Source: an uncultured delta proteobacterium (GTDB lineage Bacteria > Desulfobacterota > SM23-61). From it: a DNA stretch of 64,000 bases. The notes under the pieces were generated by a model that searched no databases, was not told the origin of the DNA, and saw only the letters and a program-made list of their open reading frames with translations. Location of the stretch: assembly GCA_963712535.1 (NCBI GenBank), contig CAVQIK010000017.1:2451-66450 (forward strand), in the 5' to 3' direction. A program made the position numbers and the translations under genes. Of this stretch, positions 1 through 64,000 are shown piece by piece. The number at the start of each line of letters is the position of its first letter. Positions within the stretch are counted from its first letter, which is position 1.

Positions 1-455
1 CGGCATCGAAATGACCTGACGGGAAAGAGAGGCACTCGGCGTCCCCCTGGACGTAATCGACCCATCCCGAGACCGAGGCCATTTTCACCTTGGGCCGGCC
101 TCCTTCGATCATGGCCCGGTTGATGTCGTAAAGGATGACCCGGCCTTCCGGGCCCACGGCCCTGGCTGCCAGGATGGAGAGGTCCGCGGTCCCGCCGCAC
201 ACGTCAAGAACCCGATCTCCCGGCGCCAGGCGCATTCGTTCCACGGCCCATCTTTTCCAGAGGTAGTGCAGGCCGAAGCTCAGCACCGTGTTCATGAAAT
301 CGTATTTCCGGGCGATGGAGTTGAAGTGCCGCAGGACATAGCGGAACTTCTCCCGGGCCGGGACCTTGCGGTATCCGAAGTGGGTCAGCTCTTCGTCGGA
401 ATTGCCGCGGTCGGAAGGCGGACGGAGCGGGGGAGAGGGGGGGAGAATAGCTCAG
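1..455 (-). CDS. ubiE: UbiE/MenG-family SAM-dependent methyltransferase (runs off window start; start codon uncertain)
   Basis: Not in the ORF track. Manual translation gives THFGYRKVPAREKFRYVLRHFNSIARKYDFMNTVLSFGLHYLWKRWAV...PGDRVLDVCGGTADL. There is no in-frame ATG after the upstream TGA. A CTG behind AGGAGAG, with an indel in the C-run at ~431-443, is the likely start. Confidence 0.85.
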
Positions 456-1354
456 GGGCTTACTCTCCTTGCCACGGGATCGGTCTCCTCCGGGATCTTG
501 CCCAGCAGGCTCGCCAGTTCAAATCCCGCTTCCCGGAACAGAGGCCGGAGGTAGGCCAACGTCTCCCGGCCGGCTTCCACGGGCGCATCCGGATAGGTGT
601 AAAGCTCCAGGCTGAGGTCCCCTTCATACCCGGATTTCCGGATGGCGCGGAGAATACCCCGAAAATCGAGCGCTCCCTTCCCCGGGATGAGATGATGGTG
701 AAGCCGCGTCGCGGCGATATCCTCCACGTGAACATGCCCCACCCAGGGCAGGAGATCCTGGAAAGCCCGGACCGGATCTTCGCCGGCGCAGTAGAAATGG
801 CCGATATCGAAATTCAGCCCCACGATGGGGGACCGGATCTCCCGGATGAATTCCATAAACTCGCGAGTGTTTTCCATGAGCAAGCGGGGCTCGGGTTCCA
901 CGAGAACTCTTACCTTCAGCTTTTCGGCTTGGGGAATGACTCTTTCCAGCCCTCCGTAAAACAAAGAAAAAGCTTGATCCCGGGACATCCCCTGGAGAGG
1001 ACCGCCCGGAGGAATCGAGATGTTGCGGCAGCCAAGATAGGAAGCGATTCTCAGACATTCCATGGTGTGTTGAATCCGGATCTCCCGCCGTTTCTCCTCA
1101 GGCTCAATCCAGGAAGGGAGATACGTGTCGCCAACCGCGAACAAGGTGAAGCTGTTCAGGTTGGTGATCGAAAGTCCATTCCTCTCGATCAACTGTTTCA
1201 GCTGCGCGAGCTTTTCCGGACCGAAGTCGGGCGGGTAGAGGTGGGGCCGGTCCCCCATGATTTCGATTCCGCCGAAACCCAGGCGGGAGATCTTTTCCAC
1301 CGCCTCGAAAAGGGAAAATTTCACGAAGGCGTTGGTGCTGTAACCGAAGGTCAT
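452..1354 (-). CDS. Sugar phosphate isomerase/epimerase (xylose isomerase-like TIM barrel)
   Basis: Motifs GFGGIEI, VEPEP, NFDIGH, HVHVED, LSLELY. Confidence 0.9.
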   Translation of the reverse strand: MTFGYSTNAFVKFSLFEAVEKISRLGFGGIEIMGDRPHLYPPDFGPEKLAQLKQLIERNGLSITNLNSFTLFAVGDTYLPSWIEPEEKRREIRIQHTMECLRIASYLGCRNISIPPGGPLQGMSRDQAFSLFYGGLERVIPQAEKLKVRVLVEPEPRLLMENTREFMEFIREIRSPIVGLNFDIGHFYCAGEDPVRAFQDLLPWVGHVHVEDIAATRLHHHLIPGKGALDFRGILRAIRKSGYEGDLSLELYTYPDAPVEAGRETLAYLRPLFREAGFELASLLGKIPEETDPVARRVSP

Positions 1355-1370
1355 TTAAACTCCCTTTCTT

Positions 1371-1436
1371 CGGGGTCGCCGTCGGAATCGCAATCGGAAT
1401 CGAATTCGATACCGATCCCGACCCCGAACCCGACCG
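1371..1436. repeat. Hexamer-built imperfect palindrome (TCGGAA/TCGGGA ... CGATCC/CGACCC)
   Basis: Intergenic; related to the copy at 11143-11215. Confidence 0.6.
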
Positions 1437-1461
1437 ATCGACACCGCCGCTGGTCCCGGGA

Positions 1462-2662
1462 TTACCGTTCCGCTGAGCAAAATGCCGCCAATTCATCCAG
1501 CTTGGCGAGCTGGTCCTGAAAAGTCACCGGCGGATTCGACGCCGAGCGGCTTCTTGAAATAGAAAGCCAATTCCGGGACCAGGCCGGAACGGCCGGCCGA
1601 CTGCAGGCATACCATCCACCTTGCCAGGTCGATGACCAGCGGAGCCGCGAGAACAGAATCCCGGGCGAGGAGGTTCAAGCGGAGGCTCATGGGCAGGCCG
1701 AAGAGACCCGAAAAATCTATCACATCCCAGGCCTCCTTGGAGTCCCCGCGCGGAGGATAATAATCGATTACCACCTTGTGGGCAGGAGCGCCGTTCTGAC
1801 CGCCCACAGGATATCCGAGGACCTCCTCCAGGATCTCCGTTTTGTTGGCCAGCTTCCCCGCAGCCCGTTTCGGGTCGGCCAGGTTTCTGCCGTCTTCGTT
1901 TCCCAGGATGTTCAAGCTGTACCACCCGTCCACCCGAAGGCTCCGCGCTTTCAGGGCGGAGGCCAGGACGACCTTTAAATAAGTTTGACCGGTTTTCCCG
2001 TCGCGCCCGCAGAGGGGGACGCCGGCCTTGGCCGCCTCGCTCACCAGGAAAGGGAGTTCGATTACGTTCGGGGTAAAATTCACGACGGGAACGCCCGAGA
2101 GGATGGCCGCAGTCCCGTAAACAAGATCGGGAAAGGCCGCCGGGTTGGCCCGGGAATAAAGCTCATCCATCCGGCTGCATTCTCCGGGGTTGAGGGATTC
2201 GCAGGCCGGAAGGAGGTTGATGAGAACCGGGCGGGTCCCGGGATACATCTTCTTGAAATCCTGGATGTCCCGGCACAATCGTTCGACCTGCGCCGGGAAA
2301 GAAAGCTCTTCGAAAGGCGCTCGCCGGACCTGGAATGCTTCTAGAAGTTCTTCAAGGGGCCGCACCGTCTCGGGAGGGAGGACGCGGTGATATTCAAAAG
2401 CTTCTCTCAGGGAGCGGGGAGTGACATCCCACCCGGCAAACTCCATCTCCCCCGGGGATCCCAGCCCTTCGAAGCAGGCCGCGGTGGTCAGGCAGGGCTG
2501 GAGCGATTCCGCGTTCTTTTTGAACCCGGCGACGGCAGCCGCGACAGTGGACCCGACGGCCCCTTTCGCGCCCGCCACGAGAAGGAGCGGCGGTTTGCGG
2601 AATACCGGCTTATCCATTACACAAGCCTCGTCTCTGAAGGTCCCACTTCTTCTTTCCGTCAT
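1462..2662 (-). CDS. myo-inositol-1-phosphate synthase family protein (frameshift near 3' end)
   Basis: Motifs GAKGAVG, NFTP, GRDGKTGQT, WYSLNILGNEDG, DSVLAAPL, FYFKKP. A shifted frame near 1535 continues NPPVTFQDQLAKLDELAAFCSAER* to 1462. Confidence 0.85.
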
Positions 2663-2810
2663 CTAAACAATAGGTGTTATAGGTAGAGTAAGCTAGTTGG
2701 TCTGTTTCTTTTCAGAATAAAGGAAACGGGAGCCTTTTTCAATCTTCGAAATAGGCAGGAGAGGAAATGCCATGGCCAGCCGAACAGATGTAGGTCTCAG
2801 GAGAGGAAGA

Positions 2811-2990
2811 ATGGTGCAGGTTTCCGCTTTACTGACCGTACCCGAGTCGGCCAGATACCTGGGGGTCGGGCGCAGGAAGATCTATGAACTCATCGAATGG
2901 GGGGAGCTTAAGGCGGTCAAGCTGGGGCACTCCATACAAATCGAAAAGGAGAGTCTCGACCGCTTCAGGGAAAGCGGGAAAATGACGTAG
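2811..2990 (+). CDS. Excisionase-like HTH_17 DNA-binding protein
   Basis: LLTVPESARYLGVGRRKIYELIEWGELKAVKLG; RBS AGGAGAGG before ATG 2811. Confidence 0.8.
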   Translation: MVQVSALLTVPESARYLGVGRRKIYELIEWGELKAVKLGHSIQIEKESLDRFRESGKMT

Positions 2991-3316
2991 CAAACGTGAG
3001 AGGGAATTGCTCACAGCGGGGTAATGCCTACATTGACCTGCCTCGCTGAATCCAGGGCGATTCGGAGCCGGTCAATTCGCTTCATTCCATTCTGGAGCTT
3101 CCACCGCGATATTTTCAGTCAGCACCAAGGTAAATCGGAAAAATTTTGATGGATGCGGGGGATCGGCGGAGATGAATCCCGGGGTTTCCGGAGGACGGGA
3201 TCGGAGGCCCGGGACTGGGGGTAATGTTCACTGGCGGGGATTTCGGGCGGTTCAGCAGGGCGGGGGAAAGAAGCACCCGGGGCGACACGAGGGCGGGGTT
3301 CCGTCCCCGCTCCACT

Positions 3317-4711
3317 CTAATATTTGCGGGAGGCACGATGAATGCGGTAGAGGGCAGAGAGGGCTTTTACCGCCGCCTCCGGTGAAGAGACGGTGGCGAC
3401 GGCTTCTCCGCAAAGCTCCTTGATGTGTTCGGTCCACCGCTCGTGACCGAGCAGCACGGCAACCGCGGGCTTTCCGCTGGCCTGTTCCCTCAGCACCGGC
3501 CAGTCGCCGAGCATGTCTTTGGCCTTTGCTCCAAGGCGCATGTAGATTTCGATCGCGGCAAAAGGGATCACCGGGACCAGGATGAAGCCGTCCGCGCCCG
3601 GGTCGGCGAATATTTCCCGGCACGCTGCGGGAAAGATCCCGCTCGGGCCGACATCCAGGGGATTCTTTATGTTGACCCAGCCGGGGGCCCGGGACCGTAT
3701 TCCTTTTACCGTATTCTCCTGCCAGCGGGCCAGTTCCATCCCTTCCAGGTAAGCGGCGTCCGCGGTCATGGCCCCAAGAGAACCCGAGGTGGTCAGCACT
3801 CCTATTTTTTTCCCGGCCATGGGCGGCTGGGTCGTCAGGACCCGGGCAATCTCAACCATCTCCTGCAGGCTCGAGGCCCGGACTGCCCCTGCCTGGCGAA
3901 ACGCAGCGTCGTAGAGACGGTCCTCTCCCGAGAGGCTGGCGGTGTGCGAAAGGGTGGCCTCCCGGCCGTAAGGGGTCCTGCCGCTCTTCAGCACGATCAC
4001 CGGTTTTCTCCGGCAGGCGTTCTGGAGCGCGTGCATCAAACGCCGCCCGTCCCGGGTCCCCTCCGCGTAAATCAGGATCACCCGGGTCTCCGCGTCGGCG
4101 ACGAAATATTCAAGCAGGTCAGCTTCGTCGAGGTCGATCTTGTTCCCAAGGGTGGCCACTTTGCTGATCTTGAGCCCCGCGGCCGGGAGATGGTCGAGGA
4201 GGATGTTCCCGAAGACTCCGCTCTGGGCGATGATGGCCACGGGACCGGGCTCCATGGATGCGTCCATGATTTCGATGGTCGCGAACTTTTCCCGGGTGTT
4301 CACCACGCCCACGCAGTTGGGGCCGATCAGCCGGATGCCCATCTCCCGGGCGAGGAGGGCGATCTCGTCCTGCTTTTTCTTTCCTTCTTCTCCGGTTTCG
4401 GCGAATCCTGCGGTCTCGATGATCGCCGCCCGAACTCCTTTCGCGCCCAATTCGACGAGTACCTGGCGCACCGCGGCGGAAGGGACGAGGATCACCGCGA
4501 GGTCAATCCCGTCGGGCAGCTCGGCGATCGACCGGTGCGCCTCTTTTCCGTGGATCTGGCCCCCCTTGGGGTTCACCAGGAAAGCCCGATCCAACCAGCC
4601 GTGCTTCTTCCAGAACAGGGGAATCCCGTACCCGAACCCCGGCGTGGTTGTGGCGCCGATCAGGGCGATGGATTTCGGTCGGAAAAATTTATCCAGAATA
4701 CTTTCTTCCAC
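3317..4711 (-). CDS. Acyl-CoA synthetase (NDP-forming) alpha subunit / CoA-binding protein
   Basis: Motifs PKSIALIGA, GPNCVG, AQSG, LGNKIDLDE, SHTASL (phospho-His), NPLD. Confidence 0.9.
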   Translation of the reverse strand: MEESILDKFFRPKSIALIGATTTPGFGYGIPLFWKKHGWLDRAFLVNPKGGQIHGKEAHRSIAELPDGIDLAVILVPSAAVRQVLVELGAKGVRAAIIETAGFAETGEEGKKKQDEIALLAREMGIRLIGPNCVGVVNTREKFATIEIMDASMEPGPVAIIAQSGVFGNILLDHLPAAGLKISKVATLGNKIDLDEADLLEYFVADAETRVILIYAEGTRDGRRLMHALQNACRRKPVIVLKSGRTPYGREATLSHTASLSGEDRLYDAAFRQAGAVRASSLQEMVEIARVLTTQPPMAGKKIGVLTTSGSLGAMTADAAYLEGMELARWQENTVKGIRSRAPGWVNIKNPLDVGPSGIFPAACREIFADPGADGFILVPVIPFAAIEIYMRLGAKAKDMLGDWPVLREQASGKPAVAVLLGHERWTEHIKELCGEAVATVSSPEAAVKALSALYRIHRASRKY

Positions 4712-4768
4712 CCATTCTCCTCCCGTGGAATCTCAGTACTTGCATCCATCCTTTGTATCTTCTTTTAA

Positions 4769-5250
4769 GGATCATCTCCCATTTAGTTGAGGAAAACAGG
4801 GCGGTATAGTTAAATTGTTCTGTGATTCCAGGGGCCCGAAAGAAAAGCCAGATTGCGCCACAATCATGAGGCACGTATCCCTACTTGGTTCTGGCGGGGG
4901 TGTTCCTCTATCCTCTGAACCCATGCTTTTCATGCCCCCGCTGGGCTTTGCGGAAGACCATTCATTCCTTTGATTGAAGCTCTATCCCGCCAATGCTTGT
5001 GGCCCAATCTGGCTTTTCTTCCGGGCCCTTGTGAGGCTTTCAGTGAATATTCGATCAACTATAGTGAACGTCATAAATAATTTGTCATCGCCAACTCAAC
5101 TCCAATGACCTGTGGGCTGCAGAAATCCCCCCGCGCCCCCCTTTATTAAAGGGGGGTTGGAAGGATTTCGGGAGATGACTGGCTTGATCCCCGTGGTTCT
5201 CTGTTAACGTCGACTTACTTCTGTCGTCTCCTATAAATGGGAGATGATCT
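4769..5250 (+). mobile_element. 310-bp MITE family A, copy 1 (interrupted by a nested family B MITE)
   Basis: TIR GGATCATCTCCCATTT / AAATGGGAGATGATCT; flanks TCTTTTAA / TCTTTTTA (7/8 TSD); homologous to 14377, 47721 and 56546. Confidence 0.85.
5062..5233 (+). mobile_element. 172-bp TA-targeting MITE family B (IS630-like) with internal REP hairpin
   Basis: TA duplicated at 5060-61 and 5234-35; removing it restores the family A end CAACTAAAT; near-identical reverse copy at 23488-23659. Confidence 0.85.
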
Positions 5251-5406
5251 TCTTTTTATAAGCGGAGAGCGATCGAATTGTCAAATGGCGGGACTCCCTT
5301 TGTTCGAGCCGGCGCAAACGGAGACGGGAAGAACGGCAGAGCACGACCGGGCCGGGTTTTCTTTCCGGAGGTGAACGGCGCGGCCGGCTTTGGGCGACCT
5401 CGTGGA

Positions 5407-6280
5407 CTACAGTCCTCTCAGGAATTCAGGGCGCAAGAGGGATGGGTCTTTCGCGGAAGCGACTTTCCGGATTAAAGCGACCACGGCGTCCTTATCCCTG
5501 GGCAATCGCGCCTTGATGGGCAGGTAGTTGGAAGCGTGATTGGAAGTAAAGTAGCAGCGGCTGAAATTGGAATGGCCGACGATCGTGCCGAGTTCTTCCA
5601 GGAGTTGAAAAGGGGAGGGGAGTCTGAAACTCTCCCGCTTTCATCTCATCATCGAGGGGCGTCCCCGGAACGACCATCAGGGTGAGGGCGCTGGCAAAAT
5701 CAGGATCGATGTCGGAGAGGACTCGGGCCGTGGCCCGCGCGTGCCGCTGCCCGCCTTCCACCCCGCCGAGCCCCAGGAGAACCGTTGCCGAAAGAGTGAT
5801 TCCGGCTTCCTTCACCCGTCTCCCCGCCTCGACCATCTGCTCGTAAGACGCCCCTTTCCGTATTTTCTCCAGCAGGGCCGGGTCCCCGGTCTCCACCCCC
5901 AGGTAGACGATCCCCAGCTTTCGTTCCTTCAAGGCTTTCAATTCCTCGACGCTCTTGCGCAGGATGCTCTTGGCGTTCCCGTAAACGCCCACCCGCCGTA
6001 AGCCGGTAAGTTTCTCGTTTAGATGGTCCAGGATGGCCACCAGCTTCGGCTGGGGGATGATCAGGGCGTCTCCATCAGCCAGGAAAACCTTCCGGAAAGG
6101 GCCGTACGGGGCCGCCTCATCGATCTCCTGTTTGATAAGCTCGAGGTCCTTGATGCGAAAGCGGCGGCCTTTGTAAGTGGGGCAGAACGTGCAACGGTTG
6201 TGCGAGCACCCCAGGGTGACCTGGAGGATCAGGCTTTCCGCCTCGCTGGGCGGCCGAATGACGATTCCTTCGTATTGCAT
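5407..6280 (-). CDS. Radical SAM protein (frameshift ~5612)
   Basis: CSHNRCTFC motif, FLADGDAL, YLGVETG. The shifted frame continues FTSNHASNYLPIKARLP...RPEFLRGL* to 5407. Confidence 0.85.
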
Positions 6281-6479
6281 TTTTGAAATCCGTGAGAAGC
6301 GAGTAGTGATTTTGAGGGGTCAACTTTCAAAATCTTAACTTTCTTTCAGGAAATTGGCAATGACGAGAGAAAGGATTCAGGCGTCGGGGCGAAGGTTTCC
6401 ATCTTTTCTTGTCCGGATTCCCGGCTGCTGATTTCGGGCTTTTACCCCTTGCGCTCTCGCGCCCTCGCGCCTCGCGGTT

Positions 6480-7385
6480 TTAGTTGAGTCTTCCTTCCTT
6501 CTTCAGCCGTCCCAGGATCTCGTTTATTTTGGGAAGGGCTTCGACAGCCGCTTTCTCTCCTTCCAGGATCGCCTCGTGTCTCTTGGAAAAATCGCTGGAA
6601 GCGATGTGGCCCACCCTGGGCCTCAGGAGGACGTCCGCCCTGGAGCACTGGAGGCTGACCAGCTGGGAGTACATGATGCTCACCGCCTGAAGGATGGTCT
6701 CCACGGTATTCTCCGGTTTCGGGCTCTCCAGGTCCGAGGAGATGTCGACCGCGATCACGACGTCCGCGCCGAATCTTCTTGCGGCATCCACCGGTACCGG
6801 GCTGACAACCCCCCCGTCCACATAGAAGCGGTCCCCGATTCTTACCGGCCGGAAGATTCCCGGGGTGGAGCAGCTCGCCCTCACCGCGGCTCCCGTGTTC
6901 CCTTTTCCAAAGACGACCTCCTGCCCGCTTTGAATGTCCGCGGCGACCGCGTAAAAGGGGATGTTCAACTTCTCGAGAGGAGTGTTCCTGACCGTCCTGT
7001 TCACATAGTCGGCGAGCCTGATCCCTTGAACAAAGCCGTTGTCCGGAATGATGTAATCGACAATGTCCCCTTTATCCACCGAAAGCGCCAGGCTCTGGAG
7101 CTGAAAAGCGTCGAGACCGTAAGCATAGAAACTGCCGACCAGGCTGCCGGCGCTCGTCCCCACGATCATGTGAATGGGGACTCTGTGAGACTCCAGGACT
7201 TTCAATACCCCGATATGGGCGAACCCCTTGGCTGCCCCTGCGCCCAGGACCAGTGCGATTCTGGCCGGCTTGGGTGGAGGAGGGGAAGGGAAAACCGGCG
7301 GGGGCTGAACCTCCCGGTGAGCGCAGGAGGCGAGGAGGAGAAGGGCGGATAAAGATAATAACTTTAGATTCTTGAACACGGTCAT
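6480..7385 (-). CDS. Patatin-like phospholipase (NTE family), lipoprotein
   Basis: GAGAAKG, GTSAG, DGG motifs; LLLASC lipobox. Confidence 0.92.
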   Translation of the reverse strand: MTVFKNLKLLSLSALLLLASCAHREVQPPPVFPSPPPPKPARIALVLGAGAAKGFAHIGVLKVLESHRVPIHMIVGTSAGSLVGSFYAYGLDAFQLQSLALSVDKGDIVDYIIPDNGFVQGIRLADYVNRTVRNTPLEKLNIPFYAVAADIQSGQEVVFGKGNTGAAVRASCSTPGIFRPVRIGDRFYVDGGVVSPVPVDAARRFGADVVIAVDISSDLESPKPENTVETILQAVSIMYSQLVSLQCSRADVLLRPRVGHIASSDFSKRHEAILEGEKAAVEALPKINEILGRLKKEGRLN

Positions 7386-7417
7386 CTCCTTTCCCGGGGA
7401 ATCCCCGGTTCATCCCC

Positions 7418-7445
7418 ATTCTAACGGGAGGGAGGCATTTGTCAA
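7418..7445 (-). promoter_or_regulatory. Putative sigma70 promoter for the patatin gene
   Basis: TTGACA-16 nt-TAGAAT on the minus strand, just upstream of ATG 7385. Confidence 0.55.
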
Positions 7446-7577
7446 TCCTGGTGTGAATTCCCGGGCTCGTCTCCAATCGAGAGACGAAAATCCCAGTTCC
7501 GGCTCCAGGCATCGGCCCCGCACCGCCGGCGGAGGAAAGCCTTTCAACTGGAAGAGCAGGTATGGAATACCCCTCAA

Positions 7578-7593
7578 TGGCATTAAAATTGCA
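7578..7593 (+). promoter_or_regulatory. Putative sigma54 (-24/-12) promoter
   Basis: TGGCATTAAAATTGCA has GG-N10-GC spacing, ~50 bp upstream of ATG 7645. Confidence 0.6.
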
Positions 7594-7644
7594 CAAGTAA
7601 GCCTGATTCCTAAACCCCAGGAAAAAGGAGACCGCAAGCGAGAG

Positions 7645-8892
7645 ATGAAAAAGGGGCTTCTTCAGGTCGCTCTTTTCTCCCTGGCGGGGCTGCTGATCGG
7701 GGCATGCGCGCCGGCCCTGAAAGAGACCCGTCCCGGAGAAATTGCCGACCCCTATTTTCGGCCGAAGAGGGTTTATGCCCTGGATTTCAATCAGGCCTGG
7801 GATTTGACTCTGAAGGCGCTCAGCCGTGAGGGTATTTCTCTCCGGGCGAGCAACAGAGAGACCGGCCTCATCCAGACGGATTACACGAACGTTTCCGCTC
7901 AGGAAAGGAACAGGTGCGCCCTCCGGTGCACCCGGGAGCCTTACCGAAAAACATTCGTTCACATCCTTTGCCGGCGTGAAGCCAGGACGGAAATGAACGA
8001 GCCGTTCAGGGACATCACTTACACCTATCCCCTGGAGGCGATGAAGGCGGAAGAGAATCTTTACCGGAAAATCGAGCCTTACCTCCTTCCCGCGGAGAGG
8101 TCCCCCCGGGTCCAGCAGGAGATGATCGCGAAAGGGGAACTCTCCCCGGCCGCGGTTCCGGTCGTCCCGGCGGCTTTGTTCGGCAAGGAAAACCCCGGGG
8201 CTGTTCCTCTTCTCCGAACCAGCGCAGCCGCCCAAACATCGCTGACCAGCCCTGCCGCTGTTAACCCCCATGCCTCTCCGGTTCACTCGAACGGAGCAGC
8301 GCCGGAACCCGCGCCAGTCCCTCTCGTGAAAGCCGCGAGCGAGGAAAAACCCCGGATCGCCTATGTGAGCACGATCGAAGCCGCGAACGCGAGAAAGGCG
8401 CCGTCCACCCAGGGTCCCCTCCTGACCGTGTTGAAAAAAGGAGAAAGGGCCGAGCGGGTGGGGGTGTCCGGAATTTGGACCAAGGTTAGACTGCTTTCCG
8501 GCGAGGTTGTCTGGATCCACGGCGACTTCTTAAAAGAGGTGGACTCCGGGGAAGCGTCCTCCGGCATCTTCTCCGCGGAAGCCGCGAGGAATAACGGATC
8601 TCCCCGGCCGGTAAAGGAAAATCCCGCGGCGGCGCGGGACAAAGTTCCTCCCGTTTCGCCGGTAAAAACGGAATCCCCTGCCGGGGGAACGGCCGAGTCT
8701 TCAAAGATGAACCTGGAAACCAGGGCCATTACCAGGATGAGAGCCGAGCCGTCTTCGAATTCCAAAGTGGTCCTGGTTTTAAAAAAAGGGAGAGCGGTAG
8801 AAAAAATTGGCGAGTCCGGGGAATATTCGAAGGTAAAGCTGTCCTGGGGAGATACGGGCTGGGTCCTGAACCGGTCGCTCAAAAGCCGCTGA
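7645..8892 (+). CDS. Lipoprotein with BamC-like N-terminal region and two bacterial SH3 domains
   Basis: LLIGAC lipobox; AWDLTLKAL...ETGLIQTD; two SH3b-like repeats (ANARKAPS..LKKGE..WTKV..WI and RMRAEPS..LKKG..YSKV..GWV). Confidence 0.75.
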   Translation: MKKGLLQVALFSLAGLLIGACAPALKETRPGEIADPYFRPKRVYALDFNQAWDLTLKALSREGISLRASNRETGLIQTDYTNVSAQERNRCALRCTREPYRKTFVHILCRREARTEMNEPFRDITYTYPLEAMKAEENLYRKIEPYLLPAERSPRVQQEMIAKGELSPAAVPVVPAALFGKENPGAVPLLRTSAAAQTSLTSPAAVNPHASPVHSNGAAPEPAPVPLVKAASEEKPRIAYVSTIEAANARKAPSTQGPLLTVLKKGERAERVGVSGIWTKVRLLSGEVVWIHGDFLKEVDSGEASSGIFSAEAARNNGSPRPVKENPAAARDKVPPVSPVKTESPAGGTAESSKMNLETRAITRMRAEPSSNSKVVLVLKKGRAVEKIGESGEYSKVKLSWGDTGWVLNRSLKSR

Positions 8893-9018
8893 GCAAATCC
8901 TGCCGGGAGCAAGAGAGAGAACAAGGCAATTTTTGCCCGGGTGGTTCAACGAAGGGCGGCCAGGAGTCCTGACAAATTCGCCGCAGCGTGATTTCCTCCA
9001 AGTGACGTTCACGTTTTT

Positions 9019-9732
9019 TCAGTAATAAGATTTACCGGCTCCGGGCCAGCCCCTTTGGCTGTTTCCCGACCTCTCCAGAGCTCTTCGAGCCAGCTCGCCG
9101 ATGGTCACGGACCTGAACTTCTGATCTTCGTAGATCCTGATCGCGGACTCCTCTTCCAACAGGGCTTCGATTCCGGCCAGATTTCCTTCAATCCTCACCC
9201 GGGCGCCAGCCCACAGGGCGTGGCCTTTGACCATCGGGTCGGGCGAATCCAGGTATGCTTCCAGATACCGGCCGGCGCGGAGAGATGCCGGCAGGGCGGG
9301 GTGGGCCCCCGCCAGGCGCCCCACGCCCCACAGCGCTCCCCGCTGAAGAGGTCCGAACTGCAGGAAATTTTCCCCGGGCTGAACATAGGAAATCAGTATG
9401 GCGGCATATTCCCGGGCTAAAGCGGGTTGGCGGGCCAGGATTTCCCCCATGGCTTCGGGACTTCCCCAGCCGATTCCGCCCGACTCGTCATTCAGGGACC
9501 AGATCAGGCGCCGCAGGATGTTTCTGGCGGGCTCGAGATCTGTCTGGGCGAGGCGGGCGGTGACCATTCCTACTGCCGTTACGGCATGCCATTTGAGTAC
9601 TTCGTCCATGCTGCACAAGGCGGAAAGGAGGCGGCTCAGGGTTCTGGAGGTGGGGAACTCGTTCCAGGCCTCCAGTTGGGCTTCAAAGTCCGGCGATTTT
9701 AAAATCGCGTAGAGTTTTTCTTTCAGGATCAT
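9019..9732 (-). CDS. HEAT/PBS-lyase repeat protein (DVU0298-like)
   Basis: RRLIWSLNDESGGIGWGSPEAMGEI signature. Confidence 0.75.
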   Translation of the reverse strand: MILKEKLYAILKSPDFEAQLEAWNEFPTSRTLSRLLSALCSMDEVLKWHAVTAVGMVTARLAQTDLEPARNILRRLIWSLNDESGGIGWGSPEAMGEILARQPALAREYAAILISYVQPGENFLQFGPLQRGALWGVGRLAGAHPALPASLRAGRYLEAYLDSPDPMVKGHALWAGARVRIEGNLAGIEALLEEESAIRIYEDQKFRSVTIGELARRALERSGNSQRGWPGAGKSYY

Positions 9733-9785
9733 CGTCCATGTGGTTCAAGGTCGAAAGACCAGCGCAGGGAATTGTGCTTTGATTA

Positions 9786-9938
9786 TAGTGAACGGCTTAA
9801 GTAAGTCGACATCCAGTTGCCTCTTATTGACTTATGTCTCGCCGTAAAATCCCCCCTGCCCCCCTTTGATAAAGGGGGGTTTGGGGGGATTTACCAGGGA
9901 TTGCCCATGCAATGTCCACTTTCTTTGGTCGGGCACTA
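9786..9938 (+). mobile_element. MITE family B variant (153 bp) with internal REP hairpin
   Basis: TA|TAGTGAACGGC...GGGCACTA|TA; internal AATCCCCCCTGCCCCCCTTTGATAAAGGGGGG. Confidence 0.75.
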
Positions 9939-9940
9939 TA

Positions 9941-9968
9941 GTAGGGGCGATTCATGAATCGCCCCTAC
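9941..9968. repeat. GTAG-type REP
   Basis: GTAGGGGCGATTCATGAATCGCCCCTAC, a perfect palindrome. Confidence 0.85.
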
Positions 9969-10028
9969 GATCTATCCGCGCTCAATTTCGGGCGGGGTGC
10001 CCTTCTTTCATTCCTCAAGGAACAGGGA

Positions 10029-10772
10029 TCAGACGACCCGGTTCCGCAGCACGCCGATCCCGGCGATGTCTATTTCCACCTCGTCTCCCCGGTGGATATC
10101 CCCGATGTCCGGGGTCCCGGTCATGATGATGTCGCCCGGAAACAGGGTCATGATCTCCGAAATAAAGCTGACGAGTTCGGCGCAGCTGTAGTACTTCGCC
10201 TGAGTGGACCCGCTGACCCGGACCTCGTTGTTCACCCGGCAGGTAATGACGGTATTATCCGGGTCGAGGTCGGTTTCAATCACGGGACCGATCGGGCAGA
10301 AGGTGTCATAACTTTTTCCGTGAAAGGTGCCGTTGTCGCGGAGGACGAAATCGTAAGCGGTCACGTCGTTCCCGCAGGTGTAACCGAGAATGTACCGGGA
10401 AGCCTCTGCCGGCTTGATGTTTCGGGCGGGTTTCCCCATCACCACGACCAGCTCCGACTCAAAGATCAGGCGCTCGGACTCGGGAGGATAAACGATGTTC
10501 TCGCCGTGGGCGATGACCGAGCTCGGGGGCTTGAAAAATAAAAGGGGCCGGGGAGACCGGGAAGGGTTTTCTCCCCACGGGTAATTTTTCCCCGCGCAGA
10601 TAATCTTCGTGGGTTCGCAGGGGGGGAGGGGTTTAAACTTTTCGAGAAGCCCCAGAGCCGGCCCGCGCTCCGGCCGCCCTTCCAGGGCCGAGCCTTCGAG
10701 CCGGTACAACGTCTCCCCTTCGGCAACGCCGTACTGCTTCCTTCCGTCTTTCTCGAACCGGAGTAGTTTCAT
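10029..10772 (-). CDS. Fumarylacetoacetate hydrolase family protein
   Basis: KIICAGKNY, FFKP, ESEL, GYTCGNDVTA, GKSYDTF, DIIMTGTP. Confidence 0.92.
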   Translation of the reverse strand: MKLLRFEKDGRKQYGVAEGETLYRLEGSALEGRPERGPALGLLEKFKPLPPCEPTKIICAGKNYPWGENPSRSPRPLLFFKPPSSVIAHGENIVYPPESERLIFESELVVVMGKPARNIKPAEASRYILGYTCGNDVTAYDFVLRDNGTFHGKSYDTFCPIGPVIETDLDPDNTVITCRVNNEVRVSGSTQAKYYSCAELVSFISEIMTLFPGDIIMTGTPDIGDIHRGDEVEIDIAGIGVLRNRVV

Positions 10773-10897
10773 GATCTCTCCCCCTCGATCCTTAGTGGGC
10801 ATTTCCATAAATATCGTATCGTATTTTTTCGCTTAAAAGGGTTCACAGTACGGCAGAGTCAGAGACAAGCAAATGGAGTTCCTTGATACGTCCCTTC

Positions 10898-10948
10898 CAG
10901 AAATCCCCCCCGCCCCCCTTTATCAAAGGGGGGAAGGGGGGATTTCTG
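10898..10948. repeat. CAGAAATCCCC...CCCCTTT/AAAGGGG...GGATTTCTG REP hairpin
   Basis: Same family as the hairpins in MITE B and next to the DUF559 gene. Confidence 0.75.
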
Positions 10949-11142
10949 AGGCTTGTTCTCATGGCCAGGGTTTCCTTTTTCCAAACTCAAGAGCCTGCAA
11001 CATAGTACAGAAGCAGGCCGCTGCGTAACCTGAATACGTTAGTGAATTTATGAACTACTGTACTTAGGATAGCCACCGCCGAATCGTACCATTCGGCAAA
11101 GGACGGGGCAACCCGTAATTTTGCGATCAAGGCCCCTTCTCC

Positions 11143-11215
11143 AATCGGCATCGGAATCGGGATCGGGATCGGGATCGGGTTCCATTTTCGATTCCGAACC
11201 CGACCCCGATTCCGA
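11143..11215. repeat. (ATCGGG)n ... (CCCGAT)n imperfect palindrome
   Basis: Tandem hexamers forming an inverted repeat. Confidence 0.7.
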
Positions 11216-11261
11216 AAGAGTGTGGAAGTGGACATGCGAGACTCCCGATCAAGCCGGCCGA

Positions 11262-11307
11262 CGTCTGAGGTCTGTGGTCTGAGGTCTGATGTCCGTCCTC
11301 CGGTCTA
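11262..11307 (+). repeat. Heptamer tandem repeat (GTCTGAG-like)
   Basis: gtctgag gtctgtg gtctgag gtctgat gtccgtc. Confidence 0.65.
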
Positions 11308-11317
11308 ATGTCTATCC

Positions 11318-11346
11318 TTGATTTACCCGTCCACCTCTTATATCAT
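11318..11346 (+). promoter_or_regulatory. Putative sigma70 promoter
   Basis: TTGATT-17 nt-TATCAT ahead of a GGGGAGG RBS and GTG 11378. Confidence 0.5.
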
Positions 11347-11377
11347 TTCTTAGAAGTCTTTTCGGGGAGGGATAACG

Positions 11378-12247
11378 GTGGAAGCCAAAGATTTGCTGGA
11401 AGAGTATCTCGTTTCCGGCCACGGGGCCTGCCCGGGGTGCGCCATGCCGGTGGTCATGCGCCACGCCTTTCACGCGTTGGGCCCGAGGACCGTCTCCGTC
11501 GTCACCGCCAGCTGTTACGGGACGATTATCAGCACGTACCCTTTCTCCCCCGTTAAAATTTGCACCTACACGACTCCCTTCGCGTCGGCCGCTTCCGCTG
11601 CTTCCGGCATAAAGGCCGCCCTGGACCATCACGGGGATTTCCAAACCACTGTTCTCGCCGTCGCCGGGGACGGCGGGACTTTCGACATCGGCATCCAGGC
11701 CCTTTCGGCGGCCGCCGAGCGCAACGACGATTTTATCTTCCTCTGCTATGACAACGAAGCGTACATGAACACGGGGATCCAGCGCTCCTCGGCTACTCCC
11801 TGGGGGGCCTGGACCACCACGACCCCGCCCCTGAACCTCAAGAGCCAGCCCAAGAAAGATATCGTGGAGATCATGGCCGCCCACCGGGTGCCGTACGCGG
11901 CCACAGTCTCCATCGCGTACCCGGAAGATTTTGCCCGAAAGATCCGGAAGGCTAAGGAGACCCGGGGCCTCAAGTTCATCTATGCCCTTTCCCCCTGCCC
12001 GGTAGGCTGGCGGTTCTCTTCGGAGCTGACCATCCGGGTTGCCCGCCTGGCCGTTCAGTCCAAGGTCTTTCCCCTCTACGAAGTGGAGGACGGGGAGCGG
12101 TACCAGCTCACTTTGGAACCTGAGGGGGTCCCGGTGGGCCGGTACTTCGAGCCCCAGGGCCGGTTCTCCTTCTTGCGGGAAGGCGACCTGGAGAGAATCC
12201 AGGAGAACGTGGACCGTGAATGGGGGAGGTTGATGAGGCGGATGTAA
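11378..12247 (+). CDS. 2-oxoacid:ferredoxin oxidoreductase beta subunit (PorB/VorB type)
   Basis: GHGACPGC, AGDGGTFDIG, DNEAYMNTGIQRS, SPCP. Confidence 0.92.
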   Translation: MEAKDLLEEYLVSGHGACPGCAMPVVMRHAFHALGPRTVSVVTASCYGTIISTYPFSPVKICTYTTPFASAASAASGIKAALDHHGDFQTTVLAVAGDGGTFDIGIQALSAAAERNDDFIFLCYDNEAYMNTGIQRSSATPWGAWTTTTPPLNLKSQPKKDIVEIMAAHRVPYAATVSIAYPEDFARKIRKAKETRGLKFIYALSPCPVGWRFSSELTIRVARLAVQSKVFPLYEVEDGERYQLTLEPEGVPVGRYFEPQGRFSFLREGDLERIQENVDREWGRLMRRM

Positions 12248-12306
12248 CCTTTTGCAGAACCGTTCCAACCGGCGCCATGCCTTCCGCGGCCCATCCGGAG
12301 GTGCCC

Positions 12307-13296
12307 ATGAAAAGATTTTCCCTCTCACTCCTTCTGGCCATCTTCCTCTCCTTTCCTGCTCCCGCGAGCGCCGAGCAGGACCTGAAAGAAATATTCAAGG
12401 CCATCGTCAAGGTACATGCCAAGGTTCCGGAACACGCCCGCTCTGCCGGTACCCTGGGAACAGAACGGGAAGGCAGCGGAGTGATCATCGACTCCAAGGG
12501 GCACATCCTGACCATCGGTTATCTCATTACCGAGGCCGAGACGATCGAGGTAACCGGGCCCGAAGGAAAGGCCGTCAGCGCGACCTCCGTGGCTTATGAC
12601 TCAAGGACGGGATTCGGCCTCATACGCGCCGAGAAACCCATTGGCGCCGCTCCCATGGAAATCGGCCGATCATCCGATGTGGAAGAAGGGGACCGGGTGC
12701 TTGCGGCGAGCTATGGCGGGAGAGACTCCGTCCAGGGGGCCCAGGTCATCTCTCGGAAAGAATTTGCCGGCTACTGGGAGTACCTTCTCGAAAGCGCCAT
12801 ATTCACCGCCCCTCCCCACCCGAATTTCGGGGGGGCCGTCCTGATCGACCGGGGAGGGAAGCTGGTGGGGATCGGCTCTCTTTTCACTACGGTCGCCATC
12901 TCCGGGCTGGGATCGATTCCGGGGAACCTGTTTGTCCCCATCGACCTCCTCAAGCCCATCCTGGCAGACCTGATCGCGAAAGGCCGCTCTTCCGAGCCGC
13001 TTCGCCCGTGGCTCGGCGTCTACTCAGAGGAGACCCACGGCCGGGTCATCGTCACCCGGGTCACCCCGGAGGGTCCGGCTGAAAGAGCGGGCCTGAAGAG
13101 CGGCGACGTGATCCTTATGGTGAAACAGAAAGAGGTGAGCGGGCTGGCTGATTTTTACCGTAAAATGTGGGCGCTGGGAAATGCGGGGGTCGAAGTCCCC
13201 CTCACCATCCTCCAGGGGGTCCGGGTCCGCGACCTGGCCGTGAAGTCCGCCGACCGGTACGAGTACATGCCGCTCAAGCCGCGGAAAAAGATATAG
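12307..13296 (+). CDS. Exported S1C (HtrA-like) trypsin-fold protein with PDZ domain; catalytic His/Ser appear substituted
   Basis: Signal peptide; GSGVIID, LTIGYL, HPNFGGA, PWLGV...GPAERAGLKSGDVIL. Confidence 0.85.
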   Translation: MKRFSLSLLLAIFLSFPAPASAEQDLKEIFKAIVKVHAKVPEHARSAGTLGTEREGSGVIIDSKGHILTIGYLITEAETIEVTGPEGKAVSATSVAYDSRTGFGLIRAEKPIGAAPMEIGRSSDVEEGDRVLAASYGGRDSVQGAQVISRKEFAGYWEYLLESAIFTAPPHPNFGGAVLIDRGGKLVGIGSLFTTVAISGLGSIPGNLFVPIDLLKPILADLIAKGRSSEPLRPWLGVYSEETHGRVIVTRVTPEGPAERAGLKSGDVILMVKQKEVSGLADFYRKMWALGNAGVEVPLTILQGVRVRDLAVKSADRYEYMPLKPRKKI

Positions 13297-13334
13297 TTCG
13301 TTCCCATCCGGAAAACAAATTTCCCCTGGAGCTC

Positions 13335-14318
13335 TTATTCGGCCTTCTTTACCCCCATCTTCTTCAAGAAATCCCCGAACATCGTGTAGTCTGCCGGAAT
13401 TTTCTTCTCCAGTTCAGCCTGGTCTTTGTAATCATAAGGAATATCGAAGCTGGCTAGGACCTTTTGGAAGGAAGCCTCTCCGGTTACTTTCCTGATGACC
13501 TCCCCCAACTTCTTGGAAATGTCCGGCGGAAGCCCTTTCGGTGCCACCAAGAGAAGCCCAGCGGGGGGGACGTCCGGGCAGCCGAAATCCTTGGGAATCG
13601 GAGTGTCGGGATACAGGGGGTTCCGCTTTTCCCCTGCGGTCACGAGCATGAGCAGCCGGAACATGCCCTGCTTGACGTATATGATCTGGCTGGAACCGAT
13701 CGAGAAGTCGCAATGCTTGCCCAGGAGGATGTTGCTGGCCTCCGACGCGCCCTTGGTCGGGATGTGTCTAAAGCTGAGTCCTTTGCATTCGATGAACCGC
13801 TCCAGGGCCAGGTGCTGGCGGGTGTACATGCCCGTCGAGCTGTAGGAGAGCCCCGGATTGGCCTTGGCGCGAGCAATAAGCTCCTCCATGTTCTTGATGG
13901 GCGAGTCCTTGTGCACCACGACGACGCCGAGGTAATGGGCGTAGTAGGACAGGTAGGTGAAATCCTTCATGGGATCATAGGCCAGCTTCTGGAGATGAGG
14001 ATTGACGGTCAGGGCTCCCTCGCTGATCGAGCCCAGGGAGTACCCGTCGGGTTTCTTGCTGGCCACGAGGCCCGCGCAGACCGTCGTTGAACCGCCGGGC
14101 TTGTTTTCCACGACCACGGGCACGCCCAGCAATTTTTCCATGCCGCTGCCGATCGCCCTCGCGCTGACATCGGTGCTGGCCCCGGCCGCGTAGCCGCAGT
14201 AGATGGTGATCGGCTTGTCCGGCCAGCCCTGGCCGAAAGCCGGGGAGCAGAACAAAGCGAAAAGAAGGAAAGGGAGGGCGGCCAAACACGACAGCTTGGG
14301 ATGAATTATGGTCATCAT
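13335..14318 (-). CDS. Tripartite tricarboxylate transporter substrate-binding protein (Bug/TctC)
   Basis: WPDKPIT, AGASTD, VENKPGG, PDGY, YDPMKDF. Confidence 0.92.
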   Translation of the reverse strand: MMTIIHPKLSCLAALPFLLFALFCSPAFGQGWPDKPITIYCGYAAGASTDVSARAIGSGMEKLLGVPVVVENKPGGSTTVCAGLVASKKPDGYSLGSISEGALTVNPHLQKLAYDPMKDFTYLSYYAHYLGVVVVHKDSPIKNMEELIARAKANPGLSYSSTGMYTRQHLALERFIECKGLSFRHIPTKGASEASNILLGKHCDFSIGSSQIIYVKQGMFRLLMLVTAGEKRNPLYPDTPIPKDFGCPDVPPAGLLLVAPKGLPPDISKKLGEVIRKVTGEASFQKVLASFDIPYDYKDQAELEKKIPADYTMFGDFLKKMGVKKAE

Positions 14319-14376
14319 AAAAAACCTCCTTCAGGATTTCTTGATCGGCGCCTACCGAATTGTAATTTCATTTGGT

Positions 14377-14686
14377 GGATCATCTCCAATTTGGTTGAAG
14401 GAAAATACGGCGGGACTGGTAAATTGTGCTGGGATTCCAGGGGTTCGGAAGGGAAGACCCATTCCGCCACAATCCTGAGGCACCTATCTGTTCTTGGTTC
14501 TGGCGGGGGTGTTCTTCTGTCCTTTGAAGCAGGCCCGTTCAGGCCCCCGCTGTGCATTGCGGAGAGCCATTAGGTCCTTGTAACCCAAGCTTTATCCCGC
14601 CAAAGCTTGTGGCGGAATGGGTCTTCCCTTCCGAACCCTTGTTAGGTTTTCAAGAAGAATTCGATCAACTAAATTGGAGATGATCC
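14377..14686 (+). mobile_element. 310-bp MITE family A, copy 2
   Basis: Perfect 16-bp TIR GGATCATCTCCAATTT; perfect 32-bp internal inverted repeat 14441-14472 / 14607-14638; no TSD recognisable. Confidence 0.85.
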
Positions 14687-14736
14687 ATAAATTTTAACAT
14701 TTCCGCGAATTTTTCGTGCTCCCACTTGTGTTGTGG

Positions 14737-14952
14737 CCCGGGGGCAAGGGCGGTGCGTGCAGAAAGCCTTGGCGGGTGAAATCCTGAAGATGACTTGTTC
14801 GGGCTTCCGCAGAAAGAGGCGGAGCGACCGGGCACACCCCGAAGCGGTCCTGCATAGCTTAAGACGGGGAGCTTGCGCAGGCAGAAGTTTCGCCCCATCC
14901 AGGAAATGAAAGATGCCTCAGGATTTCTGCGCGCACCGCCCTTGCCCCCGGG
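14737..14952 (-). repeat. Long stem-loop element sharing the internal core motifs of MITE A
   Basis: 29-bp inverted repeat (one mismatch) 14737-14765 / 14924-14952; on the minus strand it encloses AATCCTGAGGCA...TGCGGAAG...CCCGCCAAGGCTT. Confidence 0.7.
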
Positions 14953-15100
14953 TCCTCGCAAGGGCTGGCCACTATCAGGCGGCGAGAATTCAATCCGCCT
15001 TGAGCGGTTCAAGGTTTTCAAGCCCCCACATCTGGTGGAGGGCATGACTTCACCAGGCTTCCAACGCAGAACAGGTTCAATGCGGCCGGGCTATTCCGGC

Positions 15101-16285
15101 TCACAGGACTTTTTGTTTTTTCAACTCCTCAATTTGCTCCCGGGAGTAGCCCAGGAGACCGGACAGGATTTCCCCGGTGTGCTGTCCCAGGGTAGGGGCC
15201 CCTTCGAAGACCTCTTCCTTCACTTTGGACATTTTGATCGGGTTTCCCACCATCTTGATCTCTTCCCCCAGGTGGTTCACCGGAACCACCATGTTGCGGG
15301 CTAACACGGACGGGTCCGACAGGGCCTCGGCGAGGTTGTTCACCGGCCCTGCCGGGACGTCGGCCTTGATGAGCAGATCCAGCCACTCCTCCCGGTCTTT
15401 TTCCAGAAATTTTCGTTCCAGGATGGGCATCAAGGCCTCCCGGTTTTTCAACCTCCCGTTCCGGGTGCTGAAACGAGGGTCTTTTCCCACTTCGGCAATT
15501 CCCAACGCCTGGCAAACTCCCTGGAAGAATTTCTCCTGGGCGGCGTCGATGGTCAGGTATTTTCCGTCCTTCGTCCGAAAGGCCCGGATCGGCACGGAAG
15601 ACACGTGACCCGATCCGATGGGTTCCGGGATGACTTTCTCCAGAAAGTAATACTGCGCCCGGTAGGTCATCAGCGAAATCTGGGCATCCAGCATGGCGAT
15701 GTCCAGTCGCTGCCCCTCCCCGGTCTTCTCCCGGTCGTAGAGCGCCGCAAGAACGGCCATGGCGGCGAACATTCCCCCGCCCAGGTCTCCCATGGGATAG
15801 CCGAGGCGAACGGGCGGTCTCCCGGGTTCCCCCGTAAAGCTCATGACGCCGCCCATCGCCTGGATGAGGAGGTCCAAAGCGGGACGGTCCTTGTATGGGC
15901 TGTTGGAACCAAACCCGGTGACGGAGCAGCAGATGATCTTCGGGTTCACCTTCTTCAGGGTTTCGTAATCGATCTTCAGCTTCTCCGCGGTTCCCGAACG
16001 GAAATTTTCGTACACCACGTCCGAGATTTTCACCAGCCCGTAAAAAGTTTCCCTGGCCTTCTCGTTCCGGAGGTTCAGGGTCATGCTCTTCTTGTTCCGG
16101 TTGAAACTCAGATAGTAGGCGCTTTCCCCCTTGTGGGTGTAGTGGACGGTCGTCCGGCTCAGGTCTCCCCCCTCAGGGTTTTCGATCTTGATCACCTCCG
16201 CCCCGAGATCAGCCAGGAGCAGGGTTCCGTATGGCCCCGCCATAATTTGCGACAAATCCAGGATCCGAACTCCGCGAAGAATCAT
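15101..16285 (-). CDS. CoA-transferase family III (CaiB/BaiF)
   Basis: RILDLSQIMAGP, LGAEVIKIE, NRNKKS, ENFR, catalytic MGDLGG. Confidence 0.93.
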   Translation of the reverse strand: MILRGVRILDLSQIMAGPYGTLLLADLGAEVIKIENPEGGDLSRTTVHYTHKGESAYYLSFNRNKKSMTLNLRNEKARETFYGLVKISDVVYENFRSGTAEKLKIDYETLKKVNPKIICCSVTGFGSNSPYKDRPALDLLIQAMGGVMSFTGEPGRPPVRLGYPMGDLGGGMFAAMAVLAALYDREKTGEGQRLDIAMLDAQISLMTYRAQYYFLEKVIPEPIGSGHVSSVPIRAFRTKDGKYLTIDAAQEKFFQGVCQALGIAEVGKDPRFSTRNGRLKNREALMPILERKFLEKDREEWLDLLIKADVPAGPVNNLAEALSDPSVLARNMVVPVNHLGEEIKMVGNPIKMSKVKEEVFEGAPTLGQHTGEILSGLLGYSREQIEELKKQKVL

Positions 16286-16345
16286 GTCACTCCTCCTAGG
16301 AATTCTCTAGGATTTATTCTTTGAGGAACTTTGTAATTTTCTTTC

Positions 16346-16446
16346 GGACGCAGATGAACGCAGATAGGCGCAGATTTGCAGGATTCAAAAACCTTTATTC
16401 CACGTTCTTAAGATAATCTGCGCAAATCTGCGGAAATCTGCGTCCC
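16346..16446. repeat. CGCAGAT / ATCTGCG tandem-inverted REP-like element
   Basis: 3x CGCAGAT followed by 3x ATCTGCG; related element at 54471-54642. Confidence 0.75.
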
Positions 16447-16453
16447 AATAAAA

Positions 16454-16852
16454 TTAGGCCTTTTTCTTCTGCTCTTCTTCCTCGATCTTCATGAGCGCCC
16501 GAATGCCGGTGTCGAACGCGGGCCCGCCTCCGGGAATGATCATGGTCTCGCAGGCCTCCATGAGCTCCTGCTTCGTCGCGCCGTGCTCAAGGGCCCTTTT
16601 CATGTGGAGGTAAACCCCGGTCTCCCGCCCTCGATACGCGAGGATCGCGATGGCCACGAGTTCCCGCGTCTTCACCGGAAGGGCTTTTCCGGGCCCCAGC
16701 CCGTTGTTGTAGAGATTGTTGTAGGCCTCCATGAAATCGGGGTCCCTCTCCGCAACATAAAACTTCGGGGGAGACCCGTACCCACGGTCCTTCTGCATCT
16801 TCTCTATGAGATCTTTTGCCCTCTTTCCTTTCTTTTCATCCGCCATTTTCAT
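16454..16852 (-). CDS. Carboxymuconolactone decarboxylase (CMD/AhpD-like) family protein
   Basis: LPVKTRELVAIA...HMKRALEHGATKQEL...GGP. Confidence 0.85.
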   Translation of the reverse strand: MKMADEKKGKRAKDLIEKMQKDRGYGSPPKFYVAERDPDFMEAYNNLYNNGLGPGKALPVKTRELVAIAILAYRGRETGVYLHMKRALEHGATKQELMEACETMIIPGGGPAFDTGIRALMKIEEEEQKKKA

Positions 16853-16981
16853 CGTCCTTTCTAAATTCAGGATCCTCTTCGCAAGTTGAGCAACTTCCTT
16901 TGGTTCTGTAGCCAGCGGCAGGCAGGCCTGCCCTTTTTCCAGGGTTACCCCGGCCCAACTTCCTTTCCCGCCCTTTTCCGG

Positions 16982-18133
16982 TCAGCGCTTCAGGATAATC
17001 ACCGTGGACGCCCCGGTGTCGTGGCCGATGAAACCCCCGGAGCAATGGCCCAGGCCGACTTTCGCCCCCTGTACCTGCCGGGCGCCCGCCTCGCCGCGGA
17101 GCTGCCAGACGATCTCGCACACCTGGGCTACCCCCGTCGCGCCGACGGGGTGGCCTTTGCATAGAAGGCCGCCGCTCGGATTGATCGGGAGCTTCCCGCC
17201 GATCTGGGTTTCCCCGGAAGCGACCCAGCGCCCGCCTTCTCCCGGGGGGCAGAGGCAAAGGTTCTCGATGCGGACGATTTCCGCGATGGTGAAGCAGTCA
17301 TGGACCTCCGCGAGGCTCAGGTCCTCCGGGCCGATGCCTGCTTTCTCAAAGGCTTCCTTGGCGGCCCGGGTTTCGAGTTCGTTGACGGCGATGTCCCGCA
17401 GGTTGTCGTAGGTTCCGGACTTGAGGGTGGCGGCTCCCACGTACACAAACTTCGTGGTGTACTTCCTGGCTACTTCCTCGCTGCAGAGGATGGCCGCGGC
17501 TCCTCCGTCCGTCGTGGGGCAGCAATCAAAAAGGGTCAGGGGATAAGAGATCATCGCCGACTTTCTCACCTCTTCGACGGTTACTTCCTTGGGGAGAAAT
17601 GCCCGGGGGTTCAGCTTCGCGTTTTTGCGGTTCTTCACCGCCACCATCGCAAGCTGCTCGAGGGTCGTGCCGTACTGGGCCATATGCCTTTGCGCGCGCA
17701 TCGCCCACACACCGGGAGGCGCGAACCCCGCGATCCCTTCGATGTTGTCGCCGGTGCGCCCGAGGGGAGCGCCTGTGCCGCCCGTTAATTTCTCCACCCC
17801 CAGGGCCATGGCGATGTCGTAGAAACCCGAAGCGACGGCCATATAGGCCTCCCGGAACGCCGTGGAGCCGCTGGCGCAGGCATTCTCCACCCGGGTGATC
17901 GGGATGCTCCGGATACCGACTCCCCTCAGGATCTCCTGACCCACGCAACTGATATGCCCGGTCTCTCTCCGTTCCGTCAGGTTCCCCACATAAGCCACCT
18001 GGATGTCCTTGGGACCCATCCCGGCATCCTTCATCGCGTCCCACGCGGCTTGCCTTCCCAAAACCTCGATGGGGGTCTCGGGAAATTTCCCGAATTTGGT
18101 CATCCCCACTCCGATCACCACAACATTCCTCAT
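16982..18133 (-). CDS. SCP2-type thiolase family protein
   Basis: ENACASG, CCPTTDG, EVHDCF, NPSGGL, GHPVGATG. Confidence 0.93.
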   Translation of the reverse strand: MRNVVVIGVGMTKFGKFPETPIEVLGRQAAWDAMKDAGMGPKDIQVAYVGNLTERRETGHISCVGQEILRGVGIRSIPITRVENACASGSTAFREAYMAVASGFYDIAMALGVEKLTGGTGAPLGRTGDNIEGIAGFAPPGVWAMRAQRHMAQYGTTLEQLAMVAVKNRKNAKLNPRAFLPKEVTVEEVRKSAMISYPLTLFDCCPTTDGGAAAILCSEEVARKYTTKFVYVGAATLKSGTYDNLRDIAVNELETRAAKEAFEKAGIGPEDLSLAEVHDCFTIAEIVRIENLCLCPPGEGGRWVASGETQIGGKLPINPSGGLLCKGHPVGATGVAQVCEIVWQLRGEAGARQVQGAKVGLGHCSGGFIGHDTGASTVIILKR

Positions 18134-18233
18134 GAGATTTCCTCCTCTGCTCTGCGCGCCGGCAGGGCTGAAAATTCGCTCGTCCCTTTCCTCAGCGTTT
18201 TATCCGTGTTCGTCCGCATCCGATCCATTTCGT

Positions 18234-18680
18234 TCAGGCGGCGTTTTCCAGGATCCGAAAACGATAGCCCATCACTTTTTCCCCCGAGGGATCTTCCCGG
18301 AGCGGCTCCAGCACGAATTCCACCGGGGCGTCGATCTTCAGGGTCTCGGGCTTCCAGCCGATGATTTTCGAGAGGACCCTGACCCCTTCGGGGAGCTCCA
18401 CGTAGCCGTAGGAGTACGGGACGGTAAAGCCTTTGGGGGCCAGCGACTCTCTCTCCACAATGGTGAAGGCGTAGAGCTTTCCCCTTGTGCCGAGAGAGCA
18501 TTCCTTCAGCGTGCCTTCCCGGAAACATTCGGTGCACAGGCTTTGCTGGGGAAAGAATACTTTTCCGCAGGCGCTGCACTTGCTCCCCAGAAGGTGGGGT
18601 TGCCCGTCTTCCGGGGCGGCCAGGGCTAATACTCGCGGGTCAAATGAGATCACTTCCTGTCTCCTTTCGTCGATCGCCAC
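18234..18680 (-). CDS. DUF35 Zn-ribbon/OB-fold protein (thiolase partner)
   Basis: CSACG..FFP...CTEC; GKLYAFT; PYSYGYVELPEG. Confidence 0.9.
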   Translation of the reverse strand: MAIDERRQEVISFDPRVLALAAPEDGQPHLLGSKCSACGKVFFPQQSLCTECFREGTLKECSLGTRGKLYAFTIVERESLAPKGFTVPYSYGYVELPEGVRVLSKIIGWKPETLKIDAPVEFVLEPLREDPSGEKVMGYRFRILENAA

Positions 18681-18778
18681 GCGTTTCGCGTAGCAAGGTC
18701 ATATCGTTTTCTCGTATCAGTTTAATGGGTGAGAAGATATCCCTGAAACTGGAGCCGGGAGAGCACAAGCGGCAGAAC

Positions 18779-18804
18779 GTAGGGGCGGATCACCTCGCCC
18801 CTAC
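18779..18804. repeat. GTAG-type REP
   Basis: GTAGGGGCG...CGCCCCTAC. Confidence 0.75.
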
Positions 18805-18836
18805 AACCCTTGCGCGTTACCCGTTGCATCCTTCAT

Positions 18837-19625
18837 TCATCCGCGGGAGGGGCTGGCGATCGTGACCCCGCCGTCCACGATGAGAACGACGCCGGTGATG
18901 AAGCGCGCTTCGTCCGAGGCGAGGAAAAGGGCGGCATATCCGATGTCCCAGCCGGTTCCCTCGATCTTCAAAAGGGTAGCCTGCTTCCGGCGTTCCCGGA
19001 GCTCATTTGTCATCCCCCGGGCGTAAACCATGGGGGTGTACATCGGTCCGGGAACGACGCAGTTTACGCGCACGCCCTGGCCCCCGTGGTCGATGGCCAT
19101 GGCTCGGGTCAACGCGATGACGGCGCCCTTGGAAGTGGTATAGGGCGTGAGCCCGCGCGGCCGGAGGGCGCTGATCGAGGAGATGTTGACGATGGAACCT
19201 CCGCCCCCCGCGCTCATCGCCGGCACGGCAAATTTTCCGGTGAGCATCATGCTCTTCACGTTCACCGCCATGACCCGGTCCCAGTCTTCCTCTTTCACCT
19301 CCACCACGGTGCCGGGGCCCGAGATGCCCACGTTGTTATCGAGAATATCGAGGCGGCCCCAGCGCTTCACCGCCCGCTCCACCATGTTCCGGCAGTCCTC
19401 AACCCGGGAAACATCGCCCAGGAAAACTTCGGCCTCGCCGCCTTCCTTCTTAATTATCTCCAGCGTCGATTCGGCGGCCGCCTGGGAATTGTCCACGAGC
19501 AGAACCTTCGCCCCCTCGCGGGCGAACAGGACGGCCGTGGCCCGGCCGTTCCCGATCCCCTCGGCCCTCGACCCGGCGCCGGTCACGATGGCGACCTTAC
19601 CCTCCAACCTTGGCTTTGACGGCAT
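18837..19625 (-). CDS. Short-chain dehydrogenase/reductase
   Basis: TGAG...GNG, NNVG, YTTSK. Confidence 0.92.
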   Translation of the reverse strand: MPSKPRLEGKVAIVTGAGSRAEGIGNGRATAVLFAREGAKVLLVDNSQAAAESTLEIIKKEGGEAEVFLGDVSRVEDCRNMVERAVKRWGRLDILDNNVGISGPGTVVEVKEEDWDRVMAVNVKSMMLTGKFAVPAMSAGGGGSIVNISSISALRPRGLTPYTTSKGAVIALTRAMAIDHGGQGVRVNCVVPGPMYTPMVYARGMTNELRERRKQATLLKIEGTGWDIGYAALFLASDEARFITGVVLIVDGGVTIASPSRG

Positions 19626-19762
19626 CAGCGTTCTCCTTTCGCCGGGTGTTATAAAACCGGCAGTCAGTTTCTCGGGTGTACACTTTTTTGGGGGGAGAGG
19701 GGGAGGCCTATTCCGTCGTCGAAGCAGAAAGGAACAGCCAGATGAATAAACACCTCAGGGCC

Positions 19763-20530
19763 CTAGGTCAGCGAATATCCTCCATCCACATAAATGGTTT
19801 GACCGGTTACGTATTCCGAGGCATCTGAAGCCAGGTAAATGAGAAGTCCGGTCAGGTCTTCGGGGACGGCCCATCTCTTCAGGGCCGTTCGCTCGCGAAT
19901 TGCCTCGTACTGGTCTGTTTCCTTCTCTTTGAAATGCGCGGTCAATTCCGTCTCCGTGTAACCGGGGGCGATGGCATTCACCCGGATCCCGTGCCGCGCC
20001 CATTCGACCGCCAGCGCTTTGGTCAACTGAGAGACCCCTCCCTTGCTCGCCGTGTAGGCGGAGGCCATAGGGGGAGCAATCAGGCTCCGAAGGGAAGCGA
20101 TGTTTATGATGGCCCCTCTCTTGCTTTTGGCCATTTCTTTCGCCATAGCCTGGCTGCAAAAAAAATAGGCTTTCAGGTTCGTATCCAGAATCCGGTCCCA
20201 CTCCGGTTCGGACAGATCGAGTGCCAGCTTGCGTACGTTCATTCCGGCGTTATTCACGAGGATATCAATCTTGCCCAGTTTTTGGAGGGTCACCTGTATC
20301 AGGTTGGCAAGTTCTTCCGATCGGGTGACATCGGTTTGGCAAACGACGCAGTTTCGACCCAGGGAACGAATCTTTTCGGACAGATCCTCTAATTTCAGCA
20401 GCGTTCGGGCAGCCACCGCCACGTCGGCCCCCGCTTCGGCAAGAGCCAGAGACATTGCTTTCCCGATTCCCCGGCTTGCCCCGGTCACGACGGCCACCCT
20501 CCCTTTGAGAGAAAACTTCTCCAGGATCAT
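19763..20530 (-). CDS. Short-chain dehydrogenase/reductase (KduD/gluconate-5-dehydrogenase-like)
   Basis: TGASRGIG, NNAG, YTASK. Confidence 0.92.
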   Translation of the reverse strand: MILEKFSLKGRVAVVTGASRGIGKAMSLALAEAGADVAVAARTLLKLEDLSEKIRSLGRNCVVCQTDVTRSEELANLIQVTLQKLGKIDILVNNAGMNVRKLALDLSEPEWDRILDTNLKAYFFCSQAMAKEMAKSKRGAIINIASLRSLIAPPMASAYTASKGGVSQLTKALAVEWARHGIRVNAIAPGYTETELTAHFKEKETDQYEAIRERTALKRWAVPEDLTGLLIYLASDASEYVTGQTIYVDGGYSLT

Positions 20531-20583
20531 TTGCCCGCTGTCTTTCTCCCGCTTATCGGAATCAAAAAAATTGCTTTCGGCGG

Positions 20584-21384
20584 CTACCCGATTTTTACGC
20601 TTTCCCCGCCGTCAACGGGCAGCGCCGCCCCGGTGATGAAACCCGCTTCGTCGGAAGCCAGAAAGAGCGCGGCATGGGCGACATCCCAGCCGGTTCCCAT
20701 TTTGCCGCGCAGGGGAACCCTGGCGCCGCGCTCGGCCGCAATTTCCTCGCGGGTTCTCCCCGTGAGTTTCACCCGGGTGTCGACGGCCATGGGAGTGTCC
20801 ATGAGTCCGGGGAGAATGGTGTTCGCGCGGATCCCGTACTTTGCGTTCTGGATGGCGATTTGCTGGGTCAACGCCACGAGGGCCGCCTTGGTCGTCTTGT
20901 AGCCGACCAGCGGGTAATTGGACCAGGCCGCGAGGGAGGAAATGCTGATGATGGCCCCGCTCATCTGGGTCCGCATGACCGGGAGGACATGCTTGCAGGC
21001 CAGGACCATGCCGCGCAAATTGACGGCGACGATCCGGTCAAAGGCCTCCGTGGTGATCTCGGTGATCTGCGCGTCGCCGCCGGCGAGGCTGAAGCCCACG
21101 TTGTAGTGCAGGATATCGATTCTCTTCCACTTTTCCAGGCAGGATGCGATCCCCGCCTTCAGGGAAGCCTCGTCCGTTACATCGGCCTTAAAGGCGTAGG
21201 CCTCTCCCCCTTCTTTCCTGATCATGGCCACCGTGTCCTCGGCGGATGCCAGGTCACGGTCGATCGCCAGCACGCGGGCGCCTTCGCGAGCGAACAGGAC
21301 CGCCGTCGCGCGGCCGTTCCCTATGGTCATTCCGGGCGTCTGCCCGGCGCCTACAATAATCGCCACCTTGTCTTTCAGCCTCAC
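20584..21384 (-). CDS. Short-chain dehydrogenase/reductase
   Basis: GTG start after AAGGAGG; VGAGQ..GNG, YNVG, YKTTK. Confidence 0.9.
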   Translation of the reverse strand: MRLKDKVAIIVGAGQTPGMTIGNGRATAVLFAREGARVLAIDRDLASAEDTVAMIRKEGGEAYAFKADVTDEASLKAGIASCLEKWKRIDILHYNVGFSLAGGDAQITEITTEAFDRIVAVNLRGMVLACKHVLPVMRTQMSGAIISISSLAAWSNYPLVGYKTTKAALVALTQQIAIQNAKYGIRANTILPGLMDTPMAVDTRVKLTGRTREEIAAERGARVPLRGKMGTGWDVAHAALFLASDEAGFITGAALPVDGGESVKIG

Positions 21385-21419
21385 GATGCCTCCTTGCCGG
21401 CCCTTCCCGGGCAGGCCGG

Positions 21420-21447
21420 GTAGGGGCGGTTCGCGAACCGCCCCTAC
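21420..21447. repeat. GTAG-type REP
   Basis: GTAGGGGCGGTTCGCGAACCGCCCCTAC, a perfect palindrome. Confidence 0.85.
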
Positions 21448-21515
21448 ATTGGCCTTTCGATTGTATCCCTTAGGACCCCAGATCAATGAGCCGCCGAGCG
21501 TCTAAGAGAAGCGCA

Positions 21516-22655
21516 TTATTTTGTAAAGAGATGGATCGAGCAGGCGCCATGATCGAGGCCGTATATTCCTCCGCCCGTGCAGTGCGTGAGCCCCACCTTG
21601 GCGTTCTTGACCTGCCGGGCTCCGGCCTGCCCCCGCAGCTGCATCACGATCTCCGTGGTCTGAGCCAGACCCGTGGCGCCGGTCGGATGGCCCTTGGAGA
21701 TGAGCCCTCCGCTGGGATTCACCGGGATCCGGCCGCTTATATCCGTAGCCCCCTCGGCCAGCAGCTTGGGAGCTTCCCCCGGGCCGCAGAAGCCCAACCC
21801 TTCATAATACAGCAGCTCCGCGATGCTGAAGGCGTCGTGAACCTCCGCCAGGCTCACATCCCTGGGGCCCAGCCCGGCCATCTCGTAAGCCATTTTCGAA
21901 GCCCGGACGGTGATCTCCGGCGTGGTCATGTCCCGAAACCCGTTCGTGAATTTCCCGGATACCAGAACCGACCCCTTGATCCAAACGGGATGGCTGCTGT
22001 ACTTCTTGGCCTTCTCGGCGCTGCACAAAACCACCGCCGCGGCTCCGTCACCCGTCGGGCAGCACATGAAGAGCGTCAGCGGGTCGGCGATCATCCGCGA
22101 GCTTAAGACCTGCTCCACCGTCGTCTCTTTGTTGAATTGGGCGTGGGGGTTCTTTGCGGCACACCTCCGGCTCTTCACCACGACCCTGGCCAGGTCCTCG
22201 GCCGTGGCCCCATAATTCTCCATGTACCGCCGCGCGCGCATGGCATAAAGGGCGGGCATCACCATCCCCTGGTTGACCTCCAGGTCTTCCATGGCCAGGG
22301 GCAGGGTCCCCCCGCCCAAGGCGGAAAGCTGCTCGGCTCCCACCGCGATCACCATGTCATACAAGCCGCTGGCCACCCCCAACCAGCCCTCCCGCATCGC
22401 GCTCGACCCGCTGGAGCAGGCATTCTCCATGTTGGAGATGGGGATCCCTGTCATTCCCAGGTCCTTGAAAATCCGCTGTCCCAGCAGCGAACCTCCCAGC
22501 AGCGTGCCCGAATAGGCCGCTTGAATCTCCCTGGGGGGTACGCCGGCATCCTTGATCGCCAAAAGGACGGCTTCCCGCCCCATGGCGGAGAGCATGCGGT
22601 CCGGAAACTTGCCGATCCGGGTCATCCCCACACCGATGACAGCCACATCCCTCAT
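21516..22655 (-). CDS. SCP2-type thiolase family protein
   Basis: ENACSSG, CCPTGDG, EVHDAF, GHPTGATG. Confidence 0.93.
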   Translation of the reverse strand: MRDVAVIGVGMTRIGKFPDRMLSAMGREAVLLAIKDAGVPPREIQAAYSGTLLGGSLLGQRIFKDLGMTGIPISNMENACSSGSSAMREGWLGVASGLYDMVIAVGAEQLSALGGGTLPLAMEDLEVNQGMVMPALYAMRARRYMENYGATAEDLARVVVKSRRCAAKNPHAQFNKETTVEQVLSSRMIADPLTLFMCCPTGDGAAAVVLCSAEKAKKYSSHPVWIKGSVLVSGKFTNGFRDMTTPEITVRASKMAYEMAGLGPRDVSLAEVHDAFSIAELLYYEGLGFCGPGEAPKLLAEGATDISGRIPVNPSGGLISKGHPTGATGLAQTTEIVMQLRGQAGARQVKNAKVGLTHCTGGGIYGLDHGACSIHLFTK

Positions 22656-22752
22656 ATGAAATCTCCTTTCTGCTGAACGGGTATTTTCAGGAGCTTAACC
22701 ACGGAGGCGCAACCCATGAAACGCTCAATTTCCGGCTACCGAATCCTTCCTA

Positions 22753-22913
22753 TAGTGAACGGCTTAAATAAAGTGACATTGGACGAGCGCTCATTGCGAT
22801 TTAAAAATTTCCATACAAAATCCCCCCTTGCCCCCCTTTAATAAAGGGGGGATGGGGGGATTTCTCTTGAGAAAGCTGCACATGCAATGACTACTTTCTT
22901 TTGTCGTCCACTA
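22753..22913 (+). mobile_element. MITE family B variant (161 bp)
   Basis: TA|TAGTGAACGGC...GTCGTCCACTA|TA; internal CCCCCCTTTAATAAAGGGGGG hairpin. Confidence 0.8.
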
Positions 22914-22929
22914 TAGTCAGAATGGAGGT

Positions 22930-22957
22930 GTAGGGGCGACCCGCCGGTCGCCCCTAC
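22930..22957. repeat. GTAG-type REP
   Basis: GTAGGGGCGACC...GGTCGCCCCTAC. Confidence 0.8.
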
Positions 22958-23022
22958 GATAGCAGGGAAGCATTCCCTCTGTGTTCTCTGTGGTTCATTC
23001 TTTTAAGATTTTTGACCGAACT

Positions 23023-23448
23023 TCACAGCGGTCTGAACTTGTAACTCATCACTTCATTTCCCTGTTCGTCTACGGCGACCCTTCCCAGCTCCGCCTGCAC
23101 CTGCGTGTCCACCTTCAACTGCGCCGGGTCGGTGGTGGTGATCTGTCCCAGCACCCTCACCCCTTCGGGGAGATCGACGTACCCGAGGGTGTACGGCGGC
23201 AGAAACCTCTTGGGGGCCACCTGGACCGTGCTGTAGCTGTAAAGCTTCCCCTGGCTGCTCAACTTGACCTTCTCCATCTGGGTCTCTTTCCCCTCGGCAA
23301 AACATCTGGGACAAACCTCCCGGGCGGGGAAATAGCTCTGCTCGCAATTTTTGCAGCGGTTCCCGAGGAGATGAAGCCCGTCCCCCTCGATCACCCACGA
23401 GGATTCGCTCGGGTAGTAAACCGTTTTCTTCTCTTGCGTTCCTTCCAT
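23023..23448 (-). CDS. DUF35 Zn-ribbon/OB-fold protein
   Basis: CKNC..YFP..CPRC; GKLYSYS; PYTLGYVDLPEG. Confidence 0.9.
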   Translation of the reverse strand: MEGTQEKKTVYYPSESSWVIEGDGLHLLGNRCKNCEQSYFPAREVCPRCFAEGKETQMEKVKLSSQGKLYSYSTVQVAPKRFLPPYTLGYVDLPEGVRVLGQITTTDPAQLKVDTQVQAELGRVAVDEQGNEVMSYKFRPL

Positions 23449-23487
23449 GAAAATGTGCCTCCTCTCTTGTCGTCAGTTTCCAATCTA

Positions 23488-23659
23488 TAGGAGACGACAG
23501 AAGTAAGTCGACGTTAACAGGGAACCACGGGGATCAACCCAGTCATCTCCCGAAATCCCCCCAACCCCCCTTTAATAAAGGGGGGCGCGGGGGGATTTCT
23601 GCAGCCCACAGGACATTGGAGTTGAGTTGGCGATGACAAATTATTTATGACGTTCACTA
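23488..23659 (-). mobile_element. MITE family B (172 bp), reverse copy of 5062-5233
   Basis: Near-identical reverse complement; TA on both flanks. Confidence 0.85.
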
Positions 23660-23673
23660 TAACGATCCGCTCG

Positions 23674-24864
23674 CTAAATCACCTTCTCTTGTTTCAAACC
23701 CGCGATCCGTTCTTTGGAGTACCCGAGGTACGCGGACAGGATCTGATCCGTATGCTGGCCCAGGGTGGGAGCGCCCTCGAAGACCTCTTCCCCCATCTCG
23801 GACATCTTGATGGGATTCCCCAGCATCTTGATCTCTTCCCCCAAATGCTCGACGGGCACCACCATCTTCCGGGCAAGAACGGATGGGTCCAGCAGGGCCT
23901 GGGCAACATCGTTCACCGGCCCTACGGGGACGTCGGCCTTGATCAAGAGTTCGACCCACAGATCCCGGTCCTTCTGCAGGAACCTCTTCTCCAGGATTTG
24001 AAAGAGGGCGTCCCGGTTCTTCAACCTCGCCGCCACCGTACTGAACCGTGGGTCCTTCCCCGTTTCAGGAATTCCCAGGGCCTGGCAGACATTCTGGAAG
24101 AATTTGTCCTGGGCCGCGTCGATGGTCAGGTACTTCCCGTCCCTGGCCTTGAAGGCCCGGATGGGCACGGCGGACACGTGCCCCGATCCGACGGGCTCGG
24201 GGATCTCCTTGCCCAGGAGACAGTATTGCGCCCGGTAGGTCATGAGAGAGATTAGCCCATCGAGCATGCCGATGTCCACCTTTTGCCCTTTCCCGGTCAA
24301 CTGACGGAAGTAGAGCGCGCCCAAAACGCCCATGACCGCGAACATGGCCCCGTTCAGGTCTCCCATGGGAATCCCCAGGCGGACCGGCGGCCGGCCGGGC
24401 TCCCCGGTGAAGCTCATCACCCCGGAGTACGCCTGGATCAGGAGATCGAGGGCAGGCCGGTCCTTGTAGGGACTGTCGGACCCGAAACCGGTGACCGAGC
24501 AGGAAATGATCCTCGGGTTTATCTTTTTCAAGCTTTCGTAGTCGATCCGAAACTTCTCGAGCATCCCGCTGCGGAAGTTGTCGTAAACCACGTCCGAGAC
24601 CTTCGCCAGTTCGTAAAAGATCTCCGTGGCCTTGGGATTCCGGAAGTTCAGGGTGAGACTCTTTTTGTTGCGGTTGAAGCTTAAATAATAAGCGCTCTCG
24701 TCCTTGTGGGTGTACTGGCGGAGATTTCGGCTGAGGTCTCCGCCTTCCGGATTCTCAATCTTGATGATCTCGGCGCCCAAGTCTCCCAGGAGCAACGTGC
24801 CGTAGGGTCCGGCGATATACTGGGACAGATCGAGGATTCGCACCCCCTTTAGAATTTCAGCCAT
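23674..24864 (-). CDS. CoA-transferase family III (paralogue of 15101-16285)
   Basis: Same motifs; long identical blocks such as SPYKDRPALDLLIQA. Confidence 0.93.
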   Translation of the reverse strand: MAEILKGVRILDLSQYIAGPYGTLLLGDLGAEIIKIENPEGGDLSRNLRQYTHKDESAYYLSFNRNKKSLTLNFRNPKATEIFYELAKVSDVVYDNFRSGMLEKFRIDYESLKKINPRIISCSVTGFGSDSPYKDRPALDLLIQAYSGVMSFTGEPGRPPVRLGIPMGDLNGAMFAVMGVLGALYFRQLTGKGQKVDIGMLDGLISLMTYRAQYCLLGKEIPEPVGSGHVSAVPIRAFKARDGKYLTIDAAQDKFFQNVCQALGIPETGKDPRFSTVAARLKNRDALFQILEKRFLQKDRDLWVELLIKADVPVGPVNDVAQALLDPSVLARKMVVPVEHLGEEIKMLGNPIKMSEMGEEVFEGAPTLGQHTDQILSAYLGYSKERIAGLKQEKVI

Positions 24865-24989
24865 GGATATCCTCCTTGATGAAATTTCTGCCGGAACGTC
24901 TGACGGCCGCTGGGATCAGGCAAACGCGGCGGGTTCGAAGGCGGGAGGCTAAGCCGGAAGGCTGTCAGGCACGCCACGGCTGCCCTTGC

Positions 24990-26255
24990 TTACCGGGCTT
25001 CGGCAAGGCGTTCCAGGCAGTAGTCCACTTCCTCCCGGGTATTGTAATGGGCCAGGCCGGCCCGAACGACCCCGCCGGTGTCTTCCACGCCGAGGCGCTC
25101 GGTGACCGCCTGGGCGTAAAAGTTTCCCGCCCAGACATAAACCCCGCGGCCGGCCAGAAACTCGGCCACTTGACGGGGGGAGCGGCCGGCCAGGTTGAAA
25201 GCCGCTGTAGGGGTTCGCTGATGGAAGCGCGATGGGTCCTGGATCCCGTAGAAACTCAAACCCGGGACCGCCAGGAGGCCGGCGACAAAATGCTTGAATA
25301 GACCCCGCTCATACACCTGAATGGCTGCCATGGCCTGTTTCAGCTTCCTCCTGCGGCCCTGGAACCCGGGAAAATCCTCCGCGAAAGGAGACCCGGCCTT
25401 CTCCCCGAGTTCCGCGAGGTACTCGACGGCGGCCAGCACTCCGGCTTGAGCTTCATGGTTCTGGGTGCCGGTCTCGAATTTGCCGGGCGGGCGTCCGTCG
25501 GCCGGGCGCACTTTATAGGCCTGCAGCCGGTCCAGCAGATCCTCCCGCCCCCAGACGACCCCCGCGTGGGGGCCGAAAAATTTGTAAGCCGAACAGACCA
25601 GGAAGTCGCATCCGAGGGCCTGGACATCGATGGGCCCGTGAGGGGCGAAGTGAACGGCGTCCACCCAGAGCCAGGCCCCCACGGAATGGGCCATCTCCGC
25701 GATCTTTGCGATCGGGTTGATGGTGCCGACGCAGTTGGATGCATAGCCGACGGCGACGAGCCGGGTGCGGGGGTTCAGAAGGCCGGCCAGCTCGTCCATC
25801 CGAAGGGTGCAGTCGGTTGGGTCGAAGTCGACCTCGCGCACAATCACCCCTCTTTCGCTAAGCGCCTGCCACGGGGACCGGTTCGCGTCGTGGTCCAGGC
25901 GGGTGATGAGGATCTCGTCCCCGGCCGCGAGCTCCCTTCCGATCGCCCGGCTGAACTGAAAGGTGAGGGTGGTCATGTTCGGCCCCATCACGATTTCCCG
26001 GGCTGACGGGGCGTTGAGAAAATCCGCCATCGCCTGGTGGGCGGATTCCAGCACCGAATCACTCCGCCGGCTGGTGAGAAAGGGCCCTCCGTGATTGGCG
26101 TTCGTGTAAGCGAGATAATGAGCCATGGCATCGATGACCTGCTGCGGAACCTGCGTTCCGCCCGGCCCGTCAAAAAAAACCGGCGCTCGCCCTCCATCCA
26201 CCAGGGTTAGAGCCGGGAAGCAGGATCGAACGTAAGATAAGTCTATATCCGGCAC
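24990..26255 (-). CDS. Cysteine desulfurase-like aminotransferase class V protein
   Basis: FDGPGGTQVP, LDHDAN, VDAVH, CSAYKFFGPH, FETGT. Confidence 0.9.
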   Translation of the reverse strand: MPDIDLSYVRSCFPALTLVDGGRAPVFFDGPGGTQVPQQVIDAMAHYLAYTNANHGGPFLTSRRSDSVLESAHQAMADFLNAPSAREIVMGPNMTTLTFQFSRAIGRELAAGDEILITRLDHDANRSPWQALSERGVIVREVDFDPTDCTLRMDELAGLLNPRTRLVAVGYASNCVGTINPIAKIAEMAHSVGAWLWVDAVHFAPHGPIDVQALGCDFLVCSAYKFFGPHAGVVWGREDLLDRLQAYKVRPADGRPPGKFETGTQNHEAQAGVLAAVEYLAELGEKAGSPFAEDFPGFQGRRRKLKQAMAAIQVYERGLFKHFVAGLLAVPGLSFYGIQDPSRFHQRTPTAAFNLAGRSPRQVAEFLAGRGVYVWAGNFYAQAVTERLGVEDTGGVVRAGLAHYNTREEVDYCLERLAEAR

Positions 26256-26354
26256 GGGGACTCCGAAGAAATTGGATTTCGATAGCTGGCTGCTGGAAGC
26301 CGAAATTAACGAGCAAGCGTTCCGGCGCACGGGTTTCCCGGGGAAAACTAGTTG

Positions 26355-26383
26355 ATTATCCGGGGAGGGGATTGGAGTGTCAA
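26355..26383 (-). promoter_or_regulatory. Putative sigma70 promoter
   Basis: TTGACA-17 nt-GATAAT. Confidence 0.55.
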
Positions 26384-26423
26384 GGAAAAAGGTTAGGCGG
26401 ATCCCGCGAACCATGCGCTCTAT

Positions 26424-26452
26424 GTAGGGGCGACCCGCCGGGCCGCCCCTAC
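26424..26452. repeat. GTAG-type REP
   Basis: GTAGGGGCGACCC...GGCCGCCCCTAC. Confidence 0.75.
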
Positions 26453-26563
26453 TGCCCCTGTTCGTCGCCGGGCCTGGTGCCTGAGAAGCATTTGGAATGG
26501 AGAATTTTCTTTGTTAAACTTTAAGCAGGTCACGGTTCTACCTCCCTCCGAAAGGATCGCACC

Positions 26564-27451
26564 TTGGCGGACAAGAGGATCCATATTCCCTCCGATTGGG
26601 AGAAAATAGATATTCCTCAACTCTCCGGGATCTCCATGATCGTTGGCGGCCCGGACGTGGGAAAGAGCACTCTGACCCTCTACCTGTACAGCCGTCTGCG
26701 CGAGGTCTTCCCGCGGCTCGGCTACCTGGATGGAGACCCCGGGCAGTGCGGCCTGGGGCCCCCGGGCTGCATGACCTTGGCTTTCGATGGGCAAGGACAA
26801 GAGGCCTTTCCGCCCGATGGGAAATCCTGGAAGGTCTTTACGGGTTCGACTTCCCCGCGTGGGCACATGGTCCAATTCCTCTCCGCCACCTACCGCCTTA
26901 CCCGGGCGGCCCTCCAGGAGGGCGCTCAGGCAATCGTGTGCGACACCAGCGGCTTCGTGAGTCCTTCCGGCGGCGGGACGACGCTCAAATGGGCCAAGAT
27001 CGAGCTTCTTCGGCCGAAGACGCTCATCGCCATTCAAAGAGAAGAAGAGCTGGAGCCTCTTCTCGCCCCTCTGAGGCGAAGCCGGCGCATGCGGATGATC
27101 GTTATCCCTCCGTCTCCGGAGGCGGTTCGGAGGGATGCGGCGGCTCGCCGGGCCCACCGAACGGAAAAATACAGGGAGTATTTCGCCGGGGCCGGTCCCC
27201 TGCGAGTCCGGTGGACGCGGCTCGCGGTTTTCCCAGGCCCCTCTTTTGAACCCGGCCGCCTGGTAGCGCTGGAGGATGAGGATGGGTTTACTGCCGGGCT
27301 TGGCGTCGTCCAGGAAGTCGAGCGCGAATCACAGGGTCTCGTCCTGTTGTCCCCCTTGAAATCGCTGAAAAATGTCGAGGCCTTACGCGTGGGCGATTTG
27401 CTCGTGGACCCGGTGACCTTTTCCGACCGTCTGGTACCGCTGTACCGGTAA
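26564..27451 (+). CDS. Clp1/Grc3/Nol9-family polynucleotide 5'-hydroxyl kinase
   Basis: Walker A GGPDVGKST, DGDPGQ, FTGSTSP, DTSGFV, lid RDAAARRAHR. Confidence 0.85.
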   Translation: MADKRIHIPSDWEKIDIPQLSGISMIVGGPDVGKSTLTLYLYSRLREVFPRLGYLDGDPGQCGLGPPGCMTLAFDGQGQEAFPPDGKSWKVFTGSTSPRGHMVQFLSATYRLTRAALQEGAQAIVCDTSGFVSPSGGGTTLKWAKIELLRPKTLIAIQREEELEPLLAPLRRSRRMRMIVIPPSPEAVRRDAAARRAHRTEKYREYFAGAGPLRVRWTRLAVFPGPSFEPGRLVALEDEDGFTAGLGVVQEVERESQGLVLLSPLKSLKNVEALRVGDLLVDPVTFSDRLVPLYR

Positions 27452-27622
27452 TAGATGGTGAGAAATCAGGGCTTGTCAGGCATCTTACTCTGCCCCTTTT
27501 CCGGGTGAGAAGGAACGAGACAGGCGGCGGGATGAGAGGCACATTTCTATTGCTCGAAGAGGTTTATTCGATTAACATCTCAGATCGTGAAACGAGGGTC
27601 GGCCATGTTTGGAGAGGAATCC

Positions 27623-27856
27623 ATGGAAGAATACAAAAAAGTTCTCGTACTCGAAAATGAAATCGAGGCCCGGCTGCTCGATTCCGTGCTGGATGAACGG
27701 GACATCCCGCACCGCATCCGGAGCTATCACGATTCCGCCTACGACGGAATTTATCAGGCCCAGAAGGGCTGGGGAATCGTGGAGGCGCCCCTGAAATGGG
27801 AAGAGGAGATCCGCTCCATCTACCGAGGATCTCCCTTTGCAGGATGCGGATCTTAA
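27623..27856 (+). CDS. Small DUF2007-like protein (3' end possibly frameshifted)
   Basis: ENEIEARLLDSVLDERDIPH..SYHDSAYDG..GWG. Confidence 0.65.
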   Translation: MEEYKKVLVLENEIEARLLDSVLDERDIPHRIRSYHDSAYDGIYQAQKGWGIVEAPLKWEEEIRSIYRGSPFAGCGS

Positions 27857-27902
27857 TAATGATGAAGAGAACCCCTGAAGGTTCCCGCGAGGAAAGATCG
27901 GC

Positions 27903-28871
27903 ATGAAAAGAATTGAAACGATTCGCGGGGCGAGGACCATCGTGGAGACCTGCGCCGGGGTGAAGCCCGGGGAAAGCGTGCTCATCCTCACGGACACCAA
28001 CATGGTAAGCATCGCCGAGGTTCTCGCCATGGCCGTGAGGGAGAGAGATGCCGAACCCATTCTCACGATCCTCATCCCCCGGAAGGGCCATGGGGAAGAG
28101 CCTCCAGCCTGCGTGGCCGAGGCGATGAAGAAAGCCGATGTCATCCTGATCCCGGTCAGCACCTCGATCACCCACACGCGGGCGGTGAAGGAAGCGGCGG
28201 CCGCGGGCTCGCGGGCCATCGCGCTGACCGCGTTCACCGAAGACCTTTTGATTCGCGGAGGGATCCAGGCGGATTTCAGGAAGCTGAAACCCATCTGCCT
28301 CGAGGTGGCCCGCCGGTTCGGGGAAGCGAAATCGGTAACGCTGACCTCCCCGGCGGGCACTTCCCTCTCCCTGGAGAAGAAGGGAAGGAGGGGGAACGCC
28401 CTTTACTGCATCGTGGAACCCGGGCAATTCTCTCCGCTGCCGAACGTGGAGGCCAATTTTTCACCCCTGGAAGGCACGGCGGAAGGGGTCATCGTGGCGG
28501 ATGCGAGCATCCCCTACCTGGGGATCGGGCTCTTGAACGAGCCGGTCCGCTGCAAGGTGGAAAAAGGCTTCATCGTGCGGATCGAAGGAGGGGCACAGGC
28601 GGAGGTCCTGAGGAGAGATCTTCAGGCGAGAAAAGATCCGAACTGCTACAACATCGCCGAGCTGGGAGTCGGCCTGAATCCCGAGTCGCGAATGACCGGC
28701 ATCATGCTGGATGACGAGGGCGTCTGGGGTTCGGTTCACATCGGGATCGGGTCGAATCTGACCCTGGGCGGGGAAATCAAGGCTGCCGTTCACTATGACC
28801 TCCTCATGTGGGGCGCAACCATTGAGCTGGATGGAACGCCCATTCTGGAGAGAGGGGAATTGAAAATCTGA
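27903..28871 (+). CDS. Peptidase M29 (aminopeptidase T)/NicX-like metalloprotein
   Basis: VKPGESVLILTD, IAELGVGLNP, DDEG, VHIGIG, HYDL. Confidence 0.8.
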   Translation: MKRIETIRGARTIVETCAGVKPGESVLILTDTNMVSIAEVLAMAVRERDAEPILTILIPRKGHGEEPPACVAEAMKKADVILIPVSTSITHTRAVKEAAAAGSRAIALTAFTEDLLIRGGIQADFRKLKPICLEVARRFGEAKSVTLTSPAGTSLSLEKKGRRGNALYCIVEPGQFSPLPNVEANFSPLEGTAEGVIVADASIPYLGIGLLNEPVRCKVEKGFIVRIEGGAQAEVLRRDLQARKDPNCYNIAELGVGLNPESRMTGIMLDDEGVWGSVHIGIGSNLTLGGEIKAAVHYDLLMWGATIELDGTPILERGELKI

Positions 28872-28933
28872 TATTCGACCGTCGAGCTTTGGTTCACCCC
28901 GCGACTCTGAAGCCGCGGGCAGGGAGGCGCTTT

Positions 28934-29746
28934 ATGGGACGGCGAAATAATCTGTGCGTTCGGTTGCTGGGGGGAATCTGCCTGGCGGCTTCCGCCTTTC
29001 TGTCGGCGGAATTCGCGGGGGCACAACCACCGGTGCCGCCGGAATTGAAAGACCTCATCCAGGTCAATATTCACCAGCTGATCGTAGACCCGGCCAGCAT
29101 GCAACCGGTGGTCTTCCTCGCCGATCCCGACGGGGAGCGGGCCCTCCCGATCTGGATCGGGCCGTGCGAAGCCAATTCTCTGAGCGCCGAGATGGAAGGC
29201 ACCAAGCCCGTCCGGCCCCTCACCTACGACTTCACGGCGACCCTCGTTGAAAAGCTGAAGGGAAAAGTCCGGCGGGCCGTCGTGACCCACGCGAAGGACG
29301 GCATCTATTACTCGGCCCTGATCATCGACCGGGAAGGAGCGTCGGTCGAGATCGACGCCCGCCCGAGCGATTCCATCATCCTGGCCACGAAGGTCAAGGC
29401 CCCTATCTTCGTCTCCGCCAAGCTCTTCAACGAAAATTCCATTCCCCTGAAAGAGGCGAAGGGGCCCGAGGCCTCCTACGGACTCACGGTCCAGGAACTC
29501 AATTCCTCCCTGGCCCATTCCTTTTCCTTTCAATCCACCAAGGGAGCGCTGGTGGCGGATGTGCGAGGAGGAAGCCAGGCGGAAAAGGACGGAGTCCAGC
29601 GGGGGGACATCTTCGTCGATGCGGGGGGTGAGGCGGTATCCGATCTTACCTCCCTACGGAACACTCTTGCAAAGCGCAAGGCCCCCCTGAAGGCCAGGGT
29701 CTTCCGCAAAGGGAAATTTGTATCCCTCACCCTTAATCCCAAGTGA
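28934..29746 (+). CDS. Bifunctional nuclease (DUF151) domain plus PDZ domain, with N-terminal signal-like peptide
   Basis: LPIWIGPCEA, RPLTYD, IDARPSDSI; C-terminal YGLTVQEL..GALVADV..GSQAEKDGVQRGDI. Confidence 0.8.
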   Translation: MGRRNNLCVRLLGGICLAASAFLSAEFAGAQPPVPPELKDLIQVNIHQLIVDPASMQPVVFLADPDGERALPIWIGPCEANSLSAEMEGTKPVRPLTYDFTATLVEKLKGKVRRAVVTHAKDGIYYSALIIDREGASVEIDARPSDSIILATKVKAPIFVSAKLFNENSIPLKEAKGPEASYGLTVQELNSSLAHSFSFQSTKGALVADVRGGSQAEKDGVQRGDIFVDAGGEAVSDLTSLRNTLAKRKAPLKARVFRKGKFVSLTLNPK

Positions 29747-29818
29747 AGCGTTCCATGCGATTAATGAGTCTGCGGATTGGGGTAATATCGGCCGCGGCGA
29801 AAGCACACGCAGCTTTTC

Positions 29819-30136
29819 CTAACTCTGAATCTTGATCTCGCTCACCTGAATGATAGGCTGAATCGGGGTGTAGTTCGGTATGTCGGCCATAATTGCCGCC
29901 GCATGCGGCCCAAAAGCAGCCTGAAAAGCCTCGACCGATTCACAATAGATATGCCCCATTGCAACGTAGGTCGGCTTTGTTCCCGGCGCTCCTCCCGCAA
30001 GACCCTGTTCCACGGCGATGCTCTTGCAGGCGCTGCCCATCTTTTGCTTAACCATCGGCATGTGCTTCTCGCAGTAATACTTCATGTCGAAGCCCTTACC
30101 CTCCGTATACGGATACAGCACGCTTACCTTGATCAT
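29819..30136 (-). CDS. EthD family protein
   Basis: MIKVSVLYP..FDMKYY..HMP..DIPNYT. Confidence 0.88.
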   Translation of the reverse strand: MIKVSVLYPYTEGKGFDMKYYCEKHMPMVKQKMGSACKSIAVEQGLAGGAPGTKPTYVAMGHIYCESVEAFQAAFGPHAAAIMADIPNYTPIQPIIQVSEIKIQS

Positions 30137-30512
30137 GGGCGACCTCCTTCCGGTGATTTCTTGGAAGCCAAAAAAACCCTCCTCCTAATATACCACAATG
30201 GCCGATACCCCCCAATCTACGCCATCGATAGCAACCTGTCACGCGATAATTTCAAGGACGACGTGTCGGGTTAGGAAAGCAAATTCCGCACGATACGCGG
30301 TTTTGAAAATTACACCTACAACTATTCAGCGGAGGGGTGCTTAGGAGGTTGAGGATTACTGAAAGAAATGACGCATCCCAATTCAATAGATGAAAATCAT
30401 ATCGAAACCTTTTTGATGGTCCGAAAACAGAGGAGATATAGCAGATATCTATACCAGCATCCTTGCCAAAAACTCTATTTTTCTTCCACCCTCTTTCGTG
30501 GGCTCATTTGGA

Positions 30513-33004
30513 TCATTTCTGGTCCAATACACGCCGCACGAGTTCGGCCCCCTCTCGCACGGTAAACGGCTTCATGATGTACCCCCGGAATCCCATAGCC
30601 GTGGCCTTTTCAGACGAAATCAAGTCACTGTATCCGGTGCACAGAATGACCGGAATATCAGGCCGCATGCGCATGAGCTCCTTTCCTAAATCCTCGCCGG
30701 TCATGAACGGCATCGTTTGATCCGTAATCACCAGGTCGAATTGAGAAGGATTTTCGGAGAAAAGTCTCAATGCCTCCTGACTGTCCATGAGCGCTGTAAC
30801 CTTGTATCCAAGATGTTGCAGCATATTCTGGACGGTTTTAATATTGAAATCCTCATCGTCCACCAGCAGGATCCGTTCATTTCCCCTGGGGATCGGTTTA
30901 GGGGTTTCTGGCGTCCACCGAAGTTCTGGTATCAACCTTGGGAAGATAAACTTTAAAAATGGAGCCTTTGCCCGGCTCACTGTAGACGGTGATGCCTCCC
31001 TTGTGATTCTTTACGATCCCATAGACTACCGATAGCCCAAGTCCCGTCCCTTCTCCGACCGGTTTCGTGGTGAAGAAAGGCTCAAAAATCCGTTTCTTAA
31101 CCTCTTCGTCCATACCGGACCCGGTATCCTTTACCGAAAGGACCAGGTAGTCTCCCGGTTGCATATCCGCCTCGGGCAGATCAGTCGAACCGAAGGTAAT
31201 GCCTTGAAGGGAGATGTCGATCGATCCCGTGGTTCCCCGCATGGCATAAGCCGCATTCGTGCAGAGATTCATGATCACTTGCTGGATCTGAGAAGGGTCA
31301 GCAGAAACTGCATCCGATTCCGTCTCCAGGATGAAGTTTCATTTGGATGGTGGTCGGAATGGAAGATCGCAGTAGTTTGAAAGTTTCTTTTATGAGGGGG
31401 GTCAAAGTCAAGACCTCTTGCTTCTTTTCGGACTTGCGGCTGAACAAAAGCATTTGCTTCACCAGGTCTTTGCCGCGCAGCCCAGATTTGAGAATCAGGT
31501 CCAGATTCGTGCGGACACCAGATCCCCCGGGGAGGTCAAAAAGAGCCATTTCTGAATTAATTACAATCGCCGCAAGGATGTTGTTGAAATCATGGGCGAT
31601 GCCCCCGGTCAGGGTGCCAATGGCCTCCAGCTTCTGAGCTTGGCGCAGTTGTTGCTCGGCTTTTTCGCGCCTGACCATTTCCTCTTGTAATTCCTTATTG
31701 ACTCTGGCCAGGTCAGCGGTCCGCTTCTGGACACGAATTTCCAACTCGTCACGGGATCTGCGAAGTTCCTCCTCTGCCCGCTTGCGCTCCATGATGTCGC
31801 GGCACAGCGCAAGAATCAACGGCGTTCCGTTTTTTTCCACTATCGTCGCATTGATCTCAACGGGAGTAATTGTGCCATATTTATCAATGTAATCGATTTG
31901 CAAATTCCTGATATATCCATCCCTGGCACACTTGGCGACGGCCTCTGCATTTTTCTCCTTCTCATAATCAGCGGTCCACTCAATGACAGTTCTGCCGCGT
32001 ATTTCGTCTAGACCGGTATGTCCGGTAAAGCGGACGTATTCCGCATTTGCATCAATAACCCTGCCTTCTGTATCGATAATCACATAGCCGGTATCAGTCG
32101 TTTCAACAAGAGTCCTGTATATACCCTCACTCTCGCGTAACATGTTCTCCGCCTTTTTGCGCTCGGTGATGTCAAAGAAGAAAGAGAGGATATACCGCTG
32201 GCCGTCCATGACGAACATTTCACCGCCCGCGACGGTGTTGATGAACTCCCCGTTCTTCTTCCTCAAGGTCAGCTCGACGTTCTCAAGATGACCCTTCTGA
32301 GCGAGCTCAGTGACCACGCGCTGGCGTTCCTCCGCCGAGGTCCAGATGTTCAGTTCCACCGTCGTCTTACCAATAAGCTCCTCCCGCGTGTATCCAACGA
32401 GTTTGGCGTAGGCCTCATTAGCGTCCACACATCTTCCATCCGCCCACCAACTTAGGATCGTCGCCGCCGGGTTTACCCGGAAGATGGAGGAGAACAACTG
32501 CTGCGACCGCTGCAAAGCCTCCTCTGTCCGCTTACGCTCGGTGATGTCGCGTACGACACTCACCCAACCAATTCGTTTGCCCTGATCATCTTCAAGAGGC
32601 ATCACGCTGTGGTTCGTAAAAAACACCTCGCCGTTCCTTCGCTTCATTTGAAACTCGGGCAGATCAAGACAGCCATTCTCCTCTACCGCGGCGAAAAGTC
32701 TCTTCCTAAACTCTTCCAACTTTTCTTCGTCAACGTGAAGGAAATTGGTCGTTTGACCTAACATTTCCTCTTTCCTGTATCCGAAAATCTGCGACGCAGC
32801 TGGGTTGCAGTTCAGAATCCGAGTAGTCTTTGCATCGAGGATGAAAACCGCCTCGCGCAAACTGGCAAAGGTCTTTTCTAATAATTGAAGGCTGTTCTTA
32901 TACTGACGGAAGAGTTGAGGGTCTTGCTTCATTAAACCTTCTCCGTCTGCGACTTCTTCCGCCCGCTGACGAAGCAATTTGGTATCGTGTTGTTCCCTTT
33001 TCAT
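30513..33004 (-). CDS. Hybrid sensor histidine kinase (3 PAS-HisKA-HATPase-REC), split by two frameshifts
   Basis: PAS/PAC repeats (DITERK), GGIAHDFNNIL, NLCTNA, DTGSGM, EPFFTTK, GTGLGL; receiver ILLVDDE/DQTMP/KP. Pieces are in ORFs 31298-33097, 30898-31278 and 30513-30980. Confidence 0.88.
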
Positions 33005-33571
33005 GCTTGGGGCGTCCGTTCCTATGAGCCCAGGTTTTTGGTACCAGGTTATGGAGGAAGATGGAATCAGGATACTCTCCCGCGAACGGACAATCAAGAG
33101 GGGAAAAAGCTACCCAGTTGTCCCCTTTCCCCCCGCTGCAATCAATGATTCCCCTTTGAACTATTGTATTCTGAAGAGAAAAAACAAAAACTCGACTTCA
33201 GGAAGGAAGGTTGCATGGGAACGGCCCAAAACCTCTCTAATACAGAGGTCCTCGGGGCAAGATTTTCTGGATTCACGCCGCCAAGACCGAGGAGTTCAAT
33301 TGATAATTCTCGGCTTCAAACGCCCTACCCTGGCAATCCCCAAAGTAATCCCTTAGACCACCTACTGACTTCCGGTCGTAAGCGTGAATTTTCCAGCGTG
33401 CCTCGAATGATGGAATCATGACCAAATGGAATAAAAAAATAGTCGTTCATCTGTTATTCCTTTCGTTAATTCTCCGCGCTCTCTGCGATCTCGGCGAGAT
33501 TCATTCTGAGGGGCATGGTTCCGCGCAGGAACTCATGCCCCTGCCTTCCCTAAGGTCTCCGGCGGAGGCGC

Positions 33572-34168
33572 CTATTTTTTCTCGGGCTTGGGCTTGGGTT
33601 TGTCGAGAGCAATGGCCAATGCCTGGGTGTAAGTGATGACCACCTCATCCCCCGCCTTTAGACCCTCTATGTTCTTGGGATCCATCACTTTGACGTCCAC
33701 GATATTTCCCTTCGGCCCTTTGAGAGTCACATAGTTCTTCTGGGGGGAAATCTCCATGACCGTAGCGGTTACCGTCACCTGGTTCGCCTTGGCGGCGGCC
33801 GGTGGTTCCCCGAGTTTGGCCCCCGTCGTAGCCTGCTCGGTTTTCACTCCTTCGGCCTCTCCCGGCTTCTTCAGGCGGTAGGCGATGGACTCATAATATT
33901 TAGCCACAACTTTGTCCCCCACCTTCACCTGGTCCAGATTTTTGGCTTGCTGCTCTACTTTCAACTCTACGATTTTCCCACCCGACCCCTTGATCGTCAC
34001 CACCCGGTTGGGGATGTCTACGGCTTCCACCGTACCCGTAAGAGTCACCACTCTCTCCCGCTTAGCCTCCGGTTTGGCCTTTGCGGGAGCCTTCTCCTGG
34101 GCCATGGCCCCGACCCCTACTGCAAGGGCAAAAAGAACGACCAGCACATAAACGACTCCTCTTTTCAT
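33572..34168 (-). CDS. Exported protein with two OB-fold-like repeats
   Basis: Signal peptide; duplicated TV..VD..RVVTIKG..G...KV...NL..VKVGD.V..Y. Confidence 0.75.
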   Translation of the reverse strand: MKRGVVYVLVVLFALAVGVGAMAQEKAPAKAKPEAKRERVVTLTGTVEAVDIPNRVVTIKGSGGKIVELKVEQQAKNLDQVKVGDKVVAKYYESIAYRLKKPGEAEGVKTEQATTGAKLGEPPAAAKANQVTVTATVMEISPQKNYVTLKGPKGNIVDVKVMDPKNIEGLKAGDEVVITYTQALAIALDKPKPKPEKK

Positions 34169-34689
34169 CGGACTCCTCCCTTCTGAAATGCCCCATTTTC
34201 ATGGGTTTATTCCTGCTCTCCGATGGTCTTACGCCAGGCCTTCCGCTGAGTCTGTGATCAGCCGAATCGAGAGCCGCCTTATTTACAATGTAATCATCCG
34301 CTTGCAGGAAGACATGGGGCAAATAACCCATTGTTCAAGCCAGGATCAAATTTGTAAAAAGGGGAGCCATAGGAATCCGTTTATAGGGGCCGATCAAGGA
34401 AAAGACAGGTGGTATAGGCAGATCAGCATAAAGGGGTGGTTCAACTGGTGCAACGCCTTGCCAAGATATGCTTGTTATCGGAATGAAGATATCCAATTGA
34501 AACGTTCACAATTTTGAGAAGGAGGCTCGGCAAGGACTTCAGGAAGGAAATCCTCATCCGCCAAAGAATTCGCTACCTTTTAAATTCCCTAACCCCTTAT
34601 TTCACCGGGGACGAGTCCTCACTTTCAAAGCTATTCGGTACCGCACCTTTTGTGACCTCCTCTCGTGAAGTCCAAATTGAAATTCTCAC

Positions 34690-34860
34690 GGCTTCTTTTC
34701 AAAATTCCCGACACTCTTTTGGGCCGCCACCTCATCTGGAAGATAAATAGCAGGACCAGGCCTGTTTTTCAGCCCGAGAGGTTTCACTTTAAGCCTATAG
34801 GCGCGGGAACTTGACCAAGGGTGATCCTGCGATGATTCAACCAATGCAGGCGCGAAAAAG
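34690..34860 (-). pseudogene. C-terminal remnant of a REP-associated tyrosine transposase (RAYT)
   Basis: ALVESSQDHPWSSSRAY resembles the RAYT AGLV..PEDYPWSS motif; no N-terminus present. Confidence 0.45.
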
Positions 34861-35154
34861 ACTGAGGTGAATATCCCCCGATTATGAATTAGTGAAAAAA
34901 TAATGAATTTGTGGTATTTTTGCCCATAAAAAATTTCCAATCGGGTCCCGCGCGAGGGAAACACCCGAAACAAAGGGGCCCTCATTTAAAAGCTCAACTT
35001 CACCGTTGAAAGAAAGAGGAGGTGATGCCCGAGATTTTTGCCAGCTGAACATGTTCATTCAGGGTTAGGGTAAATCATCAAGCTTCAATGCAGGAAACAG
35101 GGGGGTTCATTCAGATCCATTTGATCTGGTTGAGAAAAAGGAAAGGAGATCCCG

Positions 35155-36726
35155 ATGAAAAGCGGCTTCACGAAGATTTTGCTGGTGATGGTTCTGATCT
35201 GTGCGGTAGCCACTCCCGCGATGGCCGAGAAGGTCCTGCGCTGGGCCAGCCAGGGAGACGCCCTGACCTACGATCCCCATTCGGCCAACGAGTCCCCGAC
35301 CAACCTGGCCATGCAGCAGGTGTATGAGACTCTGGCCATCCGAAATCCGAAGTATGAAATCGTTCCCTGCCTGGCCACGAGCTGGAAAGCACTCGATCCC
35401 AAAACGTGGGAGTTCAAGCTTCGCCAGGGAGTTACTTTCCATGATGGGACCCCGTTTACCGCCGAGGACGTGGCCTTCACCATCACCCGGGCCAAAGGGC
35501 CCACCTCGGAATTCCGCAATTACCTGACCACGGTCACCGGCACCAAGGTAATCGACGACCATACCATCCACATCCTGACCTCCGGGCCCGACCCGGTCCT
35601 GATCAACAACCTGTGCTACGTTTTCATCATGTCCAAGAAGTGGTGTGAGCAGCACGGGGCGACGGCAGCGCAGGATTTTAAGGCCAAGGAGGAGAAATAC
35701 ACGGTTCGCCACGAGAACGGGACCGGGCCGTACGTCCTCCAGATCCGCGAGCCGGATATCAAGACCATCCTGGTGAAGAACCCGAAGTGGTGGAATGCCA
35801 AAACGTACCCCTACGAGATCGACAAGATCATCTATACGCCCATCGCCAACCCTGCCACGCGGGTTGCCGCCTTGCTGTCCGGAGAGGTGGATTTCCTCCT
35901 GGACCCGCCTTTCCAGGATCTGGACCGGTTGAAAAAGAACCCCAATCTCAAAGTGGGCCAGATCGCCCAGAACCGCAGCATCTTCTTCGGGCTCGAGCAG
36001 GCCAGGGACGAGCTGCGCTCCTCGAACATTAAAGGTAAAAACCCGTTCAAGGACAAGCGGGTGCGCCAGGCCATGAATCTGGCCATCGACGGTAATGCCA
36101 TCCAAAAGGTGATCATGCGCGGGTTGTCCCAGCCGGCCAACGTCATCACCGCACCCATGGTGCATGGGTACCCCAAAAACCTGGACAAGCGTCCCCCCCC
36201 TGACCTGAAGAAGGCGAAAGAGCTCCTGGCCGAGGCCGGGTATCCCAACGGTTTTGAAGTGAAGCTGGATTGCCCCAACAACCGCTACAACAACGACGAG
36301 AAGATCTGCCAGGCGGTCGTGGGGATGCTGGGCAAGGTGGGCATCAAGGTCAACCTGGACGCCCAGTCCAAGACTCTTCATTTCCCCAAGATCACCAACA
36401 GAACGTCTGATTTTTACATGCTGGGCTGGGGGGTGGCCACGGTGGACTCCCACTACGTCTTCACCTACCTGACGATCAAGGACGGTCCCTGGAACGGATC
36501 GGGCTACACCGATCCGCGGGTGGAAGAACTCACCCAGGCCATGAGCGTGGAGATGGACCAGGCCAAGCGCGACGCCATGATCGCCGAGGTCTGGAAAAAA
36601 CTCACCGATGATGTGGTCTATCTCCCCCTCCACCATCAGGTGATCGTCTGGGCGATGAACAAGAAGCTGGATATGCCCATGCAGCCCGACGACCAGCCCC
36701 AGTTCTGCTGGGCCAGGATGAAATAG
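35155..36726 (+). CDS. ABC transporter substrate-binding protein, family 5 (Dpp/Opp)
   Basis: WEFKLRQGVTFHDG, NGTGPY, DKRVRQAM, AKELLAEAGY. Confidence 0.93.
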   Translation: MKSGFTKILLVMVLICAVATPAMAEKVLRWASQGDALTYDPHSANESPTNLAMQQVYETLAIRNPKYEIVPCLATSWKALDPKTWEFKLRQGVTFHDGTPFTAEDVAFTITRAKGPTSEFRNYLTTVTGTKVIDDHTIHILTSGPDPVLINNLCYVFIMSKKWCEQHGATAAQDFKAKEEKYTVRHENGTGPYVLQIREPDIKTILVKNPKWWNAKTYPYEIDKIIYTPIANPATRVAALLSGEVDFLLDPPFQDLDRLKKNPNLKVGQIAQNRSIFFGLEQARDELRSSNIKGKNPFKDKRVRQAMNLAIDGNAIQKVIMRGLSQPANVITAPMVHGYPKNLDKRPPPDLKKAKELLAEAGYPNGFEVKLDCPNNRYNNDEKICQAVVGMLGKVGIKVNLDAQSKTLHFPKITNRTSDFYMLGWGVATVDSHYVFTYLTIKDGPWNGSGYTDPRVEELTQAMSVEMDQAKRDAMIAEVWKKLTDDVVYLPLHHQVIVWAMNKKLDMPMQPDDQPQFCWARMK

Positions 36727-36761
36727 TCCTGATGGGGAGACGGTCTTTCCCGCGGGCGGCC

Positions 36762-36814
36762 TTCACCCCCACCCAAACCCTCCCCCCTCGAGGGGGAGGG
36801 GCGGGGTGGGGGAG
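36762..36814. repeat. CCCTCCCCC-N5-GGGGGAGGG REP hairpin
   Basis: Intact version of the hairpin that is interrupted at 45394-45905. Confidence 0.75.
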
Positions 36815-36899
36815 ATTGATTTCCTGCCGGGCTCGGATAATAAACACAGAATCTTTGTAACTGTTTACTTTTAACTGTTTCAGAATTGCCAGGAAACCT

Positions 36900-36975
36900 C
36901 AGAAATCCCCCCCCTTTTTCAAAGGGGGAAGTATATCTCCTCCCTTTGAAAAAGGGAGGCCGGGAGGGATTTCTG
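36900..36975. repeat. Double REP hairpin (REPIN-like)
   Basis: CAGAAATCCC...CCCTTT/AAAGGG x2...GGGATTTCTG; related to 39123 and 50576. Confidence 0.75.
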
Positions 36976-37030
36976 GGAAGACTTTTCAAAGCGGTGAATT
37001 GATACAAATCTTTCTTCCACCCAAGGGGTC

Positions 37031-38014
37031 ATGCTCTCCTACATCTTAAAACGCCTGCTGCAATCCGTCGTCGTGATGCTCTTCGTGGCCTTCATCTGCT
37101 TCGTTCTCTCCAACTACGTGGGGGACCCGGTGAATAACATGGTGGGCCAGGAGGCCACCATCGCGGACCGGGCCGCCCTGCGGCAGGAGCTGGGGCTGAA
37201 CGACCCGATTGTGTTCCAGTTCGGGCGTTTTGTCGGCCGGGCGGTTCAGGGAGATTTCGGAATTTCATATCGCCAGCAGAGGCCGGTCAAAGTCCTGCTC
37301 CGGGAAAGGCTTCCGGCAACCCTGGAGCTGGTGTTCGTTTCGGCGATCCTGGCCCTTTGTATCGGGGTGCCCTGCGGCGTGTACACCGGCCTGCACCGCG
37401 ACAACTGGTTGAGCCGGGTGTTCCTCTCCACCTCCCTGGTGGGGGTGTCTCTGCCGACCTTCGTCACTGGCATCCTCCTCATATACATCTTCGCGGTTAC
37501 CTTCAACCTGCTTCCGTCCTATGGGCGGGGAACGGTCGTGAAGGCGGGATTCTGGACCACCGGTTTTCTCACCGCCAGCGGCTGGAAGGCCCTCATCCTG
37601 CCTTCCATCACCCTTTGCCTTTACCAGTTGGCCCTGATTCTGCGTATCGTCCGGTCGGAAATGCTCGAGGTGCTGCGGACCGACTACATCAAGTTTGCCC
37701 GGGCCCGGGGGCTTACCGACCGGGTCATTCACTTCGGCCACGCCCTCAAAAACACCCTCATCCCGGTCATTACCGTGACCGGCCTCCAGGTGGGATCGCT
37801 GATCGCCTTTTCCATCATCACCGAAACCGTTTTCCAGTGGCCGGGAATGGGATTCTTATTCATCCAGGCCGTGCTCTTCGCCGACATCCCCATCATGGCC
37901 GCTTATATGACCCTGGTGGCCCTGTTTTTTGTCATCATCAACCTCATCGTGGACCTGCTTTATTTCGCCGTGGACCCCAGGCTGCGGATCGAAAGGCGGG
38001 CGGCGGGAGTGTGA
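37031..38014 (+). CDS. ABC peptide permease (DppB-like)
   Basis: GDFGISY, ATLEL, ARARGL, ETVFQWPG. Confidence 0.93.
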   Translation: MLSYILKRLLQSVVVMLFVAFICFVLSNYVGDPVNNMVGQEATIADRAALRQELGLNDPIVFQFGRFVGRAVQGDFGISYRQQRPVKVLLRERLPATLELVFVSAILALCIGVPCGVYTGLHRDNWLSRVFLSTSLVGVSLPTFVTGILLIYIFAVTFNLLPSYGRGTVVKAGFWTTGFLTASGWKALILPSITLCLYQLALILRIVRSEMLEVLRTDYIKFARARGLTDRVIHFGHALKNTLIPVITVTGLQVGSLIAFSIITETVFQWPGMGFLFIQAVLFADIPIMAAYMTLVALFFVIINLIVDLLYFAVDPRLRIERRAAGV

Positions 38015-38159
38015 AAGAAAGCAAAAAGCAATAGGCAACGGGCAACAGAGCAATTCTTTGCGGGCTTTTGATCAATCCGCCCTGCACTACGTTGAGTGCA
38101 GGGCAGCCCTGAACCTCACATGGTTCAGGGCGCAATCGGCAATCTGGAAATCCAGAATT

Positions 38160-39071
38160 ATGGGCTGGCTGAAACGAGTGATCGACCACGACATTTTCTA
38201 CAGCTTCACCCGCTCGTGGGTGATCATGCTGGCGGCCTTTGTCACTCTGTTCATCGTCGTCACCTCATTATTCGCCCCCTGGGTCACGGTCCACGATCCT
38301 TTCAACCCCAGCAGTCTGAATCTCATGGATGCCTTTACCCCGCCCATCTGGGTTGACGGGGGCAAATGGACCTATCCCCTCGGAACCGATGACCAGGGAC
38401 GGGACATTCTGTCCACCATCCTGTTCGGCAACCGGATCTCCCTGCTGGTGGGCTTTCTATCGGTTCTCCTGGCCATGCTTATCGGGGTCAGCCTGGGGAC
38501 GGCGAGCGGATACATCGGGGGATGGCTGGATTCCCTGATCATGCGGCTGGCCGACGCCCAGCTCACCGTTCCCCCGATCCTGATCGCGCTCCTGGTGAAC
38601 GGAGTAGCGCGGGCCTCGCTGATGAACGAGCTGCAGGAAGGCCTCGCGATATATGTCCTGGTCTTCTCCATCGGGATCGCCGCCTGGCCGCAGTACGCGC
38701 GGGTGACCCGGAGCGGTGCCCTGGTGGAAAGGAACAAAGAGTACATCGCGGCGGCAAAGGTGATCGGCGTGCATCCGGTGATGATCATGGTGCGCCACAT
38801 CGTCCCTAACGTGATGGGGCCCACTCTGGTCATGGCCACCATCGGCGTTCCGCTGGCGATCATCATCGAAGCAACTCTTTCCTTCCTGGGGGTGGGGGTT
38901 CCTCCGACCACTCCTTCCCTGGGCACGCTGATCCGGATCGGGAATGAGTTTCTTTTTTCCGGGGAATGGTGGATCACGATTTTTCCCGCCGTGGCCCTCG
39001 TGCTGCTGGTGCTCTCGGTGAACTTGATCGGGGACTGGCTGCGCGACACCTTCAACCCCAAGCTGCGCTAG
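38160..39071 (+). CDS. ABC peptide permease (DppC-like)
   Basis: LGTDDQGRD, EYIAAAKVIG, EATLSFLGVG. Confidence 0.92.
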   Translation: MGWLKRVIDHDIFYSFTRSWVIMLAAFVTLFIVVTSLFAPWVTVHDPFNPSSLNLMDAFTPPIWVDGGKWTYPLGTDDQGRDILSTILFGNRISLLVGFLSVLLAMLIGVSLGTASGYIGGWLDSLIMRLADAQLTVPPILIALLVNGVARASLMNELQEGLAIYVLVFSIGIAAWPQYARVTRSGALVERNKEYIAAAKVIGVHPVMIMVRHIVPNVMGPTLVMATIGVPLAIIIEATLSFLGVGVPPTTPSLGTLIRIGNEFLFSGEWWITIFPAVALVLLVLSVNLIGDWLRDTFNPKLR

Positions 39072-39122
39072 CAGAAACAGTTCGGTCGTATGATGAATAA
39101 TTTCCAAAATTGCCAGGATTCC

Positions 39123-39234
39123 CAGAAATCCCCCTTGATCCCCCTTTTTCAAAGGGGGAATTTGACTCTATTATCTGACTCAAATTCAAAAAGCTCTCCT
39201 CCCTTTGAAAAAGGGAGGACGGGAGGGATTTCTG
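39123..39234. repeat. Double REP hairpin (REPIN-like)
   Basis: Same architecture as 36900-36975. Confidence 0.75.
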
Positions 39235-39301
39235 AGAAAGCTTTTCAAATAGCTAAACCGTTGCGCGTTTGTTCAAACGCTGAGTTGGTAGCTGTAAGCT
39301 T

Positions 39302-40285
39302 ATGACTGCCTTGCTCGAAGTGGACTGTTTGCGAATCGAATTCCCGACCCGGCGCGGCATTCTCGTTGCCGTGGATGACATCTCTTTTTCTATTGAGGAG
39401 GGAGAGGTCCTGGGGGTGGTGGGCGAATCGGGCGCGGGCAAATCGGTCACCGGGGCGGCGGTCATCGGCCTCTTGGAGCCGCCGGGGCGGATCGGCGAGG
39501 GAGACATCCGCTTTGAGGGGCGGCAGCTCATCGGCCTGCCTCACGAGGCGATGCGCAGGATCCGGGGCGCGAAGATCGGGGCGATCTTCCAGGACCCCCT
39601 GACCAGCTTGAACCCTCTTTACCCGATCGGCCGCCAGATCATCGAGACCCTCACGACCCATACTGAGCTTTCTCATTCCCAGGCGCGGTTCAGGGCCGTC
39701 GATTTATTGAATGAGGTTGGCATTCCTGCCGCGGAACAAAGGCTGGATTCCTACCCCCACGAATTTTCCGGGGGAATGCGTCAGCGCGTGGTGATCGCGC
39801 TGGCGATCTGCTGCAACCCCCGGCTCATCATTGCCGACGAACCCACCACGGCTCTGGATGTGTCGATCCAGGCGCAGATCATCGCACTCCTGAAAAACCT
39901 CTGCCATGAGCACCGCACGGCGATCATGCTGATCACCCACGACATGGGAGTCATCGCCGAGATGTCCGACCGGGTGGCGGTGATGTACGCCGGCCGGATC
40001 ATGGAGATCGGCCCTTTGCACGACGTGGTGAAAACCCCCAGGCACCCTTACACCTTGGGTCTCATGGAATCCATTCCCAAGGTAGGCCAGGACAAAGATC
40101 AGCTCTCTCATATTCGGGGGTCCATGCCCCGGCTGCAGGAAATTCCGCCGGGCTGCCCTTTCCATCCCCGCTGCCCGGATGCGTTTGACCGCTGTCAGGT
40201 TGACCGACCCGATCTGATGGACACCGGGCACCCCCGCCAGGGCGCTTCCTGCTGGAAATACGCGAGGACGGGTTCCCATGTTTGA
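39302..40285 (+). CDS. ABC peptide ATPase (DppD-like)
   Basis: GESGAGKS, FSGGMRQR, DEPTTALD, CPFHPRC. Confidence 0.93.
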   Translation: MTALLEVDCLRIEFPTRRGILVAVDDISFSIEEGEVLGVVGESGAGKSVTGAAVIGLLEPPGRIGEGDIRFEGRQLIGLPHEAMRRIRGAKIGAIFQDPLTSLNPLYPIGRQIIETLTTHTELSHSQARFRAVDLLNEVGIPAAEQRLDSYPHEFSGGMRQRVVIALAICCNPRLIIADEPTTALDVSIQAQIIALLKNLCHEHRTAIMLITHDMGVIAEMSDRVAVMYAGRIMEIGPLHDVVKTPRHPYTLGLMESIPKVGQDKDQLSHIRGSMPRLQEIPPGCPFHPRCPDAFDRCQVDRPDLMDTGHPRQGASCWKYARTGSHV

Positions 40286-41301
40286 CCCGATCGCGAACCC
40301 CTCGGTTCCCCCTCCATTGCTCAGGGTCGAGCAGCTCTCGAAATACTTCGTCCTCTCGGTGCCCTGGCTCAGCCGGATCTTCGGCCGCCAGTCCCTCCCC
40401 ATCCTCAAGGCGGTGGACGGGGTCAGCTTCGAAATCCAGCGGGGCCAGACGTTTGCCCTGGTAGGAGAGTCGGGTTGCGGGAAATCGACCGTGGCCCGGG
40501 TGATCGTGGGCCTTTATCAGCCCACAGGCGGGGATATTTGTTTCCGGGGAAAGAGTCTGAAGGATCCTGCGGTAAAGTCTTCACCGGAGTCTCGCACCCG
40601 GATGCAGATGATCTTTCAGGATCCCTATGCCAGCCTGGATCCCCGCTGGCGGGTGCGCGACATTATCGCCGAGCCGATCCGGACCTTTCATCTGGTGAGG
40701 AATCGGTCCGAGGCGGGGGAACGGGTCTCCGAGCTGCTCGTGCAGGTGGGTCTCTCCCCCAGCGACGGGGAAAAATACCCCCATGAGTTCAGCGGGGGGC
40801 AGCGCCAGCGGATTTCCATCGCCCGGGCCCTTTCCAGCAATCCCGACTTCCTGGTCTGCGACGAGCCCACTTCAGCCCTGGATGTCTCCGTCCAGGCTCA
40901 GATCCTGAACCTGATGAAGGAGCTGCAGCGCCGTCTCGGGCTCACCTATTTATTCATCAGCCATAACCTGGCGGTGGTGAACCATATCTCGGACCACGTG
41001 GGGGTCATGTACCTGGGCCGCCTTTGCGAGGTGGCTCCCAAGAAGACCCTTTTCAACCGGCCGCAGCATCCCTACACGCGGCTGCTCCTCGACACCATCC
41101 CCGATCTCGACCTCTCCGGGCGCAGGCGCCAGCCCGTAACCGGGGAAGTGCCAAATCCCATCCACCCTCCTTCGGGATGCGCCTTTCCATCCCCGCTGTT
41201 ATGCGGCGGTCGAGCGATGCCAGGCGGAAAAACCCCTGCCCAGGTCAGTGAAAGAAAGCATCGTGGCCTGCCACGCCGTCGAAGAAGGCCGCCTGCAGTA
41301 A
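40278..41301 (+). CDS. ABC peptide ATPase (DppF-like), frameshift ~41187
   Basis: GESGCGKST, FSGGQRQR; the shifted frame continues HPRCYAAVERC...VACHAVEEGRLQ*. Confidence 0.9.
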
Positions 41302-41668
41302 TTTTCATCACCGAAATTATTCAAGGGCATATCATCAGGGCGGTGAGGCTGCCGATCTTTGGAGATGATCACGCCGTAACGATTACTCGGGGTCCTTGGG
41401 GAAAGTCGTAAAAAGAAGCGAACACCTTCTTCTGAATGGGTTCTTAACCAATCATGCCTTATGCCAACCTCATCCCGCACAGGGTTTCCCAGCGATAATA
41501 CATTTTGCTAAATTTTGCTAAAATGCCCTTGACACACGATTGCCTTTTCCATATATATAGGCCATGCAAGGCGAAATTTTAATCTTTAATTTCCTGAACC
41601 GTCTACAAGCGGCACAGAATGCCGGAAGCAACGAGATTGTTCGATAAATCATCCAGGAGGAGGGCACA

Positions 41669-42274
41669 ATGAAACGCATGTCTGGTATCACCATCGGATT
41701 GTTGTTATTCGCATTCGCCGTAGCTGGCTGCGTTCAGCAGGTGTCCCGCTCGGGTTGGGTCACGCTGATTGACGGCGAAACGGGCCTGGACAACTGGAAC
41801 CGTGTCGGGGGAGCCAACTGGCGAGCGCAGAGTGGGGCCATCGTGGCCGACAAGAGTACCACCGAAGGCAGCAGCTTCCTGGTCACAAAGAACTCCTACA
41901 AGGATTTCGAGATCCGGGCCGAGTTCTGGGCCGAATCCAATACCAACAGCGGCATCTTCATCCGATGCAGCGACCCCAGCAAGATTACCGGCGACAATGC
42001 CTACGAGGTAAACATCTGGGATACGCGCCCCGATCCCAGCTATGGCACCGGCGCCATCGTCAATGTCGCCAGGGTGCCAGTACCCATCATCTATAAAGCC
42101 GGCGGGAAGTGGAACACGTTCCAGATCACGGCCAAGGGACCGGAATTGACGGTCCTGTTCAACGGGGTCCTGACCGTCAACGTCCAGGATAGCAAGTTCG
42201 CCGAAGGGCCGTTTGCGCTTCAGTTCGCCGGGGGCCCCATCAAGTGGCGCAAGGTGCAGGTCAGGCCGCTGTGA
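41669..42274 (+). CDS. DUF1080 (3-keto-disaccharide hydrolase-like) lipoprotein
   Basis: VAGC lipobox; YKDFEIRAEF, NSGIFIR, YEVNI, GKWNT, IKWRKV. Confidence 0.87.
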   Translation: MKRMSGITIGLLLFAFAVAGCVQQVSRSGWVTLIDGETGLDNWNRVGGANWRAQSGAIVADKSTTEGSSFLVTKNSYKDFEIRAEFWAESNTNSGIFIRCSDPSKITGDNAYEVNIWDTRPDPSYGTGAIVNVARVPVPIIYKAGGKWNTFQITAKGPELTVLFNGVLTVNVQDSKFAEGPFALQFAGGPIKWRKVQVRPL

Positions 42275-42398
42275 GTAGCTTCGTGATTCAATGCATCTTG
42301 GCTAAGATTGATTCGTGATCCGAGAGGTATCCGGTATGGGTATGAGTCGTCGCTGTTTTCCGGTCCATATAGAACGCTGGTGTCCTTGGCTCTCAAGG

Positions 42399-42848
42399 TT
42401 AATAGCACGGAACAACTTCCCAATATCCGTCTGGCACCTGAACGTTATATAAATTCCCGGTATTGGGGTCCTGCCTCGTTTCCGTGTGATAGCTGCCGGT
42501 GGGCACCCACCTTTGGCACACGCCGTAATAGGGGTAAGTGTAGTAGGAGCCGTCCGACCAGTACCCTCCGTACAATCCAACCCCGAACCCGAAGAACGGA
42601 CCATAACCGAAATGTCCCCCGTGGTGAGAAGGATAGCCGTGGAATCCTCCGTAGGATCCTCCGTGGAATCCTCCCGGGTGTCCTCCAAAGCCCCCACCCT
42701 GAAACCCCCCGCCGTGAGACCCGCCGCCATGAAACCCGCCCCCATGAAATCCCCCGCCGAATCCGCCGTGAGCGTCCAGGATTAGGGGCGCGAGGATGAA
42801 AAAGACACTCACGAAACAAGCGACTAAAACGACTATTAATTTTTTCAT
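42399..42848 (-). CDS. Exported Gly/His-rich hypothetical protein
   Basis: Signal peptide, GGGFH repeats, Tyr-rich tail with 2 Cys. Confidence 0.7.
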   Translation of the reverse strand: MKKLIVVLVACFVSVFFILAPLILDAHGGFGGGFHGGGFHGGGSHGGGFQGGGFGGHPGGFHGGSYGGFHGYPSHHGGHFGYGPFFGFGVGLYGGYWSDGSYYTYPYYGVCQRWVPTGSYHTETRQDPNTGNLYNVQVPDGYWEVVPCY

Positions 42849-43131
42849 TCTTCATCCCCCCTAGGATGAATGAAGCACAACCCGGTTATTAGATTAATAT
42901 TTTCGAAGGAAAAGTCAATACCCGCAACCGGGGAGTTTGGTCATTCTGTTTAACGCATCCATACTGCCGAACGACAACCCTTTTATGCATGGGGAAGGAG
43001 CGAACTGGGAAGACCTACTTCTCGACTGTAAAATTGGAAATTGTGACCTTCCCATCCGTCGTGGGAATCTTCCTTTTCAGCGCTGATTTCCGTCCCGCAT
43101 TGCTCGTAAACCCCGCATCGTATCCACCGGG

Positions 43132-43926
43132 TTATCGAAACCGGGAAAAATCCGGCGGCCGTTTTTCATTGAAGGCGTTCAAGCCTTCTTTAGCCTCGTC
43201 GGTTTTTACAAAGAGCTCCAGGTTGATATGGGACAGCGCCCCGATTCCGGCAATCGATTCGCTGTCGGCGTTGAACGAGGTTTTCAAAGCCCGGAGCGCC
43301 GTCGGGCTCTTGTCCAGCATATCATCGGCCCAGCGGCGCACTTCCGCTTTCAATTCGGACAAAGGCACCACTTGATTCACCAGGCCCCAGTCTTTCATCG
43401 TCGCGGCGTCATACTGGCGGCAGCAGTACCAGAACTCCCGGGCCCGTTTGTCGCCGATGATTCGCGCCAGGAACGCGGTGCCAAACCCTGCGTCAAACGA
43501 GCCGACCCGGGGACCGGTCTGGCCGAAACGGGCATGGTCGGCGGCGATGGTGATGTCGCAGAGGACATGAAACACATGCCCCCCGCCGATGGCAAATCCG
43601 TTCACCGCCGCGATGACCGGCTTGGGCACCTCCCGGATGAGACGGTGAAAATATACGATTTCCGGCACTCCCGTCTCCATGGGCCCGTAATCCCCGGTTT
43701 CTTTGCGCTGCTTTTGATCCCCTCCCGTGCAAAATGCCTTGTCGCCCGCCCCGGTCAAGGCGATCACACCCACCCCGGGATCAGCCCAGGCAGCCTTGAA
43801 ACAGCAGATCAGTTCGTCAATCGTCCGGTTGGTAAAGGAGTTGTAACGGTGCGGCCGGTTGATCGTGATCCAGGCCAGGCCGCGGTCGACTTCATACAGC
43901 ACATCGGTGAGTTCGCTCAGTTTCAT
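43132..43926 (-). CDS. Crotonase-family C-C hydrolase (BadI / MenB-like)
   Basis: AFCTGGDQK, GFAIGGG, FGQTGPRVGSFDAGFG. Confidence 0.85.
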   Translation of the reverse strand: MKLSELTDVLYEVDRGLAWITINRPHRYNSFTNRTIDELICCFKAAWADPGVGVIALTGAGDKAFCTGGDQKQRKETGDYGPMETGVPEIVYFHRLIREVPKPVIAAVNGFAIGGGHVFHVLCDITIAADHARFGQTGPRVGSFDAGFGTAFLARIIGDKRAREFWYCCRQYDAATMKDWGLVNQVVPLSELKAEVRRWADDMLDKSPTALRALKTSFNADSESIAGIGALSHINLELFVKTDEAKEGLNAFNEKRPPDFSRFR

Positions 43927-44020
43927 TCTTTCTCTCCTTCGCTGTTTCTTGCGTTAAGTTTTGAGATTTGAGGCTTGGGCCATAACCCCTCTGCGTGCTT
44001 TCGATCCCTCCGTTTCATTT

Positions 44021-45333
44021 TCACTTCTCCGGCGCGAGCGCCACTCTTTCGACTTTAGCCAGATCCCGTTGGTAAAAGCGGGAGCCGATATAGAAGAGAA
44101 GGAATGAGATCAGGGCCATGGAGCAGGCCATCTTCAAAGCCGGAGCGATCCCATAACGGTCGGAGAGTGCGCCGGTCACGAGCGGCCCGAGAGAGCTGCC
44201 GAGAAGGTTTTGGACGACCACGCACAAGGCGTAGGAAATCGCCCTCAATCCCGGGTGAACGACATCCTGGGTGACCGCGATGGCCGAGGAAGCCCAGGCG
44301 ATGGAGGCGATCCCGCCGAGGAGGAAGATTCCGTACTGGACCGCTCCGCCGGAGAAAAAGTGAATCGCGCTGAAATACAGCGCCACCGTGAGCACCGCGG
44401 AGATGGAAGGGACCAGCAAACGGGCCTGGATTCTCTTTTTCATCCAGGAATCCGCAATCCAACCACCCAGAGGAGAACCGACAATGGCGGTAAGCATGAT
44501 TCCGCTGGTCAAAAACGTGGCTTTCTGCAATCCCACCGACTGGACCCTTTGAAAATAGGTGGGCAAAAAAGAGGACATGGATATGGAGACGAACATCATC
44601 CCGGCGAACCCGAAGTACGTGAAGAGAAGGGAAGGGGTCCGGGAAAAAGTCCGGACGATATCCATCCGGGACATCTTTTTCTTCACCCCCTCGGCTGTTT
44701 GCTTCAACCCTTCCGGGCCGATCGTTTGTTCCAGGCCGACGGTCCGGTAATCCTTTATGAAGAAGAACAGAAGGGCGACGAACAGGCCCGGGAGGGCCAC
44801 CACACCGAAAGCGCGGCGCCAACCCCAGTGGGTGGCGATAATCCCCCCGAGGACGATTCCCGCGGCCATGCCGATGGGAATGGACATGTTCCAGATCCCC
44901 ACCATGAATGCCCGCCTCTTCTCCGGGTACAAGGCAGAGATCATGGCCGTTCCACCGGGCGCATAGCCGGCTTCCCCCAACCCAATCGCCGTCCGCGCGC
45001 CGAACAGCTGGCCAAGTTTTTGGTCAGGGCGCAAGCTGCCGTCGCCAGACTCCACAGCACGGCCATGATGCCGATGCTCTTCTTCCGGCTCCAGCGGTCG
45101 ATTACAATGGATATGGGAAAAGAGAAGACGATGATCGCCCAGTACACGGCGGATACGAGGGCGCCGCACTGGGTGTCGGTCAGTCCCCAATCGGCCTTCA
45201 GAAAAGGGAAGAGGGAGACGACCACCATTCGATCGACATAATCAAAGAAATAAAGGAGCCAGAGCAGGAGGAAGATATAGGAGGTGTAAGCTTTCGAGAA
45301 AAGGTAACCTTCGGGAGGCGGCGCTTTCGTCAC
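44021..45333 (-). CDS. Spinster-like MFS transporter (frameshift ~45010)
   Basis: YFFDYVDR...LTDTQCG..DRWSRK..LWSLAT then ARTAIGLGEAGY..WGWR; GTG start after GGAGGA. Confidence 0.82.
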
Positions 45334-45398
45334 GGCGGGTCCTCCGGCACACAAGAATTTAAATTTTTATCACCCCCGCCCTCACTCTCCCCCGTCGA

Positions 45399-45900
45399 GG
45401 GCATAAGCGCTAACTTAGGATTTTTTTCTTCAATTCCCCCCTTTGCAAAGGGGGGCCAGGGGGGATTTCTGCTGATAGGTTCTCTTTAAGGGTACGGTAG
45501 ATAACCTCCGCCACCGCCTCCCTTTCCTTCAGAACTTCTCTGCTGGTAAATCGCAAGACTTTGAACCCAAGAGAGGCCAAATAGTCATCGCGATTTTTAT
45601 CTTTCTTGGCTTGTTTTTCTTCCACGTGCTGTGATCCATCAACTTCTATGACCCACTTTGCCCGTGGCGCGAAGAAATCCACGATATATTCGCCAATGGG
45701 TTTCTGACGATAAAATTGGACACCAAGGACCTGTTTACTCCGCAATCCTGACCAAAGAGCTCTTTCGCTCTCTGTCAAATTACTTCGCAATTGGCGGGAT
45801 CTGGCTTTGAGATTTGCCCAGTACTTCAACACGGCTCGGCTCCCACTGAAAATCCCCCCTCCCCCTTTTTCAAAGGGGGGTTAAGTTAGCGCCTATGCCC
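45399..45900. mobile_element. 502-bp non-autonomous element carrying DUF559
   Basis: 19-bp TIR GGGCATAAGCGCTAACTTA / TAAGTTAGCGCCTATGCCC (18/19); 5-bp TSD GTCGA at 45394-98 and 45901-05. Confidence 0.85.
45410..45832 (-). CDS. DUF559 (Vsr-like PD-(D/E)xK) endonuclease domain protein
   Basis: LRSNLTESERALW..LR..Q..G.QFYRQKPIGEYIVDF..VIEVDGSQH..D..RD..L..GFKVLRF. Confidence 0.9.
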   Translation of the reverse strand: MLKYWANLKARSRQLRSNLTESERALWSGLRSKQVLGVQFYRQKPIGEYIVDFFAPRAKWVIEVDGSQHVEEKQAKKDKNRDDYLASLGFKVLRFTSREVLKEREAVAEVIYRTLKENLSAEIPPGPPLQRGELKKKILS

Positions 45901-45977
45901 GTCGAGGGGGAGAGTAAGTTTGGGTCTCGGGATGTGGACTAAATTTCCCATTGACTGTACCCTTTCTGCTCTTCCCT

Positions 45978-47693
45978 CTATACTCCTTTCAAAAACCTGG
46001 AAATGTCTGCTCCCCCGATCATGGCCAGCCCGATGCTCCCGGGGCTGATCGGTTTGGGGTCGGTGAGGACATTCAGGCACACCGGAACATTCGCGGCAAA
46101 GGCTTCTTCCAGGGCCGGCCGGAGGTCGTCGGGGTTCTCCACCAGAATACCCTTTCCGCCCAGGGCCTCCACGGCCTTATGGTAATTGACCATCCCGATC
46201 TCCGCTCCTTCCCGGATATATCGGCCCAGCTTCACTTCCTGCGAGTGGCGGATCATTCCCCAATGCTGGTCGTTGCATATGACGGTGACGGTCGGCAGAT
46301 GCTTCCGGATAGCGGTCTCGAATTCCATGAAGTTGAACCCGATGGACCCGTCCCCCGTCACCAAGCAGACTCTCTTCTCCGGGTAGAGGAGCTTGGCGGC
46401 GTTGGCATAGGGAAGGCCGCAGCCCAGGCAGCCGAACAGATCGGCGTCCAGGTAGTGCCCCGAGCGCCGAGCCGTCCGGGTCATGGACATCCAGACCCGC
46501 GTGTCCCCTCCGTCGCTGATCACGAGGTCCTCTTCCCGGTCCAGAAATTTGTCGATCTCCGAGCAGATGCGCATGTGGTGGGCCGGGACGGCCTTGCTCT
46601 CCCAGGCCAGGGCCCCGAATTTCTTCTTTTCCCTCTCTTTGGTTTTGAGAAAATCGACCCAGGACGCAAACCGTCGCCGCAGCCCGGCGCCCTTGCCCCG
46701 CTCGGAGACCATCCGGTTCAGGGCCCCGAGAAACGCCCGGATGTCGCTGTGGATTCCGAGGTGAATGGCGCGATTTCTCCCGATCTCCTCCGGCTGGATG
46801 TCCACCTGGACCAGCCTGGCCTTGGAATTAAGCATCTCCCCGTAGGCATAATACAGGCTCAGGCGATTGCCCAAAAGCACGATGAGGTCGCCGCCGGTCA
46901 GAGCATCGGCGCCGGCGCCGGGGCGGATGGATGATGAGGCCTGAAAACACAAAGGGTGGGTGTCGGGAATCAGCCCGCGACCCATGCTGGCGGTAAATCC
47001 AGGGGCGCCCGACATTTCGATGAACTCGAGGAATTCTTTCTCCGCCCCCGAATAATACGCGCCGCTCCCGGCGATGAAGACCGGCCTCTCCGCCCTCTCG
47101 AGCAGGTCGAGCAGCTCGCCGGCCTTTTCCAGGTCCACCGCCCGCGAGGTGAAAACCGTGTTGGGTCTTTTAACCGTGTTCTCCTCGACCTGGGCGCTCC
47201 AGATGTCCACGGGCAGCTCCAGGTACACGGGCCCGGGCCGGCCGCTCGCCGCCGTCCGGTAAGCCAGGTCGATGTATTCGGGGATTCTCTCGGTCCTGTT
47301 GCAGCAGAGGGCGGTCTTGACCAGCGGCTCGACAACCGGAAGCTGGCGCATGTCCTGCAGGTCCAGTTTTTCCCGGGCCCTGAGCCCGACGGCGCCCGCG
47401 ATGAGGAGCAGGGGGGAGTTGGCCATCTGGGCGTTGGCGACCGCGCTGATCGAGTTGCTGAAGCCGGGGCCGGCCGTCACCAGGGCCACGCCGGGTCTCC
47501 GGGTTAATTTCCCCCAGGCCTCGGCCATGAACACGGATGCCTGTTCATGGCGGGTGGTAAAGATCTCGAGGAGGGACCCTTCGGCGGATTCATAGAGAGG
47601 ATTGATGTGTCCTCCGGAAAGGCTGAATACCTTCGTAACACCCTTCTCGATCAAGGCGTCAACCGCGAGCTGACCGCCGGAAATCATGGGCAT
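45978..47693 (-). CDS. TPP-dependent enzyme, 2-hydroxyacyl-CoA lyase/IlvB-like
   Basis: FSLSGGHI, RHEQ, TAGPG, GPVYLELP, GDGSIGF..ND motif. Confidence 0.88.
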   Translation of the reverse strand: MPMISGGQLAVDALIEKGVTKVFSLSGGHINPLYESAEGSLLEIFTTRHEQASVFMAEAWGKLTRRPGVALVTAGPGFSNSISAVANAQMANSPLLLIAGAVGLRAREKLDLQDMRQLPVVEPLVKTALCCNRTERIPEYIDLAYRTAASGRPGPVYLELPVDIWSAQVEENTVKRPNTVFTSRAVDLEKAGELLDLLERAERPVFIAGSGAYYSGAEKEFLEFIEMSGAPGFTASMGRGLIPDTHPLCFQASSSIRPGAGADALTGGDLIVLLGNRLSLYYAYGEMLNSKARLVQVDIQPEEIGRNRAIHLGIHSDIRAFLGALNRMVSERGKGAGLRRRFASWVDFLKTKEREKKKFGALAWESKAVPAHHMRICSEIDKFLDREEDLVISDGGDTRVWMSMTRTARRSGHYLDADLFGCLGCGLPYANAAKLLYPEKRVCLVTGDGSIGFNFMEFETAIRKHLPTVTVICNDQHWGMIRHSQEVKLGRYIREGAEIGMVNYHKAVEALGGKGILVENPDDLRPALEEAFAANVPVCLNVLTDPKPISPGSIGLAMIGGADISRFLKGV

Positions 47694-47720
47694 TCATTCT
47701 CCTTCTATCCTTCAATTTTA

Positions 47721-48026
47721 GGATCATCGCCAATTTGCGTGAAGAAAAATAGGGTGGCAAAGGTAACTTGTGCTGCTTCCAGGGGCCCGGAAGGAAAGGC
47801 AGATTCCGCCACAATCCTGAGGCACGTATTCCTTCTTGGTTCTGGCGGGGATGTTCTTCTATCCTCCGAATCAACCCTTTCCTGTCCCCGCAGCGCCTTT
47901 CGGAAAGTTCGCCAGCCCTTTGACCGAAGCTTTATCCCGCCAAGGCTTGCGGCGGAATCTGCCTTTCCTTCCGGACCCTTGTGAGGCTTTAAGCAAATAT
48001 TCGATCACGTAAATCGGAGATGATCC
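47721..48026 (+). mobile_element. MITE family A, copy 3
   Basis: TIRs; perfect 8-bp TSD CAATTTTA; internal 32-bp stem with 2 mismatches. Confidence 0.88.
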
Positions 48027-48073
48027 CAATTTTATTAAAGGCAGTTAAACACCGGTAAGCCCGGCAATCCGGA

Positions 48074-49099
48074 TCAGAACTCTTCTCCGATCCGCAGCAT
48101 CGCCTTCACGGCCTTCCCGGCATGTATCCGCTGCTCATAGACTCGGGGTAAGGAGTCCAGGGGAATCAGGTCGGTAATCAAGGGCCGGGCGTCGATCTTG
48201 CCTTCAGACATCAAATCAAGGATACGAACATTTTCCGAGTGCGTGTTCGAATAAGAACCGGCAACCCGGATTTCTTTGAAATTCAGGGCCGTAGGCTGGG
48301 GGATCGCCACACTCTTGAAGATGATGCTGATGATACAGAGGCAGCCCCTTTTCGCCGCAAGCTCAATACCCAGGGGGACGTTTTCGGGCAGCCCGGAGCA
48401 CTCCAGGATGGTATCGAAGCCGATTCCCCGAGTCCATTGCTGGGTGCTCTCTCTCAGGTTTTCGTGGAGAGGATCGATGGTGAAATCAGCGCCGAAAAGC
48501 CGGGCTATATCCCGCTTCTCCTTCAAGGGCTCGGAAAGCGCTATTGGGCCGAAACCCTGGAGCTTCAGGAGTTTGACGGCGGCCAGGCCGATCGGCCCCC
48601 CGCCGACCACGAGGACGGAACCGCCTTCCGCCCCTGCGTAGCGGATCCCGTGGAGGGCGGAGGCAAATGTCTCCGCGAGGGCCGCGTTCCGGGAATCCAC
48701 CCCCTTGGGCACGGGGATCACCATTTGAGGATAGACTTTCACGTATTCGGCAAACCCCCCCGGAAGATCCCCGATTCCGATCGTCCGCCGGCCTTCTTTG
48801 CACAGGTGAGGCCGGCCCAGGAGGCACTCCCGGCACCCTCCGCAGAAGGTCGGGCGGATCACGACCCGCAGCCCACTTTCCATTTCGTTGACCCGCTTAC
48901 CCCAGGCAGCGACCGTTCCGCTGACCTCGTGGCCCAGGATGATTCCGTCGGGGAGCAACCCGCTTTCCAGCAGGGAATGATCCGACCCGCAGAACCCGGT
49001 GTCGGAGACCTTAACCAACACCCCGTCTGACCCGGGATCCGGAATCGGGAGGTCTTCTAAAACCAGTCCTTTCGATCGGCGGAACACGGCGGCTTTCAT
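48074..49099 (-). CDS. Zn-dependent medium-chain alcohol dehydrogenase
   Basis: GFCGSD, GHE, CGGCRECLLGRPHLC, GGGPIG. Confidence 0.92.
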   Translation of the reverse strand: MKAAVFRRSKGLVLEDLPIPDPGSDGVLVKVSDTGFCGSDHSLLESGLLPDGIILGHEVSGTVAAWGKRVNEMESGLRVVIRPTFCGGCRECLLGRPHLCKEGRRTIGIGDLPGGFAEYVKVYPQMVIPVPKGVDSRNAALAETFASALHGIRYAGAEGGSVLVVGGGPIGLAAVKLLKLQGFGPIALSEPLKEKRDIARLFGADFTIDPLHENLRESTQQWTRGIGFDTILECSGLPENVPLGIELAAKRGCLCIISIIFKSVAIPQPTALNFKEIRVAGSYSNTHSENVRILDLMSEGKIDARPLITDLIPLDSLPRVYEQRIHAGKAVKAMLRIGEEF

Positions 49100-49180
49100 G
49101 TATGCGTATTCTTCCGGTGCGAGGGAAAATTCTCTGCGCAAATGAGACTCATAAATTAGAAATTTAAAATCTTAAAAAAA

Positions 49181-50509
49181 TCATTTCAAACTATATAAAT
49201 CATTCAAGTATTCCACTGCGAGGTTTTGAGCCGCTTTCCTGTCGGGCATGGTTCCTATCATGCCATACATTGCGGCTTCCCCCGAAGGCGCTGCCGACCC
49301 GGTCCGTAAAGTCTCGGCGGCAGTTTCCCGGAGATCCTTAAGAAACTGCTTTGCGATTTTCTCGTGGTAAGGGGAGACGGTCAGGTGAAGGCTGGGCGGG
49401 CGATGCTGGGCATGCAGATGCCACCGCCGTTCTTTCAGCTTCACCGCCAGCTCGTAAAGATTGAGGCTGTGTGAACCGATGGCAAAGACGGTCGCCGGGG
49501 GTTCTCCGAGGACAAACAGGCCGGGGATGCTGCCGACCCCTTCCATCATCTCCACCGTGGCCTCCCGGGCCGCCCCAGCGAGCTTCAAAAATCCCTCTTC
49601 CCCCAGGTAACGCAGCATCGCCCACGCGGAGGCAATCGCGCCCCCGGGCCTGGCTCCGGCCAGGGAAGGGGTGGCATAGATTCCGCCGGGCCAGTCCGCG
49701 TAAACGAAGAACTGGTGGCGGCGAAGCTCCCTGTTCCGGTAGAGAACGGTCGAGGCCCCCTTGGAAACGTAACCGTACTTGTGAATATCCACGGAAAGGG
49801 ACTTGACCCCCGGCACGGAAAAGTCGTAAAGCGGAATTGCGTGGCTCAATTTCTTGAGGAAGGGGAGCATGTAACCGCCCAGGCAGGCATCGACGTGGAA
49901 CCAGAGGTTCTTCCCGGCAGCCAGGCCGCCGATTTCGGCGATCGGATCTATGATCCCGTGAGGGTACGTGACCGCGGTAGCCGCCACCATGACGGTGTTC
50001 CCGGTGATGGCCTGCTTCATGGCTTCAACATTCGCCCGAAACGCCCCATCGACGGGGGTTTGTACGATCCTCAGCCCAAGGTAATGCGCGGCCTTATTGA
50101 AAGCCGGATGGGCGGTTACCGGCGCGACCAGCTCCGGACTTTGAACCTCGGGCCGGTGAACCCTGGCCCAGTCTCTTGCCGCCTTTACGGCCATGAGAAT
50201 GCTCTCCGTGCCTCCCGAGGTCATGGACCCGGCGGTCTCCTCGTCTCCGCCGAATAACCCGGCGGCCATGGAGATGAATTCGGTCTCCATCTTTACCAGG
50301 CTCGGAAAATCGAAGGGGCTCAGGGCGTTCTCGAACAGGTAGGCGGAATACGCGTCCCCCGCCATTTCTTCCACTTCCCTCCCGGCGTAGTAGATTAACC
50401 CGAACATGCGCCCGTCATGCCAATCCGAATCGCCCGCCTTGAAAGAACGGAGCAAAGAAAGAACTTTCTCTTTTGGCAATCCCTTTTCGGGTAGTGATAA
50501 CCGTTTCAT
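49181..50509 (-). CDS. Sphingosine-1-phosphate lyase-like PLP enzyme (group II decarboxylase)
   Basis: NALSPFDFPSL, TSGGTESIL, AHPAFNKAA, HVDACLGG, SVDIHKYG, WPGGIYATP..G.RPG. Confidence 0.85.
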   Translation of the reverse strand: MKRLSLPEKGLPKEKVLSLLRSFKAGDSDWHDGRMFGLIYYAGREVEEMAGDAYSAYLFENALSPFDFPSLVKMETEFISMAAGLFGGDEETAGSMTSGGTESILMAVKAARDWARVHRPEVQSPELVAPVTAHPAFNKAAHYLGLRIVQTPVDGAFRANVEAMKQAITGNTVMVAATAVTYPHGIIDPIAEIGGLAAGKNLWFHVDACLGGYMLPFLKKLSHAIPLYDFSVPGVKSLSVDIHKYGYVSKGASTVLYRNRELRRHQFFVYADWPGGIYATPSLAGARPGGAIASAWAMLRYLGEEGFLKLAGAAREATVEMMEGVGSIPGLFVLGEPPATVFAIGSHSLNLYELAVKLKERRWHLHAQHRPPSLHLTVSPYHEKIAKQFLKDLRETAAETLRTGSAAPSGEAAMYGMIGTMPDRKAAQNLAVEYLNDLYSLK

Positions 50510-50575
50510 AAAAATCCTGTATCTTCCGTAAGTCGTTTACCCCCTGACCAGTTTTCCAAGGTTGCCATGAAGCCT

Positions 50576-50659
50576 CAGAAATCCCCCTTAATCCCCCTTT
50601 TTCAAAGGGAGAAACCATAACTCCTCCCTTTGGAAAAGGGAGGTTGGGAGGGATTTCTG
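50576..50659. repeat. Double REP hairpin (REPIN-like)
   Basis: Same architecture as 36900 and 39123. Confidence 0.75.
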
Positions 50660-50687
50660 GATCGCGTTTCAAACATCGAAGTCTTTC

Positions 50688-50718
50688 AATCCGTAATCCG
50701 TAATCCGCAATCCGCAAT
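50688..50718 (+). repeat. Heptamer tandem repeat AATCCG(T/C) x4
   Basis: Read directly from the sequence. Confidence 0.8.
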
Positions 50719-51554
50719 TACACTGCCATCAGCAGCCCACCGTCCACGTTGATCGCCTGCCCGGTGATGTAGCCCGATTCCTTGGAGGCCAGATAGGCGG
50801 TGACGTCGGCGACGTCTGCGGGGGCGCCGATTTTCCCCTGAGGGACCTCGTTGGCCCAGAATTTTTCCCGCTCCTCAACCGTCTGGCGCAGGAACTTGGC
50901 TTCCATTTCAAAACGATAGACCTGCAGATCGGTCATGACAATCCCGGGACAGACGGCGTTCACCCGAATCCCCTGCCGGGCCAGTTCCAGGGCCATGACC
51001 TTGGTGAGCATGATCACTCCCGCTTTGGCGACGGCGTAGGCGCCGTTTGCCAGAGGGGGGGTCTTCCCGGCCCTAGAGGCAATGTTAACAATCGAGGCCG
51101 GCTTCCGGGTCATCAGCGGAAGGACAGCCCTGGACACGCGAAAGGTGCCGTGCAGATTCACGTCGATGGTCTTCATCCAGGCTTCTTCATCGTAGGCGTG
51201 GGCCGGGCTGGGGGCGCCGAAGGTCGCGCCGGCGTTGTTGACGAGCACATCCACCCGATCGAACCCGTCTTTTATTTTCGCGACCATCTCCCGGATGGAG
51301 TCGCCGCTGGTCACGTCCAGGTCCAGGGCGACCGCTTGAACCCGGTATTTATCCATGAGACCTCCGGCAATGCTCTCCATCTCCTGCCGCAGGCCCCTCC
51401 GGACGCCGCCCACCGCCTCGGGCCCCTTCCCCAGGTCGGCGATGATCACGTTCGCGCCGCATGAGGCGATCTTCTCGGCGATCGCAAAACCGATTCCGGT
51501 CCTCTTTCCCGCCCCAGTAATGAGGGCTGTGTTCTCTTTCAGGTCCTCATACAT
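50718..51554 (-). CDS. Short-chain dehydrogenase/reductase
   Basis: TGAG..GIG, NNAG, YAVAK. Confidence 0.92.
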   Translation of the reverse strand: MYEDLKENTALITGAGKRTGIGFAIAEKIASCGANVIIADLGKGPEAVGGVRRGLRQEMESIAGGLMDKYRVQAVALDLDVTSGDSIREMVAKIKDGFDRVDVLVNNAGATFGAPSPAHAYDEEAWMKTIDVNLHGTFRVSRAVLPLMTRKPASIVNIASRAGKTPPLANGAYAVAKAGVIMLTKVMALELARQGIRVNAVCPGIVMTDLQVYRFEMEAKFLRQTVEEREKFWANEVPQGKIGAPADVADVTAYLASKESGYITGQAINVDGGLLMAV

Positions 51555-51558
51555 GCTG

Positions 51559-51996
51559 TCATCCTTTTCTCGAAGCGGCGGGTTTCTCAAGGTAAACCTT
51601 CATCAGGATTTTTCCCCATCCCCCTTTGTCGAGGCCCACGTCCGCGCACTGGACGACGTGGAACCGTTCGAACCCCGGGTCGGATCCGTTCATCAGCCGC
51701 TCGGATATGGCCGGCAAAACGTGGCTGACCGGAACCAGGGCGGAGAGGCATATATTTCGGGGGCTCTCCTCCGTGAGCAGTTGGCCTCCGGGGGTGAGCA
51801 CGAAACGGTCGCCGACCTTGTGGCGGGCATGGCACCCGTGGGATTCGATCACCTCGGCGATGACCCGGCATTTGATGAACTCGGGGGTTCCGGTCACCAT
51901 CTTAACTTTCACGGGGTCGGACCGGAAAACTTTCATCTCTTCGTCCGTGTATCCCATGTGTATTTGAAACCTTCCCCAGATTTCATTCGTATCCAT
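51559..51996 (-). CDS. Small Cys-rich protein (TIGR04076-like)
   Basis: EVIESHGC..HKVGDRF..ICLSAL..QCADVG; RBS AGGAGG. Confidence 0.7.
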   Translation of the reverse strand: MDTNEIWGRFQIHMGYTDEEMKVFRSDPVKVKMVTGTPEFIKCRVIAEVIESHGCHARHKVGDRFVLTPGGQLLTEESPRNICLSALVPVSHVLPAISERLMNGSDPGFERFHVVQCADVGLDKGGWGKILMKVYLEKPAASRKG

Positions 51997-52233
51997 TTTC
52001 CATCCCTCCTTCGAAGGCTTTCGCTCGAACCGGCTTCCAATCCGCTCCATTCGGAATATATATAATTTCTCCTTTGCCGTCCAGGCGATTTTCTTAATGC
52101 CGTGGAACCTGGGGCGTGACTCCAGAAAACTAGGCGGATTCAGGGAAGGGGATTTTCCCAGTTGATCGCCGTCTTCTTTTGGGTTAGGCTATTCAAGAGA
52201 TTAAGCCAGATGCTGCGGGAGCCAGGAGGTAGG

Positions 52234-53458
52234 ATGTCGAAACCGATTGTCTCGATCGTGAAAGCGGGGGAGGATGTGGAGCTCGCCGTCCGGGAAGCCG
52301 TTGCCCTGGCCGGAGGCTTGGGGGATATCTTGACCTCCAGGTCGAGGGTATTGATTAAGCCCAACATTGCCTCGCGCGACCGGTCGGGAACGGGAAAGAT
52401 CACCGATGCCCGGGTGACCCGCGCCATCACTAAAATGGTGCTGGAATATAAACCCAAGAGCGTAACCATAGGAGAGGGCTCTGCCGTGGGCTTTGACTTT
52501 CCCGAGCTCCAGGATACGACTTCGGCTTTGGAAGAATCGGGGACCAAAGACGTTGCGGAGGAACTGGGGGTTCCGCTCGTCGATTTGAACACGGACGATC
52601 ACGAGGAGGTGGAGGTCTCCCAGTCCTCTGGTGATGAATTCTGTGAAGATCGCCCAGACGGTCCTGGACAGCAACGTGATCATCAGCGTGCCGGTATTGA
52701 AAACCCACATTCGGTCCGCCGTTACCCTCTCCCTGAAGAATATGAAGGGAGCGATGCCGGGGGAGGAGAAGAAGAAAACGCACCGGCTGGGGCTGGAAAT
52801 GGCCATCGCCGATTTGAACTCCGTCATCCGGCCTCATTTCGTAGTCGTCGATGCGCTGATGGGCATGGAGGGGCTTTGGGAATACCCGGACGATTGCGTG
52901 CCCATGGGTTTGATCGGGGCCGGGCGGGATCCCGTGGCCGTCGACGCGACCTTCGCCCGGGTGGCGGGAGTCAGCCCGGGCGAGATCTCGCACCTTCGGA
53001 ACTGCCAAAAGAAGGGGCTGGGGGTCTTCGACCCAGAGGAGATCGAAGTTGCGGGGGTACAGGTTTCCGAAGTGCGGCGCCCATTCCGCAGGGCTTTTGA
53101 GGTCCTGCAGAACCGCTACCCCGGGTTGAAGATCATGGCCGAGAAAGCCTGCACCGGGTGCACCAACGAATTCATCAGCACGCTGATTTATCTCCGCGAA
53201 GCACAACAGGTCGACAAGCTGAAGGATTTGACGGTCATCATGGGCGAGGGCGTGCAGAATCTCAAGGGCGGGAAAGCCGTTGTCCTCGGAACCTGCGGCC
53301 GCAACGGGAATGAAAATCTCCCCCATGTGCCCGGCTGCCCGCCGAGCCCGGACGACATCACCCAAAAAATCTGCCAGGTGTGCGATATCGATGTCCAGCT
53401 CGTCTTTGGGAAGCGGGATGAACTTCACCGCATGACCGCCGGGAAAGGGCTTCACTAG
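52234..53458 (+). CDS. DUF362 Fe-S protein (frameshift ~52625)
   Basis: VLIKPN, IGEGS, PVLKTH, LSLKNMKG, DPVAVD; C-terminal CTGC/GTC/GCPP. Confidence 0.85.
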
Positions 53459-53555
53459 CCCTGGGTTCCAATTCCGTGTGCCTTGACCGGAGGCAGCTTT
53501 CCGGGCGCACACGTTTTCTCCCGGGCTCCCGCCGGCCATTCGGAAATACCTCAGC

Positions 53556-54461
53556 ATGGAGAACCCGATTTACCCAAAGATTGCCGTGATCGTGAACTCC
53601 TCTTTGGGTTCGAAATCCTACCGAAATTTGAGCGCCGAAGGTCTTCGCGCGCTTCTTCCCAAAGACAAACCCATGGAAGTCACCATTGCGAACGGGAACG
53701 ATTTGAGGGAAATCACCCGGCGCCTGGCTTTATCCGGTGCCGACCGGATCGTGGCGGCCGGCGGAGACGGCACGGTCAGCGCCGTTGCCGGGGTCCTGGC
53801 CGGGAAAGACATCCCCATGGGCATCCTGCCGCTGGGCACCTTCAATCATTTCGCCCGGGATAATGGGATCCCTTTTGACTTGCCGTCGGCGATACGGACG
53901 GCGGCGGAAGGCCTGCCGCGCGCGGTCGACGTCGGGGAGGTAAACGGGCGCGTCTTCATCAACAGCTGCTCCGTGGGAATTTATCCGGCGGCGATCAAAC
54001 GGCGGGATGATTACATGAACCGCATGAGAGTGAGAAAACTCGTGGCCATGGCGCTCGGATTGGTCAGCGTCTTTCGCCGATTTTCCCCGTTTACGGTCAA
54101 ACTGGAGACGGAAACGGTAACGATCGAGCGAATCACTCCCTTCGTGTTCGTGGGAAACAACGCCTATTCTTTCGACCTGCTGAAACTGCTCCGGCGCTTC
54201 ACCCTCACCGGCGGGCAATTGGGCCTGTACACCTCCCATTGGAACGGAAGGTGGAGCATCCTCCGCCTCGCCTTAATGGCTATCCTCGGGCTTCTCCGGC
54301 AGGAGAAGGACTTTGAAATGTATGCCGCCGAGGAAGTCCGGCTGGAGACCCGCAGGACAAGGGTGAGGGTCGCCGCCGACGGCGAGATTTTTCACCTGGC
54401 CACCCCGCTGCATTTTCGAATCCGGCCCGGCGATCTCAAAGTCATCGTGCCTCCTGCCTGA
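53556..54461 (+). CDS. Diacylglycerol/sphingosine kinase family lipid kinase
   Basis: GGDGTV, LPLGTFNHFARD, VDVG, ADGE. Confidence 0.9.
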   Translation: MENPIYPKIAVIVNSSLGSKSYRNLSAEGLRALLPKDKPMEVTIANGNDLREITRRLALSGADRIVAAGGDGTVSAVAGVLAGKDIPMGILPLGTFNHFARDNGIPFDLPSAIRTAAEGLPRAVDVGEVNGRVFINSCSVGIYPAAIKRRDDYMNRMRVRKLVAMALGLVSVFRRFSPFTVKLETETVTIERITPFVFVGNNAYSFDLLKLLRRFTLTGGQLGLYTSHWNGRWSILRLALMAILGLLRQEKDFEMYAAEEVRLETRRTRVRVAADGEIFHLATPLHFRIRPGDLKVIVPPA

Positions 54462-54470
54462 GAAGGTATT

Positions 54471-54642
54471 CAACCGCAGAGAGCGCAGAGGACGCAGAGA
54501 AAGCATTTATATGACCGATGCGGGTAAAAGATCCCGTAAATACCCAGAAGAATCACTGCCATGATAGGGTTTTTTGTTTCCTGGATTCGGCGTGCTCTGC
54601 GCTCTCTGCGGTGAAGAAACGATCTGCGAAAATCTGCGTCCC
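54471..54642. repeat. CGCAGAG / CTCTGCG tandem-inverted REP-like element
   Basis: 3x CGCAGAG ... CTCTGCG x2, ATCTGCG x2. Confidence 0.7.
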
Positions 54643-54653
54643 AATCCAAATAA

Positions 54654-55461
54654 ATGAAAACCATCGCCCACCTTTCCGACCTGCACTTCGGCGCCGAGGA
54701 TGAGAAGATCGCCCAAGCTCTGAAGGAGGAAGTTCTGCGCTCCGGGCCCGATCTGCTTGTAATCAGCGGGGACCTTACCCAGCGGGGCCGAAAAGGACAG
54801 TTCGCGGCCGCGAAAGAATACCTGGGCGGATTTCCGTTTCCCCGATTGATCGTTCCCGGAAATCACGATCTTCCTCTGGTGAACCTATTCCGCCGAAGCT
54901 TGTCGCCCCTGGCGCGCTATCGCCGCTATATCAGCAACGAACTGGACCCATTTTACCGCGACGACGAAATCGCGGTCTGCGGGGTGACTTCGCCGAGGCG
55001 GCTAAGCTGGAAATCGGGCAGGGTCTCGCTGGAGCAGATGGAAGGGATGAGGGAAAAGCTGTGCCCGCTTCCGGGTTCCGTCTTCAAAATGGTCGCGACC
55101 CATCACCCTTTCATCCCGCCGCCCGAGGATGAAGGCGTCAAAAGTGATCGGCCGTTCCTGGAGGGCCCTGGAGGTGATGGAGGAATGCGGGGTGGAACTC
55201 GTGCTCACCGGTCATCTCCACCACGAGTATTCCGGGGACATCCGGCCTTACTACCCGCAGGCCCGCCGCTCGATCATCGTGGTCCAGGCGGGGACCTCCA
55301 TCTCGACGAGAACTCGAGAACACCCCAACGGCTATAACCTGGTCCTTGTTTCTTTGGACCGGATTGACATCCAGGTGCGGGGATGGGACGGGAGCCGTTT
55401 CGAGGACGGTTTGAAGACCTCGTATGTCAAGGAGGGCCAGGAGTGGAAGCGGATGAAGTAA
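54654..55461 (+). CDS. Calcineurin-like metallophosphoesterase (frameshift ~55143)
   Basis: SDLHFG, SGDLT, PGNHD, THHP, then LTGHLH in the next frame. Confidence 0.87.
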
Positions 55462-55522
55462 AGCGGGAATGCCTTTCCGGAGAAGCCCCTCATGGGCACG
55501 GGTCGGTCCAAGGGTGCTGGCA

Positions 55523-55726
55523 TCAAAAGGACTTTGACCAGAGGACTTGGAGCGCGCTCCCCGCCGTGCCGTCCCGAAGGAAACCTGTGTCCCAGGCGTA
55601 TTCGATATAAATTTGAGAGTTCCAGAAGAAACCGGTGGTCAGGCCGATGGATGCGGCCTGGCCCGTCTTGCTCACGAACCCGATCTGGTTTGACGCAACT
55701 ATGGTTTCGCGGTCGGCCCATCTCAT
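55523..55726 (-). pseudogene. Probable C-terminal fragment of an outer-membrane beta-barrel protein
   Basis: Amphipathic strands QIYIEYAWD...LQVLWSKSF with terminal Phe; too short for a complete barrel. Confidence 0.4.
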
Positions 55727-56487
55727 GGCACATGCCCGAAACCGAGCAGCTTGTCAATCCGGCTGAACACATAGGAAAACCCGTGAACACTGGATGTTTT
55801 GTTCCCTTCGATGGTGTACAGCCAGCCATCTTTTACTTGATGGACCAAACCCACATGTCCCAGCCACCCCTCCAACTTTTCCCGCCACCAGACCACAATA
55901 TCTCCTGGCTTTGGCTCGTATCCGCTGTTCGGCGGGTATGCAAAACCTTTCTCTTTGAACTCCTGCAAAAGCGCCCTGGCCCCCGGGCAATAGGCAAAGG
56001 GCATGCTGCCTTGATCTCCCCCACTTGCCTGGAGGTAACACCAGCTTACGAAAGAGGCGCACCATGAATTCCCCTCCGGAAGTCCAACGGGAGCCAGATA
56101 TTTTTTCACCCAGGGACCGCAGTTGTCTCCTCCTATCTCGCAGGCTCCGGCATTGAGCTCGCGGATTGCGGTTTTCAACGCAGCCCGTCCCAAGATGCTG
56201 CCCCCTAGTTCGGGAGCAGGCATCTTTCCGAAATCGATTGGGCCTGGTGAGACAATCACCGGTTTTGGATGGGAGAGGCTCCACCAGGTGAGCGGCCCCA
56301 CCTTTCCGTCCACGACCAGCGGCTGTGCATGATCGTCGAGGTTCTGGGCCTGGAAAGCACGCACTGCCCGGTATGTCTGCAGTTCGAACTTGCCATCGAT
56401 ATCTACCGGATAGCCCCGCTTCACCAAAAGCTTCTGGACTTCGCGCACATCCGATCCTCTATCACCCCGTTTCAGAGTTCCCTGCAT
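55723..56487 (-). CDS. Peptidoglycan-binding domain + CHAP amidase
   Basis: LKRGDRGSDVREVQ..DGKF..AVRAFQ..DGKVGPLTW; WCASFVSW, PKPGDIV, GHVGLV, TIEGN. Confidence 0.9.
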   Translation of the reverse strand: MQGTLKRGDRGSDVREVQKLLVKRGYPVDIDGKFELQTYRAVRAFQAQNLDDHAQPLVVDGKVGPLTWWSLSHPKPVIVSPGPIDFGKMPAPELGGSILGRAALKTAIRELNAGACEIGGDNCGPWVKKYLAPVGLPEGNSWCASFVSWCYLQASGGDQGSMPFAYCPGARALLQEFKEKGFAYPPNSGYEPKPGDIVVWWREKLEGWLGHVGLVHQVKDGWLYTIEGNKTSSVHGFSYVFSRIDKLLGFGHVP

Positions 56488-56545
56488 GATACCTTCCCTC
56501 CTGTAAAGAAAAATCCGGCGAGTTTGACTGGCGATTATTTTTTCT

Positions 56546-56855
56546 GGATCATCTCCAATTTAGTTGATCGAATTCTTCTTGAAAACCTAACAAGGGTTCG
56601 GAAGGAAAGGCAAATTCCGACACAAGCATTGGCGGGATAAAGCTTCGGTACCAAGGACCGAATGGCTCTCCGCGATGCGCAGCGGGGGCCTGAACGGGCC
56701 TGCTTCGAAGGACAGAAGAACATCCCCGCCAGAACCATGAACGGATAGGTGCGTCATGATTGTGGCGGAATTTGCCTTTCCTTCCGGACCCCTGGAACCC
56801 CAGCACAATTTACCAGTCCCGCCGTATTTTCCTTCAACTAAATTGGAGAGGATCC
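56546..56855 (-). mobile_element. MITE family A, copy 4 (reverse orientation)
   Basis: TIRs; flanks TTTTTTCT / TTTTTTCC (7/8); closest to copy 2. Confidence 0.87.
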
Positions 56856-56918
56856 TTTTTTCCTTGAGGGTCGCTAGTGTGGTGTTTCTGAGATACCTTT
56901 ACAATGGATCCGAAAGCT

Positions 56919-56990
56919 GTCATTCCTGCGAAAGTAGGAATACAGGATATTTAAAGGTATTTCTGGATTCCGGGTCAAGCCGGGAATGAC
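56919..56990. repeat. GTCATTCC..GGAATGAC double hairpin (dRS3-like REP)
   Basis: GTCATTCCTGCGAAAGTAGGAAT...ATTCCGGGTCAAGCCGGGAATGAC. Confidence 0.7.
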
Positions 56991-57099
56991 GATATGTAAA
57001 CCTTCGCTGAAACAATAGAGTAGCGCATTTCTGAAGCCTGCCTTTCACGACTGCGATCTATGTGCTGAGCAGCGCGCCCTTTCACGCGGGCTTGCCCTA

Positions 57100-60000
57100 C
57101 TAGGCGATGCTGGTCAGAGCCACGAAATCACCCAGGCTGAGCTCATCTTCCGCTTCCAAACGGCGAATCAGGTCCTCGCGCTTTGGGGAACGCTCACTTT
57201 CGGTGCCGGAGGCCAGGCACAACTGGACGACCTGGAGGGCGGCACGCCAAACTGCCGTCTGACCCATTGGACGGTATCCTCGATCGCCTTCCCGTCGAGG
57301 GGTAGAGTCATGTGCTGCTCATTAACCTCGGTGCTCTGCGCCAGGAGCTTGCCCCCATTCAATGCGCTGTTGGCTGAAACCGTGCCGTCACCCGCGACAC
57401 ACCTCGAGTAATCCACGGTCCCGTCCTCCTGTACTTCCACCGCGCCGATGGTTTTCCTCGACGTGCAGACAATTGCGCGGGTGCGTTCCAGCATGGCCTG
57501 AGGCAGAGAACGCTCAAGGGTCAGCGGCGAGGTCAGTCGAGCGTCTCCGGGTGAAAGGCGCGAGAGCGGCCCCGGTTCGAAGACGGCGGGGTTGAGGAGT
57601 TTCTCCTGATCGACGGGCAGCAGGTCAAACAATCCCCTGAAGGTCTGGACCGTGTTCAGGATTTCCCGCGGCGACTTATGCCGCAGAATGTTCAGGAGAC
57701 ATAATTCCCTTTTTTCACCGCGCAGGGCCTGGAGCGCGCAGCCGGACCCGAGGAACGGGGTCCCTAAAAAGACGAGGGCCTTGACGGCGTCGAGCGCAGA
57801 GGTCTTCGCACCTCCCAGCTTCGTGAGGGCATCGGCCGCCACGAGCCCGCCCATGGAGTGGGCCACAAGGGCGATTTCTATGCCGGGGTTTTCACGGGTG
57901 AGGGCTTCGATTCGGTCGGCCAGGCCCTTGCCCAGATAGCGTATGGGCTGGCGCCAATCATAAGGGGCGTATTCAACCACGGGCCCGAATTCGTGCATCA
58001 ACGCCAGGGCCATTCGATCGAAGATGAGAGGTATGACCCCATAGGCTTCAATCTTAACCGAGGCGTCCGCGTCCGGTATGCGTTCGGCAGAAGTGACCGG
58101 TTCCACGCCGGCTTTTCCTCTCCCAGCGTCCCGAGGCGTCTCCCATTTGAGTTTCAGCGCGTCGAAATCATCGCCGAAGACCAGATTCCAGGGATCGAGC
58201 CACACTGCCCCCAGATTGCCCGAGCGGTCGTGGAGAAGCGACCCCATGATGCCCGGCAAAATCAGAATGCGACGCTCTTTACCCGGGAATCCGCCGCTTT
58301 TTGTCTCTCGCCCAGACTCGAACCGTTCACGGAGAGAGTCGAACCTGTCCAGATGGTCCGACAGGGATGCAACCATATCCTCGCAAGGGCCAAGGACCTC
58401 GCCGCGCAGATGGTCCATCCAACCCTCGCTTGCTTCCGACCGCACGGCAGCCAGAACACGCCGGGCATTGAATCGGTCCAGGGCGGATACGGGTGTCGGT
58501 TTCGGAAGGCTATCGACAACACGGGCAGCGAATGGCACGAGAGGATAGACTCTCCCCAGAAAATTTCCCCATTCCGTTTCCCTCGCGAAGTCTAAACTCA
58601 TGTACAAGGCATCCTTGCCTCCGGCCTTCTGGGGATTGAAGTTCCCGGGTGCATAGATCGTAAGCCCGCTTGCGCTCCCGCACGAGGCAATCACAGCCTT
58701 CTTGAGAGCCTTCCGGGCGCTGTTCGCCTCCTTGGACCCCTTGTCTTTGGGGTCTGCCGCAGCTTCGAGGAAAGAACCGAGATCGCAGTAGCCTTCATCA
58801 GGCCTCGGGCTGCAATCGATGGCGCAGCGGCGCACACGATGATAGGCAGCCGGTTCGGCCACTGTCGACCACGCCCGGACAGTCTCGGCGAGCAGCGGAA
58901 TCTGTTCCAGATCGATTGCGCTCAAGGTCATTTCGTCTTTGTACAGCTTCTTGAACGAGCCGACGATGCTCTTGACGAGCTCCTGGGGCGTTGTTTCGGG
59001 ATGAATGGGAAGACCCTGGAAAGCACGGCTGTACCACCAGCCGTCGCCGGGCTCGGTCCTTTCGCTCCCCACGAGGATGTTGGCGGCTCCTTGGATCTGG
59101 TACGCAATTTCGATCATGGCCATGAGACAGGCGTCGAACCCCAGGATATCGATCTTTCGGCCGAGGATCTCTTTTATTTGCAGCAGGGCCTTGCGGAGCT
59201 CGGCGTTGTCAAGGAAGTCTCTGGAGGTATCATCGTAGCCGTAGCCTCGCGTTGGGCCCTGTTCGAGGATGGCCCGTCTCGTGCCGCTGAAGAAACCGAG
59301 CCGCCTTTGGGCGAGCCGGGCAGCCGTCCGGGGGCTCATCGATCCACGAGCGGTGCGATAAACATCTTGATCGTCGTGACCGCTGCCGTGGCCCCAGAGC
59401 ACCAGGGCGTTCCGCTCCGCAGGGAAGAGGTGGTGAGCCCATTTGCACGAAGTCGACGAGAGTTTTGGTGCTCCCCGTGTTGAGTTCGCCGTTGAACCGC
59501 TCGATCCGGTCCGCATCGAGATCTGTTTCCTTCAGGAGACGGTACCGGTAGCTCGCGTTCCCGGTGGCATCGTCCGTCTGCACAATGAAATGGACGGAAT
59601 CCGTCGAGCCGACCTGCTTCATTTCCATGAGATCCTGGGAGATGGCGTACTCAATGCCGCGGGGGTTACGGTCATCCCCTGCCATGTAGACGAGTATGGC
59701 CCATTTCGCCGGTTGGGGCAGCGGGCTCAGGGGCTTCAGCACCTCGAACCGCCGATGAGGATTGGCCGAATACCCGGGGCTTGTTGCGGCCATTTCTTTC
59801 ATTCTCGCAACCCGTCGGTTTTGGATCTGCTCCAGCACCCGGGACAGAACGACTTCCCGGTCCCAGCGCACAGGGTCCGGCTTCGGCTTAATGGTCTTAT
59901 ATTTTTTCCCCGCGGCCTTATAGTCGAGGATGCCATGATCGATGTCCCAGCCGCCGGGGTGAACCTCCTTACTGCGTTTTTCGAAAGGGCCCAGTCTTCC

Positions 60001-60585
60001 GTCCCCGTCATGATTCCGCAGCCGATCGAATCCATCCTGTCCCAGGGCATTCCGCACAGCGTCGAGCATGCGGCGGGCATACACATAGGAAAGGGCAACG
60101 TCGGCGGCTTCAAAGTCGGGATTATTTGCCGCAGAGGCGTGCTCGCCGTTGGTGATCCCTTTGTGCACCGCCAGGTCTTCGATACCGTGGAGCGCGTACC
60201 CCAGCCAGTAGAGGGACAGACGCACGTTCCCCATCTGCAGGGCGGACGTGCATTTCTGAAACTGGGCATGGACCCATTTCACGTAATCGTCGATGGCTTT
60301 ATTGATGATCGCGGTGCGTTTCGCCGTGTCCGTTCCGCAGAGATCCGCCTTATCAGGCGTCTGGGCATGGGCCGGAACGGTCTCGAAATCGTAGAAATCC
60401 GGGTCCTGAGCGGCGTCACAAAGGATATCGACTGACTGAGCCGAGAACCCCATTTCTTCTGTGATCTTGCCGGTAACCTCCCAGTGCCCGATGTGCCCGT
60501 AGGGCGGGTAAATACCGCCCGATGGGAGCCTCGTCCCCGGGGCAGACTTGACCTTGAAATTCCAGTCTTTCGGTGATTTTTGCAT
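57100..60585 (-). CDS. Multidomain protein: Zn-PLC/S1-P1-like domain + clostripain (C11) peptidase + alpha/beta-hydrolase lipase (two apparent frameshifts)
   Basis: N-terminal H..DPD..H..LGYALHGIEDLAVH; C11 motifs YMAGDD, NTG, WGHGSG, FDACLM, GSE; lipase motifs PGIMGS, YDWR, AHSMGG, GTPFLGS, GDGTV. A one-base shift at ~59443 joins ORFs 59230-60585 and 57168-59516; a second near 57230 extends the frame to TAG at 57100. Confidence 0.78.
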
Positions 60586-60831
60586 GGTTGCCCTCCATTT
60601 CCTATGGAATATTCCTGCCCCCCGGCCTCTCTGTCAATTCAGGGCTTTCCCCTCCTACCGCGGTTCCGAATGTTACGACTTTCGAAAATTACCATTCAAC
60701 TGCCGGGGGGACAACACTTATCTTCAACCGGCAGTACGCCACTTTCATAACTCAGGATCAGGAAACAACTTTGACATTGCGATGCGGGATCCGGAACCTA
60801 AAAGGATCTCGCTCCCATACATTCTTCGCGC

Positions 60832-60945
60832 AGACACCTGAAGCTGCGAGGAAGAACATTGAGAACCATCGACAGTCTGATCATCGCCTCAGGCATGGTC
60901 AACGGCGTAGAAAAAATCTTTTCCTAGGACGCCCATTTCCGCGCC
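60832..60945 (+). pseudogene. PIN/VapC toxin C-terminal remnant
   Basis: LRTIDSLIIASGMVNGVEKIFS*DAHF with an in-frame stop. Confidence 0.5.
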
Positions 60946-61188
60946 TCCATCCCGGCAGGGGTGTCTTTTTCCTTCGAATGGAATCCTGAGCGACCGCCCA
61001 TCTGATGAATGCTCCGAGGGATAAAGATTGCCTGGCAAGATATTGGAAAATTTAAGGACTACCCTGTGGATTCAAGGTGAACATTTAATTTCCAGGATCA
61101 GCCGCGGTAGAACGGAAAAGCGGCTCAGACTTATGCGTTCCAGAACCAATTTCCCCACCCGTGGTATTGGGCTAAGCTCACCAAAGCA

Positions 61189-61197
61189 TGCTATAAT
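61189..61197 (+). promoter_or_regulatory. Extended -10 promoter of the toxin-antitoxin operon
   Basis: TGCTATAAT followed by an AGGAGG RBS. Confidence 0.6.
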
Positions 61198-61211
61198 GCG
61201 CACAGGAGGAT

Positions 61212-61466
61212 ATGATCATGAAAGACCAGGAATTGCTTGAGAGAATCACTATCGATCCTCAAGTCATGGTTGGTAAGCCCGTTATCCGGGGGACGAGGTT
61301 GACGGTTGAATATATTTTGAATCTTCTTGCCCATGGGGCAACGGCAAGCGACATCCTGACCGAGTATAATGCCCTGACTCAGGAAGATATTCAGGCGTGT
61401 ATTTTGTTCGCAACCAAGTCACTGGAAAATACCACCTTTATGCCGCTGGGACTGGAGACAACATAG
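61212..61466 (+). CDS. DUF433 antitoxin-like protein
   Basis: RITIDPQVMVGKPVIRGTRLTV..IL..Y..LT.EDI.A. Confidence 0.92.
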   Translation: MIMKDQELLERITIDPQVMVGKPVIRGTRLTVEYILNLLAHGATASDILTEYNALTQEDIQACILFATKSLENTTFMPLGLETT

Positions 61467-61820
61467 ATGCGGTTTCTGGTGGACGAATCCACAGGCCCGG
61501 CGGTCGCGGCATGGCTGCGTCAGAAAGGGCATGAAGTTTTTTCAGTTTACGATAATTCTCGCGGCATGGCGGATGAAGAGATCATTCGCAAAGCGTTCAG
61601 CGAAAATTGGATACTGATGACCAATGATAAGGATTTTGGAGAGAAGGTATACCGCGAAAAGCGGCCGCACAAGGGCATCGTCTTGCTGCGGCTTGAAGAC
61701 GAACGTGCATTAGTCAAAATAGAGATTGTGAAGCGACTCTTGGAACGCTACGCCGACGGACTGTCAGGTCGATTTGTGGTTGTCACCGAAAGCGGTGTTC
61801 GTTTTGCCCGCCCCTTGTAA
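61467..61820 (+). CDS. DUF5615 PIN-like (Mut7-C) toxin
   Basis: MRFLVDES..LRQKGHEV..DEEI..TNDKDFGE; directly abuts DUF433. Confidence 0.9.
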   Translation: MRFLVDESTGPAVAAWLRQKGHEVFSVYDNSRGMADEEIIRKAFSENWILMTNDKDFGEKVYREKRPHKGIVLLRLEDERALVKIEIVKRLLERYADGLSGRFVVVTESGVRFARPL

Positions 61821-61899
61821 ACCCCCTCCCCGAACTTCGTTCCCCTATCTCTCGTGCCTGATGGCGCCTGTTTTTTTCGAAGGCAAATGCCGGAGGAAG

Positions 61900-62395
61900 C
61901 AGTTGCCAATTAAGAGTCTTAGAAGGCTGGCGTGAGATCATCGAATCCAAACCTCGCTTGACCCTGGCTCGCTTGATTGAACCTACCGTTCCCTGGCCCA
62001 GAATCTCCAACCCTTTACCAGGGCCGGTCAAGTCCTTGCTCATCGATGCAGACATTCTGCAAGAAGCCCGGTACATTCACTTAAACCCGCTGAGTATTCG
62101 AGAGGTCGTGGATCTCTCCACCGAGGCGAAGAGCATCTTCTCTTTAAATACCCCTGGAGCAGCGATCATGGGTACCATAGCCGAAGGAAGCGCAGGGATT
62201 TTCTTCGGGCGGGGGGAACTTTTGGTTTTTTGGTGGAAGGGACGGACAGGGCCGAAGGGCGTATGAACGCTTCGTAACGGAGGTCTGGAGCGGAAGGTGA
62301 CTAGCCCCTTGGCGAAAGGGGCGGGCCATTGGATCGTTGGGGAGGTGGTGTCTTTCCAAGGCCTAAAAGAGCGATTCTTGAAGAAATCGATACGG
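61900..62395 (+). pseudogene. Degraded RAYT/Y1 tyrosine transposase
   Basis: Across shifting frames: KSLLIDAD..ARYIHLNP; KYPWSS; GRRAYERFV..SPLAKG..IVGE. Confidence 0.7.
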
Positions 62396-62449
62396 CCGGA
62401 GAATGGGTCTTCAAACTTATGCGTCCTGGGAACCAACGTCCCGGCCGCA

Positions 62450-63329
62450 TTCATCGAGCACCGGATCGGGGACCGGCGCATCGTGCGGCTGATCCAGAAA
62501 TGGCTCAGGGCCGGTGTGCTGGAAGACGGGGAGCACACGCGCGGGGAGGTAGGAACGGTTCAGGGCGGAAGTATCAGCCCGCTGTTGGCCAATATCTATC
62601 TTCACTACGTGCTCGACCTGTGGGTCCAGCAATGGAGGACGAGGCGGGCGAAGGGCGATGTGATCATCGTGCGCTACGCCGACGACTTCATTGTGGGATT
62701 CGAGCATCGGTCGGAAGCCGAGCAGTTCCAAGAGCGATCTTCGGCAGCGGATGGCGAAGTTCGGACTGGAAGTGCACCCGGACAAGACCCGGCTGATCGA
62801 GTTTGGGCGGTTCGCCGCCCAGGATCGAGACCGCCGGGGCCGGGGGAAAGCCCGAGACCTTCAACTTCCTTGGTTTCACTCATAGCTGCGGGACCAACGA
62901 AGCGGGGAGGTTCGAGGTGCGGCGGCAGACGATGCGCCAGAAGTGGCAGGCCAAGCTGAAGGAAGTGTATGCGACGCTTCGGAGCAAAATGCATTCGCCG
63001 GTACCGGAGCAGGGGTGTTACCTGCAGGCGGTGATGCGCGGGCACATCGAGTATTACGGGGTGCCCGGGAACCGACCGTCGATCGCTGCCTTCCGCTTCC
63101 GTCTGGGCTGGCTCTGGTGGAAGGTGCTTCGGCGCCGAAGCCAGAGGACGACCGTCACGGCGGAACGGCTGTGCCGCTTGGTAGAGAGGTGGATTCCCGA
63201 GCCTTATCTCAGCCATCCCTTACTTTCCTAGAGGCCCGAGCGTCTGACCCGAGGCAGGAGCCGTATGAGGGAAAGCCTCACGTACGGATCTGTGCGGGGG
63301 GCGCCGGGCGACCGGCGTCCCTACCGCGA
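62450..63329 (+). mobile_element. 5'-truncated group II intron (RT/maturase 3' half + domains V-VI)
   Basis: HRIGDRRIVRLIQKWL, QGGSISPLLANIYLH, YADD, HPDKT, FLGFTH, domain X; two frameshifts; followed by DV/DVI. Confidence 0.9.
63258..63329 (+). ncRNA. Group II intron domains V and VI
   Basis: GAGCCGTATGAGGGAAAGCCTCACGTACGGATC (AGC triad, GAAA loop); DVI GGGGCGCCGG-GCGA-CCGGCGTCCCTACC with bulged A. Confidence 0.9.
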
Positions 63330-63789
63330 AGAATGACGTCCCTGCTTAGGAAGAGGGTTTTTTCCGCAAAGTTTTAATGAATAATGGGTAGGGAAGCGAT
63401 GAAGAGGTGGGGCGGGGGAACATAAGAAATTTTCAACCTGTCAGGGCAAACGTCCACTTCTTTAATCCTCCGCAATGCACGTTCTGCATGAACGTCCCCT
63501 TTCTCAGGCTGGGTCCACGCGACTGTTTTTCATTACCCCCTGAGGTGGTCTGCTAGATAGCCCCGGAATATTGGATGCGAAGTGGCCGAGCCATAAATAA
63601 CCTTCATCACACTTTCGCAACTGACGCTAACAAAATAGACCTGACCCCATCGTCAGAATGGAATAATATACCCTTATCCCCATTCAGGTCACAACCAGAA
63701 GTTTATGGAGGGGCTTTGAAAGAGCGCTAAGAAATGTGAGGGAAACAGCGGGTCGGAGATGGAGAGTTGAGGGTAGGAGCGCAGGGCAG

Positions 63790-63912
63790 GAGGGTTTCAC
63801 AAGCCCTTTTCGAGGTGGCTTGGCGATTTTAGTCCGGAGTATGGGATTCTCGCTGGCAGAGATGGCACGGAAATTAGCGGTGTGCACCTCCGATGTCGCC
63901 GACGCTGTTTGA
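63790..63912 (+). pseudogene. HTH-like C-terminal remnant of a RAYT-type transposase
   Basis: LVRSMGFSLAEMARKLAVCTSDVADAV* resembles the HTH tail of long RAYTs. Confidence 0.5.
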
Positions 63913-64000
63913 AAACGAGAGACACAGATTGGGTACAAATTTTCTACCACGTCGCCCTGATCCTAGAAACAGGTGCGAACATAGACGATTCCCGAAATAT

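Follow-up and report, generated by a model that had tools for sequence, protein, structure and literature searches.

The window, by which we mean the whole 64,000-nt stretch of DNA that was analysed, runs out into a region (61100-64000) that lies 256 nt from the end of its contig; the part upstream of this region is closed by a normal gene at 60585. The features recognised in the region are given below with coordinates, strand and the evidence for each. In this list TIR denotes a terminal inverted repeat, F a family of such repeats, TIRYT a RAYT-like HUH Y1 transposase gene flanked by them, and TA a toxin-antitoxin pair.

61125..61156, + strand: TIR end, F6b copy 1, diverged, ending ...TTTCCCC; its 16-mer core is matched by F6 ends at other sites of the genome
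61165..61211, + strand: promoter-like sequence and ribosome-binding site ahead of the TA pair (by eye: TTGGGC, 17 nt, TG-n-TATAAT, AGGAGG)
61212..61466, + strand: DUF433 gene, putative antitoxin, intact (PF04255, E 6e-24)
61467..61820, + strand: PIN-like gene (DUF5615/PIN_10/Mut7-C), putative toxin, intact (PF18480, E 7.2e-24; PF18478, E 9.6e-10; PF01927, E 2.1e-6)
61854..61877, + strand: terminator-like hairpin and T run 3' of the TA pair (scan)
61994..62205, + strand: decayed, frameshifted, 5'-truncated TIRYT remnant (tblastn)
62415..62448, + strand: TIR end, F6b copy 2, right end of the remnant at 61994..62205 (pattern TATGCRYYSTRRGAAYCAACGTCCC)
62450..63330, + strand: 3' part of a group II intron (blastn, PF00078, RF00029)
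63331..63376, + strand: 3' exon, consisting of the right half of a REP-like hairpin (GAATGACG...) and a conserved tail (89% match to C4 329314-329358)
63474..63499, + strand: solo TIR end, F2 (shared with the intact TIRYT genes at C14 181545-182723 and C15 86335-87345)
63506..63745, no strand assigned: repeat unit of ~240 nt with sharp borders (97.6% identity to C3 599-354 over 246 aligned nt)
63532..63594, - strand: first 21 codons of an F3 TIRYT gene (MARPLRIQYSGAI*...), 3'-truncated (tblastn, E 4.15e-5 against the C16 TIRYT)
63626..63648, + strand: TIR end, F3, left end of the minus-strand remnant; the + strand reads GACCTGACCCC
63729..63963, + strand: C-terminal (helix-turn-helix) remnant of another TIRYT, F7, with a TIR end at ~63938-63958

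The recurring motif and its transposase genes

The initial annotation described seven same-strand copies of a motif linked to RAYT remnants, and every string it quoted was found where it had been placed. Five of the seven hold as TIR ends, finishing on the + strand at 61156, 62442, 63499, 63648 and ~63958, and these are the outer tips (...G[AT]CCCC) of the TIRs of RAYT-like Y1 transposase elements. The tips take the form 5'-GGGG[AT]C... on the left and ...G[AT]CCCC-3' on the right, and the genes that they flank code for RAYT-like HUH Y1 transposases of the TIRYT/TIRtron kind, so the proposed link between motif and transposase was right. The two remaining strings fall outside the class. That at 63331-63342 is instead the right half of an unrelated and abundant REP hairpin, made up of CTGGATTCCGGCCTTCGCCG followed by GAATGACG, which has 95 matches at up to 4 mismatches, and a search for repeat membership of 63448-63455 found none. 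A related reverse motif had also been proposed at 6316-6343, but this sequence is single-copy in the genome, the sole other match at up to 5 mismatches carrying all 5.

The 28-mers at 61129-61156 and 62415-62442 have an exact 12-mer in common, for which the 5.95-Mb genome holds three exact copies, those in both 28-mers and one at C8 20020, and 20 matches at one mismatch or fewer. Counting shorter motifs is uninformative here because they stand at chance level in the window: GGGGWSAS occurs 29 times against 31.55 expected, and AACGTCCC occurs 3 times against 2.86 expected, so that the bare short motif does not rise above background. The long forms are strongly clustered, with 69 strict ends per 5.95 Mb and 4 within 61100-64000 of the window, a post hoc count in a region that had been picked for the motif. 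As the motif contains CGTC, the 'CGTC-tagged REP' class was also considered and was rejected; in the available portion of its description (PMC3733652) those repeats are hairpins with 8-9 bp stems and without a transposase, whereas these are the TIRs of transposase genes.

The genome has 11 RAYT-like genes in five TIR families, eight of them with the same sequence inverted on both sides; as for the remaining three, the gene on C4 has the TIR on its left only, that at C10:56519 on its right only, and that on C12 has none that is clear. Two further families are present solely as gene-less ends and remnants. PF01797 gives 13 matches in the genome, 12 of them above the cut-off and 0 on this contig, and it matches all five representative proteins (5/5). 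The C5 (F4) protein also matches Bac_DnaA_C above the Pfam cut-off (E 2.2e-8) and the C16 (F3) protein matches HTH_23 just under it (E 2.4e-4, 21.3 bits, cut-off 24.6); Pfam gave no match to a C-terminal HTH or DnaA_C domain in the other three representatives. With the NCBIfam model REP_Tyr_transpos (NF047646) the five score 60.8-75.9 bits, below its cut-off of 80. Gene-less inverted doublets are found for F2 (C13 55115-55163, C6 74516-74564, C9 134324-134374 and C3 351834-351882) and for F6 (C12 277580-277692 and C5 353223-353332). The tips of F1 (GGGGACAC) and of F3 and F4 (GGGGTCAG) fit GGGGWSAS, those of F2, F6/F6b and F7 (GGGGACGT) match it at the first six of its eight positions only, and the F5 tip (GTACCGGACACC) does not fit. 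Many more TIRYT fragments, of both polarities, occur elsewhere in the genome. One true IS200/IS605 copy is present (C15 543023-543454).

These families extend beyond the genome under study. Of the 17 genomes of the family, 12 contain an 18-mer of F2 (the reversed control gives 0), and the 25-nt F6b pattern TATGCRYYSTRRGAAYCAACGTCCC is found at 34 loci of other genomes. At locus L064 there is an intact F6b element with an ORF of 331 aa, whose stop lies inside the right TIR and which has the TIR inverted on its other side; its protein and the F2 TIRYTs of the genome under study share 47-49% identity.

That RAYT 3' remnants precede the motifs proved true in part. Before the first motif the claim was not supported: F6b copy 1 aligns with copy 2 over only ~32 nt, the DNA alignment of the supposed first remnant to the second is convincing over the TIR alone, and Pfam and tblastn found no protein homology upstream of copy 1, which is either a solo end or the last trace of a TIRYT element. 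Before the second motif the claim holds weakly. The remnant at 61994..62205 has the Tyr-motif region ARYIHLNPL in one frame and YPWSS in another, with the HUH part missing, and tblastn with TIRYTs from this same genome gives E 4.7e-4 (61994-62092) and 0.03 (62143-62205), while the intact L064 TIRYT of F6b gives E 0.007; Pfam matched 0 families in the TIRYT remnants of the window, and these tblastn matches are weak. The RAYT-like 3' remnant before the motif at ~63950 is supported by alignments to relatives, since the F7 remnant has DNA matches in five genomes (G011, G012, G001, G013 and G005), its end at ~63938-63958 aligns with TIR ends in G001, G011 and G012, and the alignments stop at ...CTACGTCCCC in the relatives. 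The F3 end at 63626-63648 has exact 24-nt copies at C3 1725-1748 and C11 49989-50012, and the C16 gene carries the same F3 TIR on either side.

The gene pair, the intron and the assembly

Between the two F6b ends, the DUF433 and PIN-like genes abut, the stop of the former at 61464-61466 being followed by the start of the latter at 61467. Two small adjacent genes, both of such domain families, have the layout of a type II toxin-antitoxin system, and we regard them as a putative TA pair. A complete cassette of promoter and TA genes had been claimed to follow the first motif; the genes are indeed intact, but the promoter-like stretch at 61165..61211 was read by eye and is missing from the listing of the consensus promoter scan.

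The borders of the intron fragment fall where the initial annotation had set them. Homology to three other copies in the genome (C14, C8 and C3) begins at 62450 by blastn, and domains 5-6, at 63256-63330, end the element at 63330 (RF00029, 46.5 bits, gathering score 40). The fragment corresponds approximately to positions 1271-2150 of a full copy of 2150 nt and lacks the first ~1270 nt; it is thus an incomplete element, from which the 5' end and domains 1-4 are absent and in which the frame of the reverse transcriptase (PF00078, E 2.4e-11) is shifted and split over three ORFs. Related contigs are 1 nt shorter at 62735 and at 62847. In C7 a copy of the same intron subfamily is inserted exactly at the boundary between CTGGATTCCGGCCTTCGCCG and GAATGACG, and the half-hairpin at 63331..63376 is, as two copies show (that of the window and that of C7), the homing site of the intron and not a TIRtron end. 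On the other side, the breakpoint of the intron lies 0-7 nt past the tip of F6b copy 2.

The contigs of sequencing runs gave a partial view of these junctions. The best-matching run, X1, has a 0.36 share of words. The contigs of the runs are short, covering at most 527 nt of the stretch, and those of X1 agree with the window at 61452-62054 and 63499-63744 with 0-5 differences. A contig of run X2 follows 62385-62448 with 1 difference and then continues into sequence unlike the window. No sequencing-run contig spans 62448/62449 or the other key junctions, the uncovered parts being uninformative, and the 62448/62449 junction is carried by this assembly alone. Among 41 genomes searched with 59000-64000 as query there was no orthologous locus, the matches being pieces of repeats only (the intron, the F2 TIR, the F7 remnant and a PIN fragment).

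An alternative is that some of the mosaic arose in assembly, through a chimeric join between repeats at a contig end. The region is made of repeats and lies near such an end, its junction at 62448/62449 is unspanned and continues differently in one contig, and the genome has a rated completeness of 75.55% and a contamination of 4.47%. However, the two sides of the 62448/62450 junction have no repeat in common by which an assembler could have been misled, the X1 contigs match the window closely on the two segments given above, and similar stacks lie inside long contigs elsewhere in the genome. We consider an artefact quite unlikely.

Origin of the mosaic

The identity of the ends and remnants, the borders of the intron and its homing site are established by the comparisons above. 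From these we think it likely that the stretch is a graveyard of broken TIRYT elements, together with a broken intron and one intact TA pair, and that it contains no new gene-capture system. Five TIR ends of four families would each retain at most a left-truncated remnant of their element; the group II intron would once have entered the REP hairpin, and later its first ~1270 nt would have been lost and its reading frame broken; and the intact DUF433/PIN-like transcription unit would sit between two remnants. As to growth and the order of events, we infer that the pile may have grown as elements inserted, time after time, within or next to one another, with deletions thereafter.

The initial annotation had instead seen RAYT-driven capture of foreign DNA after the motif, in an integron-like array without an integrase. 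Unrelated segments do begin 0-60 nt after four of the ends, among them a whole TA unit that has promoter-like and terminator-like sites of its own. Unrelated DNA starts after each motif, though, because each element ends there; this is expected at the end of any mobile element, and capture is not needed to explain it. Four of the five segments after or between the ends are broken mobile DNA and not cassettes, and they lack any shared right border like attC, except for the next element's own end. One of the supposed punctuation marks (63331-63342) is another repeat and a second is unsupported, and at most other places in the genome the same ends stand beside a TIRYT gene or are paired as gene-less doublets. 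With pieces that are mostly TIRYT remnants and a 5'-truncated, frameshifted intron, and with the TA pair alone intact, an integron-like array is not supported and capture is very improbable.

The graveyard reading has its own difficulties. The remnants beside the 28-mers are weak (no Pfam match, tblastn E 4.7e-4 to 0.03, and nothing for copy 1), and the F2, F6 and F7 tips (GGGGACGT) match GGGGWSAS, as published, at its first six positions only. Nor does decay by itself account for the shared direction of the five ends of the window and of 8/8 pairs of neighbouring heterologous ends, or for an intron junction at most 7 nt from a tip. The unspanned junction at 62448/62449 and the lack of an orthologous locus among the 41 genomes also count against this reading. 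An onion model was also considered and rejected; left-pointing partners of the five ends were sought upstream of 61100 and none was found.

A further feature of the TIR ends, here and in other genera, is a tandem duplication of the last 4-12 nt of the TIR with 4-10 nt of the flank, which is far above background. In this genome it is present at 11/99 pattern-defined ends against 33/9750 G[AT]CCCC sites. At F2 ends in the loci of relatives, taken from 11 other genomes of the family that carry the motif, the figures are 7/31 against 30/19852 background positions (Fisher 1e-13), and at F6b ends 2/34 against 70/26852 (p 0.004). None of the window's own five ends has such a duplication. Where neighbouring ends of different families lie no more than 500 nt apart they are co-oriented in 8/8 cases, several of which depend on pattern matches with 1 mismatch, the element on the right being left-truncated; spacers between an end and the next remnant measure 8-33 nt at C3, C10 and C5. 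Besides that of the window, stacks lie at C11 49.5 kb, C10 105.4 kb, C5 127.8 kb and C3 437.5 kb. A target-site motif for insertion was looked for and rejected, as the pyrimidine-rich (F2) or [CG]AAAGTT (F6b) flanks are present on both sides of the elements and seem to prolong the TIR, with weak conservation, and not to be a target. The earlier claim of a recombination hotspot survives through the duplications and the co-orientation in a weaker form, from which integron-like capture has been removed.

In addition to the graveyard reading, and not in its place, it may tentatively be suggested that the TIR ends are active break sites, at which a TIRYT would nick single-stranded DNA a few bases outside the tip. 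Repair of the break would leave short tandem duplications joined at 1-2 nt of microhomology and would at times join the end to distant DNA, giving an end-anchored deletion or rearrangement, and such joins would stack co-oriented, left-truncated elements like those of the window. The enrichment of duplications in this genome and its relatives is consistent with this, as are the co-orientation of all eight pairs with their left-truncated right partners, the intron breakpoint 0-7 nt beyond a tip and the continuation of the same end into other DNA in the X2 contig. There is also a parallel in E. coli TnpA_REP, which, in the available text of PMC8266576, cuts single-stranded DNA beside REP, between C and T and mainly just 5' or 3' of the repeat, forms a Tyr-5'P link and is able to transfer strands. 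However, cleavage by TIRYTs would be by analogy with that enzyme; the same small duplications could arise without the enzyme, from replication slippage that a hairpin induces at the base of paired TIRs, and nested insertion also yields co-orientation. The duplication-free ends of the window, the mismatched patterns among the eight pairs and the spacers of 8-33 nt likewise weigh against active breakage. That TIRYTs nick in vivo outside their tips and leave scars, so that TIRtron ends would be self-made rearrangement hotspots, is a possibility that we consider less likely than not.

In its ordinary aspect, the locus adds further TIRtron/TIRYT members and a decayed mosaic at a contig end, in a host lineage that is uncultured and comes from metagenomes of bog, soil and wetland type. 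The end scar, found in this genome and in other genera, could together with the strict co-orientation provide a testable prediction of the position of the TIRYT cut and a cheap genomic read-out of TIRYT activity. If the suggestion is true, TIRtron ends would pile up as co-oriented, left-truncated stacks.

Comparison with known systems

The closest known relatives are the TIRtrons and their TIRYT genes, which occur as singles, dimers and clusters with the TIR consensus GGGGWSAS (Di Nocera et al. 2013, PMC3733652) and form subclass 2.1 of TnpA_Y1, with C-terminal DnaA_C/HTH domains (Quentin et al. 2018, PMC6006769), as set out in the available parts of these two papers. The elements described here resemble them, as far as that text of PMC3733652 goes, in having a Y1 HUH gene with long TIRs, gene-less TIRs and several families per genome, and differ in that three families (F2, F6/F6b and F7) end in GGGGACGT and fit GGGGWS only. 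The available portion of PMC3733652 makes no mention of tandem duplications of end and flank or of co-oriented stacks, and the phrase 'target site duplication' has 0 occurrences in it. With subclass 2.1, as the accessible text of PMC6006769 presents it, they share a RAYT-like core and the lack of a classical REP nearby, and of the C-terminal Bac_DnaA_C or HTH_23/28 domain of that subclass one representative has a match above the Pfam cut-off and one a match just under it; unlike that partial description, F1 and F5 are without a C-terminal HTH detectable by Pfam. Judged from domains alone, our elements would presumably belong to this subclass.

REPtron or REPIN-RAYT systems were reportedly described by Nunvar 2010 and by Bertels & Rainey 2011. 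In the available text of PMC3337134 and PMC8266576, these too consist of a domesticated-looking Y1 transposase with cognate short repeats throughout the genome and with inverted doublets that can fold into a hairpin, and their enzymes cut single-stranded DNA beside the repeat. Unlike in REPtrons, the flanks here are TIRs, no GTAG-tagged hairpin REP accompanies the genes, and the proteins stay below the NF047646 cut-off. Several TIR families here, with 2-3 gene copies and many fragments, are also more insertion-sequence-like. Elements of the IS200/IS605 group are similar in belonging to the same catalytic family (PF01797) and in their single-strand chemistry. Their ends are subterminal hairpins without TIRs, unlike the long TIRs of the present elements. 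They insert 3' of a fixed tetra- or pentanucleotide, according to the portion of PMC8266576 available.

Integrons and gene capture by ISCR/IS91 are alike merely in the picture of unrelated segments split by a recurring site, and differ in that the segments here are mostly dead mobile DNA. Among the features recognised in the stretch there is no pair of attC-like recombination sites and no Y2 rolling-circle transposase. The intron, finally, recalls mobile elements that target REP sequences, as in Pseudomonas putida KT2440, where 2/9 copies of a group II intron are REP-associated (Tobes & Pareja 2006, PMC1525189, in its available text). In comparison with that account, the intron subfamily here similarly sits in a REP-like hairpin, in the window and in C7, and does so in another repeat family and another host.

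Terminal inverted repeat ends in the window

The stretch from 61129 to 63960 is a graveyard of TIRtrons (elements with terminal inverted repeats, TIRs, and a RAYT-like HUH Y1 transposase, the TIRYT), a group II intron and a toxin-antitoxin pair. All strings quoted in the initial annotation are present where it placed them. Their treatment as one class held for five, which are TIR ends of four families, and failed for the hairpin repeat at 63331-63342 and for 63448-63455 and the reverse motif at 6316-6343, to which no related sequences were found in a search of the genome. On sequence comparison, the motif is the outer end of the TIRs of TIRYT elements.

TIR ends in the window
61129-61156, F6b end, 25-nt pattern in other genomes
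62415-62442, F6b end, 25-nt pattern in other genomes
63474-63499, solo F2 end, match to the F2 18-mer
63626-63648, F3 end, left end of a minus-strand gene remnant
near 63950, F7 end, after a helix-turn-helix remnant

The two 28-mers (F6b) share an exact 12-mer, found in three genome copies, these two and one at contig C8 20020. This genome lacks an intact F6b gene. A degenerate form of the family's 25-nt pattern occurs at 34 loci in other public genomes, most with record labels Nitrospirota or Deltaproteobacteria, and at one of these (L064) it lies inverted on both flanks of an intact gene for a 331-aa protein; the stop codon falls within the right TIR, and the protein has 47-49% identity to this genome's F2 TIRYTs. 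The suggestion that two of the motifs directly follow RAYT 3' remnants is weakly borne out at the second 28-mer, where a badly decayed, frameshifted remnant has ARYIHLNPL (Tyr-motif region) and YPWSS in separate frames (tblastn E 4.7e-4, 0.03 and 0.007; no Pfam match); before the first, nothing is alignable except the TIR itself.

Of the family's 17 genomes, 12 contain the F2 18-mer, and a reversed control gave 0 matches. Just 21 codons of the F3 gene are left (tblastn E 4.15e-5), and the F7 remnant aligns to relatives, whose copies end ...CTACGTCCCC. A repeat unit of about 240 nt with sharp borders (63506-63745; C3 599-354, 97.6% identity over 246 aligned nt) contains a 3'-truncated F3 TIRYT start together with its TIR and a further 96 nt, and is followed at both sites by a left-truncated TIRYT remnant, different at each.

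Short versions of the motif alone are without meaning. In the window AACGTCCC was observed 3 times against 2.86 expected and the published 8-mer GGGGWSAS 29 times against 31.55, both close to chance. The genome (5.95 Mb in 22 contigs; window at C17:2451-66450) is very rich in repeats, and a genome-wide survey also revealed a family of 49 copies (...GCAAATTTTTGCCGTCCCCTGGACA), arranged as inverted pairs with a spacing of about 205 nt, a GTAG-tagged palindrome in 44 copies, GTAGGGGCGGGGTGACCCCGCCCCTAC, and a further family of 25 copies. C17 ends 256 nt past the window; the finding lies at a contig end, and repeats are to be expected there.

Segments between the motifs

The stretch had been read as an integron-like capture array. 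It does not resemble a cassette array, since broken mobile DNA makes up four of the five segments between motifs; unrelated DNA begins after each motif because each marks the end of an element.

The intron fragment matches three further genome copies and begins at 62450, corresponding to about position 1271 in the full-length copies, which measure 2150 nt. Its RT frame is divided among three ORFs and its domains 5-6 end at 63330; the intron is dead. The adjoining 63331-63342 forms the right half of a hairpin repeat, made up of CTGGATTCCGGCCTTCGCCG and GAATGACG and abundant in this genome (95 matches; about 80-95 copies genome-wide, including window 63331-63376, C7 311314 and C7 310630). In C7, a copy of that intron subfamily lies precisely between the two halves, and the window retains the right half at 63331-63376; this REP-like hairpin serves one subfamily of group II introns as its homing site. 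A second domain-6-like piece of a group II intron, at C17 66477-66512 (27-62 nt past the window end), has 92% identity to window 63292-63327. The junction at 62448/62449 was bridged by none of the contigs compared from public sequencing runs, all of them short; one contig from run X2 has the same TIR end and then a different continuation.

The DUF433 and PIN-like genes are both intact and directly abutting, with a terminator-like hairpin 3' of the pair and a putative promoter identified by eye only. Window 60850-60930 resembles a PIN/VapC protein in its C-terminal part (...DSLIIASGMVNGVEKIFS, then a stop), with 81% identity to C16 30481-30563 and 77% identity to part of a relative's genome (G002), and is probably another gene fragment.

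Orientation and duplication of TIR ends

The window's five TIR ends share one common direction. Genome-wide, neighbouring ends of different TIR families less than 500 nt apart were co-oriented in 8 of 8 cases, part of them based on 1-mismatch pattern matches, and the right partner of each pair is a left-truncated element.

Co-oriented pairs
C3 437691/437725
C5 127780/127995
C10 102446/102703
C10 105435/105481
C11 49579/50011
C13 55163/55386
C15 89999/90313
window 63499/63648

Whole elements inserted side by side would give facing ends, unlike the pattern seen; nested insertion or end-anchored deletions would predict it. Many TIR ends also have their own last 4-12 nt, together with the first 4-10 nt of flank, copied head-to-tail just outside, and the joint frequently shows 1-2 nt of microhomology. 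Such duplications are far above background both in this genome (11/99 ends versus 33/9750 of all G[AT]CCCC sites; for example C7 13662, C15 353808, C12 170836, C5 127780 and C14 3466) and in other genera (loci L030, L031, L032, L035, L041, L051 and L064). For F2 ends in relatives' loci, taken from the F2 18-mer search with the motif in 11 other genomes of the family, the count was 7/31 versus 30/19852 background positions (Fisher 1e-13), and for F6b ends 2/34 versus 70/26852. Of the five ends in the window, none carries one (0/5). In a narrow literature search the signature was not found in PMC3733652 ('target site duplication', 0 occurrences), and PMC3337134 refers to no more than unexplained tandem REPIN arrays.

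Plain decay does not explain the co-orientation or the end-plus-flank duplications. A related E. coli enzyme cuts single-stranded DNA between C and T directly beside REP and transfers strands (PMC8266576), and it is therefore a reasonable inference that cuts may occur just outside the TIR tip and be repaired with microhomology. A rival source of the duplications is replication slippage induced by hairpins, which would need no enzyme.

Transposase genes and relationship to known elements

A profile search of the genome with PF01797 (Y1_Tnp) gave 13 matches, 12 of them above cut-off and none on C17. One gene is a true IS200-type and the 11 others are longer and RAYT-like. Flank reading and scans for flank sequences found identical 14-26 nt inverted on both flanks of eight of these 11, with outer tips that read GGGG[AT]C (left) and G[AT]CCCC (right). 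Genes are carried by five TIR families.

TIRs of the gene-bearing families
F1, AAGTGATGTGTCCCC
F2, TTCTGCACGAACGTCCCC
F3, AGACCTGACCCC
F4, TTGCCTGACCCC
F5, GGTGTCCGGTAC

Inverted doublets without a gene belong to F2 and to a sixth family, F6 (CAGAACC[AT]ACGTCCCC). Four F6-like ends stand in tandem in one orientation within 115 nt at C10 286970-287083. At C10 297250-297320 and C5 523360-523432 about 45 nt separate an F6b-type TIR end from a preceding CCTCCACCTCTGGTGGAGG-type hairpin, which resembles one at the right end of the IS200-type element on C15; these two sites may be composites of the IS200-type and TIR element kinds. The five representative proteins tested all match PF01797 and all fall under the cut-off of the NCBIfam RAYT equivalog.

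The architecture of TIRs and a Y1 transposase seen here is already published. The names TIRtron, for such elements, and TIRYT, for their enzymes, come from Di Nocera et al. (2013), who described the TIR consensus as GGGGWSAS and observed the TIRs as singles, dimers and clusters (PMC3733652); the likeness lies in the genes flanked by TIRs and in the gene-less TIR doublets. Quentin et al. (2018) equate TIRYTs with TnpA_Y1 subclass 2.1, which has Bac_DnaA_C or HTH domains at the C-terminal end (PMC6006769). Of the five representatives here, one matches Bac_DnaA_C above cut-off and another matches HTH_23 with a score just below cut-off.
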